IMG/VR virus record: IMGVR_UViG_3300031673_000001
DNA from: a virus
Lineage: Duplodnaviria > Caudoviricetes
DNA length: 64,000 nt
Strand: one strand, 5' to 3'
Under the pieces are notes generated by a model. The model saw only the letters and a list, made by a program, of their open reading frames with translations. It did no database searches and was not told where the DNA came from. Shown piece by piece: positions 1 through 64,000 of this stretch. The position numbers were made by a program, and so were the translations under genes. How positions within the stretch are numbered: position 1 is the stretch's first letter; the number at the start of each line of letters is the position of its first letter.

Positions 1-391
1 AAGAGAAATCTTTTACATCTTTCCACCATTCGTTTATATCTTCCATTATAAGTTCGCCATCATCTTCATTTCTATCTGTTCGATCTATATTCCTATAAAA
101 TTTTGGAGACCATTTTTTTATAAAACTTTTTGCATCTTCTAATGTTTCGCCTTTCCATGTTACTACTAAATTTTTCTCAATTGCTTTTATAAATTTTTTT
201 TGTTTATTTGTTGGAGGAAATGGTTTATTATTTTTAATATAGTACAGTCTTTGTTCGTTTTTATGTTTCGATATAAATGCTTCTACTTCTTCTCTATCCA
301 TCAATTTTCCAGAGTATTTAATATTAAGATCTCTACATATAGATTTTAAATATTCTCTTTGTGCTTTGGTGCTTTTTATTATATTTTTCAT
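1..391 (-). CDS. Hypothetical protein, runs off the window start (MKNIIKSTKAQREYL...)
   Basis: Manual translation: ATG at 391 overlaps the TGA of 388..588 (ATGA); frame stays open to position 1; two imperfect T-x-x-Q...FI repeats. Confidence 0.6.
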   Translation of the reverse strand, partial: MKNIIKSTKAQREYLKSICRDLNIKYSGKLMDREEVEAFISKHKNEQRLYYIKNNKPFPPTNKQKKFIKAIEKNLVVTWKGETLEDAKSFIKKWSPKFYRNIDRTDRNEDDGELIMEDINEWWKDVKDFS

Positions 392-588
392 TTGTTATAC
401 TCCTCTAAATATAAATCAGATATTTTCTTTATTGTTTCTATAATGTTTGTCTTTGATAACCATGCATCATTTGAAATATCAGTTATTAGAGAAGAAAATT
501 TTTGTCCAAACGATTCAATGAGATCTTCAAATTCCGAAAATCTAATGTCTTCGGAGAGAGTTTTATATACAGCTTCTTCTATTTCCAT
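388..588 (-). CDS. Hypothetical protein
   Basis: ORF track; AGGA-type RBS upstream; coupled to next gene. Confidence 0.55.
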   Translation of the reverse strand: MEIEEAVYKTLSEDIRFSEFEDLIESFGQKFSSLITDISNDAWLSKTNIIETIKKISDLYLEEYNK

Positions 589-603
589 TAGATTTTATCC
601 TCC

Positions 604-1059
604 CTATATATGTGGCAAAGTATTTACAATCTGATAAAACTCCATAGCACATTTTTCATGAGTCATAAAATCACCATAGGCAGATGAACAGAACAACTTA
701 TCAACATACCAACAGACAATCACACCTTCTGCAACTCCACGTTTCACTTTATTATAATGCTTTACAATTTCATCACTCAACATACCACATGTATTTCTCA
801 CACCTTGAATTGTTCCATTTACAAAATCAAGTTCTCTTGCTCCATCCATAATATCATTTACAACGTCATCTAAATCATTGAGATTTGCGTCACATATAAT
901 ACCAATATACATTGGCCATCCTTCCATTTGATATTTCCTGACAATTAAAGGACTCCAATTTTTATCTAATAATCTTGTAGAAGTTGAACTATCATCTCTT
1001 GTCATTCCAGCATTTGCTTCACTTCCCATATTCTTATTTCTCTCTACATGATCGGTCAT
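604..1059 (-). CDS. Hypothetical protein
   Basis: ORF track 604..1080; likely start ATG 1059 overlaps the stop of 1056..1250. Confidence 0.6.
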   Translation of the reverse strand: MTDHVERNKNMGSEANAGMTRDDSSTSTRLLDKNWSPLIVRKYQMEGWPMYIGIICDANLNDLDDVVNDIMDGARELDFVNGTIQGVRNTCGMLSDEIVKHYNKVKRGVAEGVIVCWYVDKLFCSSAYGDFMTHEKCAMEFYQIVNTLPHI

Positions 1060-1250
1060 TTGCTTTTCATCTCCTTCCATTTTGTTATTACTTCTTGAAC
1101 TATTTCTTCACTTGATGCAGGTAAATAAAATACAGTATTCCCACCTTTTGAATTGCCACTATACCACCAAGCATCTGGAAATTTCATTAATATATATTGC
1201 TCTTCTTCATAGGATTCTGTAATTATTTCTATTACCAATTTATGTTTCAT
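1056..1250 (-). CDS. Hypothetical protein
   Basis: ORF track; overlaps both neighbours in operon fashion. Confidence 0.55.
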   Translation of the reverse strand: MKHKLVIEIITESYEEEQYILMKFPDAWWYSGNSKGGNTVFYLPASSEEIVQEVITKWKEMKSK

Positions 1251-1737
1251 TATTATGTTCCTTTAATAGTCCATTGTATTCTTTATCTTTACCTTCCCTA
1301 ACCAACCTTCTCCACATTTCTATTCTACGATTTCTCTCCTCTTCATCCATCAAATCTAAAGTATATGGAATTCTTTCATCTTGTCCAATACCATTTCTTT
1401 CATACTCCATAAGAGCAAAACATCCCCACACAACCATCGCTAAGTGATGGCAATTACTTTCTTCGTCTAATTTCTCACCACGAATCCATTTCCATAGATG
1501 TCTCAAAAGTGGACCAATAACATCCTTTCTCCATTTTAATCCCTTCCACCAATTATAATTTTCATCATCGTATTTGGTTGTAGCATATGTATAGACCTTC
1601 GCTAATTCATGCAATGGCGAAGCAGGGATCAAATCATGGCGAGTTTTACCTTCACTGAACCTTGCACCTGTATCACATAATAACTCTTGCTCTTCCTCGA
1701 CATTTTTAATATACTCTTTAATTTTATTATCTTTCAC
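1240..1737 (-). CDS. dATP/dGTP diphosphohydrolase domain protein (DUF5664-like)
   Basis: Motifs GARFSEGKTRHDLIP, KY..NW.KG, LLRHL..W..GE..DEES..HHLA. Confidence 0.85.
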   Translation of the reverse strand: MKDNKIKEYIKNVEEEQELLCDTGARFSEGKTRHDLIPASPLHELAKVYTYATTKYDDENYNWWKGLKWRKDVIGPLLRHLWKWIRGEKLDEESNCHHLAMVVWGCFALMEYERNGIGQDERIPYTLDLMDEEERNRRIEMWRRLVREGKDKEYNGLLKEHNNET

Positions 1738-1755
1738 TATTCTAATTCCTTTTTT

Positions 1756-2025
1756 TTACATACCAACTCTTTTATATGTCCATCCTTTTTCCAAATAAAT
1801 TAGATTAGGAACACTTATACTTTCACAAAGCATATCTTTAACAACCATATATTTACTTTCACAAAGTGCTTCTTTAATATCAGAATAAGCTTTTCTCGTA
1901 AACTCCATAGTCGTCCCATATACTACCCTATTGTGAATATCAATAATTTCTTTCTTATCACATATAGTGGAACAAGCTGGCATAACAAAACAATTTTTAC
2001 AGGGATCATCTCTAACCTTTTTCAT
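1756..2025 (-). CDS. Small Cys-rich hypothetical protein
   Basis: PCKNCFVMPACSTIC motif; GTGA overlap with upstream gene. Confidence 0.55.
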   Translation of the reverse strand: MKKVRDDPCKNCFVMPACSTICDKKEIIDIHNRVVYGTTMEFTRKAYSDIKEALCESKYMVVKDMLCESISVPNLIYLEKGWTYKRVGM

Positions 2026-2423
2026 ACTATTTCAATTCTCCAATCATCTATATGTGATTTGACATATTTTCTCAATGTATCTTCTGTTCCGCCTGTCTTT
2101 CTTTTTAGAACTTTTTCTACTCCCTCTTGATGTCTCATAACACAAGCAATTATTAAATCTGAATTTTTAGCTATATCACTATTTCTTACAAATCCAGCAC
2201 CTTTTCCAAATTTTTTCCAATTAGCATAAAATATAATAATTGGAATGCCATGATCTTTAGCGATCATTTCAGCAAATCTATCTCCACCTTTTGAACATCC
2301 ACCAGAACAAATAAAATCTCCTTCTTCATAAATACTTAAAAACTTTTGTTCAACAAGCTTATAAGAAAATTGATCATCCCTTCCTCTAGTCCCAACTATT
2401 CCTATTACTCTTTTTATTTTCAT
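2022..2423 (-). CDS. SLOG-family protein (YspA/DUF2493-like)
   Basis: VIGIVGTR, ICSGGCSKGGDRFAE, ANWKKFGKGAGFVRNSDI. Confidence 0.85.
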   Translation of the reverse strand: MKIKRVIGIVGTRGRDDQFSYKLVEQKFLSIYEEGDFICSGGCSKGGDRFAEMIAKDHGIPIIIFYANWKKFGKGAGFVRNSDIAKNSDLIIACVMRHQEGVEKVLKRKTGGTEDTLRKYVKSHIDDWRIEIV

Positions 2424-2425
2424 TT

Positions 2426-2776
2426 CTATTCCTTAAACTTACCTTCAACTCCTCTTCTTTGTCTATCTTGTGTTCTAGAATCTAACCAGTGTAAAGCTTC
2501 TTCTAATTTTGTCAAAGCTAAAGCATTTTCACGACAAGGAAAATTACCACTCTGAAATCCACGTAATCTATCAATAACAACTGCAATTAAATCTTCATTG
2601 AAGCAACCATTGGCCACTGTCTCTTCAACTGGTCCTTTTTGAAATTTAATCCTTGTGACCATTTGCCTACCTTCTTTTCTAATAATGTCATACTCATGAC
2701 AAGCTCCTCCCATACCAGGTTCATCAAAAGCATAAATAGTGGTAAATCTTTCTGATCCAATTTCTACTTTTCTCAT
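2426..2776 (-). CDS. tad1: Tad1-like (Acb2/Tad1 hairpin) immune-signal sponge protein
   Basis: GGACHEY...IKFQKGP...EDLI.VVIDRLRGFQSG.F.CRENALALTKLEEALHWL..R..DR..RGVEG matches recalled Tad1 pattern; start 2776 chosen from GAGGAG RBS (track start 2791). Confidence 0.85.
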   Translation of the reverse strand: MRKVEIGSERFTTIYAFDEPGMGGACHEYDIIRKEGRQMVTRIKFQKGPVEETVANGCFNEDLIAVVIDRLRGFQSGNFPCRENALALTKLEEALHWLDSRTQDRQRRGVEGKFKE

Positions 2777-2787
2777 TTTATTTCTCC

Positions 2788-3357
2788 TCAATATTCTTCA
2801 TTTTCATTAATATTTAAATGATTATAAACCCTATATTTTATTCCTGATTCTTTAAGCAAATATTGAGATGAGTAATCATAGTAACTTATCTTCGTAACTA
2901 TGATCTCATCTATTCCAGCATTTATAATTTCCACCATACATTGAGAACAAGGAATGCCACAATTCATATACAACTTTGCACCATTGGTAGCAATTCCATG
3001 TCTTGCAGCATTAATCAATACATTTCGTTCCGCGTGTCCTGCTAAACACCATTCAAGACCTTCACCTGATTTAAATCCCATCTCGGGAATATGTCTTGGA
3101 CATTTTCCTTCTAGATTTTCTTCATAAAATTCTTTAGTAACAAACTTAAAATTTGCCGCCTCTTGCATCTTCACATCATAATTCCATCTTTCATCACAAG
3201 TTCTTATTCCCCTTGGAGGTCCATTATATCCCTGACATATAATTGTTTTATCTCTAACTAATATAGCTCCAATTTGTCTAGATAGACATTGACTCTTTTT
3301 TGCCACAGTTCTACACATCTCATGATACCAAGGATCCCATTCCATCCCTTTTCTCAT
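2788..3357 (-). CDS. dCMP deaminase
   Basis: CLSRQIGAILV, GYNGPPRG, HAERN, PCSQC zinc motifs. Confidence 0.92.
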   Translation of the reverse strand: MRKGMEWDPWYHEMCRTVAKKSQCLSRQIGAILVRDKTIICQGYNGPPRGIRTCDERWNYDVKMQEAANFKFVTKEFYEENLEGKCPRHIPEMGFKSGEGLEWCLAGHAERNVLINAARHGIATNGAKLYMNCGIPCSQCMVEIINAGIDEIIVTKISYYDYSSQYLLKESGIKYRVYNHLNINENEEY

Positions 3358-3695
3358 CTATCATCTCCTTCTCCCTTTATTTTATTTCTTTCTTTCCTAT
3401 CTAATAATTTTTTCAAATTCTCTTCTGCAACTTCATCAAAATCTATTCCAAGAGTATCCATAAGTCTAGCAAGATACCACATAATATCTCCAGCTTCTTT
3501 GATAATCTCATCCATCCTTTTAGGAGTCATTTGACCATAATCATCTCTAAAATGTTTCTTTACCTTTTCAATAAGTTCTCCAGTTTCACCTCCAATTCCC
3601 AAAACATAATACAACCATGCTGGACTAATTCCATGCTCAGGTCCAGTTCCTCTATCCGTAATTCTAGTACTCATCTGATATTCTCTTAATTCCAT
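3354..3695 (-). CDS. MazG-like nucleotide pyrophosphohydrolase
   Basis: LGIGGETGELIEKVKK...KEAGDIMWYL. Confidence 0.88.
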   Translation of the reverse strand: MELREYQMSTRITDRGTGPEHGISPAWLYYVLGIGGETGELIEKVKKHFRDDYGQMTPKRMDEIIKEAGDIMWYLARLMDTLGIDFDEVAEENLKKLLDRKERNKIKGEGDDR

Positions 3696-4265
3696 TTATA
3701 AATCTCCATATCCACTAAAGATTTCACTTTTATCAATCTTCTTTTTTCTTAAAATTAAATTTACAATCCTCTTTGACATTCCGCTCAATGGAGCTTCTAA
3801 CCTTATTCGTTTTGATCCATTAACTTTGAGGACCTTATTTACACGACCCAACCATTCTTGTTTACAATCTGCAAATTGATTTAAATAATCATCCCAATCT
3901 GCTCCTAACCAAATAGTCTCTATTCCCTTACTTTCTGCTATAGATGCTGCAATTGATACAAACATCAAGTTACGACTAGGAACATGCATCTCATTGACTC
4001 CTTCATATGTTCCCTTAACACCATCCCCTGTTAAACCGCTATTGATATTAAGTCCATTAATCTTTACTGTATCCCAAGGAATTTGCTTCTTTGCTAAATA
4101 CTCACATGCTTTATCAAGTTCCTCAATATGAAGTTGTCCATATTCAATCAAAACACAATGCGGTTTCATATCTAAACCAAGTGCCAACTCCAACATCAAT
4201 ACGCTATCCGCACCACCACTAAATAAAATTACTACATCATCATCTCTCTTATTCCTCTTTCCCAT
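3696..4265 (-). CDS. queC: QueC-like 7-cyano-7-deazaguanine synthase, lacking the C-terminal Zn-binding Cys cluster
   Basis: ILFSGGADS PP-loop, YGQ.H..E, VPSRNL.F.SIAAS.AE, ADC; start 4265 from AAGGAG RBS (track start 4283). Confidence 0.8.
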   Translation of the reverse strand: MGKRNKRDDDVVILFSGGADSVLMLELALGLDMKPHCVLIEYGQLHIEELDKACEYLAKKQIPWDTVKINGLNINSGLTGDGVKGTYEGVNEMHVPSRNLMFVSIAASIAESKGIETIWLGADWDDYLNQFADCKQEWLGRVNKVLKVNGSKRIRLEAPLSGMSKRIVNLILRKKKIDKSEIFSGYGDL

Positions 4266-4351
4266 TTTTAAATCTCCTTTCAATCAATTTTATTATTTGT
4301 TACCTTTAATAATTAAAACATCTCATAAATAAATTAGATATTAATCTCATT

Positions 4352-4373
4352 ACTATATATATAAATAATTGAA
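4352..4373 (+). promoter_or_regulatory. Conserved 22-nt promoter-like motif ACTATATATATAAATAATTGAA
   Basis: Near-identical copies at 7697 and 10610, each upstream of a + strand gene at a divergent strand switch. Confidence 0.65.
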
Positions 4374-4409
4374 TATAAACTGTCACCCCTCTAAAAAGGA
4401 GATTAATAT

Positions 4410-4577
4410 ATGGAAAAATTAACAAAATCCATATTAATTATTCTGCAACTTGGAGTAATTGTCATGACCATATTTATGAAAATATTTTCAAACCTAGTTG
4501 GAAAATTTTCTGGAGCAATAGAAACATCAGACCCAAATGGGAATGGAAATGAGAATAATGGAAAGGATACAGTATGA
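4410..4577 (+). CDS. Small membrane protein, 55 aa (not in ORF track)
   Basis: AAGGAG RBS; MEKLTKSILIILQLGVIVMTIFMKIF hydrophobic helix; ATGA overlap with 4574. Confidence 0.65.
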   Translation: MEKLTKSILIILQLGVIVMTIFMKIFSNLVGKFSGAIETSDPNGNGNENNGKDTV

Positions 4578-4783
4578 AAAACAAATTTGTAGGTTTAGAC
4601 ATAGCATACTCTTCATTTGCATCGTTTCTGCATATGTTATTTCTAATATTAAATGGAATATCATATGTAGGTTTGTTGATGTTAAAATCTAACATCAACA
4701 AATTAAAACCAAAATCAGACGATACAAAGAAAAAAAAGAAACAATCAATCAGAGAAGAAATTAAAAAATTTCTAACAGTCTAA
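4574..4783 (+). CDS. Small membrane protein with basic C-terminal tail
   Basis: Hydrophobic segment followed by a Lys-rich tail. Confidence 0.6.
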   Translation: MKNKFVGLDIAYSSFASFLHMLFLILNGISYVGLLMLKSNINKLKPKSDDTKKKKKQSIREEIKKFLTV

Positions 4784-4801
4784 AGAAAAGGAGAAATTAT
4801 C

Positions 4802-5569
4802 ATGGAAAAAGAAAAAGCAGAAAAAATCTTGAAAATTGCTAAAACCGCAGGTAAGATTGTAACAACTCTTTCAAAAATCCTGTTGGTATTATTGGTAATA
4901 GCTGGCAGCGGATTCATTGGTGCTGGAGCTCACATGATCTTCAGAGTTCCGGAACCTCTTCCTATTATTCCCCCATGTCCAACGTGTGAAACCTGTCCCG
5001 AGGTTGCGGAAGTTGCGGAATGTCCCGAAGTTGCAGAAACTCCAAAGTCTGAATCTGCCTGGTATGCCCAGTTATGGGATGCAGTAACTCCAGGTAACGC
5101 AACAGCTGAAATTCCTCCTGCTGTTGTTACGAAATATCAAAAACTTACTCCTACCATTGTTCCTGCTACCAAAATTACTATTACTCCTCCTGTTGCTGCT
5201 CCTCCCCCGGAACCAAGATCACTATTTAAAATCTGGTGGGAAGATACCTTTCAAACCTGGTTGAGTAAGACGTTTGGTTGGAAAGAACAAATAACTACAA
5301 TTACCAAAGAAACAACAGTGGTTGTTCAAACAACATTGTCCAATGATACAAAAGAATTATTGAACAAAAACATGGCAAGAATAGTTGAACTGACAGCTAA
5401 GATGACCGATAAAAAGATGAACGTTAAAAATAGAAAGGGAATTCAGAAAAGAATAAACTTTCATATTGAGACTATTGTTGCCCTAATCGAAAAAGATGAT
5501 GGGAAAAAAGTTGCTCCTATTATCGACTTAGATTCAAAACCTAAAAAACCAGTCGCTCCCAAAGGATAA
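4802..5569 (+). CDS. Membrane-anchored Pro/Thr-rich protein
   Basis: AAGGAG RBS; N-terminal TM helix; PPCPTCETCPEVAEVAECPEVAE; helical C-terminus. Confidence 0.7.
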   Translation: MEKEKAEKILKIAKTAGKIVTTLSKILLVLLVIAGSGFIGAGAHMIFRVPEPLPIIPPCPTCETCPEVAEVAECPEVAETPKSESAWYAQLWDAVTPGNATAEIPPAVVTKYQKLTPTIVPATKITITPPVAAPPPEPRSLFKIWWEDTFQTWLSKTFGWKEQITTITKETTVVVQTTLSNDTKELLNKNMARIVELTAKMTDKKMNVKNRKGIQKRINFHIETIVALIEKDDGKKVAPIIDLDSKPKKPVAPKG

Positions 5570-5587
5570 TGGTTCAGCATACGATTC

Positions 5588-5631
5588 AAAAAAAATATAA
5601 GTGGATTTCTATAACCCACTTATATTTTTTT
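5588..5631. terminator. Bidirectional intrinsic terminator
   Basis: AAAAAAATATAAGTGG...CCACTTATATTTTTTT inverted repeat between convergent genes. Confidence 0.75.
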
Positions 5632-6639
5632 CCAAATATCATAATTTTTTTTGTTGACATTTTCAAAAGAATAAATTTTCTCTCTTCCATCCAATGCATT
5701 TTTCTTAAATCTATCTCTGGATTTTATCCCATCCCTTAATCTTCTCATAGCTGTATTTGCATTACATTCTATCACCCCTTGTTGTTTAAAAAATGGCAAT
5801 AATCTAACTGTATCTCTAACAATCAATGGAGTTCCAGACATTAATATTTCTGTTGATACTCTCGGGCAACCATCATTTTGATTACTCATATTTATTCCAA
5901 AGAAACTTCTATTTAAAATTTCATTCAACTTTTCTCTAACAACTGATCCCATAAAATGGATATTCTTTAATCCCCTATCTTTTGCCATTTGATGTCCAAC
6001 TTCTGGTTTATTACCGCAATGAACAATTTTCATTTTTCTTAAACTACTACAACTACCAATTACATCCATAAAAAATGCTTGACCTTTATATGATGACTGA
6101 CTAAAATTGGATGGCCAGCAGAAGTGCCAGTCTTTTGTAACATTCTCTAATGGTTTAAATATTTCTGGAGAAGCTGTTTTGTAGAAAGGCATTGAATTCT
6201 TTGCTTTTTCAATATCTCTCTCATCTTCTATCAAATAGATATCATATTTACCACCCCATTGAGATGTTATTCTACGACCAGCACCTAAATACAATTTAAG
6301 ACCAAATTGTTTTGGTTTTTCTTTTGTGATCTTATCGTATTCCAGAAACCCGCCTCTAAAAAATGATATTTCTGGTTTTTCATAATCATATGTTTCATTA
6401 AAATTACGAACCCATCTCTGTATAAACTGTTTTCCATTAACGTCAAATATAATATCTGGTCTATCTCTTTTAGTCAATCTCCAGATAATTACTTCATCAA
6501 AAAAATTATTTTTCAGCAACCATAGAGGTAGGAGTAAATAATAATCGTGACACTTCTTTTCAAATGTTTCAAGATCTTTAAATTTATGATAATATTCTAA
6601 ACTCTTTATATCTGATCTAAACAACCAAAAGCTTCTCAT
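5620..6639 (-). CDS. Putative GT-B fold glycosyltransferase
   Basis: C-terminal NDGCPRVSTEILMSGTPLIV resembles the GT4 E-x7-E region. Confidence 0.6.
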   Translation of the reverse strand: MRSFWLFRSDIKSLEYYHKFKDLETFEKKCHDYYLLLPLWLLKNNFFDEVIIWRLTKRDRPDIIFDVNGKQFIQRWVRNFNETYDYEKPEISFFRGGFLEYDKITKEKPKQFGLKLYLGAGRRITSQWGGKYDIYLIEDERDIEKAKNSMPFYKTASPEIFKPLENVTKDWHFCWPSNFSQSSYKGQAFFMDVIGSCSSLRKMKIVHCGNKPEVGHQMAKDRGLKNIHFMGSVVREKLNEILNRSFFGINMSNQNDGCPRVSTEILMSGTPLIVRDTVRLLPFFKQQGVIECNANTAMRRLRDGIKSRDRFKKNALDGREKIYSFENVNKKNYDIWKKI

Positions 6640-7292
6640 AATCTATATTCCAATCTTTCAGTAAATTGATCGTAGTCTATTTCTAGATTAGAATTACTTC
6701 TAACTCTATATGCATATGCTCTTTCAGGATTTATTTTTCCAAACTTTAATGTAGTGTTCATAACACTCTTAACTATCTTTTTATCATCTTTTAAATTTAA
6801 AAATTTAAAAATTTTAGATAAATATAATTCAGGTTCTAAAACTAAATCTTCATAAACAATAGTAGCGCATCTTCTATCTGTATTAATAAAATCAATATAC
6901 TTGGGGAGAGAATTAAAAATTAAATCTAATGCATTTTTACCAGGAGAACCATTCAAACTTCCTGATGATGCTACATCAATAGGGTGTCGTAATATATGAA
7001 TTATTCTAGCTTTCTTTCCAAAAAACTTCAACCACTTTTTTGAAAATCCTATTACTCTCTCCCCATGTTTATCACTTGGTCTATTACCCCAAGGGATCTT
7101 TTCTCCCCAAGCATATTTCTTTAAATTAGGGACTCTCTTTTTCGCCATCATCACAATCCAGTCTTTCGGTTTATCAAATTCGATATATCCCTCTTCGGAC
7201 TCAATCCAACCAACTTCAGGATGACAATTAATTAATTGTTGTAGCAACGTTGTACCACTATGTTGAAATCCTGTTATCAATATTTTATTCAT
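6636..7292 (-). CDS. Sulfotransferase family protein
   Basis: ILITGFQHSGTTLL PAPS-binding loop, WGEKIP, IIHILRHPIDV, IVYEDLV..PE. Confidence 0.85.
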   Translation of the reverse strand: MNKILITGFQHSGTTLLQQLINCHPEVGWIESEEGYIEFDKPKDWIVMMAKKRVPNLKKYAWGEKIPWGNRPSDKHGERVIGFSKKWLKFFGKKARIIHILRHPIDVASSGSLNGSPGKNALDLIFNSLPKYIDFINTDRRCATIVYEDLVLEPELYLSKIFKFLNLKDDKKIVKSVMNTTLKFGKINPERAYAYRVRSNSNLEIDYDQFTERLEYRL

Positions 7293-7630
7293 TTTGCAGT
7301 AGTATCTTCTGATGGATCTTGTTCAGAAGCTTGATATGGTTCATAAGAAGGTTCTGGATTCCTATAATACATATAATCTATCATACTTTCCGAATACCAT
7401 TTTTCAACACTACCATTATCAAGCAAACAAATATTTCCTCCTGTCTGATTAACACCCAACGCTGTAATATTTCCTACAAAACCAATATTTCTAACCTGAA
7501 CATAATCTCCAATATAATGTTCGAAAACAACAATATTCTCTATTGGAGGTGGTGGTGGCATTGGTCCAGGCATAATATTAGGATCTGGAATCATTCTTGC
7601 CTCTTTACTTTCACCAGTTTTCTTACTCAT
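7289..7630 (-). CDS. Hypothetical protein
   Basis: ORF track; AGGAGG RBS. Confidence 0.6.
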   Translation of the reverse strand: MSKKTGESKEARMIPDPNIMPGPMPPPPPIENIVVFEHYIGDYVQVRNIGFVGNITALGVNQTGGNICLLDNGSVEKWYSESMIDYMYYRNPEPSYEPYQASEQDPSEDTTAK

Positions 7631-7696
7631 TTTGTATTCCTCCTTGCTAGTTTATTAGTTTGTACAACACTTATAAATAACTTTATATTATTTACA

Positions 7697-7718
7697 ACTA
7701 TATATATAAATAAATGAA
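7697..7718 (+). promoter_or_regulatory. 22-nt promoter-like motif ACTATATATATAAATAAATGAA
   Basis: Copy of the 4352 motif, 41 nt upstream of ORF 7760. Confidence 0.65.
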
Positions 7719-7759
7719 TAGGGAACTTTTATACTAAAAATTTAATAAGGGGGTTTTAC

Positions 7760-7999
7760 ATGGATCGACGTAGTTATGAAGACACTAATTATCCAGAGAC
7801 ACCAGAAATAGTTGGCAGAGGAAGTGATATATCATTTACCTCATCAACACAAGGTGGCATGTGGTGTCCTCTTTGCTTCTTCTTAGAGAGAAAATATCAC
7901 TGGATAGAAAATGTATCAGAAAATAAATTTGCACTATGTAACAAACAAAACAAAAAATTTCAAGTGACTAGAGAACATATTAATAGAAAGCATTTATAA
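7760..7999 (+). CDS. Small protein with CPLC motif
   Basis: ORF track; follows promoter motif. Confidence 0.55.
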   Translation: MDRRSYEDTNYPETPEIVGRGSDISFTSSTQGGMWCPLCFFLERKYHWIENVSENKFALCNKQNKKFQVTREHINRKHL

Positions 8000-8872
8000 T
8001 AAACTCCGTGCTCCTGCCAACATATCTCTCGTAACACTCAAATCTCTACATGTCCAGGCATCCCATGCAAAATTACGAACATAGTAATAACTTACATAAC
8101 CATATCCTTTTTGTCCCCACTTATCTGACCAACTATTTTTAAATTTGATGAGTTTTTTATTATCATCATAACCTACAGCACAGACAGCATGACCGCCATA
8201 ACAAAATTGTGGATACTTCGGATCTTCAACTATACCATCATCTCCAACAGACAACATCTCTTCATACACTCCCATTCCAAGAACAACGGGACCATCTTTT
8301 AAAGCATCCCTTAGTTCTTCTAATGATGTAACCCTCCAGTATGAATCAATCAATGCCCACCTGGCAACAAGATGCGCCCACTTCTCTGGAGAACCCTTGA
8401 CTACATCATCATATGGCCAAGCTTTCTCAGTTGGAGATCCAATTCTATGTAAAACTTTCATAGCACATCTAATTGATGTTCCTTCGATGCCTGGCCACGG
8501 ATCAATCTTTTTACTCATCCAATAAATCCAAGCTTCTGAAAGATCATAATACTTATCACTTCTATGATCAAATTTTCCAGATTCAACCTCTGCTCGATGT
8601 TCCTTTTGCTCTTGCCATTCTTTTAAAGCAGCAACTGAAAAACCAACGCAACTCCCCAATCTCATTTGATCTTTAACAGGAGACATAGAATCTGTCCAAT
8701 CAACTGAATTTGGAGATAATAATCTAGCATCAGCTATACTAGCATATGGAGCTCTTGGTTCATATAGATAATCTCTTTCATCATAACTATCTTTTCTATA
8801 AGTAAAACTGTATTGTTTTTCTGTTGGTCTTTTCATTCCTGGCATTTTTATATCCTCGCTTAATATCTCCAA
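7994..8872 (-). CDS. Papain-like C1 cysteine peptidase
   Basis: PVKDQ..LGSCVGFS (Gln and catalytic Cys), GGHAVCAVGYD, FKNSW...WG..GYG. Confidence 0.93.
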   Translation of the reverse strand: MEILSEDIKMPGMKRPTEKQYSFTYRKDSYDERDYLYEPRAPYASIADARLLSPNSVDWTDSMSPVKDQMRLGSCVGFSVAALKEWQEQKEHRAEVESGKFDHRSDKYYDLSEAWIYWMSKKIDPWPGIEGTSIRCAMKVLHRIGSPTEKAWPYDDVVKGSPEKWAHLVARWALIDSYWRVTSLEELRDALKDGPVVLGMGVYEEMLSVGDDGIVEDPKYPQFCYGGHAVCAVGYDDNKKLIKFKNSWSDKWGQKGYGYVSYYYVRNFAWDAWTCRDLSVTRDMLAGARSLL

Positions 8873-9873
8873 TCTGGAATCTGTTCTAATCTAGTATCAA
8901 ATATATTTGCTTTTTTATCAGATCTGATTCTCTTAAAAGATGGATGTGAAAAGGTAATGGATTGTTTATATCCAATTTTTTCATATTTTTTATTTTTAAA
9001 TCTATATGTTGGAGTATCAGTAAATCTAAATCTAAAAAATTTCATCTCAATAACCAATAACGGTTTGATAAAAACTTCTCCACCTTCTCTATATAATTCA
9101 TTATCAATTATAAATTTATACATTGAAGATCTACTCTGATCTGTAAAACCGGTTCCTACCTTTGAACTCGATCTAATCAAATCATTCTTATCAATAAAAC
9201 CTGTTAATAAATATGAAACTTGACTCTTTTCCCAAGCAGGTAATTTTTCTCTACCTGCACCTATGACTAATAAATCAACAGTATTGGAAAATTTAATCTT
9301 ATAATTTTTACCTTTTAGATCTCGAGCTACTATGCCATCAAATCCCTCTTTTGAACTTGCTTCGCTGTATAATTCCCTAAATTTTTCTATTCCTCCAATA
9401 GCTATTTTTGGATTTGAAATATGTTTAGATTTAAATCTATTTTTAATCAATGGAAGTATCTGTCTGAAATTCAAACTTTTATTATCTATAGAATAAACAT
9501 CCAATGGATAATGATAAATTAAATCTTTATTCTCCGGTTTGTGATATGTTTTAACAATACTCATGGTTTCATTGAATGGAAGAATTTCTTTATTTTTCTT
9601 TGCAACCAGTTCCCCTGGAATTTTAGCTTCCTTAATCCCAAGATCTTGTAGAATTTTCATATACTCATCAACCAAAGGAATCTCATTAATTATTCCACCC
9701 CAAGATGTTTGAAAGAATCCACTATTACCATCATAGATAAACATCCCCAACATTCCATCAACCTTTTCCATATATATTACATTCGATTCTGAAGGGAAGT
9801 CAGTAACAAAATCATCATATGAATATTGTATCAACTTCGTTTTCTTTTTCCATTCATACGCATAATTTATCAT
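8860..9873 (-). CDS. ATP-dependent DNA ligase (LigD/LigC-type ligase plus OB domain)
   Basis: EKVDG motif I, FDGIVAR, YKIK, KVGTGFT, HPSFKRIRSDK. Confidence 0.85.
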   Translation of the reverse strand: MINYAYEWKKKTKLIQYSYDDFVTDFPSESNVIYMEKVDGMLGMFIYDGNSGFFQTSWGGIINEIPLVDEYMKILQDLGIKEAKIPGELVAKKNKEILPFNETMSIVKTYHKPENKDLIYHYPLDVYSIDNKSLNFRQILPLIKNRFKSKHISNPKIAIGGIEKFRELYSEASSKEGFDGIVARDLKGKNYKIKFSNTVDLLVIGAGREKLPAWEKSQVSYLLTGFIDKNDLIRSSSKVGTGFTDQSRSSMYKFIIDNELYREGGEVFIKPLLVIEMKFFRFRFTDTPTYRFKNKKYEKIGYKQSITFSHPSFKRIRSDKKANIFDTRLEQIPDWRY

Positions 9874-10571
9874 TATGATATCCTTGCTTTATTTTGATTA
9901 AATTTAAACAGGTCATTATAAGATACCTCCATGCATTTCAATCCAACAAGAGATAATGAATGTAATGTTATATAATTACCTCGAAATTTGTTAGGAGCTA
10001 AATCTATATTTGGAACACCTGCTTTTCGTTTTCCAGATATAGTATATATTTTAGCTAATTCAGATTGTTGTAAAAATTTTTGAAGTAGAAAACGAATTGA
10101 ATCAATTTTCATCTTTCTATTAAAATAGCATATTATATGAAATGAGGTCTTCCCTGTAAATCTTATTTGAGCTTTTCTGACAATTGGCATCTTATCCATT
10201 GCAAATTCATATACATCATTAGTAGCTTTCTGCGCCCATTTGAATCCATCATAATCGGTAACATCAATATCAATAATACCAAAATCTTCATAATTTCCCA
10301 TTGATGAATATATAGTTACTGTTCTACCAGTAATAACTTCATCATAATTTTGTGGAGTTAATCTTATCCAATCTTGACCTTTAGCATGTCTTCGCAATAC
10401 TGTCTTATTCAAATCTACCATAAGTCCAAACATAAGATCCCTAGATTTTGTTTCATTTAAAATTTCACGTTTGACTTTTTGATAATACGTCCAGATATCT
10501 ATCTCTCTCAGACCTTTAGGATAATATGAATTTTTTAAAACTATAGTTTCTGGATTTTTTGGATATGCCAT
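9873..10571 (-). CDS. LigD-type AEP primase-polymerase domain, stand-alone
   Basis: IIDID, FTGKTSFH, IDLAPN...NYITLHSL; start/stop overlap with the ligase. Confidence 0.75.
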   Translation of the reverse strand: MAYPKNPETIVLKNSYYPKGLREIDIWTYYQKVKREILNETKSRDLMFGLMVDLNKTVLRRHAKGQDWIRLTPQNYDEVITGRTVTIYSSMGNYEDFGIIDIDVTDYDGFKWAQKATNDVYEFAMDKMPIVRKAQIRFTGKTSFHIICYFNRKMKIDSIRFLLQKFLQQSELAKIYTISGKRKAGVPNIDLAPNKFRGNYITLHSLSLVGLKCMEVSYNDLFKFNQNKARIS

Positions 10572-10609
10572 TTATTACTCCTTTTTATCTCCTATATATA
10601 TATGTTCTA

Positions 10610-10631
10610 ACTATATATATAAATAACTGAA
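10610..10631 (+). promoter_or_regulatory. 22-nt promoter-like motif ACTATATATATAAATAACTGAA
   Basis: Third copy, upstream of ORF 10669. Confidence 0.65.
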
Positions 10632-10668
10632 CAGAGAACGCTTACACTAAATTTTAAGGAGATGCAAA

Positions 10669-10890
10669 ATGAATACATTAGAACAACAAGAACTTCTAAA
10701 AGAACTTCTAAAAGATCTGAAAAAAGAACAAATGTTTCTAGAAGCTAAAAGAAGAAATCCGGGAAAACAAATTACACCCTGCGGAAACCGAAAAACAATA
10801 CTTCAAAGCTTTGATGAGTTTGGAGGACAACTTGGCTTATGGTATAATGTAGGCAAAGACACTAAATTAGTGCCAGAGAACGATGTATGA
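10669..10890 (+). CDS. Hypothetical protein
   Basis: AAGGAG RBS; own promoter motif and terminator. Confidence 0.7.
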   Translation: MNTLEQQELLKELLKDLKKEQMFLEAKRRNPGKQITPCGNRKTILQSFDEFGGQLGLWYNVGKDTKLVPENDV

Positions 10891-10916
10891 TTTTATATCG
10901 TCTTCTGATTTAACTC

Positions 10917-10952
10917 AAAAAAGGGGTCAATAAAGTTTCAACCCCTTTTTTT
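10917..10952. terminator. Bidirectional intrinsic terminator
   Basis: AAAAAAGGGGT...ACCCCTTTTTTT between convergent genes. Confidence 0.7.
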
Positions 10953-11261
10953 CTAAAAATTTAAACAAAAAGCATCAACATTATAAACATGAACTATCTC
11001 AATACGAACTCTATCACCCTTTGAAAAAGGATGGAGCAATTTTAAATTACTTAAAATTTCAACTATATAACCACAACTACAAACTTCAATAACTCGACCC
11101 CAAATTCTCTCATAACCTTGATTAAATTCAATACAGTAACCAACTTCAACATCTGATAATTTTTGTATAGGATTAGGTGACTCATTACAACTATATTCTC
11201 TTGATAATGCCCAAGCATCAACACAGTCATTACATTTATAATCATATACACTACAACCCAT
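10953..11261 (-). CDS. Cys-rich hypothetical protein
   Basis: ORF track; last gene of the long minus-strand operon. Confidence 0.55.
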   Translation of the reverse strand: MGCSVYDYKCNDCVDAWALSREYSCNESPNPIQKLSDVEVGYCIEFNQGYERIWGRVIEVCSCGYIVEILSNLKLLHPFSKGDRVRIEIVHVYNVDAFCLNF

Positions 11262-11291
11262 AATCTATTTCCCCCAAAGATTATTATTTTT

Positions 11292-12365
11292 TTAAAATCT
11301 ATATTTCTTAATTATCTCTGCCATTCTTTCTGATGCTTTGCCATCATTTAACCTTTTTAATTCTTCAGGAAAATCTGTATGTTTACGTTCATCATTATTC
11401 ATAGGATATATTGCTGCTTTATATATCTTATCTCTATCTGGTTCAACCAACTTATTAGTTCCATACTTAATCGTATATTCAATATTAGTTGTATCTCTAA
11501 TTGAAATACATGGTATATCTAAAACTGAAGTTTCTTGCTGTATGCCATCTGAATCTGTAATTACAACACAAGAATGAATCATATATTTCAAGAAATCAAA
11601 GTATCCCATACCATCACTACAATCAACCATATTTAAATATTTCCACAATTTAAATTCATCAATCATTTTTTTGGTTCGAGGATGGATTGAAAATACAACA
11701 TGATATGATACTGATAACTGATATAATGCAATAATAATTTCTTTTAAATTATTCTCATTATCAACATTAGCTGGTCTATGAACTTCAACCAAAATGTGTT
11801 TTTCATTAGTTGGTGGTTCTTTTAACATCCTTGAGTAATGTAATAGATTATCAATCATTACATCGCCCACTAAATGTATTTTAGATATATCAATACCCTC
11901 ACTAAAAAGATTCAATTTATCTTTAGGAGATATAGGAAATAAATAATCAGATATATGATCGGTGACAATTCGATTTATTTCCTCTGGCATTTTCATATCA
12001 CCTGATCTCATACCAGCTTCTTGATGAGCAACAGGTATATGCATTTTAGAAGCTACAAGTGCAGCTGCCATAGTAGAATTAACATCTCCAACGACACAGA
12101 CTAAACTGGGCACAGAATCAAAACAAAATCTTTCAAATCGTTCCATTATTTTTCCAGTTTGTTCTCCATGAGGACCTGAACCAACTTCTAAATGAACTAA
12201 AGGATCTTTTAAATCAAACTCTTCAAAAAATACTTTACTCATATTATATTCATAATGCTGCCCTGTATGGATAATTTCATATAAAAGATCATACTTTTCA
12301 AATGCTCTTGAGATTGCTGCAATCTTAATAAAATTTGGTCGTGTTCCACCAACTAAATAAATCAT
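11292..12365 (-). CDS. wecB: UDP-N-acetylglucosamine 2-epimerase, non-hydrolysing (WecB/WbpI family)
   Basis: GGTRPNFIK, IHTGQHY, VVGDVNST, AHQEAGMRS, MPEEINR, TDSDGIQQE. Confidence 0.93.
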   Translation of the reverse strand: MIYLVGGTRPNFIKIAAISRAFEKYDLLYEIIHTGQHYEYNMSKVFFEEFDLKDPLVHLEVGSGPHGEQTGKIMERFERFCFDSVPSLVCVVGDVNSTMAAALVASKMHIPVAHQEAGMRSGDMKMPEEINRIVTDHISDYLFPISPKDKLNLFSEGIDISKIHLVGDVMIDNLLHYSRMLKEPPTNEKHILVEVHRPANVDNENNLKEIIIALYQLSVSYHVVFSIHPRTKKMIDEFKLWKYLNMVDCSDGMGYFDFLKYMIHSCVVITDSDGIQQETSVLDIPCISIRDTTNIEYTIKYGTNKLVEPDRDKIYKAAIYPMNNDERKHTDFPEELKRLNDGKASERMAEIIKKYRF

Positions 12366-13222
12366 GATCTCTCCCTTATTTCTTGAACTAATCTTATAGA
12401 TTTTCTTGAATCTTCAATACCAAATCCGTAACCTTTTAAGATATTTATATATGATTCTATATGAAGTTCAGAAAATACATTATCAAATTCTATCTTCTCA
12501 CGATCAACAATCATTCTTCGATAAAATTTTTGAGTTTTAATTGGAAGATCATTTCTATCAATAGATAAATACCAAATAACATTTGCTCTTTCTAATTGTA
12601 AACATCCAACAGATTTCTTTTCATCCCGACTTGTAATTTCAAATTTTTCAGCATCTCCAAATAACCATATCAATATATCGAAAAAATGAATCCCAATGTT
12701 TGTTTCAATCCCTCCAGATTCTCTTTCCCTTCCTTTCCAACTTTGAAAATACCATTGTCCTCTTGGTGTAATATATTTTAAATCAACAAGATATTTTTTA
12801 TTTGAATCAATCTTACTTTTAAGTTCCTTAACATTTGGATGTAGTCTTAACTGTAAAATTGAATATACTTTTTTATTAGTTTGTTTTTCAACTATTTCGA
12901 GTTGGTCAAGATTATCAACTGTCGTTGCTAAAGGTTTTTCACATATAACATTTGCTCCCAATCTCATTCCTAATTTACAATGGGATTCGTGTAAATAATT
13001 AGGAGAACATACAACCATATAATCCAATTGTTCATTCTTTGTGATATGTCTATCAAATGGTTCTTGTTGTGTAAAAAATTTACAGTCTGGAAAATACTTA
13101 TCAAGAATACCAACTGAATCATTTGGGTCAAGAGCAACAACCAATTCATTACCTGTATTTTTAATCGCTTCCATATGTCTTGGAGCAATATATCCACCTG
13201 CTCCGATTAATCCAAATTTCAT
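12362..13222 (-). CDS. wbpB: Gfo/Idh/MocA oxidoreductase, WbpB/WlbA-like UDP-GlcNAcA 3-dehydrogenase
   Basis: FGLIGAGGYIAPRH..AI, DPNDSVGI, CSPNYLH, ICEKPL, TNIGIHFFD. Confidence 0.85.
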   Translation of the reverse strand: MKFGLIGAGGYIAPRHMEAIKNTGNELVVALDPNDSVGILDKYFPDCKFFTQQEPFDRHITKNEQLDYMVVCSPNYLHESHCKLGMRLGANVICEKPLATTVDNLDQLEIVEKQTNKKVYSILQLRLHPNVKELKSKIDSNKKYLVDLKYITPRGQWYFQSWKGRERESGGIETNIGIHFFDILIWLFGDAEKFEITSRDEKKSVGCLQLERANVIWYLSIDRNDLPIKTQKFYRRMIVDREKIEFDNVFSELHIESYINILKGYGFGIEDSRKSIRLVQEIRERS

Positions 13223-13701
13223 AGTATTTCATCCTTTTCAACTTCCTTTATATACCTAGCGGGAACACCAATATATACTCCTTTTGGATTAGTGTTTTTT
13301 GTAACAACTGATCCTGCTCCAATCAAACAATTTTCTCCAATTATAACACCAGGTAACAATGTTACACCAACCCCAATTCTTGCTGCATAACAAATTCTAG
13401 GTGGAGTATTTATATCCTTGTATGGTCTCAAATAAGCAATCTTTCTTGTATTTGAGGTCATACACCCCATTCCAATAAATACTTTATCTTCTATGACAGT
13501 GCTTTTACATATATCAGAAAATGGTCTAATTAAAACATAATTTCCTATTCTTACATCTTCACCTATGTAACAATGAGATCTTATCTGTGTATTATCTCCT
13601 ATTGTAGCTCCTTTTCTTATAAGAGTAAAGTGACCAACATAACAATTTTTTCCCATAATCACATCAGATTCAACAACTGCAGTTGATTCAATTTTATTCA
13701 T
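13219..13701 (-). CDS. Hexapeptide-repeat N-acetyltransferase (WbpD-like)
   Basis: Left-handed beta-helix repeats; IGAGSVVTK...GVPAR. Confidence 0.85.
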   Translation of the reverse strand: MNKIESTAVVESDVIMGKNCYVGHFTLIRKGATIGDNTQIRSHCYIGEDVRIGNYVLIRPFSDICKSTVIEDKVFIGMGCMTSNTRKIAYLRPYKDINTPPRICYAARIGVGVTLLPGVIIGENCLIGAGSVVTKNTNPKGVYIGVPARYIKEVEKDEIL

Positions 13702-13702
13702 A

Positions 13703-14935
13703 CTATTTCCTTTTATAACTCTTAAAAAAAGATTTTTTATTCCTATGCATTTTAAGAATAGATTGTTTATGATAAGATAAAACTGATTTGCTTTTATCTA
13801 TCAAATCATTCTCAACACAATAGTTATATAACTTCGTGCCAGGAAATGGATAGAACCATGTTACTTGAACAAAATCCGGTTCAATTTCTTTATTAAAATC
13901 AGAAGTTATTTTTGTTAATTGATCATCATTATCAAATGGCCACCCTATCATATTGAATGAGATAGTATCTATATTAGCTTTTTTCAACAATTTAAAAGAT
14001 TTTCTTATTTGATCATTAGACATAAATCTATTAAGATATTTTCGTCTAAATTTCTCATCACCACATTCTATTCCCATTGCTACGACTTTACAACCAGTTC
14101 TTTTAAGAAGATCTACCATTTCTTCATTGATACATTCAACTCTACTCATGCATCCATATGGAATATTTAATTCTCTTTTCAATGATGTAAACAAATCTCT
14201 AACATAATTCATATTAGACAACACCGTATCATCACCAAAATGAAATCTTTTGAACTTATAATCATTTCTTAAATCTCCAAGTTCATCAATAACATCTTTT
14301 ACAGGTCGATATCTAACATAATCTTTACCATACATCTTTAAAAAAGTTGAGTTACAGCAGTAAGTGCATGAATATGGACATCCCCTTGTAGCTGTTACAT
14401 TCAAACTACCATTTGGATTAACAACTCTTTTGAATAATTTCCATGGAAATCTCGGAATCTTTGATAAATCCTCTGGTGGTCGTATAGGATTAGAATAAAC
14501 TTTTCCATCCTTCATATAAGCTAAATTCTCTATTTCAAATAGACTATCTTTACCATAATTATCTAAAAAATCTTTAATAAAACTTTCGCCCTCTCCTATA
14601 CACAAATAATCAATGTTTCTATTATCTTTTAAAAGTTCAGGACCAGCTACAGTAGGATGAACCCCACCCATCAAAACAGGAATATTTTTAGCATCTTTGA
14701 TATTTTTTATTAAAATACAAGCATCCAAGTATAATGTAGTAGTAGTAGATATCATAACAATGTCAACATTTTCTTTAACTAATATTTCAGGAAGTTTAGT
14801 GTATTTAGAATCCGTAGAGGGATTCATCATACAATAAAACAATAACTCATGTTCTCGTGGTATAGATGCAGCTACATAACCTGCTCCTCTGACTGGGGCA
14901 CCTTTTGGATCCATTGATACAAAAGCTATTTTCAT
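13703..14935 (-). CDS. Cobalamin-binding radical SAM protein
   Basis: N-terminal B12 domain (MGGVHPT, IGEGE); TRGCPYSCTYC; GIECG. Confidence 0.9.
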   Translation of the reverse strand: MKIAFVSMDPKGAPVRGAGYVAASIPREHELLFYCMMNPSTDSKYTKLPEILVKENVDIVMISTTTTLYLDACILIKNIKDAKNIPVLMGGVHPTVAGPELLKDNRNIDYLCIGEGESFIKDFLDNYGKDSLFEIENLAYMKDGKVYSNPIRPPEDLSKIPRFPWKLFKRVVNPNGSLNVTATRGCPYSCTYCCNSTFLKMYGKDYVRYRPVKDVIDELGDLRNDYKFKRFHFGDDTVLSNMNYVRDLFTSLKRELNIPYGCMSRVECINEEMVDLLKRTGCKVVAMGIECGDEKFRRKYLNRFMSNDQIRKSFKLLKKANIDTISFNMIGWPFDNDDQLTKITSDFNKEIEPDFVQVTWFYPFPGTKLYNYCVENDLIDKSKSVLSYHKQSILKMHRNKKSFFKSYKRK

Positions 14936-14938
14936 ATT

Positions 14939-15496
14939 TTAAACTCCTTTCATTTCTACTACAAACACTCTTTCCTCTTTTTTTCCTTGTTTATTAAAAT
15001 CCTCAAGTTTTAAAACATTACCAAATTTACAAAGTTCTTCTTCTATCCAAATAGATCTGTGTGGACCAAATTTATTTTTGTATTTTCCATATTTTTGTTG
15101 ACTTGGATACATTGGTAAAGAAATAATAGCTTGTTTACAATGCTCTTTTATATCTTGTAATAACGTCATTCCTTGTTTCTTTTCTAAATGTTCTAACATA
15201 TCTACAGATAAAATTAAATCATATAGATCCAACGTTTTAATAATTTTTGTGGCATCTCCTATATAAATATTATCATAGATAATTTTTTGCAACTTGGTTA
15301 TATATTTTTCAAATGCTTCTATACCATCTATTTTAGTCTTCCATTCAAAATGATTTCCATAATGAATATCAGTATATTCACGAGATAGAAAACCATACTT
15401 ACCAAAACCTATTCCTATATCTAATACAGATTTAGGTTTAAATTCTATTATTTTACTACAAATATATGTAAGAGCAGCTGGAGTAGAAGTGCCCAT
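14939..15496 (-). CDS. Class I SAM-dependent methyltransferase
   Basis: VLDIGIGFGKYG, DGIE, DMLEHL. Confidence 0.85.
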   Translation of the reverse strand: MGTSTPAALTYICSKIIEFKPKSVLDIGIGFGKYGFLSREYTDIHYGNHFEWKTKIDGIEAFEKYITKLQKIIYDNIYIGDATKIIKTLDLYDLILSVDMLEHLEKKQGMTLLQDIKEHCKQAIISLPMYPSQQKYGKYKNKFGPHRSIWIEEELCKFGNVLKLEDFNKQGKKEERVFVVEMKGV

Positions 15497-16431
15497 TATA
15501 TTATTTCCTCATATGTTTTTTTAAGTCGCAAACCAATACTTTCCAAACTATGATAATTCTCAACCCACTTTCGAGTTTTATATTTTAGTTTAAGTAATTC
15601 ATCTTTTGATTTTGATAATAATTTTATAAGAATACTTTCCATATCCTTTTCTGAATTAGCTATTTGAAGATAACATTTTCCATATTGTTTCTTATATTCA
15701 GATTCTCCTAAAAAATTAGTTAAAACAACTTTGCCCAATGCAGCAGCTTCAAGAGCAGTCATTCCCCAAACTCCAGTTTTGGACCATTTTTTATTTCTTT
15801 TACCTTTAGTTTTTAAACTCATTCTCTCAACATATATATCAACTGCAGACATCCGCTCAATCTGTTCTCTCCAACAAACTTTTTTATAACTATATCTATA
15901 CTCAAAATCAGAAACTTTATTTCTAATATTTTCTATTATTTTTATAATGTTATCTGATCCCTTTGTTATTCTACTTGATGGAAAGTGGGCCACTATTATC
16001 TTTTTACCTTTTGTTTCATAAATAGGTTTTATTGATTTTGTATCTATTGGAGGTAAAATCCATTTTTCATTTTTAGCGCCAAGTCCAAATAGATCATATG
16101 TTTGTATTAATGAACAATCAACTATAGGATTAAATATTTTACATATCCTTTCATGACCTTCTCTGAATTTTCCACCCCCATGAAAAACTACTATTTTCTT
16201 TCCTACCAAATTGATACCAAATTCTAATTTCTCACTATGCATAAATTGTATAATATCACATTCGATAGAAAACCTTTTAGCTTCATTAACACCTATTGAA
16301 GTGCATGGATGTTTATAATTGCCCAATTTAGAAACGTAAAATTTAGCATCAACTCCAACAGACAAAAGACTTTGTGTTAAAAGATTACCAACTCCTGACC
16401 AATCATTTTTAGCAAGTAATAAAATCTTCAT
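15496..16431 (-). CDS. Glycosyltransferase (GT-B, GT4-like)
   Basis: HFPSSRITKG; GMTALEAAALGKVV. Confidence 0.75.
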   Translation of the reverse strand: MKILLLAKNDWSGVGNLLTQSLLSVGVDAKFYVSKLGNYKHPCTSIGVNEAKRFSIECDIIQFMHSEKLEFGINLVGKKIVVFHGGGKFREGHERICKIFNPIVDCSLIQTYDLFGLGAKNEKWILPPIDTKSIKPIYETKGKKIIVAHFPSSRITKGSDNIIKIIENIRNKVSDFEYRYSYKKVCWREQIERMSAVDIYVERMSLKTKGKRNKKWSKTGVWGMTALEAAALGKVVLTNFLGESEYKKQYGKCYLQIANSEKDMESILIKLLSKSKDELLKLKYKTRKWVENYHSLESIGLRLKKTYEEII

Positions 16432-17342
16432 TATATACTCAATTTTTCAGTAAACTGTTTAACTCTTATAATATTATTATGATTATTTCTCACAAACTCC
16501 ATTCCTTGTATAGCAATTTTTTCACGTTCCTTTTTATTATTTAAATAATATTTTATTTTATCTTTTAAGGCATTTAAATCTTTATAAATAACTAAATGCT
16601 TTCCATCTTCAAATCCTAATCTATCCATATCAGCAGGTTTATCACATAATACAAATGAACCACAACTTGTAAACTCTGTAAATTTCATATTAGGAGAGTT
16701 AAAAACATTATTACTAATTATACAAATTTTACTTTGATTGATACAAGTTATATACTGTTGGTGAACAACCTTTTTCATAACAGCTTTTAGTTTTAATTTA
16801 CCAACTAACTTATTTACTTTTACTCTATTTGGATAAACATCATTCCTTTTAGTTGAAGATGTTAAAACATCATATATTTTTTTAATATTTAATTTCTTAT
16901 AAATATTAGTATCAACTGAAAATGGAAACCAAAAAGTTGGACCAGTAAATCCAATCTCTTTTAAATACTCTGCCTGGCATCCTTGTCGATAAAATAAAAT
17001 ATCATAGTTATTTCTTTCTAAAAATTGTTTATATCTAGTATGCATTCCTCCTCTATATCCTCCAGAGTGGGGAGGAAAAAGATCAACAACAATATGAACT
17101 TTTTTAATTTTTATATCACCAACATTCTTAAATGGCAAAGTATATCTCAAACCATAAGTTAATAAAAGATCAAATGGACCATACTTATCTACTATTTGTG
17201 GTGCTGTCAATTTATTATTAAAATTTGAATAACCATTACCATAATACATAACCTCATGATGTTTACCAATCTCATTTCTAAATAACTGATGCCCCCAATT
17301 ATATCTACCAATTTGATTAGGACTTAATAAGAGTATTTTCAT
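16431..17342 (-). CDS. CgeB-like glycosyltransferase
   Basis: PFSVD, MKFTEFTSCGSFVL, IA..G.EFV..NH. Confidence 0.8.
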   Translation of the reverse strand: MKILLLSPNQIGRYNWGHQLFRNEIGKHHEVMYYGNGYSNFNNKLTAPQIVDKYGPFDLLLTYGLRYTLPFKNVGDIKIKKVHIVVDLFPPHSGGYRGGMHTRYKQFLERNNYDILFYRQGCQAEYLKEIGFTGPTFWFPFSVDTNIYKKLNIKKIYDVLTSSTKRNDVYPNRVKVNKLVGKLKLKAVMKKVVHQQYITCINQSKICIISNNVFNSPNMKFTEFTSCGSFVLCDKPADMDRLGFEDGKHLVIYKDLNALKDKIKYYLNNKKEREKIAIQGMEFVRNNHNNIIRVKQFTEKLSI

Positions 17343-17887
17343 TTCTTAATACAACATAACCATAAAAAATTTTCTAGTATATTTTCATACACGACTCTTA
17401 ATTTATATTCTTCAATATATTCACTTACTTCATAAAAAGTTATTCTTCCACTTGATTTTTCATCTTTGTGTTTATAATAATCATGACTCATCAGACAATC
17501 ATCTTTCTTTAACAATGGGGCAAATCTTTTAAATTGCGGCAATTTTAAAGCACCATCATTTAATATTAAAACTCTACTAAATGATTCTAATAACCTTTCA
17601 ATCATATTATTTTCATTAATATCTTCACAATAAAAACAACCATCTAATTTATTTAATCTACTTTTAACTTTTTCACTAATATCTTTTATATCAAATGTTA
17701 TAAATGTTGCAGACATTTCTTTAGATTTTTTAGCTAAATAAATAGAAAAATTTCCAGAACCAGTGCCAATTTCAATAATAGTTTTAAATTTTTCTTTGGC
17801 AAAAAATGAATCAAAAACATCCAAAACTCCCTTCTTTTGTTTCATTCCTTTTTCACGTTCTCTTAAATTTCCAACTTTAGATTTCAT
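17339..17887 (-). CDS. SAM-dependent methyltransferase-like protein
   Basis: IIEIGTGSG motif I; HDY near C-terminus. Confidence 0.65.
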   Translation of the reverse strand: MKSKVGNLREREKGMKQKKGVLDVFDSFFAKEKFKTIIEIGTGSGNFSIYLAKKSKEMSATFITFDIKDISEKVKSRLNKLDGCFYCEDINENNMIERLLESFSRVLILNDGALKLPQFKRFAPLLKKDDCLMSHDYYKHKDEKSSGRITFYEVSEYIEEYKLRVVYENILENFLWLCCIKK

Positions 17888-18506
17888 ATATCATTCTCCT
17901 AATTATTAATCCTTCTGCGTGTGCATCTATATCATCTGAAACTAAAGTTGCCCAATATGCTTCCATCTTTTGTCTACGATCTAATTTGAGTGCGCCACAT
18001 TTAATCTGTGATTCAAAACAATTAATCATTTCCATTTTCTTTTCATAATCAATAAAACTAAATAAATTAGGATAAAATTCAATAGAAGAACCACAATAAT
18101 AAAAGATTGTAGTTATATTTCTTTTTCGCCCAACTGATTGAGCTATCTTTGAACAACGTATATGATCTTGGTGTGTATCATTATGATACGGAGTATATAT
18201 AATATCCGGTTTCATTTGATCCAACTCTGAAATAATAAAAGCAGAATCATCATTTGTTGAAAACATACAAAGATCATCTTTCATCAAACCATAAACTTCC
18301 ATTGCTTTTAGTTGTTCATTGATTCTTATTTTTGGGTCTCCTGTTCGAAACTCATCTGTACTCATGATAATAACTTTTATTCTATCTCCATTTTCGTGGT
18401 GTCTTAATAATGTGCCTCCAATACCTGTCTCAACATCATCAAAATGAGCTCCAGTTGCTAATATTAGCTTAGGGTTTCTTGTGCCACAATTCATCTTCTC
18501 TAACAT
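17877..18506 (-). CDS. PIG-L/LmbE family N-deacetylase
   Basis: AHFDDVETGIGGT; DTHQDH. Confidence 0.9.
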   Translation of the reverse strand: MLEKMNCGTRNPKLILATGAHFDDVETGIGGTLLRHHENGDRIKVIIMSTDEFRTGDPKIRINEQLKAMEVYGLMKDDLCMFSTNDDSAFIISELDQMKPDIIYTPYHNDTHQDHIRCSKIAQSVGRKRNITTIFYYCGSSIEFYPNLFSFIDYEKKMEMINCFESQIKCGALKLDRRQKMEAYWATLVSDDIDAHAEGLIIRRMIYEI

Positions 18507-19047
18507 CTCTCAATCTCCTCGCTGGTATCCCTGCATATACTCCATTTGGTTCGGTATCCTTATTAACAAAAGCACATGCACCAATTATACAATTTTCAGC
18601 TATTGTAATTCCGCCCATAATAATTGAATTATCTCCAAAAAACGATCCTTCTTTTATATGTAATGCCTTTTGTGTTGCTTGTGCAGAATGATCCAGAAAA
18701 ATAGTTTTCACACCCGCTGTAAAGAAATTATTATCTTCAATAATAACATTTCTTGCAATAACTGTTCTGTATCTTAAAGTAACGTTATTTCCTATACTAC
18801 AAGCTCCAGAAGATAAAACATAACTATCAATATAGCAATCGTTTCCAATTTTTGTACCCGGTTTTAATAAAACATAATTTTGAATATCAACATTATCTCC
18901 CACCACAACATCTCTCATAATTGTATTAAAGCTTCCAACTTTAATATTTCTACCAAATATGAAATCTTGAGAAATATCATTATATTTTCCAAACATCTTT
19001 TGTTTTAGTATATTTTCCATTTCTTCATATCCTGATATACTTTTCAT
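18469..19047 (-). CDS. Hexapeptide-repeat acyltransferase
   Basis: Beta-helix repeats; IGACAFVNKD...AGIPAR. Confidence 0.85.
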   Translation of the reverse strand: MKSISGYEEMENILKQKMFGKYNDISQDFIFGRNIKVGSFNTIMRDVVVGDNVDIQNYVLLKPGTKIGNDCYIDSYVLSSGACSIGNNVTLRYRTVIARNVIIEDNNFFTAGVKTIFLDHSAQATQKALHIKEGSFFGDNSIIMGGITIAENCIIGACAFVNKDTEPNGVYAGIPARRLRDVREDELWHKKP

Positions 19048-19059
19048 TTTTCATCTCCT

Positions 19060-19833
19060 TTATCTCAATGAACTATCATAAGGTTTCACATATTTTGCAG
19101 GACTGCCTATATAAGTTCCCGATTCTCTTATATCTTTTAATACAACAGATCCAGCTCCAATAATAACTTTATCACAAATTGAAATGTTACTTCTTGTTAT
19201 AACCCCCTGCCATATATAACAATAATCCCCTACTGTACATCCTCCTCCCAATAAAACTCCTGGTGCAATAAAAGATCTTTTTCCAATAATACAATTATGT
19301 CCTATATTACACTTAACACAAACTTTAGTTCCCTCACCAATAATTGTAGAAGTCATTCCTGCTCGATGTACAATTGATAGTGCCTCAATGTCTACATTGT
19401 CTTCGATAATAATATTACCCATATGTTTTAAATTTATCATACTTCCATCTGGGCATCGGCAATAAGTATTACCATGAACCCCAAATACAACACTTTCATG
19501 AATATTAACATTCTTTCCGATTATGTTTTCTTTTGGTTCTTTATTTTCATTTATTAGATTGTGGGCATAAGTAAAAACATATTCTATACTATCGGATTCA
19601 TCTATAACGTGAACATTAATATTTTCAGGAAGATTCTTAATAACTTCTTCATCCATATGATATGGAACTACAACATCTAAATTTAAACCTATTTTATTAA
19701 GTCTTCTAAGATAATCAGAACTTCTGGCAAATGTTAAACTATCATCAACAGGTTCTAATATTGAGCATGTTTTATCAAATTTTAATAATTTCGCATATTT
19801 TTTTTCTACTAATCCCATCATTTTTTCTCCCAT
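19060..19833 (-). CDS. LpxD-like acyltransferase
   Basis: HMGNIIIEDNVDIEA.SIVHRA....TIIGEGTKV...CNIGHNC.IG resembles the LpxD core. Confidence 0.7.
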   Translation of the reverse strand: MGEKMMGLVEKKYAKLLKFDKTCSILEPVDDSLTFARSSDYLRRLNKIGLNLDVVVPYHMDEEVIKNLPENINVHVIDESDSIEYVFTYAHNLINENKEPKENIIGKNVNIHESVVFGVHGNTYCRCPDGSMINLKHMGNIIIEDNVDIEALSIVHRAGMTSTIIGEGTKVCVKCNIGHNCIIGKRSFIAPGVLLGGGCTVGDYCYIWQGVITRSNISICDKVIIGAGSVVLKDIRESGTYIGSPAKYVKPYDSSLR

Positions 19834-20555
19834 TTCACAAATGTTTCTCCCTTTGGTTTTCCAAGTTTTAGTTTATTCTTCCACTCCTGTCCTTTCCTAC
19901 CATCTATCATTCTCAAATCACCTTGCTTTGTATATAAACCATATTGCCAATTCTTAATATGTTCTCTCATATAATTTTGTGAAAATCTAAATTGTTTTTC
20001 AGGATTTATATTATCAACCATACATTTAAGAGCACCATCAATAAATGCTTTTTTTATTAAAATCGGGTTCAATCCAAATTGTTTCTTCCAATCCTTAGCT
20101 AAATAAAAACCTTCCGGTTGATAAATCCATTTACAAGAAAATGTGTGTATCACTTTTACTCTTGGGGTTGAGTGTTTATACAATCTCAAGCTTGATAATT
20201 TTGGATACTTTTCATGTATAGAAATCATATCATCAATATCAATTGGTCTTAATATATTAATATCATCTTCCCAATGAAAAGCATATGGTGCCTCAACTTG
20301 TGACCAAACCCATTTAACAGCTTTAGGAAATGATGGTTCTTTAGCAATATTATATTTAACTTCATCAAAGAATTTTTTAGCTGTTTTAACCACCTTCATT
20401 GGATCTATGTCTTCCCCTATTGGATCAACATTAATAATTAAACGAAAACCTTTTTGTTTTTTGATAACATTCTTATGTATTGTTCTAAGGGTGCTGGCAA
20501 GCATTTTTGGTCTAATAACTGCAGTCATTGTAATGTCAACTTTATGATCAATCAT
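19818..20555 (-). CDS. Putative GT-A glycosyltransferase
   Basis: TAVIRP N-terminus; FHWEDD acidic motif. Confidence 0.6.
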   Translation of the reverse strand: MIDHKVDITMTAVIRPKMLASTLRTIHKNVIKKQKGFRLIINVDPIGEDIDPMKVVKTAKKFFDEVKYNIAKEPSFPKAVKWVWSQVEAPYAFHWEDDINILRPIDIDDMISIHEKYPKLSSLRLYKHSTPRVKVIHTFSCKWIYQPEGFYLAKDWKKQFGLNPILIKKAFIDGALKCMVDNINPEKQFRFSQNYMREHIKNWQYGLYTKQGDLRMIDGRKGQEWKNKLKLGKPKGETFVKWEKK

Positions 20556-21382
20556 ATATACCTTCCAAATAATTTACCTTTATCATACAATTTGATCTCT
20601 AAATCATTTTTTGGATTTCTTATAAGAAAAGGTTGTAATCTGGGATGTAATTCATGACCAATCCAAAACTCAACAATAAAACCAATATCAATAGTTCTGC
20701 CACCATTCTCTTTTATTAAACCAGAGTATATTCTTCCTAATTCTCCAGCTGCTACCAACCAGAAATCATATTTATTAGCAAATTCAAAAATTTTATTAGA
20801 AACATTTTTAAATGAATTTTTATATTGATTTTCATATTGACCTACAATTTCAACAATATCAACATCATAACCATAACTTTCTAATGTCTCTTTAATTTTA
20901 GGAACTGCTGTTATAATACAAACTTTCCTATCTTTCATTAAATCTAAAATATTTCTTGTATTTTTATTAAATCTAATTGTCATTAAATAATTAGATTCTG
21001 GATTACAGTAATTTTCATTATCAATCTCAAATCTACTATATAAATCTTTCCAAATAGTTAATTTTTTAGCAGTAGAATCACTAATATTTCTAATATCAGA
21101 TTTTACTCTTGGCCAAAAATATCCATCAAAATACACTTGTGCAGAATCAATAAAATCAGCTTGTCTAGCATAATACCCCCATAGATCGAGTATCTCCAAT
21201 ATTCGGTTATGTGGCATTCCTTCTTTTTTCATAATTTTAGCTAAATGACTGGCATCACCTTTTAACACAGCAGACATATATTTCAAACCGCCATCTCCAA
21301 ATCTAATATGTGAAAATGGTATATCATTTTCAATACAATTTTCTAGCTTTGAAAGAATCTCTCTAACTCTATATATTTTCAT
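20552..21382 (-). CDS. GT-D fold-like glycosyltransferase
   Basis: FSHIRFGDGG; VAAGELG; IDIG. Confidence 0.65.
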   Translation of the reverse strand: MKIYRVREILSKLENCIENDIPFSHIRFGDGGLKYMSAVLKGDASHLAKIMKKEGMPHNRILEILDLWGYYARQADFIDSAQVYFDGYFWPRVKSDIRNISDSTAKKLTIWKDLYSRFEIDNENYCNPESNYLMTIRFNKNTRNILDLMKDRKVCIITAVPKIKETLESYGYDVDIVEIVGQYENQYKNSFKNVSNKIFEFANKYDFWLVAAGELGRIYSGLIKENGGRTIDIGFIVEFWIGHELHPRLQPFLIRNPKNDLEIKLYDKGKLFGRYI

Positions 21383-22397
21383 CTTTTAACCTTTTCAAAA
21401 GATTAACAAATTCAATCATATTTTCTTCTCTACTACCTAGTTCAATAATTTTCTTTCTTCCTCTCTTTCCAAGTTCCTCTTGGAGCTTCAAATCATTCAT
21501 AAGATTTCTAGTTGCTTTGACAAATGATGTTAAATTATTTAAACAAATCAATCCCGTTTTCATATGAGTTAAATAATCCTTCATTCCGTTCATTTCACTG
21601 TCTGTTCCAATGACAGCACACTCTGTTAAAAGAGCTTCAGCAGGAGGCATATGTAAACCCTCAAGAGAACTAGGAGCTAACCAAATATTAACACGATTAT
21701 AAAATTCATTTTTTTCTTTTAATGATGGTTTCTGAATATAATGTTCCATTAAAAAACCTTTTGGTCTTGAATGAGTTCCAAACATCCAAAATTCAACATC
21801 ATTTCTTTTAGTTTTTATTTCAAAAGCTGTTTGATATAACCATGATGTTCTCTTCTCTTGATTTTTTCTATCTTCATTATACAAACCACCAATAATTATT
21901 TTTTGATTATTTTCTCGAATTCCTAAGGGTTTAAAACTATCAATATCATATCCAGGTCTAACAATGTGGCATTTACAATTATAAAATTCAAGTTTCTTTT
22001 GAAGTCCAATACCATTAACTAATTTAATTGTTGGAGCTCCCAAAATTTTTTTGACAATATCACGTTCAGGCATCTGCCATGTCTCCCATGCTCTCAACCA
22101 ATGCAGTTTAATACCACAACTGGAAGGAGCACTAACAGTTGGACCAACTGATTTATAACCTGTCGCAATAATAAAATCTGCATCGGGAATTCTATTACAT
22201 CTCAAATGTTCAGCTTTTAAAGGAGTCCATGTATGACAATTCTTTCCACTATCAACAATATAAACCTCATGACCCAAATCAACTAATGTATTTGCTGAAT
22301 TAATTATTGTGCTACTTCCACCATTATCCCCAAGTCCAACTCTTCTAAGATCGAAAGTAATCCTCATACTGATCAATTCCCTCATCAACTGTATCAC
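21369..22397 (-). CDS. GT4 glycosyltransferase
   Basis: GGSSTI, EGLHMPPAEALLTECAVI. Confidence 0.85.
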   Translation of the reverse strand: MIQLMRELISMRITFDLRRVGLGDNGGSSTIINSANTLVDLGHEVYIVDSGKNCHTWTPLKAEHLRCNRIPDADFIIATGYKSVGPTVSAPSSCGIKLHWLRAWETWQMPERDIVKKILGAPTIKLVNGIGLQKKLEFYNCKCHIVRPGYDIDSFKPLGIRENNQKIIIGGLYNEDRKNQEKRTSWLYQTAFEIKTKRNDVEFWMFGTHSRPKGFLMEHYIQKPSLKEKNEFYNRVNIWLAPSSLEGLHMPPAEALLTECAVIGTDSEMNGMKDYLTHMKTGLICLNNLTSFVKATRNLMNDLKLQEELGKRGRKKIIELGSREENMIEFVNLLKRLKDENI

Positions 22398-23154
22398 ATT
22401 TAATTACTACACTCTTCAATGGATTCATCAAATTTATAGCATCATTAGTAAATTTCTCTTTAACTGTTATTACACTAGTTCCACATAAAACTGCAAATTT
22501 TGCTAAATCATCATCAAAATTTGAAATAACAAATTTACACTTCTTTAAAAGTTCAATCAAACATCCTAATGTAGAAGAACTTTCAGTGCACATATATTTT
22601 ATCTTCTCATAAAAACTCTCACTTGTAATCACATTATAATTTTCTAATTCTATACTTTCATCATTTGTAACTACAATATTCGTTAAATCTTCATAAACTT
22701 TATTGATTATGTAAGAGTTTTCAGATCTTGGTTTATAATCATAATCCATATGTGCTCGTGGAAATTGCCATTTCACTTTATACATAAAACCTTCAATTCT
22801 AGGTGCATAATGATCTACTATCTTATATGTCTTCATATACTTTTTTTCTATAAAATTATAAATATGCACATATTCATCAACATAATATCCTTTAATCTTA
22901 AATCCATCCTCCTTATATATATTGTCATCTATTTTAAGAGGGACCAATATACTTGCGTACTGCCCATATAAATCGAAACTTCTTGATCTCGTAAAAACTA
23001 TTAGATGATAATTAGGAAATCTCTTTTTTAATGAGATAGCATATGGAGCAAATCTATACATCTCCCAATACAACTCACCAATAAAAGGACCAAATATAAA
23101 TGCTTTTTTACTTCCCTTTACCTTTCTCTGGTTTCGGATCATTAGTTTTCTCAT
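22345..23154 (-). CDS. Putative glycosyltransferase-like protein, paralog of 23337..24263
   Basis: Shared GPF.GELYWE..RFAP and FDLYG..ASILVPL.ID. Confidence 0.55.
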   Translation of the reverse strand: MRKLMIRNQRKVKGSKKAFIFGPFIGELYWEMYRFAPYAISLKKRFPNYHLIVFTRSRSFDLYGQYASILVPLKIDDNIYKEDGFKIKGYYVDEYVHIYNFIEKKYMKTYKIVDHYAPRIEGFMYKVKWQFPRAHMDYDYKPRSENSYIINKVYEDLTNIVVTNDESIELENYNVITSESFYEKIKYMCTESSSTLGCLIELLKKCKFVISNFDDDLAKFAVLCGTSVITVKEKFTNDAINLMNPLKSVVIKCDTVDEGIDQYEDYFRS

Positions 23155-23344
23155 TCACTAATATAGTTAGTCTTTTAACCTCACCTTGTAATTTTGCAAT
23201 CTCATATTTCATACCACTTAGCATTCCTCTAATTTCTCTAATCGGAAATTCTTCATAACTTCCGCCCATCATTTCTAATTCAATAAGATGTTTATCAATC
23301 TTCTCAATCTTTCTTAAATTCGCTTCCAAAAATGCATTATCCAT
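23108..23344 (-). CDS. Small coiled-coil hypothetical protein
   Basis: ORF track; overlaps both neighbours. Confidence 0.5.
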   Translation of the reverse strand: MDNAFLEANLRKIEKIDKHLIELEMMGGSYEEFPIREIRGMLSGMKYEIAKLQGEVKRLTILVNEKTNDPKPEKGKGK

Positions 23345-24263
23345 TTTTTATTTCTCCTTTTTTTCTATTTAAAATTTTCTTAAAATTTTCATATATTTTC
23401 TTTGGTTCAATATCGTATTTACAATCATCAATAAATACGATTGAAGTATTATGAACATTATACGTTTTCGTATGCAACGATTTCTGACATCCAAATTCTA
23501 ACACTGGAACTTTATACAGCAAAGAAATATTTGGAATGGCACTTTGAGAACCAAATGTGAAAAATGCCTTTTCCATTATTACTAATAAAATACCAACCAA
23601 GGAAGAGCTTCCATTTAGTTTTATTTTATTCATATCCAAAAATCTATCATACTTATCCGGTACATATTCATTAACCTTTCCACAGATTATAAAATTATAA
23701 AATTCATTTAAATCTTTATCCTCATAAAGCATATCATAAAAACTTTGCCAGTGTATCCAATTTCTTCTAAATCCAATTCTAAATCTCGGGGAAATAACCA
23801 CAATAGGTTTGTCTTTTGGTAAATATGCGTCAACCAAATTATAATTATTTTCTCTTGGAGCAAATTTGAAAACCATACGTTGTCTATCATACTGATGTTT
23901 TCTATCAAAGAATCCCTTCTTGACATTGGGATAGATATGTTCCATTATATTATACTTAACTTCATATTTTTTTCTAAATTTTTTACTAATTTCTTCATAT
24001 TCTTCAGGATTCAAACCATTTAATCTAAAACAATTTGGTTGTTTTTTACCTACATAATCTCCATCAATTCTTAAAGGAACTAAAATACTAGCAAACTTTC
24101 CATATAAATCAAACCTTTCTTCTCTAGTATAAATAATATATTTAACATTTCTTTTTTTATATTTTTTAGATCTCATAAAAGGAAGCATTGGTGCAAATCT
24201 ACCACATTCCCAATAAAGCTCTCCAACGAAAGGTCCCATAAGAACAGCATCTTCTTTCTTCAT
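23337..24263 (-). CDS. Putative GT9-like glycosyltransferase
   Basis: C-terminal FGSQSAIPNISLLYKVPVL; context. Confidence 0.55.
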   Translation of the reverse strand: MKKEDAVLMGPFVGELYWECGRFAPMLPFMRSKKYKKRNVKYIIYTREERFDLYGKFASILVPLRIDGDYVGKKQPNCFRLNGLNPEEYEEISKKFRKKYEVKYNIMEHIYPNVKKGFFDRKHQYDRQRMVFKFAPRENNYNLVDAYLPKDKPIVVISPRFRIGFRRNWIHWQSFYDMLYEDKDLNEFYNFIICGKVNEYVPDKYDRFLDMNKIKLNGSSSLVGILLVIMEKAFFTFGSQSAIPNISLLYKVPVLEFGCQKSLHTKTYNVHNTSIVFIDDCKYDIEPKKIYENFKKILNRKKGEIKNG

Positions 24264-24264
24264 A

Positions 24265-25098
24265 TTACCAATCCTTGTTCATAGATTGATCATTAGAAAC
24301 CTTTTCATAGAAATCTTTAAATGTAAAGCTTTCAATATTCTTTTCAGCTTCTACAAATTGAATTAATTTTTCCCTTTTTGGATCATTTTTATGACTCGTT
24401 AATTTATTACAAACAGACCCCGCCATCTTTCCACAATGAACTCCTAATTTAACACCTATGCCCATTATGTAAGGTTTGTTTTCATTTTTTTGTTGCATAA
24501 GTTTCCAATAGTGTTGATCGTGCTTTTTATCTTGCTTCACTAATGGTCCCAATGCAAGAGTTCCAACATCTGAAAAAAAATTATTTCTCATACTCCAAAG
24601 ACCCGAACCTCCCAAGTGACCAACTTTTGCATCAACTCCATTAATTTTAATATTATCAGAAATTTGTTTAATTCCTCCAGGTAGCTGTCCAATAACTTTA
24701 ATATGTTTCATTTTATTTTCTTTAACATAATTCCATGCCAACTTAAGATTTTTATCCCATTCTGGAGCAACAATAATATCATTATCTAAACATACTAAAA
24801 AATCATACTTGTGTTTTATAGGATCCTCTTCATGCTGTCTACCAAAGAAATTAAATGCTGACGCTTTACTAAAAGCATTGAATGTTGAATCTTTTGTTGT
24901 AAATGTAATCTGCGCAATTTTACCTGCAATATACTGCTCACAAAAATAAGCAAAGTGTTTAGCTACCATATAATTAGTGCTATTATCATAAACATATATT
25001 TGGTGTGGTATTGTTGAATGCCTTCTTAATCCTTCAAGACACTTCTTTGTTATCTCTAATCTATTTCTTACCGAAATAAATATCTTAATCATTAGCAA
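24265..25098 (-). CDS. GT2 glycosyltransferase
   Basis: IFISVRNR...VYDNS...CLDNDI. Confidence 0.8.
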   Translation of the reverse strand: MLMIKIFISVRNRLEITKKCLEGLRRHSTIPHQIYVYDNSTNYMVAKHFAYFCEQYIAGKIAQITFTTKDSTFNAFSKASAFNFFGRQHEEDPIKHKYDFLVCLDNDIIVAPEWDKNLKLAWNYVKENKMKHIKVIGQLPGGIKQISDNIKINGVDAKVGHLGGSGLWSMRNNFFSDVGTLALGPLVKQDKKHDQHYWKLMQQKNENKPYIMGIGVKLGVHCGKMAGSVCNKLTSHKNDPKREKLIQFVEAEKNIESFTFKDFYEKVSNDQSMNKDW

Positions 25099-26389
25099 TT
25101 AACTCCTCAATTTTTTCAACTGCTAGATCCTTATCTATTTGATCGTAACAGGGACTTGCACCATCTGATCCTGCTTTTGGACAAGGATTATGACCATGAA
25201 GAAAACAAGGAGAACAAGGCAAAACACCATCAACCCAACCTGCTTTAGGATATGTTTTTAATCTAATAAAACCTGGGAATGGACCATATATACCATAACA
25301 AGGAATATTCATTGATGCTGCAATGTGATTTAATGCTGAATCGGTTGCTACAGCACATTTTGATAAATAAGTTAGAGCAATTGTATAATCTAGAGTTTTT
25401 GAAAATTTTGAAAAGTTATAAACCTTACTTCTATCACAACTTAAATAATCCTGTATGAAATTATCCATCTGTTCTTCTTGTCTCTTCGTATCAGTTAAAA
25501 CAACATTATGCCCTTTATCTACTAATTTATTAATTAATTCTCCAAAAAACTCTGGTCGAGGTGTACGTATTGGAGAACTAGCTCGAACTTGCATAATAAT
25601 AAAATTCTTTTCTTCCAATTCCCAACCACCAAGAACATCTTTAACCTCATCAACAATATGCCATTTTGGTTCTTGCTCAGGAATTAATAATTTATCATCC
25701 AAGTCCAAACCAATCCATCTAGAAAAAAGATTATATGCATTTTGGTGTTGAGCTAACTTACATCTTTCAATAACACCTTCAAATAAAACATGATAATCAG
25801 AATCTAATAATAATCTTAATTGATAAGGTAGCTCAAGTAACTCATCAATACAATCCCAATTTTCAACCATCGCTTTATATTGCGGACCACAGGCAAATCT
25901 AATATAACAATTTGGATATTTTTCTTTTAGATATTTAAGATTTGGTTGAATAAATAAAAGATCTCCAATGCCACCTGTCCTAGAAACTAAAATTGACTTT
26001 CCATCCAATTCCTCTCCAGCATATGGACGATACACTCTTGAAAATTCAGGTTTGGTAGGTTTTAGAAGTGCTTTGCCACCTTTTTCTGGTTTGTGTAATT
26101 GCTGATAAACCCCTAATCCCATAACATACTTATTACCTTTTTTAAGAACCTGCTCCTTAAAAAAGTTTTGAACAAATGAAACTCTAGTTCTAGCTTCTGC
26201 AACAATAATATTTGGAGGACTCTTTCTCAATTCATCAAAATCAGCAACCATTTTAATATCTGCTGATTTCAAACCAAGTTCACGCATTTTTGATTTTGAT
26301 ACCTTTCGAAACTTTTTCATTTTTGGAAGATCGCTATACCAATACCCAAGATTACTTTCTGAATTCTCACCATTCAATTCAATAGACAT
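25085..26389 (-). CDS. GT9 (heptosyltransferase-like) glycosyltransferase
   Basis: RTGGIGDLL; ATDSALNHIAASMNIPCYGIYGP; PCSPC. Confidence 0.85.
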   Translation of the reverse strand: MSIELNGENSESNLGYWYSDLPKMKKFRKVSKSKMRELGLKSADIKMVADFDELRKSPPNIIVAEARTRVSFVQNFFKEQVLKKGNKYVMGLGVYQQLHKPEKGGKALLKPTKPEFSRVYRPYAGEELDGKSILVSRTGGIGDLLFIQPNLKYLKEKYPNCYIRFACGPQYKAMVENWDCIDELLELPYQLRLLLDSDYHVLFEGVIERCKLAQHQNAYNLFSRWIGLDLDDKLLIPEQEPKWHIVDEVKDVLGGWELEEKNFIIMQVRASSPIRTPRPEFFGELINKLVDKGHNVVLTDTKRQEEQMDNFIQDYLSCDRSKVYNFSKFSKTLDYTIALTYLSKCAVATDSALNHIAASMNIPCYGIYGPFPGFIRLKTYPKAGWVDGVLPCSPCFLHGHNPCPKAGSDGASPCYDQIDKDLAVEKIEELIAND

Positions 26390-26410
26390 TATTCACTTCC
26401 TTTCTTGTAT

Positions 26411-27043
26411 TTATTTTTTCAACTCATTATCTAATTCTACACTTGCAATTGCTTTATAAATTAAAGCTTTTTCTGAAATAACTTCATCATATGCATTCTC
26501 AATAAGATACTTTACACTAAATTCTCTACCTTCAAGTTGATTTCTATCTTCTTCTTCACATCCTAATTCATCTTCAATATTACTCAAAAGCTCATCAGCA
26601 TCTTCATCTGGAACATGATCTATAGCATTAAAGACTTCAGCTACTCCTTTTTTACCTTTCCAACCTTTACTAACTGCAGCAAAAAATTGTTTTTTCTTTT
26701 CTCCTTCTAACTCATTTGGAGAATTAACACCAAATTTTTGTAGCATTCCTTTAAAATATTCTTGATATCCACTTTCTTCTCTTATATTATATTTTTCACT
26801 CATATCTAAAATAATATCAACCATGTCCATAGCTGATTCAATAAGTTTAACTTTACCATATCTTCCATCTAAAATATCGTCAACTAATGTATCTGAATCG
26901 CTCATAATTTTTTGCTCCTTAGTTGGAACTCCCATAGGACCCTGACCTTTTCCTCTGCCTTGACTTTTTTGTTCTCCCTCCGGGATACATTTTTTTCTCA
27001 TTGGTCAATAAACCATCCCTTCTGGACATTTTGGATCTGCCAT
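26411..27043 (-). CDS. Putative head-internal protein with an in-frame TGA at codon 13 (possible selenocysteine)
   Basis: GGAGGAG RBS and ATG 27043 one base after the upstream stop; MADPKCPEGMVY*PMRKKCIP continues in frame into track ORF 26411..27001; YQEYFKGMLQKFGVNSPNEL..EKKKQFF resembles recalled T4-like head-core motif. Confidence 0.65.
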
Positions 27044-27044
27044 T

Positions 27045-27443
27045 TTATTCTCCTCCAGTGCCAGTACGCCTACGATAAGCGGCAACTTTTCTTGTTATTT
27101 GTGATATTCTATTACGTATTTCTAATCGTTTTTTTCTATATGAGTCAACAGCTGCATTGATTCCCTTTGAACATAATTTTGGATTACTTGCTTCCACACA
27201 TTGACTTCTTAATGTAATAATTCTTGCCAGAGCTTTATCAATAGCACCCATATGACAAGTTTCTTTACATAAATCTCTTACATATTTATTTTCTTCTCTC
27301 ACACATCTAGAATCATAACAATCAGTCCAATCCAAATTTTTTTGTCCTTTAATTCTAGCAATAGCTAATGTGGAACTGAATTCCTCTGATAAAAGCTCCA
27401 GCTTTTCATCTACAAGAACTTCAGCGTCATATAATTTAGACAT
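27045..27443 (-). CDS. Cys-rich virion-type protein (divergent member of the 4-Cys family)
   Basis: C...C...LRSQCVEASNPKLC pattern shared with 27454, 30542, 47002, 50700. Confidence 0.65.
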   Translation of the reverse strand: MSKLYDAEVLVDEKLELLSEEFSSTLAIARIKGQKNLDWTDCYDSRCVREENKYVRDLCKETCHMGAIDKALARIITLRSQCVEASNPKLCSKGINAAVDSYRKKRLEIRNRISQITRKVAAYRRRTGTGGE

Positions 27444-27453
27444 TATATTTTCC

Positions 27454-28128
27454 TCAATCTTGTATATAATTTAAATATTTTAAAATCTCTTCTTCTTTTA
27501 ACTTACTTTTATATTTTTTTATCTTCGCTTTAAGTTTATTTATTTTAGAATCCATTTTCTGAATACATTGTTTAGGATTTTTTGTTTCTTTACAATCTTT
27601 TTTCTTATTTTGAATTGCAGAAATATAATGTTCAGCAGCTTTTGATTTAAAACTATTTATACAATTTTCTTTATCATTGCCACTTCTTCCTTTACACGCT
27701 TTAGCTGCTTGAGAAAAGAATTTTTTATAAGCAACAATTCCTACTGCAACAGCAGAACCAACAAGCAAAGCGACTCCAATTCCGATAGCAATATTTTGAT
27801 CTAACCCCAAAATTTTATCAGCAGATGTTGTTTTTGAATGTGACCCTAATGGTATTTTATCTGCATCTTGCCATTTTTCATATGCTCCTCTTGACTTAAA
27901 ATATTTGCTTTGAGCTGTTCGTCTGGCGTCCTTAATTTTTTCATAGTTATCTTTCACAAATTTTATTACATTCTCATCACCAGTTTTTCTAGCATCTTGT
28001 AATACATGAGCTGTATTTCTTTCCTCTCTTTTTAAACTAATAAAATATCTAAAAAGACCATTTAATTTCTTTTCAGCTTCTGGATCATAACGACTCTCTA
28101 ATATATATTCAGTGATTGGATCTATCAT
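27454..28128 (-). CDS. TM plus 4-Cys domain protein
   Basis: TM helix then YKKFFSQAAKAC...C...C..TKNPKQC. Confidence 0.75.
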   Translation of the reverse strand: MIDPITEYILESRYDPEAEKKLNGLFRYFISLKREERNTAHVLQDARKTGDENVIKFVKDNYEKIKDARRTAQSKYFKSRGAYEKWQDADKIPLGSHSKTTSADKILGLDQNIAIGIGVALLVGSAVAVGIVAYKKFFSQAAKACKGRSGNDKENCINSFKSKAAEHYISAIQNKKKDCKETKNPKQCIQKMDSKINKLKAKIKKYKSKLKEEEILKYLNYIQD

Positions 28129-28141
28129 TATTTAGTTCTCC

Positions 28142-29158
28142 CTATTTTCCCATTCCTTTAACATCTGCAATAGTTCTAATAAGTAAACCATTGGCAACAG
28201 CAGTCAAAGGGTTTTTAGCTCGTCGAATCTCTGATACTTCAAATGGTAATTCTTTCTGCATAATTATTTGTCTAAATAAAGTTACAAATCCCTCTGGTAA
28301 AGAAGTTCCACCTGAAATTACAATTGGAATAGCATCATCCAATTCAATATCAGCTTTATCATTAAATTCTTTTATTATTTTTTTAATTGTATATTCAATC
28401 AATGCTTTATGATAATAAAATAAAGCTTCTAACATTCTTTTATCTTTTTTATTTTTAATGTTGACTTCGCCCTTTAACTTCATATACTTTTCTTTTTTAT
28501 TAGTAACTCTATTTACAACTACACCCATATCAGCAGCTACTTGTTCATCAATCCAATCTCCAGCTCTAGCTGTTGAAAATTTCAATACTTCAATACCTTT
28601 ATAAGCTATTGCAGCATTTGCCATACCAGCACCAAAACTAATACCAATTCCACTAAATTTTTCCTTTGCACACTCTGAAAATATAATTGCCATAGCTTCA
28701 TTTACAGATGTATGGTTAACACCCAAACTATTTAAAATTCTTGCAAATACACCTTCGTGATAAGTTATAGAACGTTCATTGTCAATGGACTCTGCTGGAA
28801 TTGAATATGAACAATACATATCTTTATCTTTTGTTTCACCAATCAAATCTTTAATAATCAATGTTAAAACATCAATAGCATTAATTTCCTTGGATGAAAT
28901 AAGACCCTTTTCCATAGGTCTTGAAACTTTTTGACCTAACATATTTGCTAACTCAAAAGCATGAGATCCAATCACATAAGTTTCACCTTCACTACTTTCA
29001 ACATAACTTATATCAGCAATATCTGGAATATCATCTTTATCTACTTCTAAAAATACATTTCTTGTCATTCTTATATCATCTGAATCAGATCTAGCACAAA
29101 CAATATTCATCGTACCAACATCGAGACCTATACAAGAAACCTTTGATTTCTCGCTCAT
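28142..29158 (-). CDS. Actin-like ATPase (MreB/MamK/ParM superfamily)
   Basis: Phosphate-1 IGLDVGT, connect-1 VNEAMA, phosphate-2 ISFGAGMAN, AGDWID, adenosine ISGGTSLP, connect-2 NPLTAVANG. Confidence 0.88.
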   Translation of the reverse strand: MSEKSKVSCIGLDVGTMNIVCARSDSDDIRMTRNVFLEVDKDDIPDIADISYVESSEGETYVIGSHAFELANMLGQKVSRPMEKGLISSKEINAIDVLTLIIKDLIGETKDKDMYCSYSIPAESIDNERSITYHEGVFARILNSLGVNHTSVNEAMAIIFSECAKEKFSGIGISFGAGMANAAIAYKGIEVLKFSTARAGDWIDEQVAADMGVVVNRVTNKKEKYMKLKGEVNIKNKKDKRMLEALFYYHKALIEYTIKKIIKEFNDKADIELDDAIPIVISGGTSLPEGFVTLFRQIIMQKELPFEVSEIRRAKNPLTAVANGLLIRTIADVKGMGK

Positions 29159-29745
29159 TTACGTCCTCCCAATAATTTTGATAATGATTTTGCAGCATTA
29201 TCAATTTCTTCTTTTTGATCTTGTTTTAAAGATCTAACAGAAGATGATTTCAATTTTAAACTATCAATATCAACTTCTGGAATAAAGGCAATATCATCTT
29301 CATCATCTCTTTCTTTAATTTTTTGATAAATTAATCCATTACCTTTTTGTTTCTTTAAGATTTCTTGTGACATTCGTTCGAGTTGATTTAGCTTTTCAGT
29401 AATTTGTTCTTTATTTGAATTTTCATTTCCTTTTACTTCTCGATGAAATAGCATCGAGATCATCTTTTCTAATTTATCAAATCGACTTTCAATCTGCTTT
29501 CTATATGGATCAATCTTTTTTTTCTTCTTTTTCTCTGGTGCAAAATCTTTTTCTCTATAAACTTCTCTATGACCTTTTTCATTTACAGCAACTATTTCAT
29601 ATTGACTTATTCCACACACTTGCAAATGACCAATAACTGTTCTTATTTCAATTCTCGAAACATCAATATCAGCGGGTGTTCTAAAAGGAGCTACACCTGG
29701 AATTTCAATCAAGTGACCCTTTTCCATAACTCTTAAAGTTATCAC
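29155..29745 (-). CDS. Hypothetical protein coupled to the actin gene (possible adaptor)
   Basis: ATGA overlap with actin; coiled-coil middle, charged tail. Confidence 0.65.
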   Translation of the reverse strand: MITLRVMEKGHLIEIPGVAPFRTPADIDVSRIEIRTVIGHLQVCGISQYEIVAVNEKGHREVYREKDFAPEKKKKKKIDPYRKQIESRFDKLEKMISMLFHREVKGNENSNKEQITEKLNQLERMSQEILKKQKGNGLIYQKIKERDDEDDIAFIPEVDIDSLKLKSSSVRSLKQDQKEEIDNAAKSLSKLLGGRK

Positions 29746-30533
29746 CTTAATTTTACCTTTGGAATTTTTCTCTTAAAATCGTTAATCATTCCTTTATATT
29801 TTATATCATCTTTTCTATACTTATGGTATGCTGTATATACAATCGCCAATGTTAAATTATATGCTGACTTTCCTAACCATGGAATAGATAAACCAAAAGC
29901 AGCTCCAGTTCCAAATAAAGTTATTAGCATCAATCCCTCAGGACTAGCAAACAATGTAACAAGAGAGTAACTTCCAACTAATGCTAATCCAATATCTGTA
30001 AAATTAAAATCATAATCTAAGTCACCAATAAAAGTCATATTCAACCAAAGATATAAAAGAAGACCAGCAATAACAACACCAGTAATTTTTTTAAGTATAG
30101 GATATTTATTTAAAACTTCATCAACCTTCATTACACCAGCTTCTAATTTTTGAAATACTCTAGTTTTATGAATTTCCTTAAAAACTTGTAACAAACCACC
30201 TCTTATTAATTTTGTAACCTCTCCAATACTTTTAAATATTAACTTAATATTGAATTTAAAAGCTTTAAACATACTATAAATATCTTTTTGTTTAAATGCG
30301 GAAACTAGTTCTGGAACTCCTATTTTAAAATCTTTTGCAATCTTACCAAGATTATATTTTAAATCACCAAATAGTCTCACAAGTTCCCTTGATAAACTCA
30401 TCTGTTTTATTCTATCAAAGAAACCTTCTGTTAACTGATTTGACATTACGAGATCGAACGCTTCACAATAAATCTCATAAGTTATAAAATCAAAATCTGT
30501 TTGAAGATATTCTAGATATGCTTCTGTTTCCAT
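29742..30533 (-). CDS. Membrane protein with N-terminal YLEYLQ motif
   Basis: Hydrophobic helices near the C-terminus. Confidence 0.65.
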   Translation of the reverse strand: METEAYLEYLQTDFDFITYEIYCEAFDLVMSNQLTEGFFDRIKQMSLSRELVRLFGDLKYNLGKIAKDFKIGVPELVSAFKQKDIYSMFKAFKFNIKLIFKSIGEVTKLIRGGLLQVFKEIHKTRVFQKLEAGVMKVDEVLNKYPILKKITGVVIAGLLLYLWLNMTFIGDLDYDFNFTDIGLALVGSYSLVTLFASPEGLMLITLFGTGAAFGLSIPWLGKSAYNLTLAIVYTAYHKYRKDDIKYKGMINDFKRKIPKVKLR

Positions 30534-30541
30534 GTTGATCC

Positions 30542-31399
30542 TTATTTCATCTTTGACTTAACTTTTGAAATTTTTTCATCTAATTTGTCACTACACTTTT
30601 GTGGATTTGGTGTTTTAACACAATAACTTTTAGCTTTTTGTAACATCTCAATCTGTTTTTTTCTACCAGCATTTTTAAATTTTTCAATGCATTTTGTTTT
30701 AGCTTCTCCTTTACTACTCTTACAAGCATCAACTGCACCACTTGCTTTACTTCTATATGCTGAAAATGCTCCAGCTACTGCCCAAGCTAATAGAACTCCT
30801 AATGCTATAGCAGTACGATTACTTATCTGATAATCTGTAGTTGCACTACTATATACTGTAACCCATTCTTTTAGATTTTCTAAATGTTCATCTACAACAT
30901 CATTATCTGAAAAATTATTATCTGGATCCATTGTAATTGACCTCCCTATATTTAAAGCTTTCTCAATTATTTTTCTTTGATCAGGCATGACCAACATACC
31001 AGCTTGTCCCACTTCCAAAATAAATTTATAATCACTATGCTCTTTTGATAGTCTAATTTTTTGATCTGGATTCAACATTCGACATAAAAAATTATAGCAG
31101 GTAGTTTGTCTTTCCCCTCTATCAGCTAAATAAGTAAATTTATCAATGTATTTAATAGGAGTTACATCTAAACCAGTTTCTTCCTTAACTTCTCTTTTTA
31201 AACATTTGATTATATCTTCACCAACAGGTTTATCACATTTTCCGCGAGGAAATTCCCAATGAAGTGGCCAATGATCATCTGCAGATCTCTGTATCAATAA
31301 TATCATTGTCTCACCATTTTCGCCTTCCTTCATTACAATTCCAGCAGCTGCTTTCATAAATACTTTTGGTTTATCACTTATCATCTTCCTTTTCCTCAT
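30542..31399 (-). CDS. NUDIX hydrolase fused to TM plus 4-Cys domain
   Basis: Nudix box FPRGKCD...CLKREVKEETGL; C-terminal AC..SKG..KTKC...C.KT.NPQKC. Confidence 0.85.
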   Translation of the reverse strand: MRKRKMISDKPKVFMKAAAGIVMKEGENGETMILLIQRSADDHWPLHWEFPRGKCDKPVGEDIIKCLKREVKEETGLDVTPIKYIDKFTYLADRGERQTTCYNFLCRMLNPDQKIRLSKEHSDYKFILEVGQAGMLVMPDQRKIIEKALNIGRSITMDPDNNFSDNDVVDEHLENLKEWVTVYSSATTDYQISNRTAIALGVLLAWAVAGAFSAYRSKASGAVDACKSSKGEAKTKCIEKFKNAGRKKQIEMLQKAKSYCVKTPNPQKCSDKLDEKISKVKSKMK

Positions 31400-31883
31400 C
31401 TAACATAAGACTTAAAACTTCCATCTGTCTCGGTGTTATTTTATTTGGATAACAACTCAAAGGAACTTTAACAAATTCAATTTTAGCTGTTTTCTCTAAT
31501 AATGCATCTAATTCTTTTTGTTTATTCTTAACTCCCTCAATATATTTAGAATGTTTTTCATCAACTATTTTCATCTCACCTATAAACAAGTTTTTATTAT
31601 TTCCAGTAAATACAAAATGACCCCGACCATCAATTGGTGACTTTTCACTTTTGAAATTTTTTTGTTCATCTCTTTCAGCATATTTTTCAATTACTGCCAT
31701 TCGATCATTTCTATATTCCTCCCCACCTTCTATGGCAGTTAAAGAAAGCTTTTTAACCTCATCAAGCTCATATAATCCAAGAGCAATATTTTTCATAACA
31801 GCAAAAGAAAACTCAGGAGTTGCTTCAACATTTTCAATCTTTTTCAACTCGTTAACAAATTCTAATATACTTTCTAACTTCAT
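31374..31883 (-). CDS. Hypothetical phage protein
   Basis: ORF track; AAGGA RBS. Confidence 0.65.
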   Translation of the reverse strand: MKLESILEFVNELKKIENVEATPEFSFAVMKNIALGLYELDEVKKLSLTAIEGGEEYRNDRMAVIEKYAERDEQKNFKSEKSPIDGRGHFVFTGNNKNLFIGEMKIVDEKHSKYIEGVKNKQKELDALLEKTAKIEFVKVPLSCYPNKITPRQMEVLSLMLDEEKEDDK

Positions 31884-31905
31884 TTTTATTCCTTTCTTTA
31901 AAAAA

Positions 31906-31980
31906 TCCTATAGTAGCAGGAACTCGAACAATTCAAGACCGATCAGGTGTGCATGATTCACCTGTCCTACTACCATAGGA
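31906..31980 (-). ncRNA. Structured three-way-junction RNA element, copy 1
   Basis: 16-bp outer stem with two G-U pairs only on the minus strand, enclosing two hairpins. Confidence 0.55.
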
Positions 31981-31988
31981 AGATTAAA

Positions 31989-32061
31989 TCCTATGGTAGT
32001 GAGAACTTGACCAATTCAAGTCAATGCCAGGGTGCTTGATTCCCTGCTCACTACCATAGGA
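31989..32061 (-). ncRNA. Structured three-way-junction RNA element, copy 2
   Basis: Perfect 15-bp outer stem; same loops as copy 1 (AATCAWGCA, TTGAATTG); stems covary. Confidence 0.55.
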
Positions 32062-32075
32062 AATTATATTCTACT

Positions 32076-33134
32076 TTATCTTGACAATTTCCAATTCAGT
32101 TTATAATTCGCACTATCTATTAAGTTATCAAATGCTACTACAAATCCATCTACTGTTTTACTTGTAACCATATATTGATAAAATGATGGAGATGGATCAG
32201 TTATATTTTCTAACGTACAGACTGGATGATAATCTTCATCCACTTGTGCTACTACAAATACTACTGCTACTGATGTTGAATCGCTTGAGATATCTTCTAC
32301 ACCACCAATAAACTCATCAACTGTATAACTTGTCAACCACAAACCTGATGTTGAATCCCAAGTAAGTATCGACCCTTCAACTGTTCCAGTAACGTTTACA
32401 TCAGCTAATAGATTTAAATCACCAAAAACTGATGGATATACAAGAATTGATCCATTCACTCCTGATATAATAACAGTTCCTACAAATCCTTTATAATATG
32501 GACTAGGTGGTGGACTATCTCTTAGACCTCCTGGTATTGATTCTGAAACCCATAAACCTGCTCCTTCTGCAAATGTACTTGTATTAATATTACGTACCAT
32601 TCCTAAAAGAGTTATATAGCCATTATTATTATTATCAATACTATGAGTTGCTACTCCTATTCTCTTAATAATTTTCTCTTGTGCAATCGCTTGCGATAAA
32701 TCAACTGTTGGAGTTTGTCCACTTGATCCATTAATATAAACAATTTGTCCACTAAGAATATCACTACCTGTTAAATTCCTAACTCTCACATGCATTTCTT
32801 GACCAACCTGTAAAGTAACATCTGAAACATCATTATATAATCCCAACGTATTTGAACTATCATCCCAGAATACACGACCTCTATTCCAAGATGGAACAAC
32901 ACCATCTGTTTTAAAATCCGTATACTCTATATCTGTTAAACGTTCTACACTAATTTGTAAAACTGAAGTCCCATCATATGTTAATCTAACATTATCAGTT
33001 CCCAATTTACTAAATTCACTCAATAATTGATCTACAGTCACTTTTATTGAAGTATCAGATTGTGACATTTCCATTAACTCGGAACCATTTAATGGAATTG
33101 TTGGATCATTTAATTCTATAATTTTTTTTGCCAT
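32076..33134 (-). CDS. Putative tail-fibre/virion structural protein
   Basis: Beta-rich; VRVRN.TG..I..G..VYI.G, IGVAT..I..N..GYIT..G.VRNINTS pattern seen in phage fibres. Confidence 0.55.
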   Translation of the reverse strand: MAKKIIELNDPTIPLNGSELMEMSQSDTSIKVTVDQLLSEFSKLGTDNVRLTYDGTSVLQISVERLTDIEYTDFKTDGVVPSWNRGRVFWDDSSNTLGLYNDVSDVTLQVGQEMHVRVRNLTGSDILSGQIVYINGSSGQTPTVDLSQAIAQEKIIKRIGVATHSIDNNNNGYITLLGMVRNINTSTFAEGAGLWVSESIPGGLRDSPPPSPYYKGFVGTVIISGVNGSILVYPSVFGDLNLLADVNVTGTVEGSILTWDSTSGLWLTSYTVDEFIGGVEDISSDSTSVAVVFVVAQVDEDYHPVCTLENITDPSPSFYQYMVTSKTVDGFVVAFDNLIDSANYKLNWKLSR

Positions 33135-33149
33135 TATACTATCCTCTTA

Positions 33150-34505
33150 TTATAATACCCTTATATCATCATCATCTGTTAATCTTACTTCTCCATTATC
33201 TGTTAATCTTATTTCAGAAGCTAAACTAGAACTAAAAGAACTAGAACTTAAACTTGAGATACTGATTGATATGGAACTAGAACTTGATGAATTAATATCT
33301 TCATATACAAACAGTTCTAAAAACCAACCTGCTTCAAGTGTAACATTTGCCATTTTAATTCTCAACGTATTTCCATTGCTGACAATTAAAAAATGATCTC
33401 CATAATTCAACTCTCCATACCTTGAATTAACAACTAACATCAATCTATTAGTTATCTGCTCTGGTATTGTAATATCTAAATATGTTTCTTGTGCAGCATC
33501 TGTTGCTGTAACCTCATGAAAATATCTAGTCTTAAAAATATAATCTCCCACATTATCTATTTCACAAGTTGCATCTGAAGGGTCGAGATATGTAATACTA
33601 TTATTTGATGTTTCATCCAATCCCCAATCCCAATGATAATCATATAACTGTCTATTAACGGGAGGTTGATAGTCATTATATGCTGAATATGCTGAACCAT
33701 ATCTCAATTCTAAATTAACATTTTCAGCTAAATAATCTGACTCTAAAATAAGATAATTTGGTATTTCAATTTCATAATTAATAGTTGAAGTTAATCTCCA
33801 TTCAGCTATTTTATCTGGACCACCATATCTATTACTTGCATCTGACATATTAACTAATGAAATTTGTGGTTTAATATTTAATGGCAAAACTACTTCATTT
33901 CTAGCTGTTGATCTCACTAATTGATTTGAGGCATTTGCTGTTGTCCAATCTATATTATAAGTCATACCAGTATACTCATTACTATACTCATATGTCAAAA
34001 ATGAATCTGGTAGAATAATAAATGATGAAAAGAATCTAGGATAGATAATTCTATCCGTTCCACCAAAATAATTAATCAGCATGAGTCTTAAATCACAATA
34101 TTCATAAAAGCTATTCAACATCATTATCAACTCAAACTCACCCTTTATCCTTATAAATCCAGCATGCATAATTAAATGATCATCCTGGTATATAGGATTA
34201 AAAAGTCGTTTGATCATTGTAGGAGCTAAATTTGGATATCTCCACAATTGCCTACCACCAGCATTTCCATCTGCTGGAGAGAAGTCCCCAGAAGGATTTA
34301 AAATTAACGCAGGTAATAGAGGTTGATCTGTTTCTCTATCATATTGTGCTCTTTTCGCCAAATACTCTACAGCTTTGTCATAGGTTCCCACAACTCTATA
34401 TTCAAATCGAGGATAAAGGGTTGTACTGAAATAATCCAACATATCCTTAAAAAAATGACCGAATACATTATGTATAAAATGATATGTTTCCCTAGTTTGT
34501 GCCAT
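33150..34505 (-). CDS. Putative virion structural protein with C-terminal Ser-rich tract
   Basis: 451 aa; GAGG RBS; SSSSSSISISISSLSSSSFSSS then RLTD repeats. Confidence 0.55.
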   Translation of the reverse strand: MAQTRETYHFIHNVFGHFFKDMLDYFSTTLYPRFEYRVVGTYDKAVEYLAKRAQYDRETDQPLLPALILNPSGDFSPADGNAGGRQLWRYPNLAPTMIKRLFNPIYQDDHLIMHAGFIRIKGEFELIMMLNSFYEYCDLRLMLINYFGGTDRIIYPRFFSSFIILPDSFLTYEYSNEYTGMTYNIDWTTANASNQLVRSTARNEVVLPLNIKPQISLVNMSDASNRYGGPDKIAEWRLTSTINYEIEIPNYLILESDYLAENVNLELRYGSAYSAYNDYQPPVNRQLYDYHWDWGLDETSNNSITYLDPSDATCEIDNVGDYIFKTRYFHEVTATDAAQETYLDITIPEQITNRLMLVVNSRYGELNYGDHFLIVSNGNTLRIKMANVTLEAGWFLELFVYEDINSSSSSSISISISSLSSSSFSSSLASEIRLTDNGEVRLTDDDDIRVL

Positions 34506-34544
34506 TTATAAATCCTCATATTGAATTCTATATATAAATACTAA

Positions 34545-35153
34545 TCAAACATCTGATAGTTTAATTGTTTTATCTCTATTTATCTTATCAGTAAAATCAC
34601 TCCTTCCTGCCCATCTTTCACGGTGATAATCGTCAAGCATTTCTAGTGAAGGACTTGTGGCAATCTGTAAACCGCTAGTTCTAACAATTTTTTTTCCTAA
34701 TCTTTTTTGAATATTGTGACGTTCAGTTAAAATAAAAATAAAATCTTCCACATAGGAATTCATTGTAAATCCATAAATATTTAAACAATCAAATACACAC
34801 TTATCTTCAATATCTACTTTAGATAAAACAATAGACTCATTAAAAACAAAAATTATATCACTTGTATATTCCGGTTTAATTCTTTCAAATTGATTTGAAA
34901 TGTCCAAAGTATTCTTTCTAAAATTATGAAGATCAATGAATGTTTCACAAAACTTGGAAGATTCTAAATTTTTGAACATACCTACTTTTACATTTCTTTT
35001 ATAATCATCTCCTTGAGAAAAATCTGGGTCAAGTCTAAAAAGTAAAAATGTAGATCTTTTATCAAAGTACACCCCTATGTTATAAAATCCTTTCAAAATA
35101 GAAATTCTAATATTGTAACATCGGTTAAAAGACTTTCCTAATTTTAATGACAT
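34545..35153 (-). CDS. Hypothetical protein
   Basis: ORF track; GAGGGG RBS. Confidence 0.65.
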   Translation of the reverse strand: MSLKLGKSFNRCYNIRISILKGFYNIGVYFDKRSTFLLFRLDPDFSQGDDYKRNVKVGMFKNLESSKFCETFIDLHNFRKNTLDISNQFERIKPEYTSDIIFVFNESIVLSKVDIEDKCVFDCLNIYGFTMNSYVEDFIFILTERHNIQKRLGKKIVRTSGLQIATSPSLEMLDDYHRERWAGRSDFTDKINRDKTIKLSDV

Positions 35154-35170
35154 TCGTAATTCCCCTCTTC

Positions 35171-37123
35171 TTATAATGAATCAATATCAAAATTATCAAA
35201 ATTAAATTTTGATTCTGTTTGTTCTTCAGAAGCTTCCTTTGCAAAGATGCTTGATCTTGTATGTGCAGATTCTTTCCATATATGTGTCAAATATTTTGCA
35301 CTTTTAATAAGTTTATCATCTTGCTCTGGTTTCCATAAGTATAAAATTTTAATTAAATCATCACCAAACTGCTCATATGGAAAATCAACTTTATCAAATT
35401 CAAAATCTTTATCACCCAAATTAGCAACATATAAAATAAATTCATCTCTAACTGACTCAGGAATCTGTTCCTTAAATATCTCATTACCAATCATTCTTTG
35501 AAGATTTGAAATTGTGCTTTTCTTTACAGTTTTTACTATTTTATGTTTCTGTTTAAAAAACTCAATTATTTCATCCGAGATATTTTGCTTCTCTTTAATC
35601 TTCTCAATTAATGAATCTGTCAACTCATTATTATTTAATTTAATTGAAACTTCTACTGGAATAATCTCATTTGTAATTTGTTCTAAATTATAACTATTTT
35701 GTGTTGTCAATTTGAGATTTCCAGATTCATATCCATCTCTATGTAGAAGATCTATTGTGGGTATTCCACCATTACCTGCAATCTTTTCAGCAAGATCTAT
35801 AATAAAATCTCTTACATCATTTTCACCAACTGCTTGAACACCAAAACTCATACATGAAGTTTTATATTTATCGAAAACTCCCTTGCTATCAAAACAATTA
35901 TATCTATTTAAAATTACAGATACTAATTGTTCCTTCTCAATATCAGTAATAAAACTAAAGATAAAAGAATCCAAGAAACATCTGTATGCTAAATGAAAGA
36001 TACTTTTATTCTCAAGTGCATTTGGAATCTTACTTTCTAATCTTGTTCTTAACAATCTAACATAAACATTGAAAAGTAAAAGATCATACGCTAACTCAAC
36101 ATTTTCATTCGTATAATCTTTTGTTTTAAAACTCAATGGACTAAATCCCTGTGGAATTAAAGATCCATTCTCAATATAACTCTTTTGAAACATTAAAAAT
36201 GTAACTCTTGAGATATAACATAGAGATTTTAAATCGTCTTCTGTTATCCCTGATAATGGTTGAAAATTATCCTCATATCCACCATCTTCAACTAATCTTT
36301 TTCTAAAACCTTCAACTGGATTATGAGAAACTGATAAACCTGAAATTATATTTTCTAATGTAAAAAGATCATTCTTTAAAATATTAGTTACAAACTTACT
36401 TTCAACATCTATAAATACTACTTTATTTTCCTTCTCTTCAATTTTATTATCATCAATCTCTGGAACAGTTACTTTACTCATATCATTTCCACCAATAAAC
36501 TTATCTAAATCTTCTATTGATGTTTCTGTCTTTTCTATAACTTCCTTATCTAAAATCGGCAAATCTAATTCTATTGGCATTTCAACCTGCCTAGACATCC
36601 CTTTTAAAAGAGCTGGTAATTGTAGAATAACTTCTTTTTGTGTTGAATCAATTGTCTTATAGAATATATTCTCACAGATGTTGAAATAGTTATTAGAGAA
36701 ATCTTTTATAGTTCTTCCAAACAACATGAATGTGGGAAATAAAGGGATTACTATAATAGTAAAATCAGTTGAATTTGAAAGCAATGTAATCTTTGCTAAA
36801 TCCGCTCCTTCGTGTTGAAATAGTTCTAATACTAACTGTAAATTAGCTTTGAATTTTTTAACTATTTCTAGCTTTTCCCCTTTGAATGTTTTAATAGCTT
36901 GTGCTAATGCCATAGTTAATTCAAGAGCATTTTCACCACTTAAACTAATGTTTTTTGAATGGTTATTTTTGACTGTAATATTCAGTCTCGGAGGATTGAA
37001 ATTTTTGTTATCATCTGAATTAGTCATAAGAGCTACTCTTAGATAACCTTGGGTGCCATAAACCTTGTCTTTGTACGTTTGAATAGTTTGACTAAACCAA
37101 TGTGTCTCTTCCGTTTGATACAT
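35171..37123 (-). CDS. Large hypothetical protein (650 aa)
   Basis: Long ORF, AAGGAG RBS; no motif recognised. Confidence 0.75.
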   Translation of the reverse strand: MYQTEETHWFSQTIQTYKDKVYGTQGYLRVALMTNSDDNKNFNPPRLNITVKNNHSKNISLSGENALELTMALAQAIKTFKGEKLEIVKKFKANLQLVLELFQHEGADLAKITLLSNSTDFTIIVIPLFPTFMLFGRTIKDFSNNYFNICENIFYKTIDSTQKEVILQLPALLKGMSRQVEMPIELDLPILDKEVIEKTETSIEDLDKFIGGNDMSKVTVPEIDDNKIEEKENKVVFIDVESKFVTNILKNDLFTLENIISGLSVSHNPVEGFRKRLVEDGGYEDNFQPLSGITEDDLKSLCYISRVTFLMFQKSYIENGSLIPQGFSPLSFKTKDYTNENVELAYDLLLFNVYVRLLRTRLESKIPNALENKSIFHLAYRCFLDSFIFSFITDIEKEQLVSVILNRYNCFDSKGVFDKYKTSCMSFGVQAVGENDVRDFIIDLAEKIAGNGGIPTIDLLHRDGYESGNLKLTTQNSYNLEQITNEIIPVEVSIKLNNNELTDSLIEKIKEKQNISDEIIEFFKQKHKIVKTVKKSTISNLQRMIGNEIFKEQIPESVRDEFILYVANLGDKDFEFDKVDFPYEQFGDDLIKILYLWKPEQDDKLIKSAKYLTHIWKESAHTRSSIFAKEASEEQTESKFNFDNFDIDSL

Positions 37124-37205
37124 TTACTAATTCTCCTTTCTTGGATTTACTCTATTATTTATTTGTTACTTACAATAATTGAATAGACTCAATTGTTAGG
37201 ACTTC

Positions 37206-37264
37206 TCCCCCACCGGTGGGGATGTGCTCACCTGGTGCCCGCAAGGGCAGAAAGGTGGAAGCAC
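37206..37264. other. GC-rich palindrome plus GNRA-capped stem-loop
   Basis: CCCCACCGGTGGGG (37208-37221); GTGCT/CACCT/TGCCC-GCAA-GGGCA/AGGTG/AGCAC (37224-37264). Confidence 0.6.
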
Positions 37265-37448
37265 GGAATTACTTTCCTTTTTTATTTAACTCTTCTATAA
37301 TCTCTTTTCTTGTCTCTTTCTTTCTGTTCTAATAACTAGGACTAATAGCTCTTTATACTATATAAGTTCCTTATATAAGCAGTTGTACTTCAGTGAAATA
37401 ATTGAAAAAAATCAATTAATCTATGCCTTAATATATAAGCAGAAGTAA

Positions 37449-38102
37449 TTAGTTGTTTTTATTCGTATTTTCTAAAAAATCCCTTTTTGCCCATCTTCTA
37501 CATGCTATTCTCTTTTTATAACCACTATCCAACTTTTCATATTTAAATTTATATTTTTTTGATATTCCTTTCATATAATTTTTAAGATTGAACTTTTTAC
37601 CAATATGAGTTTTCATATATTCAACTTTATCTAATAGAGCTGTTTCTAAAGCTGTAGTTTCTTGTTTTCTTTCCATTTTAATAACTCTAATCTTATAGAG
37701 CATATTTATATATTCTTTCTCATCTTTAGACAAACTATTCAAAAAATTTCTTCGTTTTTTCTCTTTTAAAGAAATAACATTTTTCGATCTATTAATTACT
37801 TTTGTATAATCAGTATGAACATCATCAATATCTACATATCCACAAATTGAATCTGGATTACTCGATAATTGAAAATCTGAAGTAACTCTTAAATTAGATT
37901 CTCTAAAGAAAACTTTATCAAAAAAGCGATACGTTTCTATAGAATCTTTTATTCCAACATATCCAACTGCGCTTCCATCTCCTGGTTTAAATACATCATA
38001 TACTAAAATAGTGTTGGGAGATAATACGATTTCTCTATCATGGGTTTTAATGAATGCTTGGTGTTTTCTCGGGTTTGGTGATGGTAGGGTTTGACTCGAC
38101 AT
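37449..38102 (-). CDS. Hypothetical protein with basic C-terminus
   Basis: ORF track. Confidence 0.6.
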   Translation of the reverse strand: MSSQTLPSPNPRKHQAFIKTHDREIVLSPNTILVYDVFKPGDGSAVGYVGIKDSIETYRFFDKVFFRESNLRVTSDFQLSSNPDSICGYVDIDDVHTDYTKVINRSKNVISLKEKKRRNFLNSLSKDEKEYINMLYKIRVIKMERKQETTALETALLDKVEYMKTHIGKKFNLKNYMKGISKKYKFKYEKLDSGYKKRIACRRWAKRDFLENTNKNN

Positions 38103-38607
38103 TTTCTTCTTCCTCCTTGTATTCTTCTAAGAATTTCGCCAATACAACTATTGACTGTTGAAATAGCTTTTTCACATTTTTCACTTGTTTCTTCTCTACC
38201 TGACTTATTATTATGTTCCTCATACTAACTAAAAAATCCCCAATTTCTTCATCCTTTATACTTGGGAGATTCATCTTTGCATTTGGACATAGTTCGCCTG
38301 AACGTATAGGTGGGTGTATGGTGTTACATTGTGGGCATACATCTCTTGTTACTGGTTGTGATACTCCAGCAGGTGTGGAATATACTGGAGGAGCTGTAGT
38401 AGGAGCATGTTGTGGATTAACAACTACGCCTGGATTATTAGCTACTGTATTTGCTTCTACTTGTCTTAACACAGCTTGTTGTTCTGGAGTAACTTCAGAA
38501 GGACCTCGACCTGGAGTTCCTTGATTCTTAAAATTCTCTATTGGCGGTGTAGTATAAATTTTATCATGTTGTTCATTAAATATTCTCAATCTTTCGTCTT
38601 CATCCAT
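38047..38607 (-). CDS. Hypothetical protein with CPQC motif
   Basis: GGAGG RBS; CPQCNTIH...C possible Zn finger. Confidence 0.65.
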   Translation of the reverse strand: MDEDERLRIFNEQHDKIYTTPPIENFKNQGTPGRGPSEVTPEQQAVLRQVEANTVANNPGVVVNPQHAPTTAPPVYSTPAGVSQPVTRDVCPQCNTIHPPIRSGELCPNAKMNLPSIKDEEIGDFLVSMRNIIISQVEKKQVKNVKKLFQQSIVVLAKFLEEYKEEEENVESNPTITKPEKTPSIH

Positions 38608-38668
38608 GATTACCTCCTAATGATTGTGTCTTTATTTTTTGTTCTTATTATTTATTATAACATCCTAA

Positions 38669-38689
38669 ACTATATATATTAATTAATGA
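38669..38689 (+). promoter_or_regulatory. Variant of the 22-nt promoter-like motif
   Basis: ACTATATATATTAATTAATGA upstream of the helicase at the main strand switch. Confidence 0.5.
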
Positions 38690-38749
38690 TAATAAAACTA
38701 ATGTTCGAATTTTTTTAACAAATTATAAAAGGGAGGAAATATATATGAT

Positions 38750-40009
38750 ATGGTAGATCAACAAAAGAAGGTTAAAAATGATGTAATGGATATCATTCAT
38801 CACAGTGGTATTAGAAATACAGCAAGCAGTGTTTTAACATCTAACTCTTTTATCACAACTATAGGAGGATATGCAGGAACTGGAAAAACACATCTAATTG
38901 GCCAATTAAGAAAAGAAATAAAAGAAAACTTTCATAGACTATCAGTTGGATTCTGTACATTTACGGGAAAAGCATCAAGTGTTTTAGCGTCTAAACTATA
39001 TGCAAACCAATCCATTCTTTATAATGATTATGTTGGAACCATTCATCGAATGATATACAAACCACAAACGAGGTATGATAAAAATTTAAAATGCCACGTT
39101 ATTGTGGGTTGGACATTATTAGAATCAGGTAGTCTTCCGTATGATCTTATAATTATAGATGAAGCATCTATGGTTTCAAAAGATATATGGACTGATTTAA
39201 AATCATTTGGTGTATCAATAATTGCCGTAGGTGATCATGGACAATTGGGTCCGGTAGGTGATGATTCATTCAATCTTATGAAAAAACCAGAACACACACT
39301 TACTGAAATTCGTCGTCAAGCAAAAGATTCTGAAATAATAAAATTGTCCATAATAGCAAGACAGCAAGGAACCATTCCATTAAAAATCTTTTCTCGAGAT
39401 CCACCTGTATTAAAAGTTCCATGGAAAAGTGGAATCTGTCAAAATATTTGGAAAAAATTACAGTTTGATGAAGATACCATGGCGCTATGTGGATTGAATA
39501 TGACGAGAAACTATATAAACAGAATGATTAGAAAAGATCTTGATTATAATATGGTTGCACCCTATGCAGGTGAAAGAGTTGTCTGTCTAAAAAATAACAG
39601 AGACTTGGGAATTATGAATGGCCAGACAGGAACAGTAGTTTATTTAATGCCAGAAAAATACAAGAATACCTTTAGATTAACATTTCAACTTGATGGTTCT
39701 TCAGATTACACCGAAGCATTTGTAGATGGAACTACATTTGATCAGGTAACATACACAATGTTTGGTGATATGGAGAGAGTGAAAAAACTGAATAAGTATT
39801 CAGGCAAAAATGATCTTCATGGGGTTAACTATTTTGATTATGGATATTGCATTTCCGTTCATAAATCTCAAGGTAGTGAATGGAAAAGAATAGTTCTATT
39901 TGAACAAAGAAATCGTTATCAAAATGATGAGCAATACGCTCGTTGGTTGTACACTGGCATTACTCGGGCAAAAGAAAGATTACTTATAATAACAGATTTT
40001 TATTCGTAG
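38750..40009 (+). CDS. SF1B helicase (Dda/RecD2-like)
   Basis: GYAGTGKT, IIIDEASMV, GDHGQL.PV, LTEIRRQ, YGYCISVHKSQGSEW, WLYTGITRA. Confidence 0.93.
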   Translation: MVDQQKKVKNDVMDIIHHSGIRNTASSVLTSNSFITTIGGYAGTGKTHLIGQLRKEIKENFHRLSVGFCTFTGKASSVLASKLYANQSILYNDYVGTIHRMIYKPQTRYDKNLKCHVIVGWTLLESGSLPYDLIIIDEASMVSKDIWTDLKSFGVSIIAVGDHGQLGPVGDDSFNLMKKPEHTLTEIRRQAKDSEIIKLSIIARQQGTIPLKIFSRDPPVLKVPWKSGICQNIWKKLQFDEDTMALCGLNMTRNYINRMIRKDLDYNMVAPYAGERVVCLKNNRDLGIMNGQTGTVVYLMPEKYKNTFRLTFQLDGSSDYTEAFVDGTTFDQVTYTMFGDMERVKKLNKYSGKNDLHGVNYFDYGYCISVHKSQGSEWKRIVLFEQRNRYQNDEQYARWLYTGITRAKERLLIITDFYS

Positions 40010-40028
40010 AGAAAGGAGAAGAATTTTT

Positions 40029-40331
40029 ATGGGGAGAAATGCACACAGAGATGAACATGAAAAAATGATGAGCGACTTAATTGCAAATCAAACTACAATA
40101 GTAAGAAATTGTTATAAATTAATTCCTGAAACGGGATTGTTTCAACATTGCATCAGAACAGTTTTTTCACATGAAATTTGTGATCCTCCACTTTGTAGCT
40201 GTTTTATTAATCCTATGGCGAAATGGAAAAATGGCGACTGTGCAATGGCAGACGAATTCCTTAGAAAAACTTACGCTGCACCCAAAGAAAAAATAAAAGT
40301 GGGGCAACAAAAACAAAGAAAAAAGAAATAG
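40029..40331 (+). CDS. Cys-rich hypothetical protein
   Basis: AAGGAG RBS. Confidence 0.65.
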   Translation: MGRNAHRDEHEKMMSDLIANQTTIVRNCYKLIPETGLFQHCIRTVFSHEICDPPLCSCFINPMAKWKNGDCAMADEFLRKTYAAPKEKIKVGQQKQRKKK

Positions 40332-40335
40332 ACAA

Positions 40336-40382
40336 TTATGACACATCTTATAAATTTATATAAGATGTGTCATAACTTTTTT
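40336..40382 (+). terminator. Intrinsic terminator
   Basis: TTATGACACATCTTATA stem with its inverted copy, followed by a T-tract. Confidence 0.75.
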
Positions 40383-40445
40383 AAATTTTCTTCCACAAAT
40401 TAAGATTATTTTTTAAATAAAAGGAACAAAATAATAAATACATTT

Positions 40446-40862
40446 GTGGAGGATTGGTCTATGGAAAATATTTGTCAACTTGTAAAAAATAAATTAGAAC
40501 AATATGGTTATGAAGTATCACAATTAAGGCAAACATCTAACTTTAAGGAATTTTGTATTATGTCAAATTCAATGATAATTTTTGTTAATGAGGAGGATAA
40601 ATCTTTAACATTGTCATTTGAGTGTAATTTGGAACCACAAAAAGTTGGGCAAAGAATGACCATACTTAATGATATTAAAGAAATAAATTCTGTCTTTATT
40701 ACAGAATCTCATATGTTTGATAGCATTAATAAAAATTATACAATTGGAAAAGAAGCTAAAGAGTTAGATCTTAAAATGAAAATATATATGTTAATGAAAG
40801 AAATCACTGAACAGCAAGTATATCGTGAAGTTTTAATGACACAGAAATGTCATGAATGTTGA
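40446..40862 (+). CDS. Hypothetical protein
   Basis: ORF track; upstream of clamp loader. Confidence 0.6.
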   Translation: MEDWSMENICQLVKNKLEQYGYEVSQLRQTSNFKEFCIMSNSMIIFVNEEDKSLTLSFECNLEPQKVGQRMTILNDIKEINSVFITESHMFDSINKNYTIGKEAKELDLKMKIYMLMKEITEQQVYREVLMTQKCHEC

Positions 40863-40876
40863 AAAGGAGTTTTTGA

Positions 40877-41866
40877 ATGGAAGAAATTTTAGATAGTCTA
40901 TGGGTAGAGAAATATAGACCAAAAAAATTAGATGATTTAGTTCTGCCAATACAATATAAAAAAGATTTTGAAATAATATTCAATAAACAGTCCATTGGAA
41001 ATCTTTTACTTTCAGGTCCACCTGGAGGAGGAAAGACTACACTGGCAAGAATCATATGTTCAAAAAATGGTATTCTTCAAAATAAAAAAGATAATTTATT
41101 AATGGCAAATGGATCAGCTAAATCGACAAGAAATATTCAATTTGTTGATACAGTAGTAGAACCATTTCTAAAACATCCACCATCCAGAGATAAATTCAAA
41201 GTTGTATTTATTGACGAGGCAGATAAATTAACTCCAGAAGCTTATGATTCATTTAGAGGAATCATAGAAAAATATCAAGTAGCATATGGAAGATTTATTT
41301 GGACTTGTAATTATATCTATAAAATTCCAGATCCAGTTCAAAGTAGATTTACAATTTATAAATTTAAACAAATTTCAAAGGAGTTTATTTTTGATTATTG
41401 TAAAAATATATTAATGAAAGAAAATATAAAATTTGATGAAGAATCAATATATCTAATCATTAATAATTTGTATCCAGATGTAAGAAAGATTGTTACTACA
41501 ATGGCACAATGTTCATTAGAAGGAACATTGAAGGTTTCAGAAAATGATGTTATTACAGCAGAAAAAATAGTAATTGCTCATATCATTGAAATAATCTCTT
41601 TGATTGAAAAAGATCTACCTACACAAATTGGAAAAGAAATTAAAAGTTTAGCTGATATTTTATCAGAGAGAGATTTAGAATATTATAGAATTTATAATGA
41701 ACTCTTTTTTATGGATAAGATACCTGCACCTGCAAAGATAATGATTAATAGATATTCTTTAGATCATCAATCATGTCTATCACCACAGATGCATTTTATG
41801 GCAATGATATTTGATATTATTAAAACATTAAGGGATTTTAGATTAGCAAGGATTGTGAAAAAATGA
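40877..41866 (+). CDS. Clamp loader ATPase subunit (RFC small / T4 gp44-like)
   Basis: WVEKYRP, GPPGGGKTT, FIDEADKLT, RFIWTCNY, VQSR. Confidence 0.93.
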   Translation: MEEILDSLWVEKYRPKKLDDLVLPIQYKKDFEIIFNKQSIGNLLLSGPPGGGKTTLARIICSKNGILQNKKDNLLMANGSAKSTRNIQFVDTVVEPFLKHPPSRDKFKVVFIDEADKLTPEAYDSFRGIIEKYQVAYGRFIWTCNYIYKIPDPVQSRFTIYKFKQISKEFIFDYCKNILMKENIKFDEESIYLIINNLYPDVRKIVTTMAQCSLEGTLKVSENDVITAEKIVIAHIIEIISLIEKDLPTQIGKEIKSLADILSERDLEYYRIYNELFFMDKIPAPAKIMINRYSLDHQSCLSPQMHFMAMIFDIIKTLRDFRLARIVKK

Positions 41867-42153
41867 ATTGGAAGAAATTGAAATTTTGGAAGACAAATGA
41901 ATATAAATTTCCTTGTATTAACTGTTTTGTTAGACCCATTTGTAATCTTTCAAAATCATGTGATAAATTAGAATTGAATGAAAATAAACTTAAAGATTTA
42001 TTTTCAAAATATAAATGTTGTGTTGACTGTGGATCTAAAAAATTTATTGAAGGTCCAAGTGGTGGAATGATAACAAATTTTAAATGTGCTGGTTGTGGTC
42101 ACTGGTTTAATATGGCATTGCCATTATTTATTCAAAGGATTCGAATGCCATGA
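41863..42153 (+). CDS. Zn-finger protein
   Basis: PCINCFVRPIC; C.DCG...NFKCAGCG. Confidence 0.65.
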   Translation: MNWKKLKFWKTNEYKFPCINCFVRPICNLSKSCDKLELNENKLKDLFSKYKCCVDCGSKKFIEGPSGGMITNFKCAGCGHWFNMALPLFIQRIRMP

Positions 42154-43130
42154 TTGGAATTTATCAAGATTCATTTATAGATTATTTAAAAGATAGATTA
42201 GGTGTTCATCCAAAGATAACTGCAAAGAATATTATTACGAGATGCCCATATTGTGAACATGGAAGAGATCGAGATCATTATCATTTATATATAGGGTTGG
42301 ATATTCCAATTTTCAATTGTTTTGGAGCAGGATGTAACACTCATGGATTTATTGCAAAGTTTATAAGTAAAATAGAAGGTCATGATATATCAGATCAATT
42401 TATAGACAAAAAATCATTACAACAAGCAGCAAGATCAAGAAAAGAATTTACGACTGATGAAAAAATAACAAAACTAAAAATACCAGAAATAAATATAAAT
42501 TCTTTTCCATATAAACATCTTTACATTCAAAAAAGATTAAAGTTTGCAAATATTTCAATTAAATATATTAAAGGGTTAATCTTTGATATACACGAATTTT
42601 TGAATATCAATAACATTCCAGTAAGTGAAACCCTTGGAAGATTGAGAGATTATCTACATAATAATTTTGTTGGATTTGTTACAGAAAGACATTCAATGGT
42701 AATCTTTAGAAATATAGATCATTCTCAATCAATGAAACATTATAAGTTATTTATCCAACCAACAAATTTTTTAGATTACTATAAATTATTAGGAAATAAA
42801 AAAGATTCTAATCGAATAATCCTTGCTGAAGGAATATTTGATATTTATACAGAACATATATTTGATTTTTTAAATATTAAACATGATGTCTCTTTATATG
42901 CTTCAGTTCTTTCATCTAAATATCTTTCTTTAATAAAAAGCATAATATTCAATGAACAGATATTCAGACCTGATGTAATTATATTATCAGATAATAATAT
43001 CAAGGATGAAGAATATAAAAAATTGAAGAAATACAATTCACATTTATTTAATTCTCTTACAGTCTATTATAATAAATATAGAAAAGACTTCAATGAGACA
43101 CCTGTTATTTTAGAAGAAAATATCATTTAA
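42150..43130 (+). CDS. DNA primase (T4 gp61-like, Zn finger plus TOPRIM)
   Basis: RCPYC, FNCFGAGC, AEGIFD, SDN. Confidence 0.8.
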   Translation: MIGIYQDSFIDYLKDRLGVHPKITAKNIITRCPYCEHGRDRDHYHLYIGLDIPIFNCFGAGCNTHGFIAKFISKIEGHDISDQFIDKKSLQQAARSRKEFTTDEKITKLKIPEININSFPYKHLYIQKRLKFANISIKYIKGLIFDIHEFLNINNIPVSETLGRLRDYLHNNFVGFVTERHSMVIFRNIDHSQSMKHYKLFIQPTNFLDYYKLLGNKKDSNRIILAEGIFDIYTEHIFDFLNIKHDVSLYASVLSSKYLSLIKSIIFNEQIFRPDVIILSDNNIKDEEYKKLKKYNSHLFNSLTVYYNKYRKDFNETPVILEENII

Positions 43131-43146
43131 AAGGAGACAAATACTA

Positions 43147-43536
43147 ATGAATTATATTGTTGAAAGATTACAAGAAGTTTTTGAATCCACAATTGAATCA
43201 GATCAGACATACGCTGGACCCGTTGAAACTATTGACTATTACTCATTATTTTGTAAAGCAGCATCTAATAATAATTTGTATAAATTAATGGGAAATAATT
43301 TTTGTATGTTTAAATGTGGTTATAAGGGAAAAGATGCAATTATGACAATGTTCTCGATACCAATTAATAATCAAGATGAATCTCCGGGAGCAAAAAATGT
43401 TGCAGAAAGAATTATGGAAGTAGTTGAACATTCAGAAAAATATTTTATTACAATTGACAGTATGAGATCCGAAGAGGTGAAAGAAGATAAATTTGTATAT
43501 GTAACTATGATTAAAGTTTTGGAAGGAGGAATTTGA
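43147..43536 (+). CDS. Hypothetical protein
   Basis: AAGGAG RBS. Confidence 0.65.
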   Translation: MNYIVERLQEVFESTIESDQTYAGPVETIDYYSLFCKAASNNNLYKLMGNNFCMFKCGYKGKDAIMTMFSIPINNQDESPGAKNVAERIMEVVEHSEKYFITIDSMRSEEVKEDKFVYVTMIKVLEGGI

Positions 43537-43769
43537 TGAATAGACAGCGAAGTAAATGGATTCAGAGACTTTTTATTGCAATGGATCCAGGTTTGATTCT
43601 TTCTATGAATAAAATCTATGGAGATGAAGACACTAAACTACAACCAAGAAAATTACATCGAAGAGCAAAAAGAATGTGGAATCAACATGATCCATCAACT
43701 AAAACTTGGGGTAAAATGTCACAAGTTAAAATGAAAGGAGTTAGAAATGACAGAAGAAGCAACAGATAG
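43533..43769 (+). CDS. Small basic hypothetical protein
   Basis: ORF track; AGGAGG RBS. Confidence 0.55.
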   Translation: MMNRQRSKWIQRLFIAMDPGLILSMNKIYGDEDTKLQPRKLHRRAKRMWNQHDPSTKTWGKMSQVKMKGVRNDRRSNR

Positions 43770-44532
43770 AAGTTTTAATCTAGATCAAGAACAATTTGGG
43801 CATTTTATTAGATGTCTGAATAATATAAAAGAAATATGTAATGATATTGATATTCGTGGTGGAATTGTTCGACAGAGAAGTAATGATCGTTCATGTATCT
43901 TTGAATTTGATATGCAAAATATTTTTACCGATATTTCCATGCCAATTTCAGATATTAAAAAGAAATTAGATTTGTTGAAATCGTTTGTAGGACAACAGGA
44001 TATTAAATTTGATATTCATACTGAAGGTCAAGAATCAGAATCCTATTTTATAATTTCAGATCAAATCTCTTCAATTAAATTTATGTTTCCAGCAATACAA
44101 TTCATTGATAATAATTTTATGACTCAAGCAGAACTTGATAGTGTTTTATCCATCAATGAAGAAGAACTTCTTTTAGAAACCAAATTATCAACTTTAATAA
44201 CTGATAGAATTAGAATCATCACAGACAATTTTAATTGTCCAGCTATTCAAGTTGTATTCAATGAGCAAACAGCATCAATTCAAACCCAGACTCAATCAAA
44301 AGATCAATATGCAGTATTTATGAAAGATATACCAACTAATATTATTCTTGAACCTTGTGCAGTTAATTTAGTAACAATGCTTTTTAAAATGGAGCATGAT
44401 ACACAGGTTGATTTTAATATGTATAAGGATTCTGAAAGAGCAATTACAATAAATAAATTAGAAACAACTATTGGAGATATTGAAGCTAGAATCTATTCAA
44501 GATCTTCAGTTGTTCCATTAGATGAAGAATAA
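43747..44532 (+). CDS. Sliding clamp (PCNA / T4 gp45-like)
   Basis: 261 aa two-domain size; IRQRSNDRSCIFEFD resembles clamp N-terminus; near clamp loader. Confidence 0.65.
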   Translation: MTEEATDRSFNLDQEQFGHFIRCLNNIKEICNDIDIRGGIVRQRSNDRSCIFEFDMQNIFTDISMPISDIKKKLDLLKSFVGQQDIKFDIHTEGQESESYFIISDQISSIKFMFPAIQFIDNNFMTQAELDSVLSINEEELLLETKLSTLITDRIRIITDNFNCPAIQVVFNEQTASIQTQTQSKDQYAVFMKDIPTNIILEPCAVNLVTMLFKMEHDTQVDFNMYKDSERAITINKLETTIGDIEARIYSRSSVVPLDEE

Positions 44533-44559
44533 TAGAAGATATGGTTATGAGGTAAAATA

Positions 44560-45687
44560 ATGCATCCAAGTTCTCTATTAAGCTATTATCCCACATATAA
44601 TATATTAGATCAGATTGTTTCATATAATGATTATAAGAAATTAAATATTTTTATTGATTTAAAAAATACTTTGCAAACTACCTATATGGAGCATGCAATT
44701 GTAAATATAATCCAGAATTCAAAGAATACAAAATATGTGGATACTTCAATTTTTTCATCTGTAGTTTCATTTTTAGCATTCCATAAAATCTATGCGATGA
44801 AAAGAGGAATTGAAGTTAATTTTATTATTTTCTTTGAATCTGGAAACTCATCTTATCATAAAAACATATCAAAAAAATATAAAATATCTAGAAAGATTGA
44901 TGACTTATACGGACTTGATAGAGAAGATAGGGAATTATTCTATAATGTTTTAATGAAAAATTTTCAATTGATTGAAAAATCTTTGAATATGATGCCTTCA
45001 GTTACAGTTATTCGTTTGCCAGGGTTAGAAGCTGATTTTATTCCATATTATCTATTGAGTCGTGGTCATATTGCAGTTGACGGTTCTGTCTGTAATATAA
45101 CATATTCAAATGATCACGACTTATGGCAATGTGCTGCTAATCATTCTTATATTTATTCCAAATCAGCAAAATCTAGAAAAATTATAAAAGCAGGAACTAT
45201 CATGGATCTCATTTTGAAAAAACCAAATAATATTCCTGATATTTATGCTCCATTAGCTATGGCAGTCATAGGAGATCCAGGAGATGATATTGACGGAATT
45301 AATGGAGTTGGTCCAGTGGGTTTTCTTGAAATCTTTGATCAGTTAATTGCTTTAACTGGAACGATGGGAGAAATATACAAAAAACTTCAAAAGAATGAAG
45401 ATTTGTTTAAAGTAGTACCTATTAAAGTAGTTAATAAAAAATTAGATAAAGTTATTAAACAAGAAATTAAAACAAAAGTTTTATCAAAAGCTATTAAACT
45501 AATATCATTTGAACTGCTTTCTATAGCATTAGATGATCCAAATACAACAGAAATGTTAGATAAGAGAAACCTAATAGAAAAGAGAATGTCAGAGAAAAAA
45601 ATAGTTCCTTTGGAATCAATGAAAGTCGCTTTAATAAAAAGTGGAGTTTTTCTAGAAGAAAACTCAATAGAATATTTATATATTTAA
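44560..45687 (+). CDS. 5'-3' exonuclease / RNase H (FEN, T4 rnh-like)
   Basis: FIDLKN, EADFI, SNDHDLWQ, H3TH GDPGDDIDGINGVGP. Confidence 0.88.
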   Translation: MHPSSLLSYYPTYNILDQIVSYNDYKKLNIFIDLKNTLQTTYMEHAIVNIIQNSKNTKYVDTSIFSSVVSFLAFHKIYAMKRGIEVNFIIFFESGNSSYHKNISKKYKISRKIDDLYGLDREDRELFYNVLMKNFQLIEKSLNMMPSVTVIRLPGLEADFIPYYLLSRGHIAVDGSVCNITYSNDHDLWQCAANHSYIYSKSAKSRKIIKAGTIMDLILKKPNNIPDIYAPLAMAVIGDPGDDIDGINGVGPVGFLEIFDQLIALTGTMGEIYKKLQKNEDLFKVVPIKVVNKKLDKVIKQEIKTKVLSKAIKLISFELLSIALDDPNTTEMLDKRNLIEKRMSEKKIVPLESMKVALIKSGVFLEENSIEYLYI

Positions 45688-45738
45688 CCAACTTCATTTT
45701 AGAACAAATTAAAAATATGATGTATAGGGGACAATTAA

Positions 45739-46458
45739 ATGCTAAATAAATCAGAAGTGTTAGAATATGTAAAGTCCAATCTAGGTTTTCCTTTTATGCA
45801 TCTTGAGTTAGAAGATGAACAAATACTGGAATATATAACTAAAAACACTCGAAAGACATTCTCTTATTATATTCCACAGAAAGTAATGACCTCATTGAAT
45901 ACTACAGTTGAGTCTAACAAGGTGCCTGGAAAAGGAAATGAATATTATATTACTGAACCAGATGGTATGGAGATATTAAATGTAGTTGATATTTACACAA
46001 CATCTGGTGAACTTTATATGTTTGGTCATCCACCAATGGGAGTGTTTTCACATTTTGAGTTGAGAGAATGGGCACTATCCGTGAGTATGGCAATGGATAC
46101 TAAAATGTTTTCTTCATTTGATTATACATTTGAGTTTAAACATCCTAATGTTATAAGAATTTCTCCTCTAACATCTGCACTTGGTTGGGTTGCTGTTGAA
46201 TATGAAAGAATGCAACCTGAGGATTTATCTGGAATACCCAATGATATTCAACTAGATTTTAAAAATCTAGCACTTGCAGATGTTATGATGGTTATTGGTA
46301 GGATTCGAAAAAGATATGGGGGAGGGACTCTTAGAACTCCATTTGGGGAGATTCCTCTTGAATCAGATGTGTATGATGAGGGGAAAGAGTTAAAGAGAGA
46401 GATCATTGAAAAATTAGAAAGATTATTCATCCCAAATGTGAGAATTGATTTTGGATAA
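45739..46458 (+). CDS. Neck protein (T4 gp13-like)
   Basis: LEYVKSNLGFPFMHLELEDEQI matches recalled gp13-family N-terminus. Confidence 0.7.
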   Translation: MLNKSEVLEYVKSNLGFPFMHLELEDEQILEYITKNTRKTFSYYIPQKVMTSLNTTVESNKVPGKGNEYYITEPDGMEILNVVDIYTTSGELYMFGHPPMGVFSHFELREWALSVSMAMDTKMFSSFDYTFEFKHPNVIRISPLTSALGWVAVEYERMQPEDLSGIPNDIQLDFKNLALADVMMVIGRIRKRYGGGTLRTPFGEIPLESDVYDEGKELKREIIEKLERLFIPNVRIDFG

Positions 46459-46475
46459 AAAAAGGATATTATATA

Positions 46476-47009
46476 ATGTCGAAAGCAAATGAAGTTATTA
46501 GAGCTGAACAGGAAGAATGTACAATTGAAAAGAAATGTTTATCAGACCCCAAGTTTGTTGGATTAGATTTGTCTTATACTGGCACTGGCGTAATTGTGCT
46601 TGACAACGACGGACAAATTTTAGAACAAAAACTTATAAGCACTAATGCTAAATCTGATACGGAGGATAGAATAATAGAAATTCAGAATGAAATTAAATTT
46701 ATTCCAACGATAGTAGGATTGAGCAGTGTTTTTGTTGAAGGACCTTCTTATTCAAGTAGAGGGGATCAAATGATTCAAATGGGTGCTTTAAATATTTTTA
46801 TACGAATTTTTTTTCGTAAAAAAAATATAAAATTTAGAGTAATAGCTCCACAGACACTCAAAAAATGGGTGGCTGGAACTGGGAGAGCTGCAAAGGAAAT
46901 GATGTTACTCCACGTATATAAAAGGTGGGGAATTGAGTTTGAGGATAATAACTTAGCAGATGCCTATGGATTGGCACGAATGTCAATGGAGGAAGAAAAA
47001 AATGAGTAA
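46476..47009 (+). CDS. ruvC: RuvC-like Holliday junction resolvase
   Basis: VGLDLSYTGTG, VEGPSY, APQTLKKW.AG.G.A.KE, NLADAY. Confidence 0.85.
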   Translation: MSKANEVIRAEQEECTIEKKCLSDPKFVGLDLSYTGTGVIVLDNDGQILEQKLISTNAKSDTEDRIIEIQNEIKFIPTIVGLSSVFVEGPSYSSRGDQMIQMGALNIFIRIFFRKKNIKFRVIAPQTLKKWVAGTGRAAKEMMLLHVYKRWGIEFEDNNLADAYGLARMSMEEEKNE

Positions 47010-47706
47010 AGTTGATACACTATTACAAGAGATTTATGTAGACATGATGTTAGAAGAAGCTGATGAGTTCATTGAAAATTTTGAGTTAGGACTTGTCACA
47101 GAAGCAGATACTTGGGCAAAAGTAGCTCAAACCAAACAACAGTATATGGCCATGGTAGATAAAGCTAGAGAAGCAAAAGCAGCTGGCAATTCTGATCTGT
47201 ACAATAAGCTTATGGCACAGGTAGGTAAGTTAAAAGAAAAATGGGAAGAATTAAAAACATTGGCCAAAGGTGCTGCCAGTTCTGCAGCTACAAAAGGTAG
47301 TGAATTAGTGACTAAAGCTCAAGGAGCAGTTGCTGGTGCTACTCCAGGTCAAAAACTTATGGTTGGTGGTGCTGCTGCTGCTGTTGCTGCTATTGCTGCT
47401 GGTGTTGTAATTTATAAAAAGTTCTTTAGTCAAGCAGCTAAAGCGTGTAAAGGCAAATCAGGTCCCGACAAGAAAAAATGTCTGGCAAGTTTTAAAGTTA
47501 AGGGACTACAAGCAGCTAAATCAAAAATTCTTGCTGGTATGTCTAAATGTAAAGATGACAAGTGTAAAGCAAAACTAAAAGCTAAAGCTCAAAGTTTTGA
47601 TGCAAAGATCAATTCTATGAAAGGTGCAGTCGCAGAAGCTGTTATCAATGAATATGTTGGTGAATATATTTCCGAGTTGTTTCTAGAAGGTCTAGAAAAA
47701 AACTAA
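47002..47706 (+). CDS. TM plus 4-Cys domain protein, acidic N- and C-terminal peptides
   Basis: Start 47002 from GGAGG RBS (track start 46960); YKKFFSQAAKACKGKSG.DK..C. Confidence 0.75.
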   Translation: MSKVDTLLQEIYVDMMLEEADEFIENFELGLVTEADTWAKVAQTKQQYMAMVDKAREAKAAGNSDLYNKLMAQVGKLKEKWEELKTLAKGAASSAATKGSELVTKAQGAVAGATPGQKLMVGGAAAAVAAIAAGVVIYKKFFSQAAKACKGKSGPDKKKCLASFKVKGLQAAKSKILAGMSKCKDDKCKAKLKAKAQSFDAKINSMKGAVAEAVINEYVGEYISELFLEGLEKN

Positions 47707-47744
47707 TCGAGACAGTCTCGTATGAACCCAAAAAGGGTGATACG

Positions 47745-48107
47745 ATGTACTGTCAGATATGCGGGAGAAAAGCGCATTGTCTGAATAATGGCAAAGGTCC
47801 TCTCATTTGTTGTGGAAAACCGATGACGAAATCATTAGTAGCTGAAGCTGAAGGATGGGTCGGTTTTCCCAAGGGATGGACAGACAGCAGCGTTGAAAAA
47901 TTTGGAAAAACACTTGTTAAGGGTGGTGCAACCAAAAAGAATTTTTTTGATAAGTGCGTCGAAAAAATGAAAGATAAAGTTGACAATCCACAAGGATTTT
48001 GCGCTGGGTTGAAGGATGAAGCTCATGGTTCAACACACTGGCGAGGGAAGGGAAAGACATCCCAACAAGTACGTAAAGATGTTAAGGCGCATCAAAATGT
48101 TACATAA
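47745..48107 (+). CDS. Desulforedoxin-like rubredoxin domain fused to a basic helical domain
   Basis: CQICG...GKGPLICCGKPM (CxxC...CC). Confidence 0.65.
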   Translation: MYCQICGRKAHCLNNGKGPLICCGKPMTKSLVAEAEGWVGFPKGWTDSSVEKFGKTLVKGGATKKNFFDKCVEKMKDKVDNPQGFCAGLKDEAHGSTHWRGKGKTSQQVRKDVKAHQNVT

Positions 48108-48115
48108 GGATATCA

Positions 48116-49246
48116 ATGCTCAAATATATCACCATAATAATAATATTTGTATTGATGCTTTTCGCATGTAGTGATAAAAAGAGTACGGATCCTATTACAA
48201 ATGATGGAAAGAAATGGAGAATAGGATATTATGAAGGTGGTCCTTATAAAGATTATCAGACATATTTTATAGCATTAGTAAAGGGATTAGAGAAATTAAA
48301 ATGGATACCTGAAGTAAATATTCCAAAACGTATTGGCAATAGCGATAACAGAGAAATATGGGATTATCTTTCAAAAATTGATAGTGAATATATAGAATTT
48401 GTAAAGGAAGCTTATTGGTCAGCTGATTGGTATGAGGAAAAACGGGATATTAATAAGTTAAATGCTATTGTTTATCTTCAAAAGAAAAAGCTCGATTTAA
48501 TAATAGCTGCAGGAACATGGGCAGGATTAGATCTAGCAAATAATAGTCATCAAATACCAGTTATAGTAATATCTAGTAGTGATCCTGTTAGAGCTGGTAT
48601 TATAAAGAGTTGTAAAGATTCTGGATTAACTAACGTTTATTCTCCTTGTGATCCTGAACAATATGTAAGACAAATAAGAGTTTTTCATAATATTGTAGAG
48701 TTTAAAAAATTAGGTATTGTATATGAAGATACACCAGAGGGTAGAATTTATGCATCTTTAGATGATGCAGATATAGTCGCTAAAGAAAAAAATTTTGAAG
48801 TAATTACCTGTATAGCTAGAGATTACAATCAAACTGATTATGAATCAATGCTACTTATGTATAAATGTCATGAAGAATTAGCTACTAAAGTCGACGCTCT
48901 ATATATAACAGCTCATCGAGGAACAGATCCTAAATTTATGCCAAAGGTATTGGAACCCTTATTTAAATATAAAATTCCAACATTCGCACAAGAGGGTCCC
49001 GATCAAGTTGAATGTGGAGTGATGCTGAGCATCGCCAGGAGTGATGAAGAAAATAGAGGTCTGTTCAATGCTACTACAATAGCAAGAATATTTAATGGAG
49101 AAACTCCAAGAAACATTAGTCAAATATTTAAAGAAGAAAAAAGAATAGTTATAAACCTGGAAACAGCAAGAATTATTGGATATAAAATTCCTAAATCCAT
49201 CATAGATGCTGCAGATTATACATATAAGAAGATAGAAAATGATTAG
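48116..49246 (+). CDS. ABC-type substrate-binding lipoprotein
   Basis: Lipobox LFAC; WRIGYYEGGPY, SDPV.AGI, VINLETA..IG. Confidence 0.85.
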   Translation: MLKYITIIIIFVLMLFACSDKKSTDPITNDGKKWRIGYYEGGPYKDYQTYFIALVKGLEKLKWIPEVNIPKRIGNSDNREIWDYLSKIDSEYIEFVKEAYWSADWYEEKRDINKLNAIVYLQKKKLDLIIAAGTWAGLDLANNSHQIPVIVISSSDPVRAGIIKSCKDSGLTNVYSPCDPEQYVRQIRVFHNIVEFKKLGIVYEDTPEGRIYASLDDADIVAKEKNFEVITCIARDYNQTDYESMLLMYKCHEELATKVDALYITAHRGTDPKFMPKVLEPLFKYKIPTFAQEGPDQVECGVMLSIARSDEENRGLFNATTIARIFNGETPRNISQIFKEEKRIVINLETARIIGYKIPKSIIDAADYTYKKIEND

Positions 49247-50687
49247 AAAGAAATCAACATATAAGATTCTATTTGCATCATTCTTATTTGGAATTGCATT
49301 CTGGATACTTCAAAGCATTCAATATTATTTTTTATTTACTGAAAGAATAAGATTTTTAATTTTTCAAGCTCCTATGTCATTTATGGATTCTTTAATTTTT
49401 AATATTCCCCCCAATGATTTAATTGTTAGACTTTCATTTATATTAGCGTGTCTTATAGCAGGTATCTTAACAGCTAGATTTTTATATATTATACAAAATA
49501 GAACAATTGAACAAGAGAATCTAAAAATACAACTTATTCAATCTCAAAAAATGGAAACTGTTGGGGTATTAGCAGGTGGAATGGCGCATGATTTTAACAA
49601 TCTTTTAACTACAATATCAGGATATACTCAATTAATTATTTATGATAAGTCCGAAGATCATGAAGATTATAGTAAATTGCAAAAGATTATAAATTCTGTT
49701 GAAAGAGCTAATGAGATAACATCTAGATTACTTACACTTGGATCTAAAGTTCAAACCCAAAAAAAAATTATTAATTTAAATAATAGTATTGTAGAGTCAC
49801 TAAAATTATTAACCAGCACTATATTTAAAATGATTGAGATTAATAATTTTTTAGAAGATGCTCCTCAAATAATTGAAGCAGATTCTGGGCAGATTCAGCA
49901 AATTATAATGAATCTAGTTATAAATTCTAGAGATTCTATGCCAAATGGGGGCAAAATAACTATAACTACAGAAACTGTAACATGCCCAAAAGAATGTATA
50001 ATAAAACAAAAAAATTATAGCAATACCAGTACCTTTCCTAAGAGTGGAGATTATGTATTACTTAGTATTAAGGATAACGGGGGCGGAATTCCAAAAGAAG
50101 TAATAGATTCTATTTTTGATCCATTTTTTACTACCAAACAAATTAATAAAGGTACAGGTCTTGGTTTAACAATGGTTTATGAAATTGTTAAGAACCATGG
50201 AGCATACATAATATGTTACAGCACAGTTGGAGAAGGAACCACTTTTGAGATATATTTTCCATTGAGTAAAAAAGAAATTGAACCAGAACAATCCAGTGTA
50301 TTTATTGAAACAAAAAGTGGTAGTGAAACAATCCTGGTAATTGATGATGAAGAAAATATAAGAGATATAACCAAAACTGCGCTTAATAGAAAAGGTTATA
50401 ATGTATTTACTTCTTCTACTGGAGAAGATGGTTTAGATATTTATAATAATAATAAAGTAGATTTAGTGGTATTGGATATTATTATGCCTGGAATGGGAGG
50501 AATAAAATGTCTTTCTAAACTTCTTGAAATAAATTCTAAAGCTAAAGTTATTGCAATTAGTGGGTTTTCCAATAAAAACTCAAATGATTTCCTTAAATTG
50601 GGAGCAAAAAGATTTGTTTCAAAACCGTTTGATATTAATTACTTGCTTTTAGAAATTCGAAATACTTTGGATCAAAAAATTAAGTGA
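49239..50687 (+). CDS. Membrane hybrid sensor histidine kinase (HisKA-HATPase-REC)
   Basis: Two TM segments; AHDFNN H-box; NLVINSRD N-box; FTTK...GTGLGL; [18 protein letters not shown]. Confidence 0.93.
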
Positions 50688-50699
50688 GGATAAATTATT

Positions 50700-51587
50700 A
50701 TGCCAAATTTTGACTATGCCAAACTTTATGATAATGCTCGTACAAATGTGGGTTTGATAAAAACATACTTGGGCAAACTTAATGGTTTATTAGTTCGAGC
50801 AAAAGAAACTGGCGATAAAAAATTAATAGATAAAGTTGAAAAAGGTATTCAGCATACAAGTAAAGTATTGAAGAATGGAACGAAAAAACTTGATGATATT
50901 AAACTAGGAACTTCTCATAAACCTACTGGAGCTAAACCTTTATCTTCAGTTCCAGTTCCAAAATTATTACCACAAACTCCAAAATCCGCTCCTCGTGAGT
51001 TTGATAATGTGCAACTTGTTGCATTTACTGGTGCAGCAATAGCTTTTACAGCTATAGTAGCATCTGCTATTTTATATAAACGATTTCTTAGTAGAGCTGC
51101 CAAAGCTTGTACAGGACAAAAAGGATTTCAAAAAGAAAATTGTATGACAAAGTTTAAAATAGCAGGTTATGAAGCTTCTGTAAAGTCATTACAAAGAAAT
51201 TTACCAGATTGTTCTCAAGCACAAGATCCTTTTAAATGTAAACATAAAATTCAAGATAAAATTGTTTCATATGCTGCCAAGATAAGAAAGCATAAAAAGA
51301 AATTAAGTGAAACTACATCTATGAATTTTCTTAATGGTTATTTAGAATATCTAAATGAAGATAGAGGTATTAATCTTCCAATTGAAGCAGATAATAAACC
51401 AAACTATATTAGAATCTGTATGATGCAAGAGGATGATAGAGTTAAAATTAGATGCCTTAGAAAATTAAAAGAGATAACAGCAATGAATCCATTTTATCAA
51501 TATCGTATTGATAGATTTGTTGATGCAATTACTAATACTTATGAAGCAACAAGAGAACCTGGATTCAATGAGTATAAAAATGATTGA
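50700..51587 (+). CDS. TM plus 4-Cys domain protein
   Basis: TM then YKRFLSRAAKAC...KENC...C...DPFKC; internal YLEYLNE. Confidence 0.75.
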   Translation: MPNFDYAKLYDNARTNVGLIKTYLGKLNGLLVRAKETGDKKLIDKVEKGIQHTSKVLKNGTKKLDDIKLGTSHKPTGAKPLSSVPVPKLLPQTPKSAPREFDNVQLVAFTGAAIAFTAIVASAILYKRFLSRAAKACTGQKGFQKENCMTKFKIAGYEASVKSLQRNLPDCSQAQDPFKCKHKIQDKIVSYAAKIRKHKKKLSETTSMNFLNGYLEYLNEDRGINLPIEADNKPNYIRICMMQEDDRVKIRCLRKLKEITAMNPFYQYRIDRFVDAITNTYEATREPGFNEYKND

Positions 51588-51620
51588 TACCTATCTTAAA
51601 TATCTACAAGAGGAAAAGTA

Positions 51621-51947
51621 ATGAAATTACTTGAAATTTATCTATATTTTCTTCAAGAAAAAGAATGGGATGGAGATAGCGATATTAAATCAAATGATTT
51701 AGATATAATTCGCAAATTACTTTTAACTCTTGGTGGACAGGAAGAAGAACTAAATAATAAATGCCATAATATTCAACCAACATTGATGGGTCTTATTGCT
51801 AATACAGGAGGAGATTATAAAGGGAGAACGACAGCAGCAAATACAAAAAGAGATCCAAGAAGTGGTTTTGCTATACTAAAAAAATATTTACCAAAAAATT
51901 GGAAGGAATTGCTACATAAAGCTCCAATTAAAATAGGGCATGATTAA
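51621..51947 (+). CDS. Hypothetical protein with YLYFLQE leader
   Basis: ORF track. Confidence 0.6.
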   Translation: MKLLEIYLYFLQEKEWDGDSDIKSNDLDIIRKLLLTLGGQEEELNNKCHNIQPTLMGLIANTGGDYKGRTTAANTKRDPRSGFAILKKYLPKNWKELLHKAPIKIGHD

Positions 51948-52425
51948 TGGGATTGATAAAATGACTAAATCAGAATTTGTTGTAATGGAACATAAAGCAA
52001 AGAGAGCAGGTTTGCATTTTGATCTACGTTTTAGAATGCCAAGTTCAAGATTGTGGGCATCATTTGCTGTTCCTAAAGGAATTCCAACTGAACCCGGGAA
52101 AAAAGTCTTAGCTATTAGAACAAAAGACCACAATAGACATGGGGCATTATTAACAGGTGTTATTGATGATGGATATGGAGCTGGAGAATTAACAAGATGG
52201 GATGGTGGTCCATGTGTTATATTAAAATTTTCTGATTATCACATGGCAATAGAATTCAATGGAAAAAAAGTTGCAGGATTATACTATCTTATTTCAACTT
52301 CTGTAGCAGGTGATAGAAATAAGAAACAGAAGAGCTATTTCTTATTTAAAAGTAAATCTATAACTCAAGAATCTGGAATTACCATAAGAAAATATATCCA
52401 ATATCTTGGGGTTAATAAATTATGA
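51940..52425 (+). CDS. LigD 3'-phosphoesterase domain, stand-alone
   Basis: FVVMEH.A.RAGLHFDLRF, SFAVPKG, TKDH, GYGAG....WD.G. Confidence 0.9.
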   Translation: MINGIDKMTKSEFVVMEHKAKRAGLHFDLRFRMPSSRLWASFAVPKGIPTEPGKKVLAIRTKDHNRHGALLTGVIDDGYGAGELTRWDGGPCVILKFSDYHMAIEFNGKKVAGLYYLISTSVAGDRNKKQKSYFLFKSKSITQESGITIRKYIQYLGVNKL

Positions 52426-52949
52426 AAGAACAAATTATATTATTTGAGTTTACAACAATGAAGGGGATATTTGTCAAAAAACCAGATGCGAAATTATTAG
52501 CATTTGGAATAACAATGAAAGATGCATTTTTAGTTTTACATATTGTTGGTAAAGTTGAAGATAAATTAATTTCTGTTTTAGCAGCTGGTTGGAGAACAAC
52601 TGATCAAGAATATGCTGATGAAATTATTGACTCAATAAAATATAATGCCCAAAATGAAGTTTTAGAAATTTTACCATCATCATCTAAAATAGGACCAAGT
52701 AATATAATTATAAATCTTAAGAAACCTAGTAAATATATAGGTCCAAAGATTATTTTTGATGTAGATAGTAGATTACCGGATGGATATTATTTTACAAAAA
52801 TTCAGATAAAGAAAAAAGATTATGACCCAATAGTAAATTATAAAGTTAATTCTGATATGGGAAAATTGAACGCGTTTAAAAAATTAGTTGGAACGAAAAT
52901 TGCTGGTATCACAGGAAATAAATTAAATTCATCGTTCAAACTAAAATAA
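52422..52949 (+). CDS. Hypothetical protein
   Basis: ORF track; ATGA overlap. Confidence 0.6.
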   Translation: MKEQIILFEFTTMKGIFVKKPDAKLLAFGITMKDAFLVLHIVGKVEDKLISVLAAGWRTTDQEYADEIIDSIKYNAQNEVLEILPSSSKIGPSNIIINLKKPSKYIGPKIIFDVDSRLPDGYYFTKIQIKKKDYDPIVNYKVNSDMGKLNAFKKLVGTKIAGITGNKLNSSFKLK

Positions 52950-53009
52950 AAAAAAAGAAGGTGATGCCTATGATCACGCAAAGAATATAAAACGAAAACA
53001 TGAAAAGAG

Positions 53010-53243
53010 GTGTTGATAATGACACAAAGATTAATGGAAAAATATAAAGACTCTCTTAGGGAGATGATGATGATACATGAAGAAACTCTCTCTAAGACTG
53101 TGAGTATGTATCAAACACAATTGGAGACACTGATTAATCGACATCAAGATACATTGGCAAAAATCATCGAAACAAATCAAGAACAAATTGATAAGATGAA
53201 GATCGGATCGAGTCCTACTGAAGAACAACTAAAAAATACTTAA
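53010..53243 (+). CDS. Small helical protein of five 11-residue repeats
   Basis: LMEKYKDSLRE/MMMIHEETLSK/TVSMYQTQLET/LINRHQDTLAK/IIETNQEQIDK. Confidence 0.7.
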   Translation: MLIMTQRLMEKYKDSLREMMMIHEETLSKTVSMYQTQLETLINRHQDTLAKIIETNQEQIDKMKIGSSPTEEQLKNT

Positions 53244-53262
53244 ACAATAGGAGAATAAAAAA

Positions 53263-53589
53263 ATGGCACTACACGAAGATATCGTAGCAGATGTTGCAAA
53301 TTCAAACTTTAAGGTTATCGCAAACGCAACCGCATCAGGTATTGCACAAGCTGGTTCATTAGCTGCTTTAAATGCAGCTTCCCATCAACATGCCCTAAAT
53401 CTGATCAGCTCAGCGTTCTTGGCAGAGGCAATTATGCCACGTGCAGGTGTTGATGTAACTGAAGCAGTTGGATCCAAGAAAGTTGCGGAATCAGATCTTG
53501 CTCGCACAGTCGATGAACTAGGAACAGCTATAGCTGCCCTGCAACAAATCATCAAAACCGCACAAACCACACCACCCGTAACCCCGTAA
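53263..53589 (+). CDS. RebB-like (R-body) protein, copy 1
   Basis: I..DV.NSNFKV.A.A, NA.SHQ..LN, C-terminal QQIIKTAQTTPP resemble recalled RebB-like proteins; AGGAG RBS. Confidence 0.6.
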   Translation: MALHEDIVADVANSNFKVIANATASGIAQAGSLAALNAASHQHALNLISSAFLAEAIMPRAGVDVTEAVGSKKVAESDLARTVDELGTAIAALQQIIKTAQTTPPVTP

Positions 53590-53610
53590 TATAGGGTTAT
53601 GATATTTTAG

Positions 53611-53648
53611 AAAAGATCGGGATGGGATAAATCTCACTCCGATCTTTT
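53611..53648 (+). terminator. Stem-loop/terminator after Reb-like copy 1
   Basis: AAAAGATCGG...CCGATCTTTT. Confidence 0.65.
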
Positions 53649-53674
53649 AACATAATTAAATAGGAGAATAAAAA

Positions 53675-54001
53675 ATGGCACTACACGAAGATATAGTAGC
53701 AGATGTTGCAAATTCGAACTTTAAAGTAGTTGCAAACGCAACTGCGTCAGGTGTTGCACAAGCTGGTTCATTAGCTGCTTTAAATGCAGCTTCACATCAA
53801 CAAGGACTAAATCAAATAAGTTCGGCATTCTTGGCAGAGGCAATTATGCCACGTGCAGGTGTTGATATAACAGAAGCAGTTGGAACCAAGAAAGTAGCTG
53901 AGGCAGATCTTTCTAGAAGCGTTGCTGAACTAGGAACAGCTCTAGCTGCTCTCCAACAAATCATTAAAACTGCACAAACTACATTACCTATAACTCCGTA
54001 A
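53675..54001 (+). CDS. RebB-like (R-body) protein, copy 2
   Basis: 14 substitutions in 108 aa versus copy 1; near-identical RBS region. Confidence 0.6.
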   Translation: MALHEDIVADVANSNFKVVANATASGVAQAGSLAALNAASHQQGLNQISSAFLAEAIMPRAGVDITEAVGTKKVAEADLSRSVAELGTALAALQQIIKTAQTTLPITP

Positions 54002-54019
54002 TAGAGTAATTGTTTAATT

Positions 54020-54057
54020 AAATCAGAGTGGAAGAAATTCCTCTCTGATTTTTTTTT
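54020..54057 (+). terminator. Intrinsic terminator after Reb-like copy 2
   Basis: AAATCAGAG...CTCTGATTT plus T-tract. Confidence 0.75.
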
Positions 54058-54095
54058 AAATTAGAAATCCCAAACAAAGTAAAATACAAGGAGGT

Positions 54096-54614
54096 TTGAA
54101 GAAAATGTATGGGCGCACAGTTGTGCTTAATGGAGACTACTCATTTTTAAATACAGTAAATTGGAGAAGAGCTGTTTGTTTATTAATTAAAGAAAAAGCT
54201 GAAGTATTGAAAGAAGCAGATACAGTTATAAGAAATGGATTTGGTCAACCAGTTTTTAAAATGCCTTTAGTTATTAAACTTGTTAAGATTATTCGACTAA
54301 TTTACAAAAATAAAGTCCCATTTAGTAAGCGAAATATTATGGTTAGGGATGATTATAAATGTATGTATTGTGGTGCAATAAGCAATTTAACAATAGATCA
54401 TATCATTCCTATATCAAGGGGAGGAAAAAGTAATTTTGAGAACTGTACAACTTCTTGTCAACCTTGCAATAATAAAAAAGGTAAACATACTCCTTCTGAA
54501 GTAAAAATGTTTTTGATAAGACAACCACATTGTCCCACTATTTCGGAATTTATAATAATGAAAATGAAAAAATTACAAATTAGTGATTTTCTAAAAGAAC
54601 TTGGAGTATACTAA
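54096..54614 (+). CDS. HNH endonuclease
   Basis: VVLNGDY, RD.YKCMYCG, TIDHIIP.SRGG...FEN...SC..CN..KG. Confidence 0.92.
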   Translation: MKKMYGRTVVLNGDYSFLNTVNWRRAVCLLIKEKAEVLKEADTVIRNGFGQPVFKMPLVIKLVKIIRLIYKNKVPFSKRNIMVRDDYKCMYCGAISNLTIDHIIPISRGGKSNFENCTTSCQPCNNKKGKHTPSEVKMFLIRQPHCPTISEFIIMKMKKLQISDFLKELGVY

Positions 54615-54663
54615 AATATATGGATCCAAACAACACTGGGTTTTAGAATAAGGAATAAAAATA

Positions 54664-55104
54664 ATGGATAAAGAAACATATATTAATAATTTAAAAAGCA
54701 CCGAGTTACGTCCAGAAAGAATAAAAATTAAAGAAAGAAAAGAACATATTCTACTTGAGCAAGAAAGAGGAATAGCGGATTTACATGAAGAAATAATAAA
54801 ATGGTTTATAAAAAATCCTGATCCAACAGATGATAAGGTTCATGCGTTAGCAGAAAAGATGGGTGTAGATTCTCATAAGTTTGAGGGTCATATCTATAAG
54901 ATTCTAAGTGATTTGTTACATGAGGGAAGATCTAAAAATTTCACTGGAAAATATGATCCAAAAGAACTTGCTATGGGAATAGAAATAGAATCAGAACATT
55001 TACCATATCCATGTATTGCTGAAAAAATAGCAAAAGATCATTTAGCAGAAATTCCTGACTATTACACAAGATTAAAAAAAATGGAAGCTGAAGCTAAAGT
55101 TTAA
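54664..55104 (+). CDS. DUF5661-like protein
   Basis: ELAMGIEIESEH...IAKDHLAEIPDYYTRLKKME. Confidence 0.7.
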   Translation: MDKETYINNLKSTELRPERIKIKERKEHILLEQERGIADLHEEIIKWFIKNPDPTDDKVHALAEKMGVDSHKFEGHIYKILSDLLHEGRSKNFTGKYDPKELAMGIEIESEHLPYPCIAEKIAKDHLAEIPDYYTRLKKMEAEAKV

Positions 55105-55192
55105 AACTCTTTTATTAAGAATAGATCCAACAAATAACTCGTGAAGAATGATAAGAATATTTTAGTATTATTTAGAACAAATACATACTAAA

Positions 55193-56086
55193 TTGAATAT
55201 TGTAAGGAGGATAGTTTTGAGAATCTGTGAATCAGTATTTGAAATTTCTTATGAATTTTTGAAAAGAAAATCTCCAGTTTTTATTAATGAAAAAGGTATC
55301 AAACAAACTTCAGACTTGATGCTTAAAGAAGGTATTAAGTCATTTCCTATCAAAGAAATCACAAAAAATCACATCTATCGAGCAGTACTTCAAGAATTTG
55401 TCGGTTGTGCAATAAATTATTGTTATTGGTACGGTTTGCCAGATGTTAGATATCAGAAATGTTCTTCTTCTAAAATGTATGCATTAGTAGAGATTGCATT
55501 TAAATATTATCAAGACGGTGATACATTTGAAATTTGTATTTATAAACTAATTCAATATCTTTCCATTAATAGATTTCCTTTACTAGAAGAAAGAGAAAAA
55601 CATTTAAAAGAGTTAATTATAGATGGTGAAGATTTTTGTATTGATATTTCTAATGCTATTTTCTATAAAGATAAAGATGATTTCTATCCTTTTTTTAAAG
55701 ATATGATTATAACATTCCCAGGATATGCATCAGACATATTCTTGAAAAGAGCTTCTCTTTTTTTCATTCAAATGTACAGACAATATAATTGGTTTGAATC
55801 CATAAATAGAAATCTTCCCGTTCCAGCTGATTATCAAGTTCCTAAGATGTTAGAAGAATTTAAATGCATTGAATATGAACCATATTTGAAAAATTTAATT
55901 ATAGAAAATATTATAATACCAAAAGGTTCCAAGGAAGAGTGTTTTATTAGAGCAGCAACAATTATAGCTTGTAAACAACTACAAGAAAAGACAGGATGGG
56001 GAATTGCAGAAATTGATGGATGGTTATGGTTAAAAAGACATTCTGTAAATACCTCTTTCCATCTTACTATAACTACTGACTATTAG
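55193..56086 (+). CDS. Queuosine-salvage-like nucleotide N-glycosylase (DUF2419/QNG1-like)
   Basis: FLKRASLF, PADYQVPKML, IRAATI.A, EIDGWLW; start codon uncertain. Confidence 0.7.
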   Translation: MNIVRRIVLRICESVFEISYEFLKRKSPVFINEKGIKQTSDLMLKEGIKSFPIKEITKNHIYRAVLQEFVGCAINYCYWYGLPDVRYQKCSSSKMYALVEIAFKYYQDGDTFEICIYKLIQYLSINRFPLLEEREKHLKELIIDGEDFCIDISNAIFYKDKDDFYPFFKDMIITFPGYASDIFLKRASLFFIQMYRQYNWFESINRNLPVPADYQVPKMLEEFKCIEYEPYLKNLIIENIIIPKGSKEECFIRAATIIACKQLQEKTGWGIAEIDGWLWLKRHSVNTSFHLTITTDY

Positions 56087-56099
56087 GAGATAAATATAT

Positions 56100-57908
56100 A
56101 TGAAAAAACAATTATCAGAAAATGCAACAACTGTTGCACAAAGCAGATACTTTATGAATGGAGAAGATTGGAATGAATGCTCGTTAAGAGTTGCCAATGT
56201 AATTGCAAGTCCAGAAACAAATGATAAAGCTAAAATAAAAGATACGTTCCATGAAATGATTTATAATATGGATTTTATTCCCGGTGGACGTATTTTAAGA
56301 AATGCTGGAAGACCAAGAGGATCACTATTTAACTGTTATCATTTACCGATAGGGGATTCAATAGAGGAGATTGGTCAACTATATAAGGATGCTTTAACTC
56401 TATGGTCAGAGGGAGGAGGTGTGGGTGTAAATTTTTCATCTCTGAGACCAAAAAATGATCTTATATCTGGAAAGGGAGGAAAGTCATCAGGATTAGTTAG
56501 CTTTATGATAGGAGCAGATTTTTTATCAAAAAAAATTGAAAGTGGTGGAAATAGAAGAGCTGCTGCTATTGGTCATATTGATGTTTCTCATCCTGAGTTA
56601 TTAGATTTTATTGATGCAAAATTATCAAAACCAGATATAAGTAAATGGTTAAAAGAAGACACGCCGGAAGAAATTAAACAATTTGTTAAACAAAACGTGG
56701 ACATTGGTGCTCTAAGTCATTTTAATATTTCTGTTATGATAAATAATGAGTTTCTTGAAAGTGTTGAAGGCAATAGAGATTGGACATTTAAGTTTAAACA
56801 AAAATCATATTCTACTGTTAAGGCAAGAGATATATGGAATAAGATTGTTACCAATATGATAGAATGTGCTGAACCAGGATTGATTAATTGGTCAACTTTT
56901 TCAAAAAATAACTCATACTATTTTGAACCAGTTATTGGAACCAATCCTTGTGGAGAAACAACACTTGGACCCTATGGTGTTTGTGATCTTGGTTCATTAG
57001 TTCTTCCTAATTTCATTACAGGTAATGTTAATACAAATTGGAAGAAACTTGAAACTGTAATAAAAAATGCAGTTCGTTTTTTAGATAATGTAATTGAAGT
57101 TAATAAATATGTTTTAAAAGAGATTGATATTAGTGCACATAAATCAAGGCGTATTGGTATTGGAGTCATAGGACTTGCAGAATATCTATTTGCTAAAAAA
57201 AGTAGATATGGTTCAGAAAAGGCAGTTCGTGAGACTGAATCATTAATGCAGTTTATTCGTAATTCTGTTTATCAAGCATCAGTTGAATTAGCAATTGAAA
57301 AGGGTGCATTTCCACAATTTGATTCAATGGCATACGGAAAAGCATCATTTATTAGAAAACTACCTGCTCAATTAAGAATGGATATTAAAAAATTTGGGGT
57401 TAGAAATTGCACATTGATGGCACTTGCTCCTACCGGCACAATTTCATTATTAGCTGACTATACAAGCGCAATAGAACCCCTATTTGCTAAAGCAATGAAA
57501 AGACACGATAGAATAAGTGATAGAATATACATTCATCCCAAACATCAAGAGTTCGTTAAAAATGAAGAAGAGATTCCAGAATGGTTTGTTGATTCATTTG
57601 ATCTTGAACCTAAACATCACTTTGAAATGCAGGTAGCATGTCAAAAGTATTGTGATTCATCAGTAAGCAAAACTATTAATTTACCTAGTACGACAACAGA
57701 AGAAGATTTAAGTTCTCTATTGCTTGAGTACATTTATGATCTTAAAGGAGTAACTGTATATCGTGATGGTTCAAGAGCAGGACAGATTTTAAATAGAATC
57801 TCAGATGATGAAGTCAGAAAATATTTATTAGAAGAAACTCCAATCAATATTGAAAATAATCTAGATGAAGATCAAGTTAAGTGTGCAATTGGAACTTGTG
57901 AGATATAA
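56100..57908 (+). CDS. nrdJ: Class II (adenosylcobalamin) ribonucleotide reductase
   Basis: PGGRIL.NAG, LFNCY, GGGVG.NFS.LRP, TNPCGE, CDLGSL, APTGTIS, C-terminal CxxxxC. Confidence 0.92.
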   Translation: MKKQLSENATTVAQSRYFMNGEDWNECSLRVANVIASPETNDKAKIKDTFHEMIYNMDFIPGGRILRNAGRPRGSLFNCYHLPIGDSIEEIGQLYKDALTLWSEGGGVGVNFSSLRPKNDLISGKGGKSSGLVSFMIGADFLSKKIESGGNRRAAAIGHIDVSHPELLDFIDAKLSKPDISKWLKEDTPEEIKQFVKQNVDIGALSHFNISVMINNEFLESVEGNRDWTFKFKQKSYSTVKARDIWNKIVTNMIECAEPGLINWSTFSKNNSYYFEPVIGTNPCGETTLGPYGVCDLGSLVLPNFITGNVNTNWKKLETVIKNAVRFLDNVIEVNKYVLKEIDISAHKSRRIGIGVIGLAEYLFAKKSRYGSEKAVRETESLMQFIRNSVYQASVELAIEKGAFPQFDSMAYGKASFIRKLPAQLRMDIKKFGVRNCTLMALAPTGTISLLADYTSAIEPLFAKAMKRHDRISDRIYIHPKHQEFVKNEEEIPEWFVDSFDLEPKHHFEMQVACQKYCDSSVSKTINLPSTTTEEDLSSLLLEYIYDLKGVTVYRDGSRAGQILNRISDDEVRKYLLEETPINIENNLDEDQVKCAIGTCEI

Positions 57909-57919
57909 AGGAGAATATT

Positions 57920-58300
57920 ATGTCTGGAGATACTGTTGCAAAAATGAATTTATTGAATAAATGGATAACGAGATTGGTGTTTCCAGGATTAACAAAAGAT
58001 TTTATTAAAGAAACTAAAAACTTTAAGTATGAGGATTCTCTTTATAAAGAACTATCTTTTTATACATATGAATATAAATATATAATATATGCTATAGATA
58101 GAGTTGAAAATGATGGATATTTGAGTTGTCAAGTATGTGCTAGAAAAGCAAGAGCTGGTGAAGATTGGATAAGAGGAAATTATTTAATAGATGGTTCTTT
58201 TACAAAATCTACTTGGAATAAGATTTTAAACTCAATTATCAATTATGAATTAGTAGAATTATCAAAATTTAAACAACCAGATTCTATACCTGAAGAATAA
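57920..58300 (+). CDS. Hypothetical protein
   Basis: AAGGAG RBS. Confidence 0.65.
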   Translation: MSGDTVAKMNLLNKWITRLVFPGLTKDFIKETKNFKYEDSLYKELSFYTYEYKYIIYAIDRVENDGYLSCQVCARKARAGEDWIRGNYLIDGSFTKSTWNKILNSIINYELVELSKFKQPDSIPEE

Positions 58301-58327
58301 GAACAAAAATAAAAAGGGGTCTATTTC

Positions 58328-58795
58328 ATGAGTGAAAATATTATAGGAAAATCTCAATATGAGAAAAAGATTGATCAGTTACTTTCAATTTATGAAGTAA
58401 ATAGAACTGCAATTATGAATATGATAACTGATCTAGAAAAATTGAAAGATAAATTAGATACAATTTTTCCGGAAACAACTGATGCTAGACATATGAGATT
58501 TTTTGAAGAAAAAGTTAAAGCTGTTTCAGCTTTTTTTAATGTTCTTCTTGATATGAGAAAAGAAATTAATAAAAGTTTAAAGGATGAAATAGACATTAGA
58601 AGAAAAGGCGAAGGGAAGGATGATCAATTAGATATTGAAGGTTTACTTGATATTCGACAAGCTACAAGAAAAATTGAAAAGTTTCAAAAATCTGCTGATA
58701 GAATCAAAGAAAAAAGAATAGCTGATATAAGAAATCTAGAACTTCCTGATGGAGTTGGAGTACCAGGAATAAATGCAAGAGCGGAGGGATTATAA
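58328..58795 (+). CDS. Coiled-coil hypothetical protein
   Basis: ORF track. Confidence 0.65.
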   Translation: MSENIIGKSQYEKKIDQLLSIYEVNRTAIMNMITDLEKLKDKLDTIFPETTDARHMRFFEEKVKAVSAFFNVLLDMRKEINKSLKDEIDIRRKGEGKDDQLDIEGLLDIRQATRKIEKFQKSADRIKEKRIADIRNLELPDGVGVPGINARAEGL

Positions 58796-58797
58796 AC

Positions 58798-60033
58798 ATG
58801 GTAGATATTATTGAAGATGTGAATGAAGAAACAAGTGAAAATATGATTTTAAGCAACTATACACCAGAAGCAACGAAAGAGATGTTAGAAAGTATAAAAT
58901 TAAAAGAAGGTGGAGAAGAAAAAATTGTTGATAAAGAAACCATTAAAGTTATAAAAGGTCATGAAATTGTTGAAGATGTTGAAAAGACAAAAGAATTGTA
59001 TGCAGAATTCAGTTCTTTTTTAGAAACTAAAACAGATATTAAAGGTGATGATGGATTAAAAGGAACTATTCCAACAGGTATTGATTTAGCAGATGCTATT
59101 TTAGGTGGGGGATTTGCTATTGGAGCATTAAATATTATTGTTGGTCAACCAGGCAGTGGAAAAACAATGCTAGCTGCTCAAACATTAGGACAAGGTCAAA
59201 AACAATATAAAGGTCAGTTATTAGGAGGATTTTTAGATTCAGAAGAAGCAACAACATCAATAAGATTAGCTTCATTGGGAGTTAGATATCCAAACATAAA
59301 ACCTTATGTTGATATAACAGTTGAAAAAGTTTTTAAATTTCTTGAAGGTTTATGCTTATTTAAACAAACCAAAAAAATAATGGAATTGCCTTCTGTTGTT
59401 ATTTGGGACAGTATTGCAAATACATTATCTCAAAAAGAAAGAGAAGCTGAAGATGTCAATTCAGTTATTGGATATAAAGCAAGAATGCTTTCTATTTTAA
59501 TTCCAAAATATGTTGCTAAATGTTCTCAACATAATATTTGTTTTATAGCTGTAAATCAATTGAGAGATGTTATTTCAATGGGACCTTTTTCAGCACCAAA
59601 AGATTTAAAATTTATGTCTACATCAAAAGATATGCCTGGAGGAAATGTTCTAAAATTCAATGCATTTCATCTAGTAGAAATGAAAGTTAAATCCGTTTTA
59701 GATCGAGATAAAATGGGGTTTGATGGAGTAGTTGCTAAAATGAAATGTGTCAAGAATAAACTGTTTACTCCAAATATTGAAGTGGAAATAGTAGGATCAT
59801 TCAATAGAGGTTTTTCAAATTTCTGGACTAATTATAATTTTATGAATACCACAAAAAGACTCCAAACAGGAGCATGGAATTATTTAATAACTTTACCTGA
59901 TAAAAAGTTTAGAACTAAAGATGCATATACATTGTATAAGGAAGATGAAATTTTTAAAAATGCATTTGATGATTCTTCAAGAGAAGCAATTCAAACCGAG
60001 ATAATTGATAAGTATAGTGAAGTCATTGATTAA
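58798..60033 (+). CDS. recA: RecA/UvsX-like recombinase
   Basis: TGI..AD.ILGGG, GQPGSGKT, LDSE, IWDSIA, NQLR, PGG..LKF, KNK. Confidence 0.9.
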   Translation: MVDIIEDVNEETSENMILSNYTPEATKEMLESIKLKEGGEEKIVDKETIKVIKGHEIVEDVEKTKELYAEFSSFLETKTDIKGDDGLKGTIPTGIDLADAILGGGFAIGALNIIVGQPGSGKTMLAAQTLGQGQKQYKGQLLGGFLDSEEATTSIRLASLGVRYPNIKPYVDITVEKVFKFLEGLCLFKQTKKIMELPSVVIWDSIANTLSQKEREAEDVNSVIGYKARMLSILIPKYVAKCSQHNICFIAVNQLRDVISMGPFSAPKDLKFMSTSKDMPGGNVLKFNAFHLVEMKVKSVLDRDKMGFDGVVAKMKCVKNKLFTPNIEVEIVGSFNRGFSNFWTNYNFMNTTKRLQTGAWNYLITLPDKKFRTKDAYTLYKEDEIFKNAFDDSSREAIQTEIIDKYSEVID

Positions 60034-60117
60034 TACCAAAAGATGTCTTCTTATATTCAGAACAAAATACAAACCATGTTATGATCGAATAATTGAAATG
60101 AGAAGGAGAAGTTAGAT

Positions 60118-60429
60118 ATGGGTGATATGTCAAATTTACTGAAAGATCAAGTTGAAAATTTTATAAAGTTAGTTGTAGATGCTCCAGATGAAGTAAAAAT
60201 TTCATCATCAGTATCCACAAAAGCAGTTATCATTCAAATAAAGGTTGATAAACAAGACTGTGGAAAAATAATTGGCAAAAAGGGTAGAACTATTGAAGCT
60301 TTAAAAGTTCTTTGTCTTGCAGTAAAAAATACACAATTTCCAGAGGATTCAAGAAGAATAATGCTTGAGGTTTTGGAAGAAGAAAATTCTAGTTTTACAT
60401 ACAGTAGATCTATTAGGGAGGAAGATTAA
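60118..60429 (+). CDS. khpA: KhpA-type KH-domain RNA-binding protein
   Basis: IKLVVDAPDEV...KVDKQDCGKIIGKKGRTIEALK. Confidence 0.88.
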   Translation: MGDMSNLLKDQVENFIKLVVDAPDEVKISSSVSTKAVIIQIKVDKQDCGKIIGKKGRTIEALKVLCLAVKNTQFPEDSRRIMLEVLEEENSSFTYSRSIREED

Positions 60430-60431
60430 AT

Positions 60432-60992
60432 ATGTTATCAAAAGAATCTAAAATTAAAGTATTAGAAGGATTTTACAGTATTGACTATGCTATCTTTGGC
60501 AAACCACTAGGAAGAGTAGTTAATTGTTGTCCTGTTATTAAAGAGGAATATGTTTCTATCAAAGGAGCTCTTCTTTCTGTCTATATCGAGATGTTAAAAT
60601 TGATGAAACATCAACCAAAAGAATTAGCAGAAAAAATCAATATGAAAGCATTACGTGAAAATGCTAAAACAAATGCCAATTCAGCAAGAGAAGCTTCAAA
60701 GAAAGTTGTAGCAACTGAAAGATCAAGAAATGATATTAAAGCTGAATTAAAAGAAGCTTTATCACAAGATAAAAAACTTGATATTACAACACTAGTTGAA
60801 ACCAAGATTAAAGAAAAAGCATTTAGACTAGCAGTTGATAATATTCTAGTTGCTAAAGCATTACAAGAAGCACGAGATGTGAATGCTTTAAAATCTTGGG
60901 AAGGAGAAATCATTGAAGATTCATATAAAATATTAAGAGATAGTTTATGTGAAGTAGCAATGATGATCCTGGATGATGATCAAGCTGAATAA
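60432..60992 (+). CDS. Hypothetical helical protein
   Basis: ORF track; GGAGG RBS. Confidence 0.65.
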   Translation: MLSKESKIKVLEGFYSIDYAIFGKPLGRVVNCCPVIKEEYVSIKGALLSVYIEMLKLMKHQPKELAEKINMKALRENAKTNANSAREASKKVVATERSRNDIKAELKEALSQDKKLDITTLVETKIKEKAFRLAVDNILVAKALQEARDVNALKSWEGEIIEDSYKILRDSLCEVAMMILDDDQAE

Positions 60993-61965
60993 TGAATACG
61001 AGAAACTTTTATCTTATCTTGATGCAAATTTGCCCAAGACGCCTATAAAGCGAAAAAATAAGAATCTTATAAAATCTAAAGTTAAAGAACAATCAAAAAA
61101 AGAAGCTGTTAAAGAATCGACTAGAAAATTAATTGAGAATTCTGAAATTGATGGTTATATGTCTCTACTACAAACTTCGATTCCAGAGCAGCTTAATAGA
61201 TCAATTGGTTTTGATGTTATATCATTTGAAAATAGAATGAGACAGAAATTAATTGATGAGTATAAAAAATCACAAACTTATGAAAGACCTTATATTTCTG
61301 TTACAGAAATTTGTAGTTGCATAAGATCAAATTTCTATAACAGAATGAAATATCAGATAGATTTAAAAAAGAAATTTAGATTTTCATATTTGTATTTAAT
61401 ACAAAGAGTTGGGAATGAGATTCATGATGTAGTTCAGGATCTTTACAACTTTAATGAAACTGAAAAAACAATAGTAAGTGAAATTTTTAAAGTTAAAGGA
61501 AGAGTTGATGGGATTCAAGAAAGTTATCTATATGAACTAAAAACTATAGACGAGGAGAAATTAAAAGGGAATTATATTACAGAACATTATCATCAAGGAA
61601 TTGTATATGCTTATATCTTGAATACAGAATACGAATATAAAATTAAAAAAATTGTCATAGTGTATTTTATGAGAGGTTTAAAAAAGGTTGTTCCTTTTGA
61701 TTTACCTTTAGATGACTCACTTGCAAAATCCCTCCTTCAAAGAGCTATTACGCTCAAATCTTCCATTAACAAAAATGAAGTTCCTGATCCAATTGGAGCA
61801 ACTGCTGATGGTTGTCATTGGTGTTTATTCAAAACATACTGCGAAAGGGACGAGTGTAACAATGTGTTGCAACCGTGGAAAAAATCTAAAAAAGTTAAGA
61901 CAGAAAAGAAAGATAGTCCAAGAGAAGTTAAACCAAATAAAAAAGAGGCGGTCTTCCTTTTATGA
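60973..61965 (+). CDS. Cas4-like PD-(D/E)xK exonuclease
   Basis: ISVTEI.SC.R, GNEIH, GRVDG...ELKT, QG..Y, CHWCLFKTYC. Confidence 0.82.
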   Translation: MMIKLNNEYEKLLSYLDANLPKTPIKRKNKNLIKSKVKEQSKKEAVKESTRKLIENSEIDGYMSLLQTSIPEQLNRSIGFDVISFENRMRQKLIDEYKKSQTYERPYISVTEICSCIRSNFYNRMKYQIDLKKKFRFSYLYLIQRVGNEIHDVVQDLYNFNETEKTIVSEIFKVKGRVDGIQESYLYELKTIDEEKLKGNYITEHYHQGIVYAYILNTEYEYKIKKIVIVYFMRGLKKVVPFDLPLDDSLAKSLLQRAITLKSSINKNEVPDPIGATADGCHWCLFKTYCERDECNNVLQPWKKSKKVKTEKKDSPREVKPNKKEAVFLL

Positions 61966-61980
61966 TTGGAGGAATGATAA

Positions 61981-63195
61981 ATGATTGTTGTATATCCAAT
62001 GATAGTATCAAATGCAGTATCAGAGAACACACTTCCTGCGATTGGAAAAATGCTAGAACAATATATACTAATTTATATGCAAGACGATTTATTAAGTTTT
62101 TTAAATGATACACCAATTCCTGGTTCACCAAGTTTAAGATATAAGGTTAAAGGTAAAAAAATAGTTGGTGAATCCATTGATCTTAATGAAGTTGAGGATG
62201 AGGATGAGAAACAACCATGGGGAGGTCCAGGTCGAGGGAAAGGACCAACTCCAGAAGAACAACAAAAGAGAAGAGATGAAGAAGAACAACAAAAGAGAAG
62301 AGATGAAAAAGAAGCATATAAAGAGAAAGATGAAAGAGATGAGAGAGAACGTAAACAAACTCAACATGATTTAGATAAAGAAAAAATTAGATCGTCAAAA
62401 GAAAAAGATAGAAGAGAAAAAGAAAAAAGTAGAAGAGATAGACAAAAATCAGAAACTGACATAGAAAGAGATCAAAAAAGAGATGCAAGAGAAGAAGAAA
62501 AAGCAGAAAGAGAGAGAGATAAAGAGAAAACAGAAAAAGCACAAGGAGCTAAAGTTGATGTAAAAATAGGATCAGATAGATCTATTTCAATAGAACCAAC
62601 ATGGATGACTGTACATACAGATAGACATGGAACCCAAATGATTGGTATTAAAGTTGTTCCTTATAGAGTTCATTCAGATGCCAAATTATCTCATTTATTA
62701 ATGCATGATATGAAAATTAATAGAATTACTGCATTATGTATAGGAATTGGTAGAGCAATAATTGGAAAATTAATGAGATTAGTAAATAAAGGTCCTGTAT
62801 CTGGAGATCCTAAAAAAGATATTATATATAGAACTACAGGTCATAAAGGAGAAACATTTGTAATTCTTGAAAGAAATCATGATGTTGACGAATACTTTCT
62901 TAGAAGTACGGGAAGAATAAATAGATTATTTAAATTAGGTTGGGGAAATTTTGTTATTGCTGATGATGCTCTTCAAACTGCATACTTTTGTATGCGAGCA
63001 TCTAAAGGGATATGCCAAGGGATGAGTTACAGAATGATGTATAAAACATTAGGACAATCAGGAGTTTATGAAGATTTAGAAGATATAAGAAAGCAAAATG
63101 CATCATTATTTAAAATGAAGGCAGTTCGTTTTTCGAAACTATTAGGAGAATCTAAAGCGGAAAACAAACTAATTAATTATCAGGAGAGGCAATAA
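61981..63195 (+). CDS. Hypothetical protein with long charged low-complexity insert
   Basis: GGAGG RBS; E/K/R/D-rich region about aa 70-190. Confidence 0.7.
   Translation: MIVVYPMIVSNAVSENTLPAIGKMLEQYILIYMQDDLLSFLNDTPIPGSPSLRYKVKGKKIVGESIDLNEVEDEDEKQPWGGPGRGKGPTPEEQQKRRDEEEQQKRRDEKEAYKEKDERDERERKQTQHDLDKEKIRSSKEKDRREKEKSRRDRQKSETDIERDQKRDAREEEKAERERDKEKTEKAQGAKVDVKIGSDRSISIEPTWMTVHTDRHGTQMIGIKVVPYRVHSDAKLSHLLMHDMKINRITALCIGIGRAIIGKLMRLVNKGPVSGDPKKDIIYRTTGHKGETFVILERNHDVDEYFLRSTGRINRLFKLGWGNFVIADDALQTAYFCMRASKGICQGMSYRMMYKTLGQSGVYEDLEDIRKQNASLFKMKAVRFSKLLGESKAENKLINYQERQ
62254..62307 (+). repeat. Two exact 27-nt tandem copies (EEQQKRRDE x2)
   Basis: GAAGAACAACAAAAGAGAAGAGATGAA twice. Confidence 0.9.
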
Positions 63196-63196
63196 A

Positions 63197-63889
63197 ATGG
63201 AACATGATATTTTAGTCGAAGACTATATAGAATCCTTATATTTAACTGTTGATCATCAGTATTTGAATGAGTCCTTTAAAGACTTTATGTCAAATCTAAC
63301 TCCACCAAAAATAAAGCAGTTGTTATCAAAAACACATGAAACATCAGTTTCTATAGATATTCCTAAATTTCTTGATGTGGTAAAGAAATATGGGTTAGAT
63401 TATAAAAGGATTAAACCAAAACAATCGTTAGAAACTTTTAAACAACTTTCGCCAGATATTCAAGATGGTGCTGAATTGAGTTTAAGAGTTTTAAGAAATA
63501 CAATACCTGGAATATCAAAAACTACATCTTTGGTTGCTTCATATTTTGTTGCTATATTAGCTAAAATTAAACATTATAAATCCTCTAATTATATGGGTGC
63601 TGTTAAAACCGAGTTAAAACTTTTTGCTTCAAAAGTTCAACAATTTTATGAAGAAGCAGAGGAAAAATCTACAGGAAATGCATCAGCATCAGATATGAAA
63701 GAAGTTGCAATGGGACTTGCTGTTGTTATTCTAATAGGTAGTTTAACAGCAATTACTATCTACACTATAATTATGTTAGTACCATATCTATATATGGCAG
63801 GAATAATTTTAATTGCTTCATTAGCAGGAACTGGTATTCTTTGGTTACTTCTTAAACTTGCTGAAGCATTTGGTGGTGCTGGCGAATAA
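63197..63889 (+). CDS. Membrane protein with C-terminal hydrophobic hairpin
   Basis: AGGAG RBS; two long hydrophobic helices at the C-terminus; YLNE motif. Confidence 0.7.
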   Translation: MEHDILVEDYIESLYLTVDHQYLNESFKDFMSNLTPPKIKQLLSKTHETSVSIDIPKFLDVVKKYGLDYKRIKPKQSLETFKQLSPDIQDGAELSLRVLRNTIPGISKTTSLVASYFVAILAKIKHYKSSNYMGAVKTELKLFASKVQQFYEEAEEKSTGNASASDMKEVAMGLAVVILIGSLTAITIYTIIMLVPYLYMAGIILIASLAGTGILWLLLKLAEAFGGAGE

Positions 63890-63904
63890 AAAAAGGTAAA
63901 TCAA

Positions 63905-64000
63905 ATGGAAACAATTAGATCAAACGTAGAAAAATTAGAGTTATATAGCGATGATCATCCCTTTAGTTTACGTCTTCGTATAAGAAATTTTGATAGTGAA
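63905..64000 (+). CDS. Hypothetical protein, runs off the window end (METIRSNVEKLELYS...)
   Basis: AAGG RBS and ATG; open to the window edge. Confidence 0.5.
   Translation, partial: METIRSNVEKLELYSDDHPFSLRLRIRNFDSE

Follow-up and report, generated by a model that had tools for sequence, protein, structure and literature searches.

What is the function of the 192-nt gap between a putative virion-surface gene and a gene for a small helical protein in an uncultivated giant phage? The gap lies in a stretch of 64,000 nucleotides, the whole of which we analysed and refer to as the window. This DNA is 30% GC, and proteins identical to its own are found on contigs of up to 237 kb. Among its genes are those for a ribonucleotide reductase, a RecA-like protein, helicases, a glycan cluster and an actin-like Volactin homolog. 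Minus-strand genes follow one another head to tail between about 37.1 kb and 5.6 kb, and within the first ~14 kb of these co-oriented genes the gap is the only sizeable non-coding stretch. A preliminary description made from the sequence had reported two RNA-like elements in it.

Tandem Y-shaped units and their neighbouring genes

The gap is on the minus strand between the genes at 32076-33134 and 31374-31883, and it consists of two tandem units with an 83-nt period. Both flanking genes and the element share the minus strand, which is therefore the coding strand, and the sequences and coordinates quoted in the preliminary description were correct on that strand. Each unit has a closing stem (P1), two inner hairpins (P2 and P3) and a joining segment (J2/3). 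A covariance model, R1, was built from the element sequences. The features are as follows, in the order of transcription.

33150..34505, minus strand: 451-aa gene, conserved proximal part; product 87% identical to the first 404 aa of a 744-aa protein of lineage L022
32076..33134, minus strand: upstream gene, 352 aa, variable distal module of a putative virion-surface protein; stop codon 14 nt before copy 2
31989..32061, minus strand: copy 2 (upstream), Y-shaped; 107.6 bits against model R1
32047-32061 with 31989-32003, minus strand: P1 of copy 2, 15 bp
32042-32046 with 32028-32032, minus strand: P2 of copy 2, with loop AAUCAAGCA at 32033-32041
32021-32027, minus strand: J2/3 of copy 2
32016-32020 with 32006-32010, minus strand: P3 of copy 2, with loop AUUGG at 32011-32015
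31986..31988, minus strand: U-run after copy 2, UUU and then AAUCUU; together with 31981-31985 it makes up the 8-nt spacer to copy 1
31969..32000, minus strand: alternative hairpin in which the copy 2 3' arm pairs with the copy 1 5' arm; 12 bp, 8-nt loop, about -20 kcal/mol
31906..31980, minus strand: copy 1 (downstream), Y-shaped; 76.1 bits against model R1
31965-31980 with 31906-31921, minus strand: P1 of copy 1, 16 bp with two G-U pairs
31959-31964 with 31944-31949, minus strand: P2 of copy 1, 6 bp, with loop AAUCAUGCA
31933-31937 with 31923-31927, minus strand: P3 of copy 1, with one G-U pair and loop AUUGU
31900..31905, minus strand: U6 tract directly 3' of copy 1 P1; stem plus U6 gives a discriminant of d = +4.0
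31374..31883, minus strand: downstream gene, 169 aa, helical phage protein; ribosome-binding site AAAGGA at 31890-31895, and 22 nt from P1 to the AUG

Upstream of the element are genes of 650, 202, 451 and 352 aa. The 352-aa protein has a weak match to PF09956 and weak likenesses to cement, head-fibre and collagen-fibre proteins, and its homologs are few and mosaic. On these weak matches, its gene may encode the distal module of a virion-surface protein of cement, head-fibre or fibre-like type. The label "fibre-like" given to it earlier is thus reasonable, but the distance from its stop codon to the element is 14 nt rather than the 15 nt first reported. In L022, the part of the 744-aa protein that follows the conserved region is unrelated to the window's 352-aa protein. 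Given that the proximal part is conserved and the distal parts are unrelated, the element stands at the 3' edge of a swappable distal module.

A modular build of the virion-surface gene is seen in the window (32076-34505), in L022 (3154-5388) and in L024 and L025, with the proximal 404 aa kept and the distal parts unrelated. Its total length among the relatives ranges from 406 to 933 aa, and in the window a gene of its own encodes the distal part. We rejected the interpretation of the 451-aa and 352-aa genes as one gene read through a stop; they are in the same frame and are separated by TAATAA.

The predicted fold of the 169-aa downstream protein (pLDDT 88) matches uncharacterised phage proteins only, and after its gene come those for a NUDIX enzyme and other proteins. 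At 28142-29158, a few genes past the element, the window encodes a 338-aa protein with a match to the Pfam family Volactin (PF25216, E = 1.6e-74), an actin-like ATPase, and this gene is present in all of the syntenic relatives. At the head of the minus-strand block, the longest non-coding gap (37124-37448) contains a GC-rich palindrome and a stable stem (-66 kcal/mol). It could serve as promoter or regulatory region of the operon to which the element belongs.

Conservation of the fold and of its strand

On the minus strand, copy 2 with its UUU has a minimum free energy of -37.1 kcal/mol (z = -6.1) and copy 1 with its U6 has one of -34.4 kcal/mol (z = -5.7); none of 200 shuffles folded equally well in either case. 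The minus-strand fold of the whole 192-nt gap reaches -73 kcal/mol (z = -7.2). At -0.38 kcal/mol per nt, compared with -0.05 to -0.25 in the other intergenic regions, it is by a wide margin the most structured intergenic region of the window.

The tandem arrangement also allows the alternative hairpin at 31969..32000, and with it a translation-coupled attenuator. In such a device, a ribosome at the stop codon before copy 2 would mask the 5' arm of that copy and leave its 3' arm to pair with the 5' arm of copy 1, which would prevent formation of the U6 terminator. When the 5' arm of copy 2 has at least 8 nt blocked, the minimum-free-energy fold does switch to the 12-bp middle hairpin, with loss of copy 1 P1. 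This property, however, is inherent in any tandem palindromic repeat, because the tandem layout of palindromic units creates the middle hairpin automatically. The relatives have single copies, and two full Y folds are much more stable than the alternative (-73 versus about -56 kcal/mol). We consider attenuation of this kind highly improbable.

Seven distinct sequences were aligned, namely the two window copies and single copies from five related metagenomic phage lineages (six lineages in total). The alignment was tested against the three-helix structure with 500 shuffles, and the pairing partners were slid by 1-3 columns as controls. Standard base pairs are present in 172 of 172 cells, and neither the pairing nor the covariation score was reached by any of the 500 shuffles. 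The slid controls had 31-45% pairing and zero double changes. RNAalifold, given no structure, recovered the same three helices together with two extra pairs at the base of P3.

Compensatory change was found in each of the three helices. One P1 pair changes from G-C to A-U in two sequences, and the neighbouring pair occurs as A-U, G-U and G-C. In P3, one pair is U-A, U-G or C-G, another changes from G-C to A-U, and a third changes from U-A to U-G. P2 has one extra base pair in the downstream copy. The fold is real and has been maintained by evolution in related phages. The three-way junction first proposed from the window alone is thus borne out, with z of about -6 and all three helices recovered by RNAalifold, and the homologs from five further lineages strengthen it. 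The compensatory changes originally seen between the two copies are genuine across the seven sequences, except that part of the difference in the first hairpin is one inserted base pair and not three substitutions.

One-sided changes occur in 8 cells, representing about 5-6 events, and every one of them gives a G-U pair on the sense strand. The three G-U pairs already recognized in copy 1 are real, two in the outer stem and one in the second hairpin. In each of the seven sequences the sense fold is 0.5 to 12.2 kcal/mol more stable than the antisense fold; for copy 1 the plus strand reaches only -22.2 kcal/mol, a loss of about 12 kcal/mol relative to the minus strand. Given that all of the one-sided changes are sense-strand G-U pairs and that the sense fold is better in seven of seven sequences, selection has acted on the sense single strand, in agreement with the function as minus-strand single-stranded nucleic acid suggested earlier. 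By these comparisons, the selected molecule would most simply be mRNA.

Two structural details of the preliminary description did not survive the alignment. The second hairpin had been drawn as TTGAC/GTCAA around TTGAATTG, a register that is wrong and that is present in copy 2 and its closest relatives only. All seven sequences instead keep CUUGA/UCAAG (with the variants CUCGA/UCGAG, CUUAA/UUAGG and CUUGA/UCGAG), a 5-bp stem with a 5-nt loop. Kissing of the loops, or multimerisation like that of the phi29 pRNA, had also been suggested. The loop invoked is not conserved as a loop, and the sole possible pairing, UCAA with UUGG, has been lost in L024, L027 and copy 1 with no compensating change. 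Neither loop-loop kissing nor a pseudoknot showed covariation, and both were rejected.

Six of the seven sequences have an identical 9-nt P2 loop, with the single change in the downstream copy, and L038 has lost the closing pair of this loop. The P3 loop and J2/3 are somewhat variable. Copy 2 has 90-96% nucleotide identity with the elements of the relatives, compared with 74-75% for the window's downstream gene and the same relatives (about 69-70% at third codon positions). All 23 of its unpaired bases are identical in L022, where the flanking gene is only 74% identical. Copy 1 has 73-76% identity with every other copy, which is about the divergence of the flanking gene. A generic terminator needs no conserved unpaired bases, so their conservation points to sequence-specific recognition or to recent exchange. 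Constraint on the loop sequence through specific recognition and recent exchange of copy 2 would both fit the pattern.

Relatives of the element and the origin of the two copies

The element is present in L022, in L024 (identical in L025 and L026), in L027 (identical in L028), in L037 and in L038 (identical in L039-L041). L022 was found by a P1-based pattern scan of genome contigs, and the other loci were found through homologs of the 169-aa protein. Each of these five lineages has one copy, between a variable upstream gene and a 165-167-aa homolog of the downstream protein; among the lineages compared, the tandem arrangement occurs in the window phage only. In every lineage the element is on the coding strand, with 3 to 30 nt between the upstream stop codon and its start and 22-36 nt between its end and the next AUG.

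No such structure is present at the syntenic site in the three most distant relatives, L029, L031 and L032, whose downstream proteins are 53% (L029) and 45-47% (L031 and L032) identical to that of the window. The function of the element is therefore dispensable. L031 and the window agree in the coding sequence for the C-terminal end of the upstream protein and in the ribosome-binding-site region, and because both flanks are shared, the window looks like a clean insertion relative to L031.

The element-less spacers of L029 (2878-3000) and L032 (2441-2494) contain decayed coding remnants, including serine-rich codons, and a copy of the NYKLNWK-coding words seen at the end of the window's 352-aa gene. 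These remnants suggest that the junction has been remodelled repeatedly. A contig from run X7 (marine sediment) that spans window positions 31460-31885 is about 96% identical in the 169-aa gene; immediately before the start codon all similarity to the window ends (255 unlike letters), and the contig represents another junction variant. L022 is a 10-kb contig (JAGXNV010000095.1) binned into a 'Candidatus Heimdallarchaeota' metagenome-assembled genome (MAG). It is syntenic with the window phage gene for gene (650-aa, 203-aa, fibre-like, 166-aa, NUDIX and 263-aa genes), and it is most likely phage DNA mis-binned into an archaeal MAG, or else a hint about the host.

Searches beyond these loci returned little. 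The P1-based scan of genome contigs gave L022 as a true relative and L023 as an unrelated hairpin, and a P2-pattern scan gave L022 plus one chance coding match, L042. The element was not found in IMG/VR by P1-based and P2-based pattern scans. A loop-based pattern had 14 matches in viral contigs, all of them chance matches and none with the fold, and BLAST of the element against 50,697 phage records gave chance fragments only. A pattern for the 5' half had no match in metagenome contigs, a collection from which the source samples are evidently absent. Homologs of the upstream 352-aa protein yielded no syntenic element. One DNA contig from another study is identical to the window across the element. 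Model R1, run with filters off, found the two tandem copies and no further ones in the 64-kb window; there were no other copies in the relatives' loci by the same model, and none elsewhere in the three collections by pattern scans.

This distribution bears on whether the element is a DNA-level feature, either a small palindromic insertion of the MITE or Correia kind or a landing pad for recombination, with the RNA fold as a by-product. The terminal inverted repeats of 12-15 bp, the presence/absence polymorphism with its clean-insertion look against L031, the tandem duplication in a single lineage and the position exactly where upstream modules exchange are all compatible with such an origin. 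Correia elements, MITEs and the PeSL cassettes of T4-like phages are similarly intergenic inverted repeats, with presence/absence variation and a location at the border of module exchange. Unlike them, however, the element occupies a single locus and has no target-site duplication visible at its flanks. The absence of dispersed copies from the 64-kb window and the relatives' loci also speaks against a REP or MITE family. All of the wobble pairs favour one strand, and the compensatory changes maintain inner helices that would be useless to a DNA repeat; strand-specific wobbles and covariation argue for selection at the RNA level over a mobile DNA element. We therefore think a purely DNA-level explanation very unlikely.

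Two more specific DNA-level candidates were rejected. Invertase sites do not agree with the strand-specific wobble pairs and the 45-nt core, and a target-site hairpin of a diversity-generating retroelement would call for a repeat of 32076-32700, which does not occur elsewhere in the window.

The difference between the two copies could have been caused by a recombination event. The downstream copy is probably the resident ortholog, which has diverged at about the local rate with every pair kept, and the upstream copy probably came in with the 352-aa distal module. Three observations favour a recent import of the upstream copy. L024 and L025 have an identical element and downstream gene and begin to diverge 83 nt before the upstream stop; the TAATCT that precedes the downstream copy matches the stop codon plus TCT that precedes the element in L022 and L027; and only the window phage has two copies.

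A proposed leaky terminator and other candidate functions

We predict, with about even confidence, that the element, within its long operon, works as an intrinsic terminator that is branched and leaky and also as a 3' stabiliser. The Y structure, with its 15-16 bp closing stem and two short hairpins, would act in cis on the sense mRNA. Together with the U-run it would form a leaky Rho-independent terminator, and it would also cap the 3' end of the upstream message against 3'-to-5' exonucleases. The virion-surface message would then accumulate above the message for the downstream enzymes and other genes, which would be reached through read-through, and the tandem pair of the window phage would strengthen the stop. 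Read-through would be needed because the space that follows the element is too short for a promoter, and a terminator placed mid-operon without a downstream promoter must be leaky. The processing or stability role considered in the preliminary description agrees with this prediction, but we found no evidence of the separate transcript that its alternative suggestion of a new non-coding RNA class would imply.

The tails that follow P1 are U6 in copy 1, UUUUC in four lineages, and UUCUU or UUU. Copy 1 is positive in a discriminant of the d'Aubenton-Carafa type trained on E. coli (d = +4.0), and its U6, which had been overlooked, resembles the ends of the phage's ordinary terminators. Four of the five tails scored, including that of copy 2 (score 2.97), are below the E. 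coli-trained threshold. The branching keeps a simple terminator scan from calling the element: the simple hairpin with a short loop that is expected of Rho-independent terminators is replaced by a fold with two inner hairpins. In style, P1 matches the evident terminators of this phage, for example in the gaps 40332-40445 and 54002-54095, which are long perfect stems followed by U6-U9. Another observation against termination as the function is that a swap of the upstream gene leaves the element with the downstream gene (L024 versus L025). The contigs of two RNA libraries map only to parts of the flanking genes and give no evidence either way on the element.

Canonical intrinsic terminators, with hairpins of up to 18 bp and U6-U9, are found in the gaps 40332-40445, 53590-53674, 54002-54095 and 5570-5619. 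Two of them follow tandem 108-aa paralogs at 53263-54001.

The element resembles Rho-independent terminators, including the tandem ones of phages, in having a sense-strand stem just past a stop codon, a U-run, and a doubling of the kind seen at strong stops. It differs from them in being branched, in the conservation of its inner hairpins and loops, in having mostly short U-runs and in lying mid-operon. Like the intercistronic 3' stabilisers (the REP sequences of malE-malF, the puf hairpins and the plastid 3'-UTR repeats), it is a stable structure between cistrons that could set mRNA levels; unlike REP it is not dispersed, and it has no homology to any of them.

The element could also be a processing or protein-binding site, in which RNase III cuts the P1 duplex or a host or phage protein binds the conserved loops. 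Expression of the upstream module would thereby be uncoupled from that of the downstream genes, as at the intercistronic RNase III sites of T7 and at lambda sib. The perfect duplex of 15-16 bp and the location within a polycistronic unit that requires read-through are consistent with such a site, as is the conservation of the P2 loop (six of seven invariant) and of J2/3 beyond what a plain hairpin would need. The identity of the element (90-97%) compared with that of the neighbouring gene (74-94%) points in the same direction, although the conservation of copy 2 could stem from recent recombination rather than constraint. RNase III favours roughly two helical turns of duplex. P1 alone is below this length, and ~20 bp is reached only if P1 is stacked on P2 or P3. 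No gene for an obvious candidate RNA-binding protein adjoins the element, given that the 169-aa neighbour matches uncharacterised helical proteins only. The T7 RNase III sites and the lambda sib/tI region, which is both a terminator and an RNase III site, are likewise phage mRNA structures 3' of a gene that decide the fate of the upstream message, but they are irregular single hairpins of ~20 bp or more with internal loops, in contrast to the perfect stem and three-way junction found here. We regard this function as unlikely, though worth weighing.

The same conserved bases would suit a phage riboregulator of a new class. A specific protein or RNA would recognize the invariant 9-nt loop and the junction of this three-way fold, which would set an expression boundary at the 3' edge of the module. 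Such an element might in addition be a conserved landing pad for module exchange between giant phages. We offer this only tentatively and think it a similarly doubtful proposal.

The element could instead be a free-standing small RNA of ~75-80 nt that arises from the operon transcript by cutting or termination and acts in trans as a decoy, as a Y-RNA-like partner of an RNA-binding protein or as an anti-defence RNA. The pairing of its 5' and 3' ends in a long stem with a U-tail gives it the compact closed architecture of many stable small RNAs, and its loop sequences are conserved. There is, however, no promoter space and no conserved promoter-like motif upstream of the element, and the element is missing from the more distant relatives. 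No Rfam family was matched at E values up to 10, the Y RNA families included. A separate small RNA therefore seems quite improbable to us.

The search of the whole 64 kb with Rfam 15 at gathering thresholds gave no match, and around the element the hits at E values up to 10 were at chance level only, the best being a plastid 3'-UTR hairpin (E = 1.9). ARAGORN found no tRNA or tmRNA in the window. The earlier statement that the element corresponds to no known riboswitch, tRNA or ribozyme is thus consistent with the absence of any Rfam family or tRNA match. The phi29 pRNA is also a phage three-way-junction RNA, but the element does not match its model, has no covarying intermolecular loop pairs and is half its size. 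The pRNA has its own promoter at the genome end, whereas the element is embedded in an operon. From these comparisons the element would be classed as a conserved, branched element of terminator or stabiliser type that belongs to no catalogued RNA family.

A survey of viruses and phages predicted ~10,000 candidate structured RNAs, of which >1,000 contain Rho-independent terminators (PMC10690425). By our pattern scans, the window's clade is not in the collection used for that survey. The element is one among thousands of predicted structured-RNA candidates of phages, many of them containing terminators (PMC10690425). It is nonetheless a well-supported new RNA motif, with seven sequences and covariation in three helices, from an uncultivated phage clade. 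If it does act as a leaky terminator and 3' stabiliser, it would be a clean example of a giant phage punctuating a very long operon, by means of a conserved, branched, leaky stop placed just after a virion-surface gene with an exchangeable outer module.
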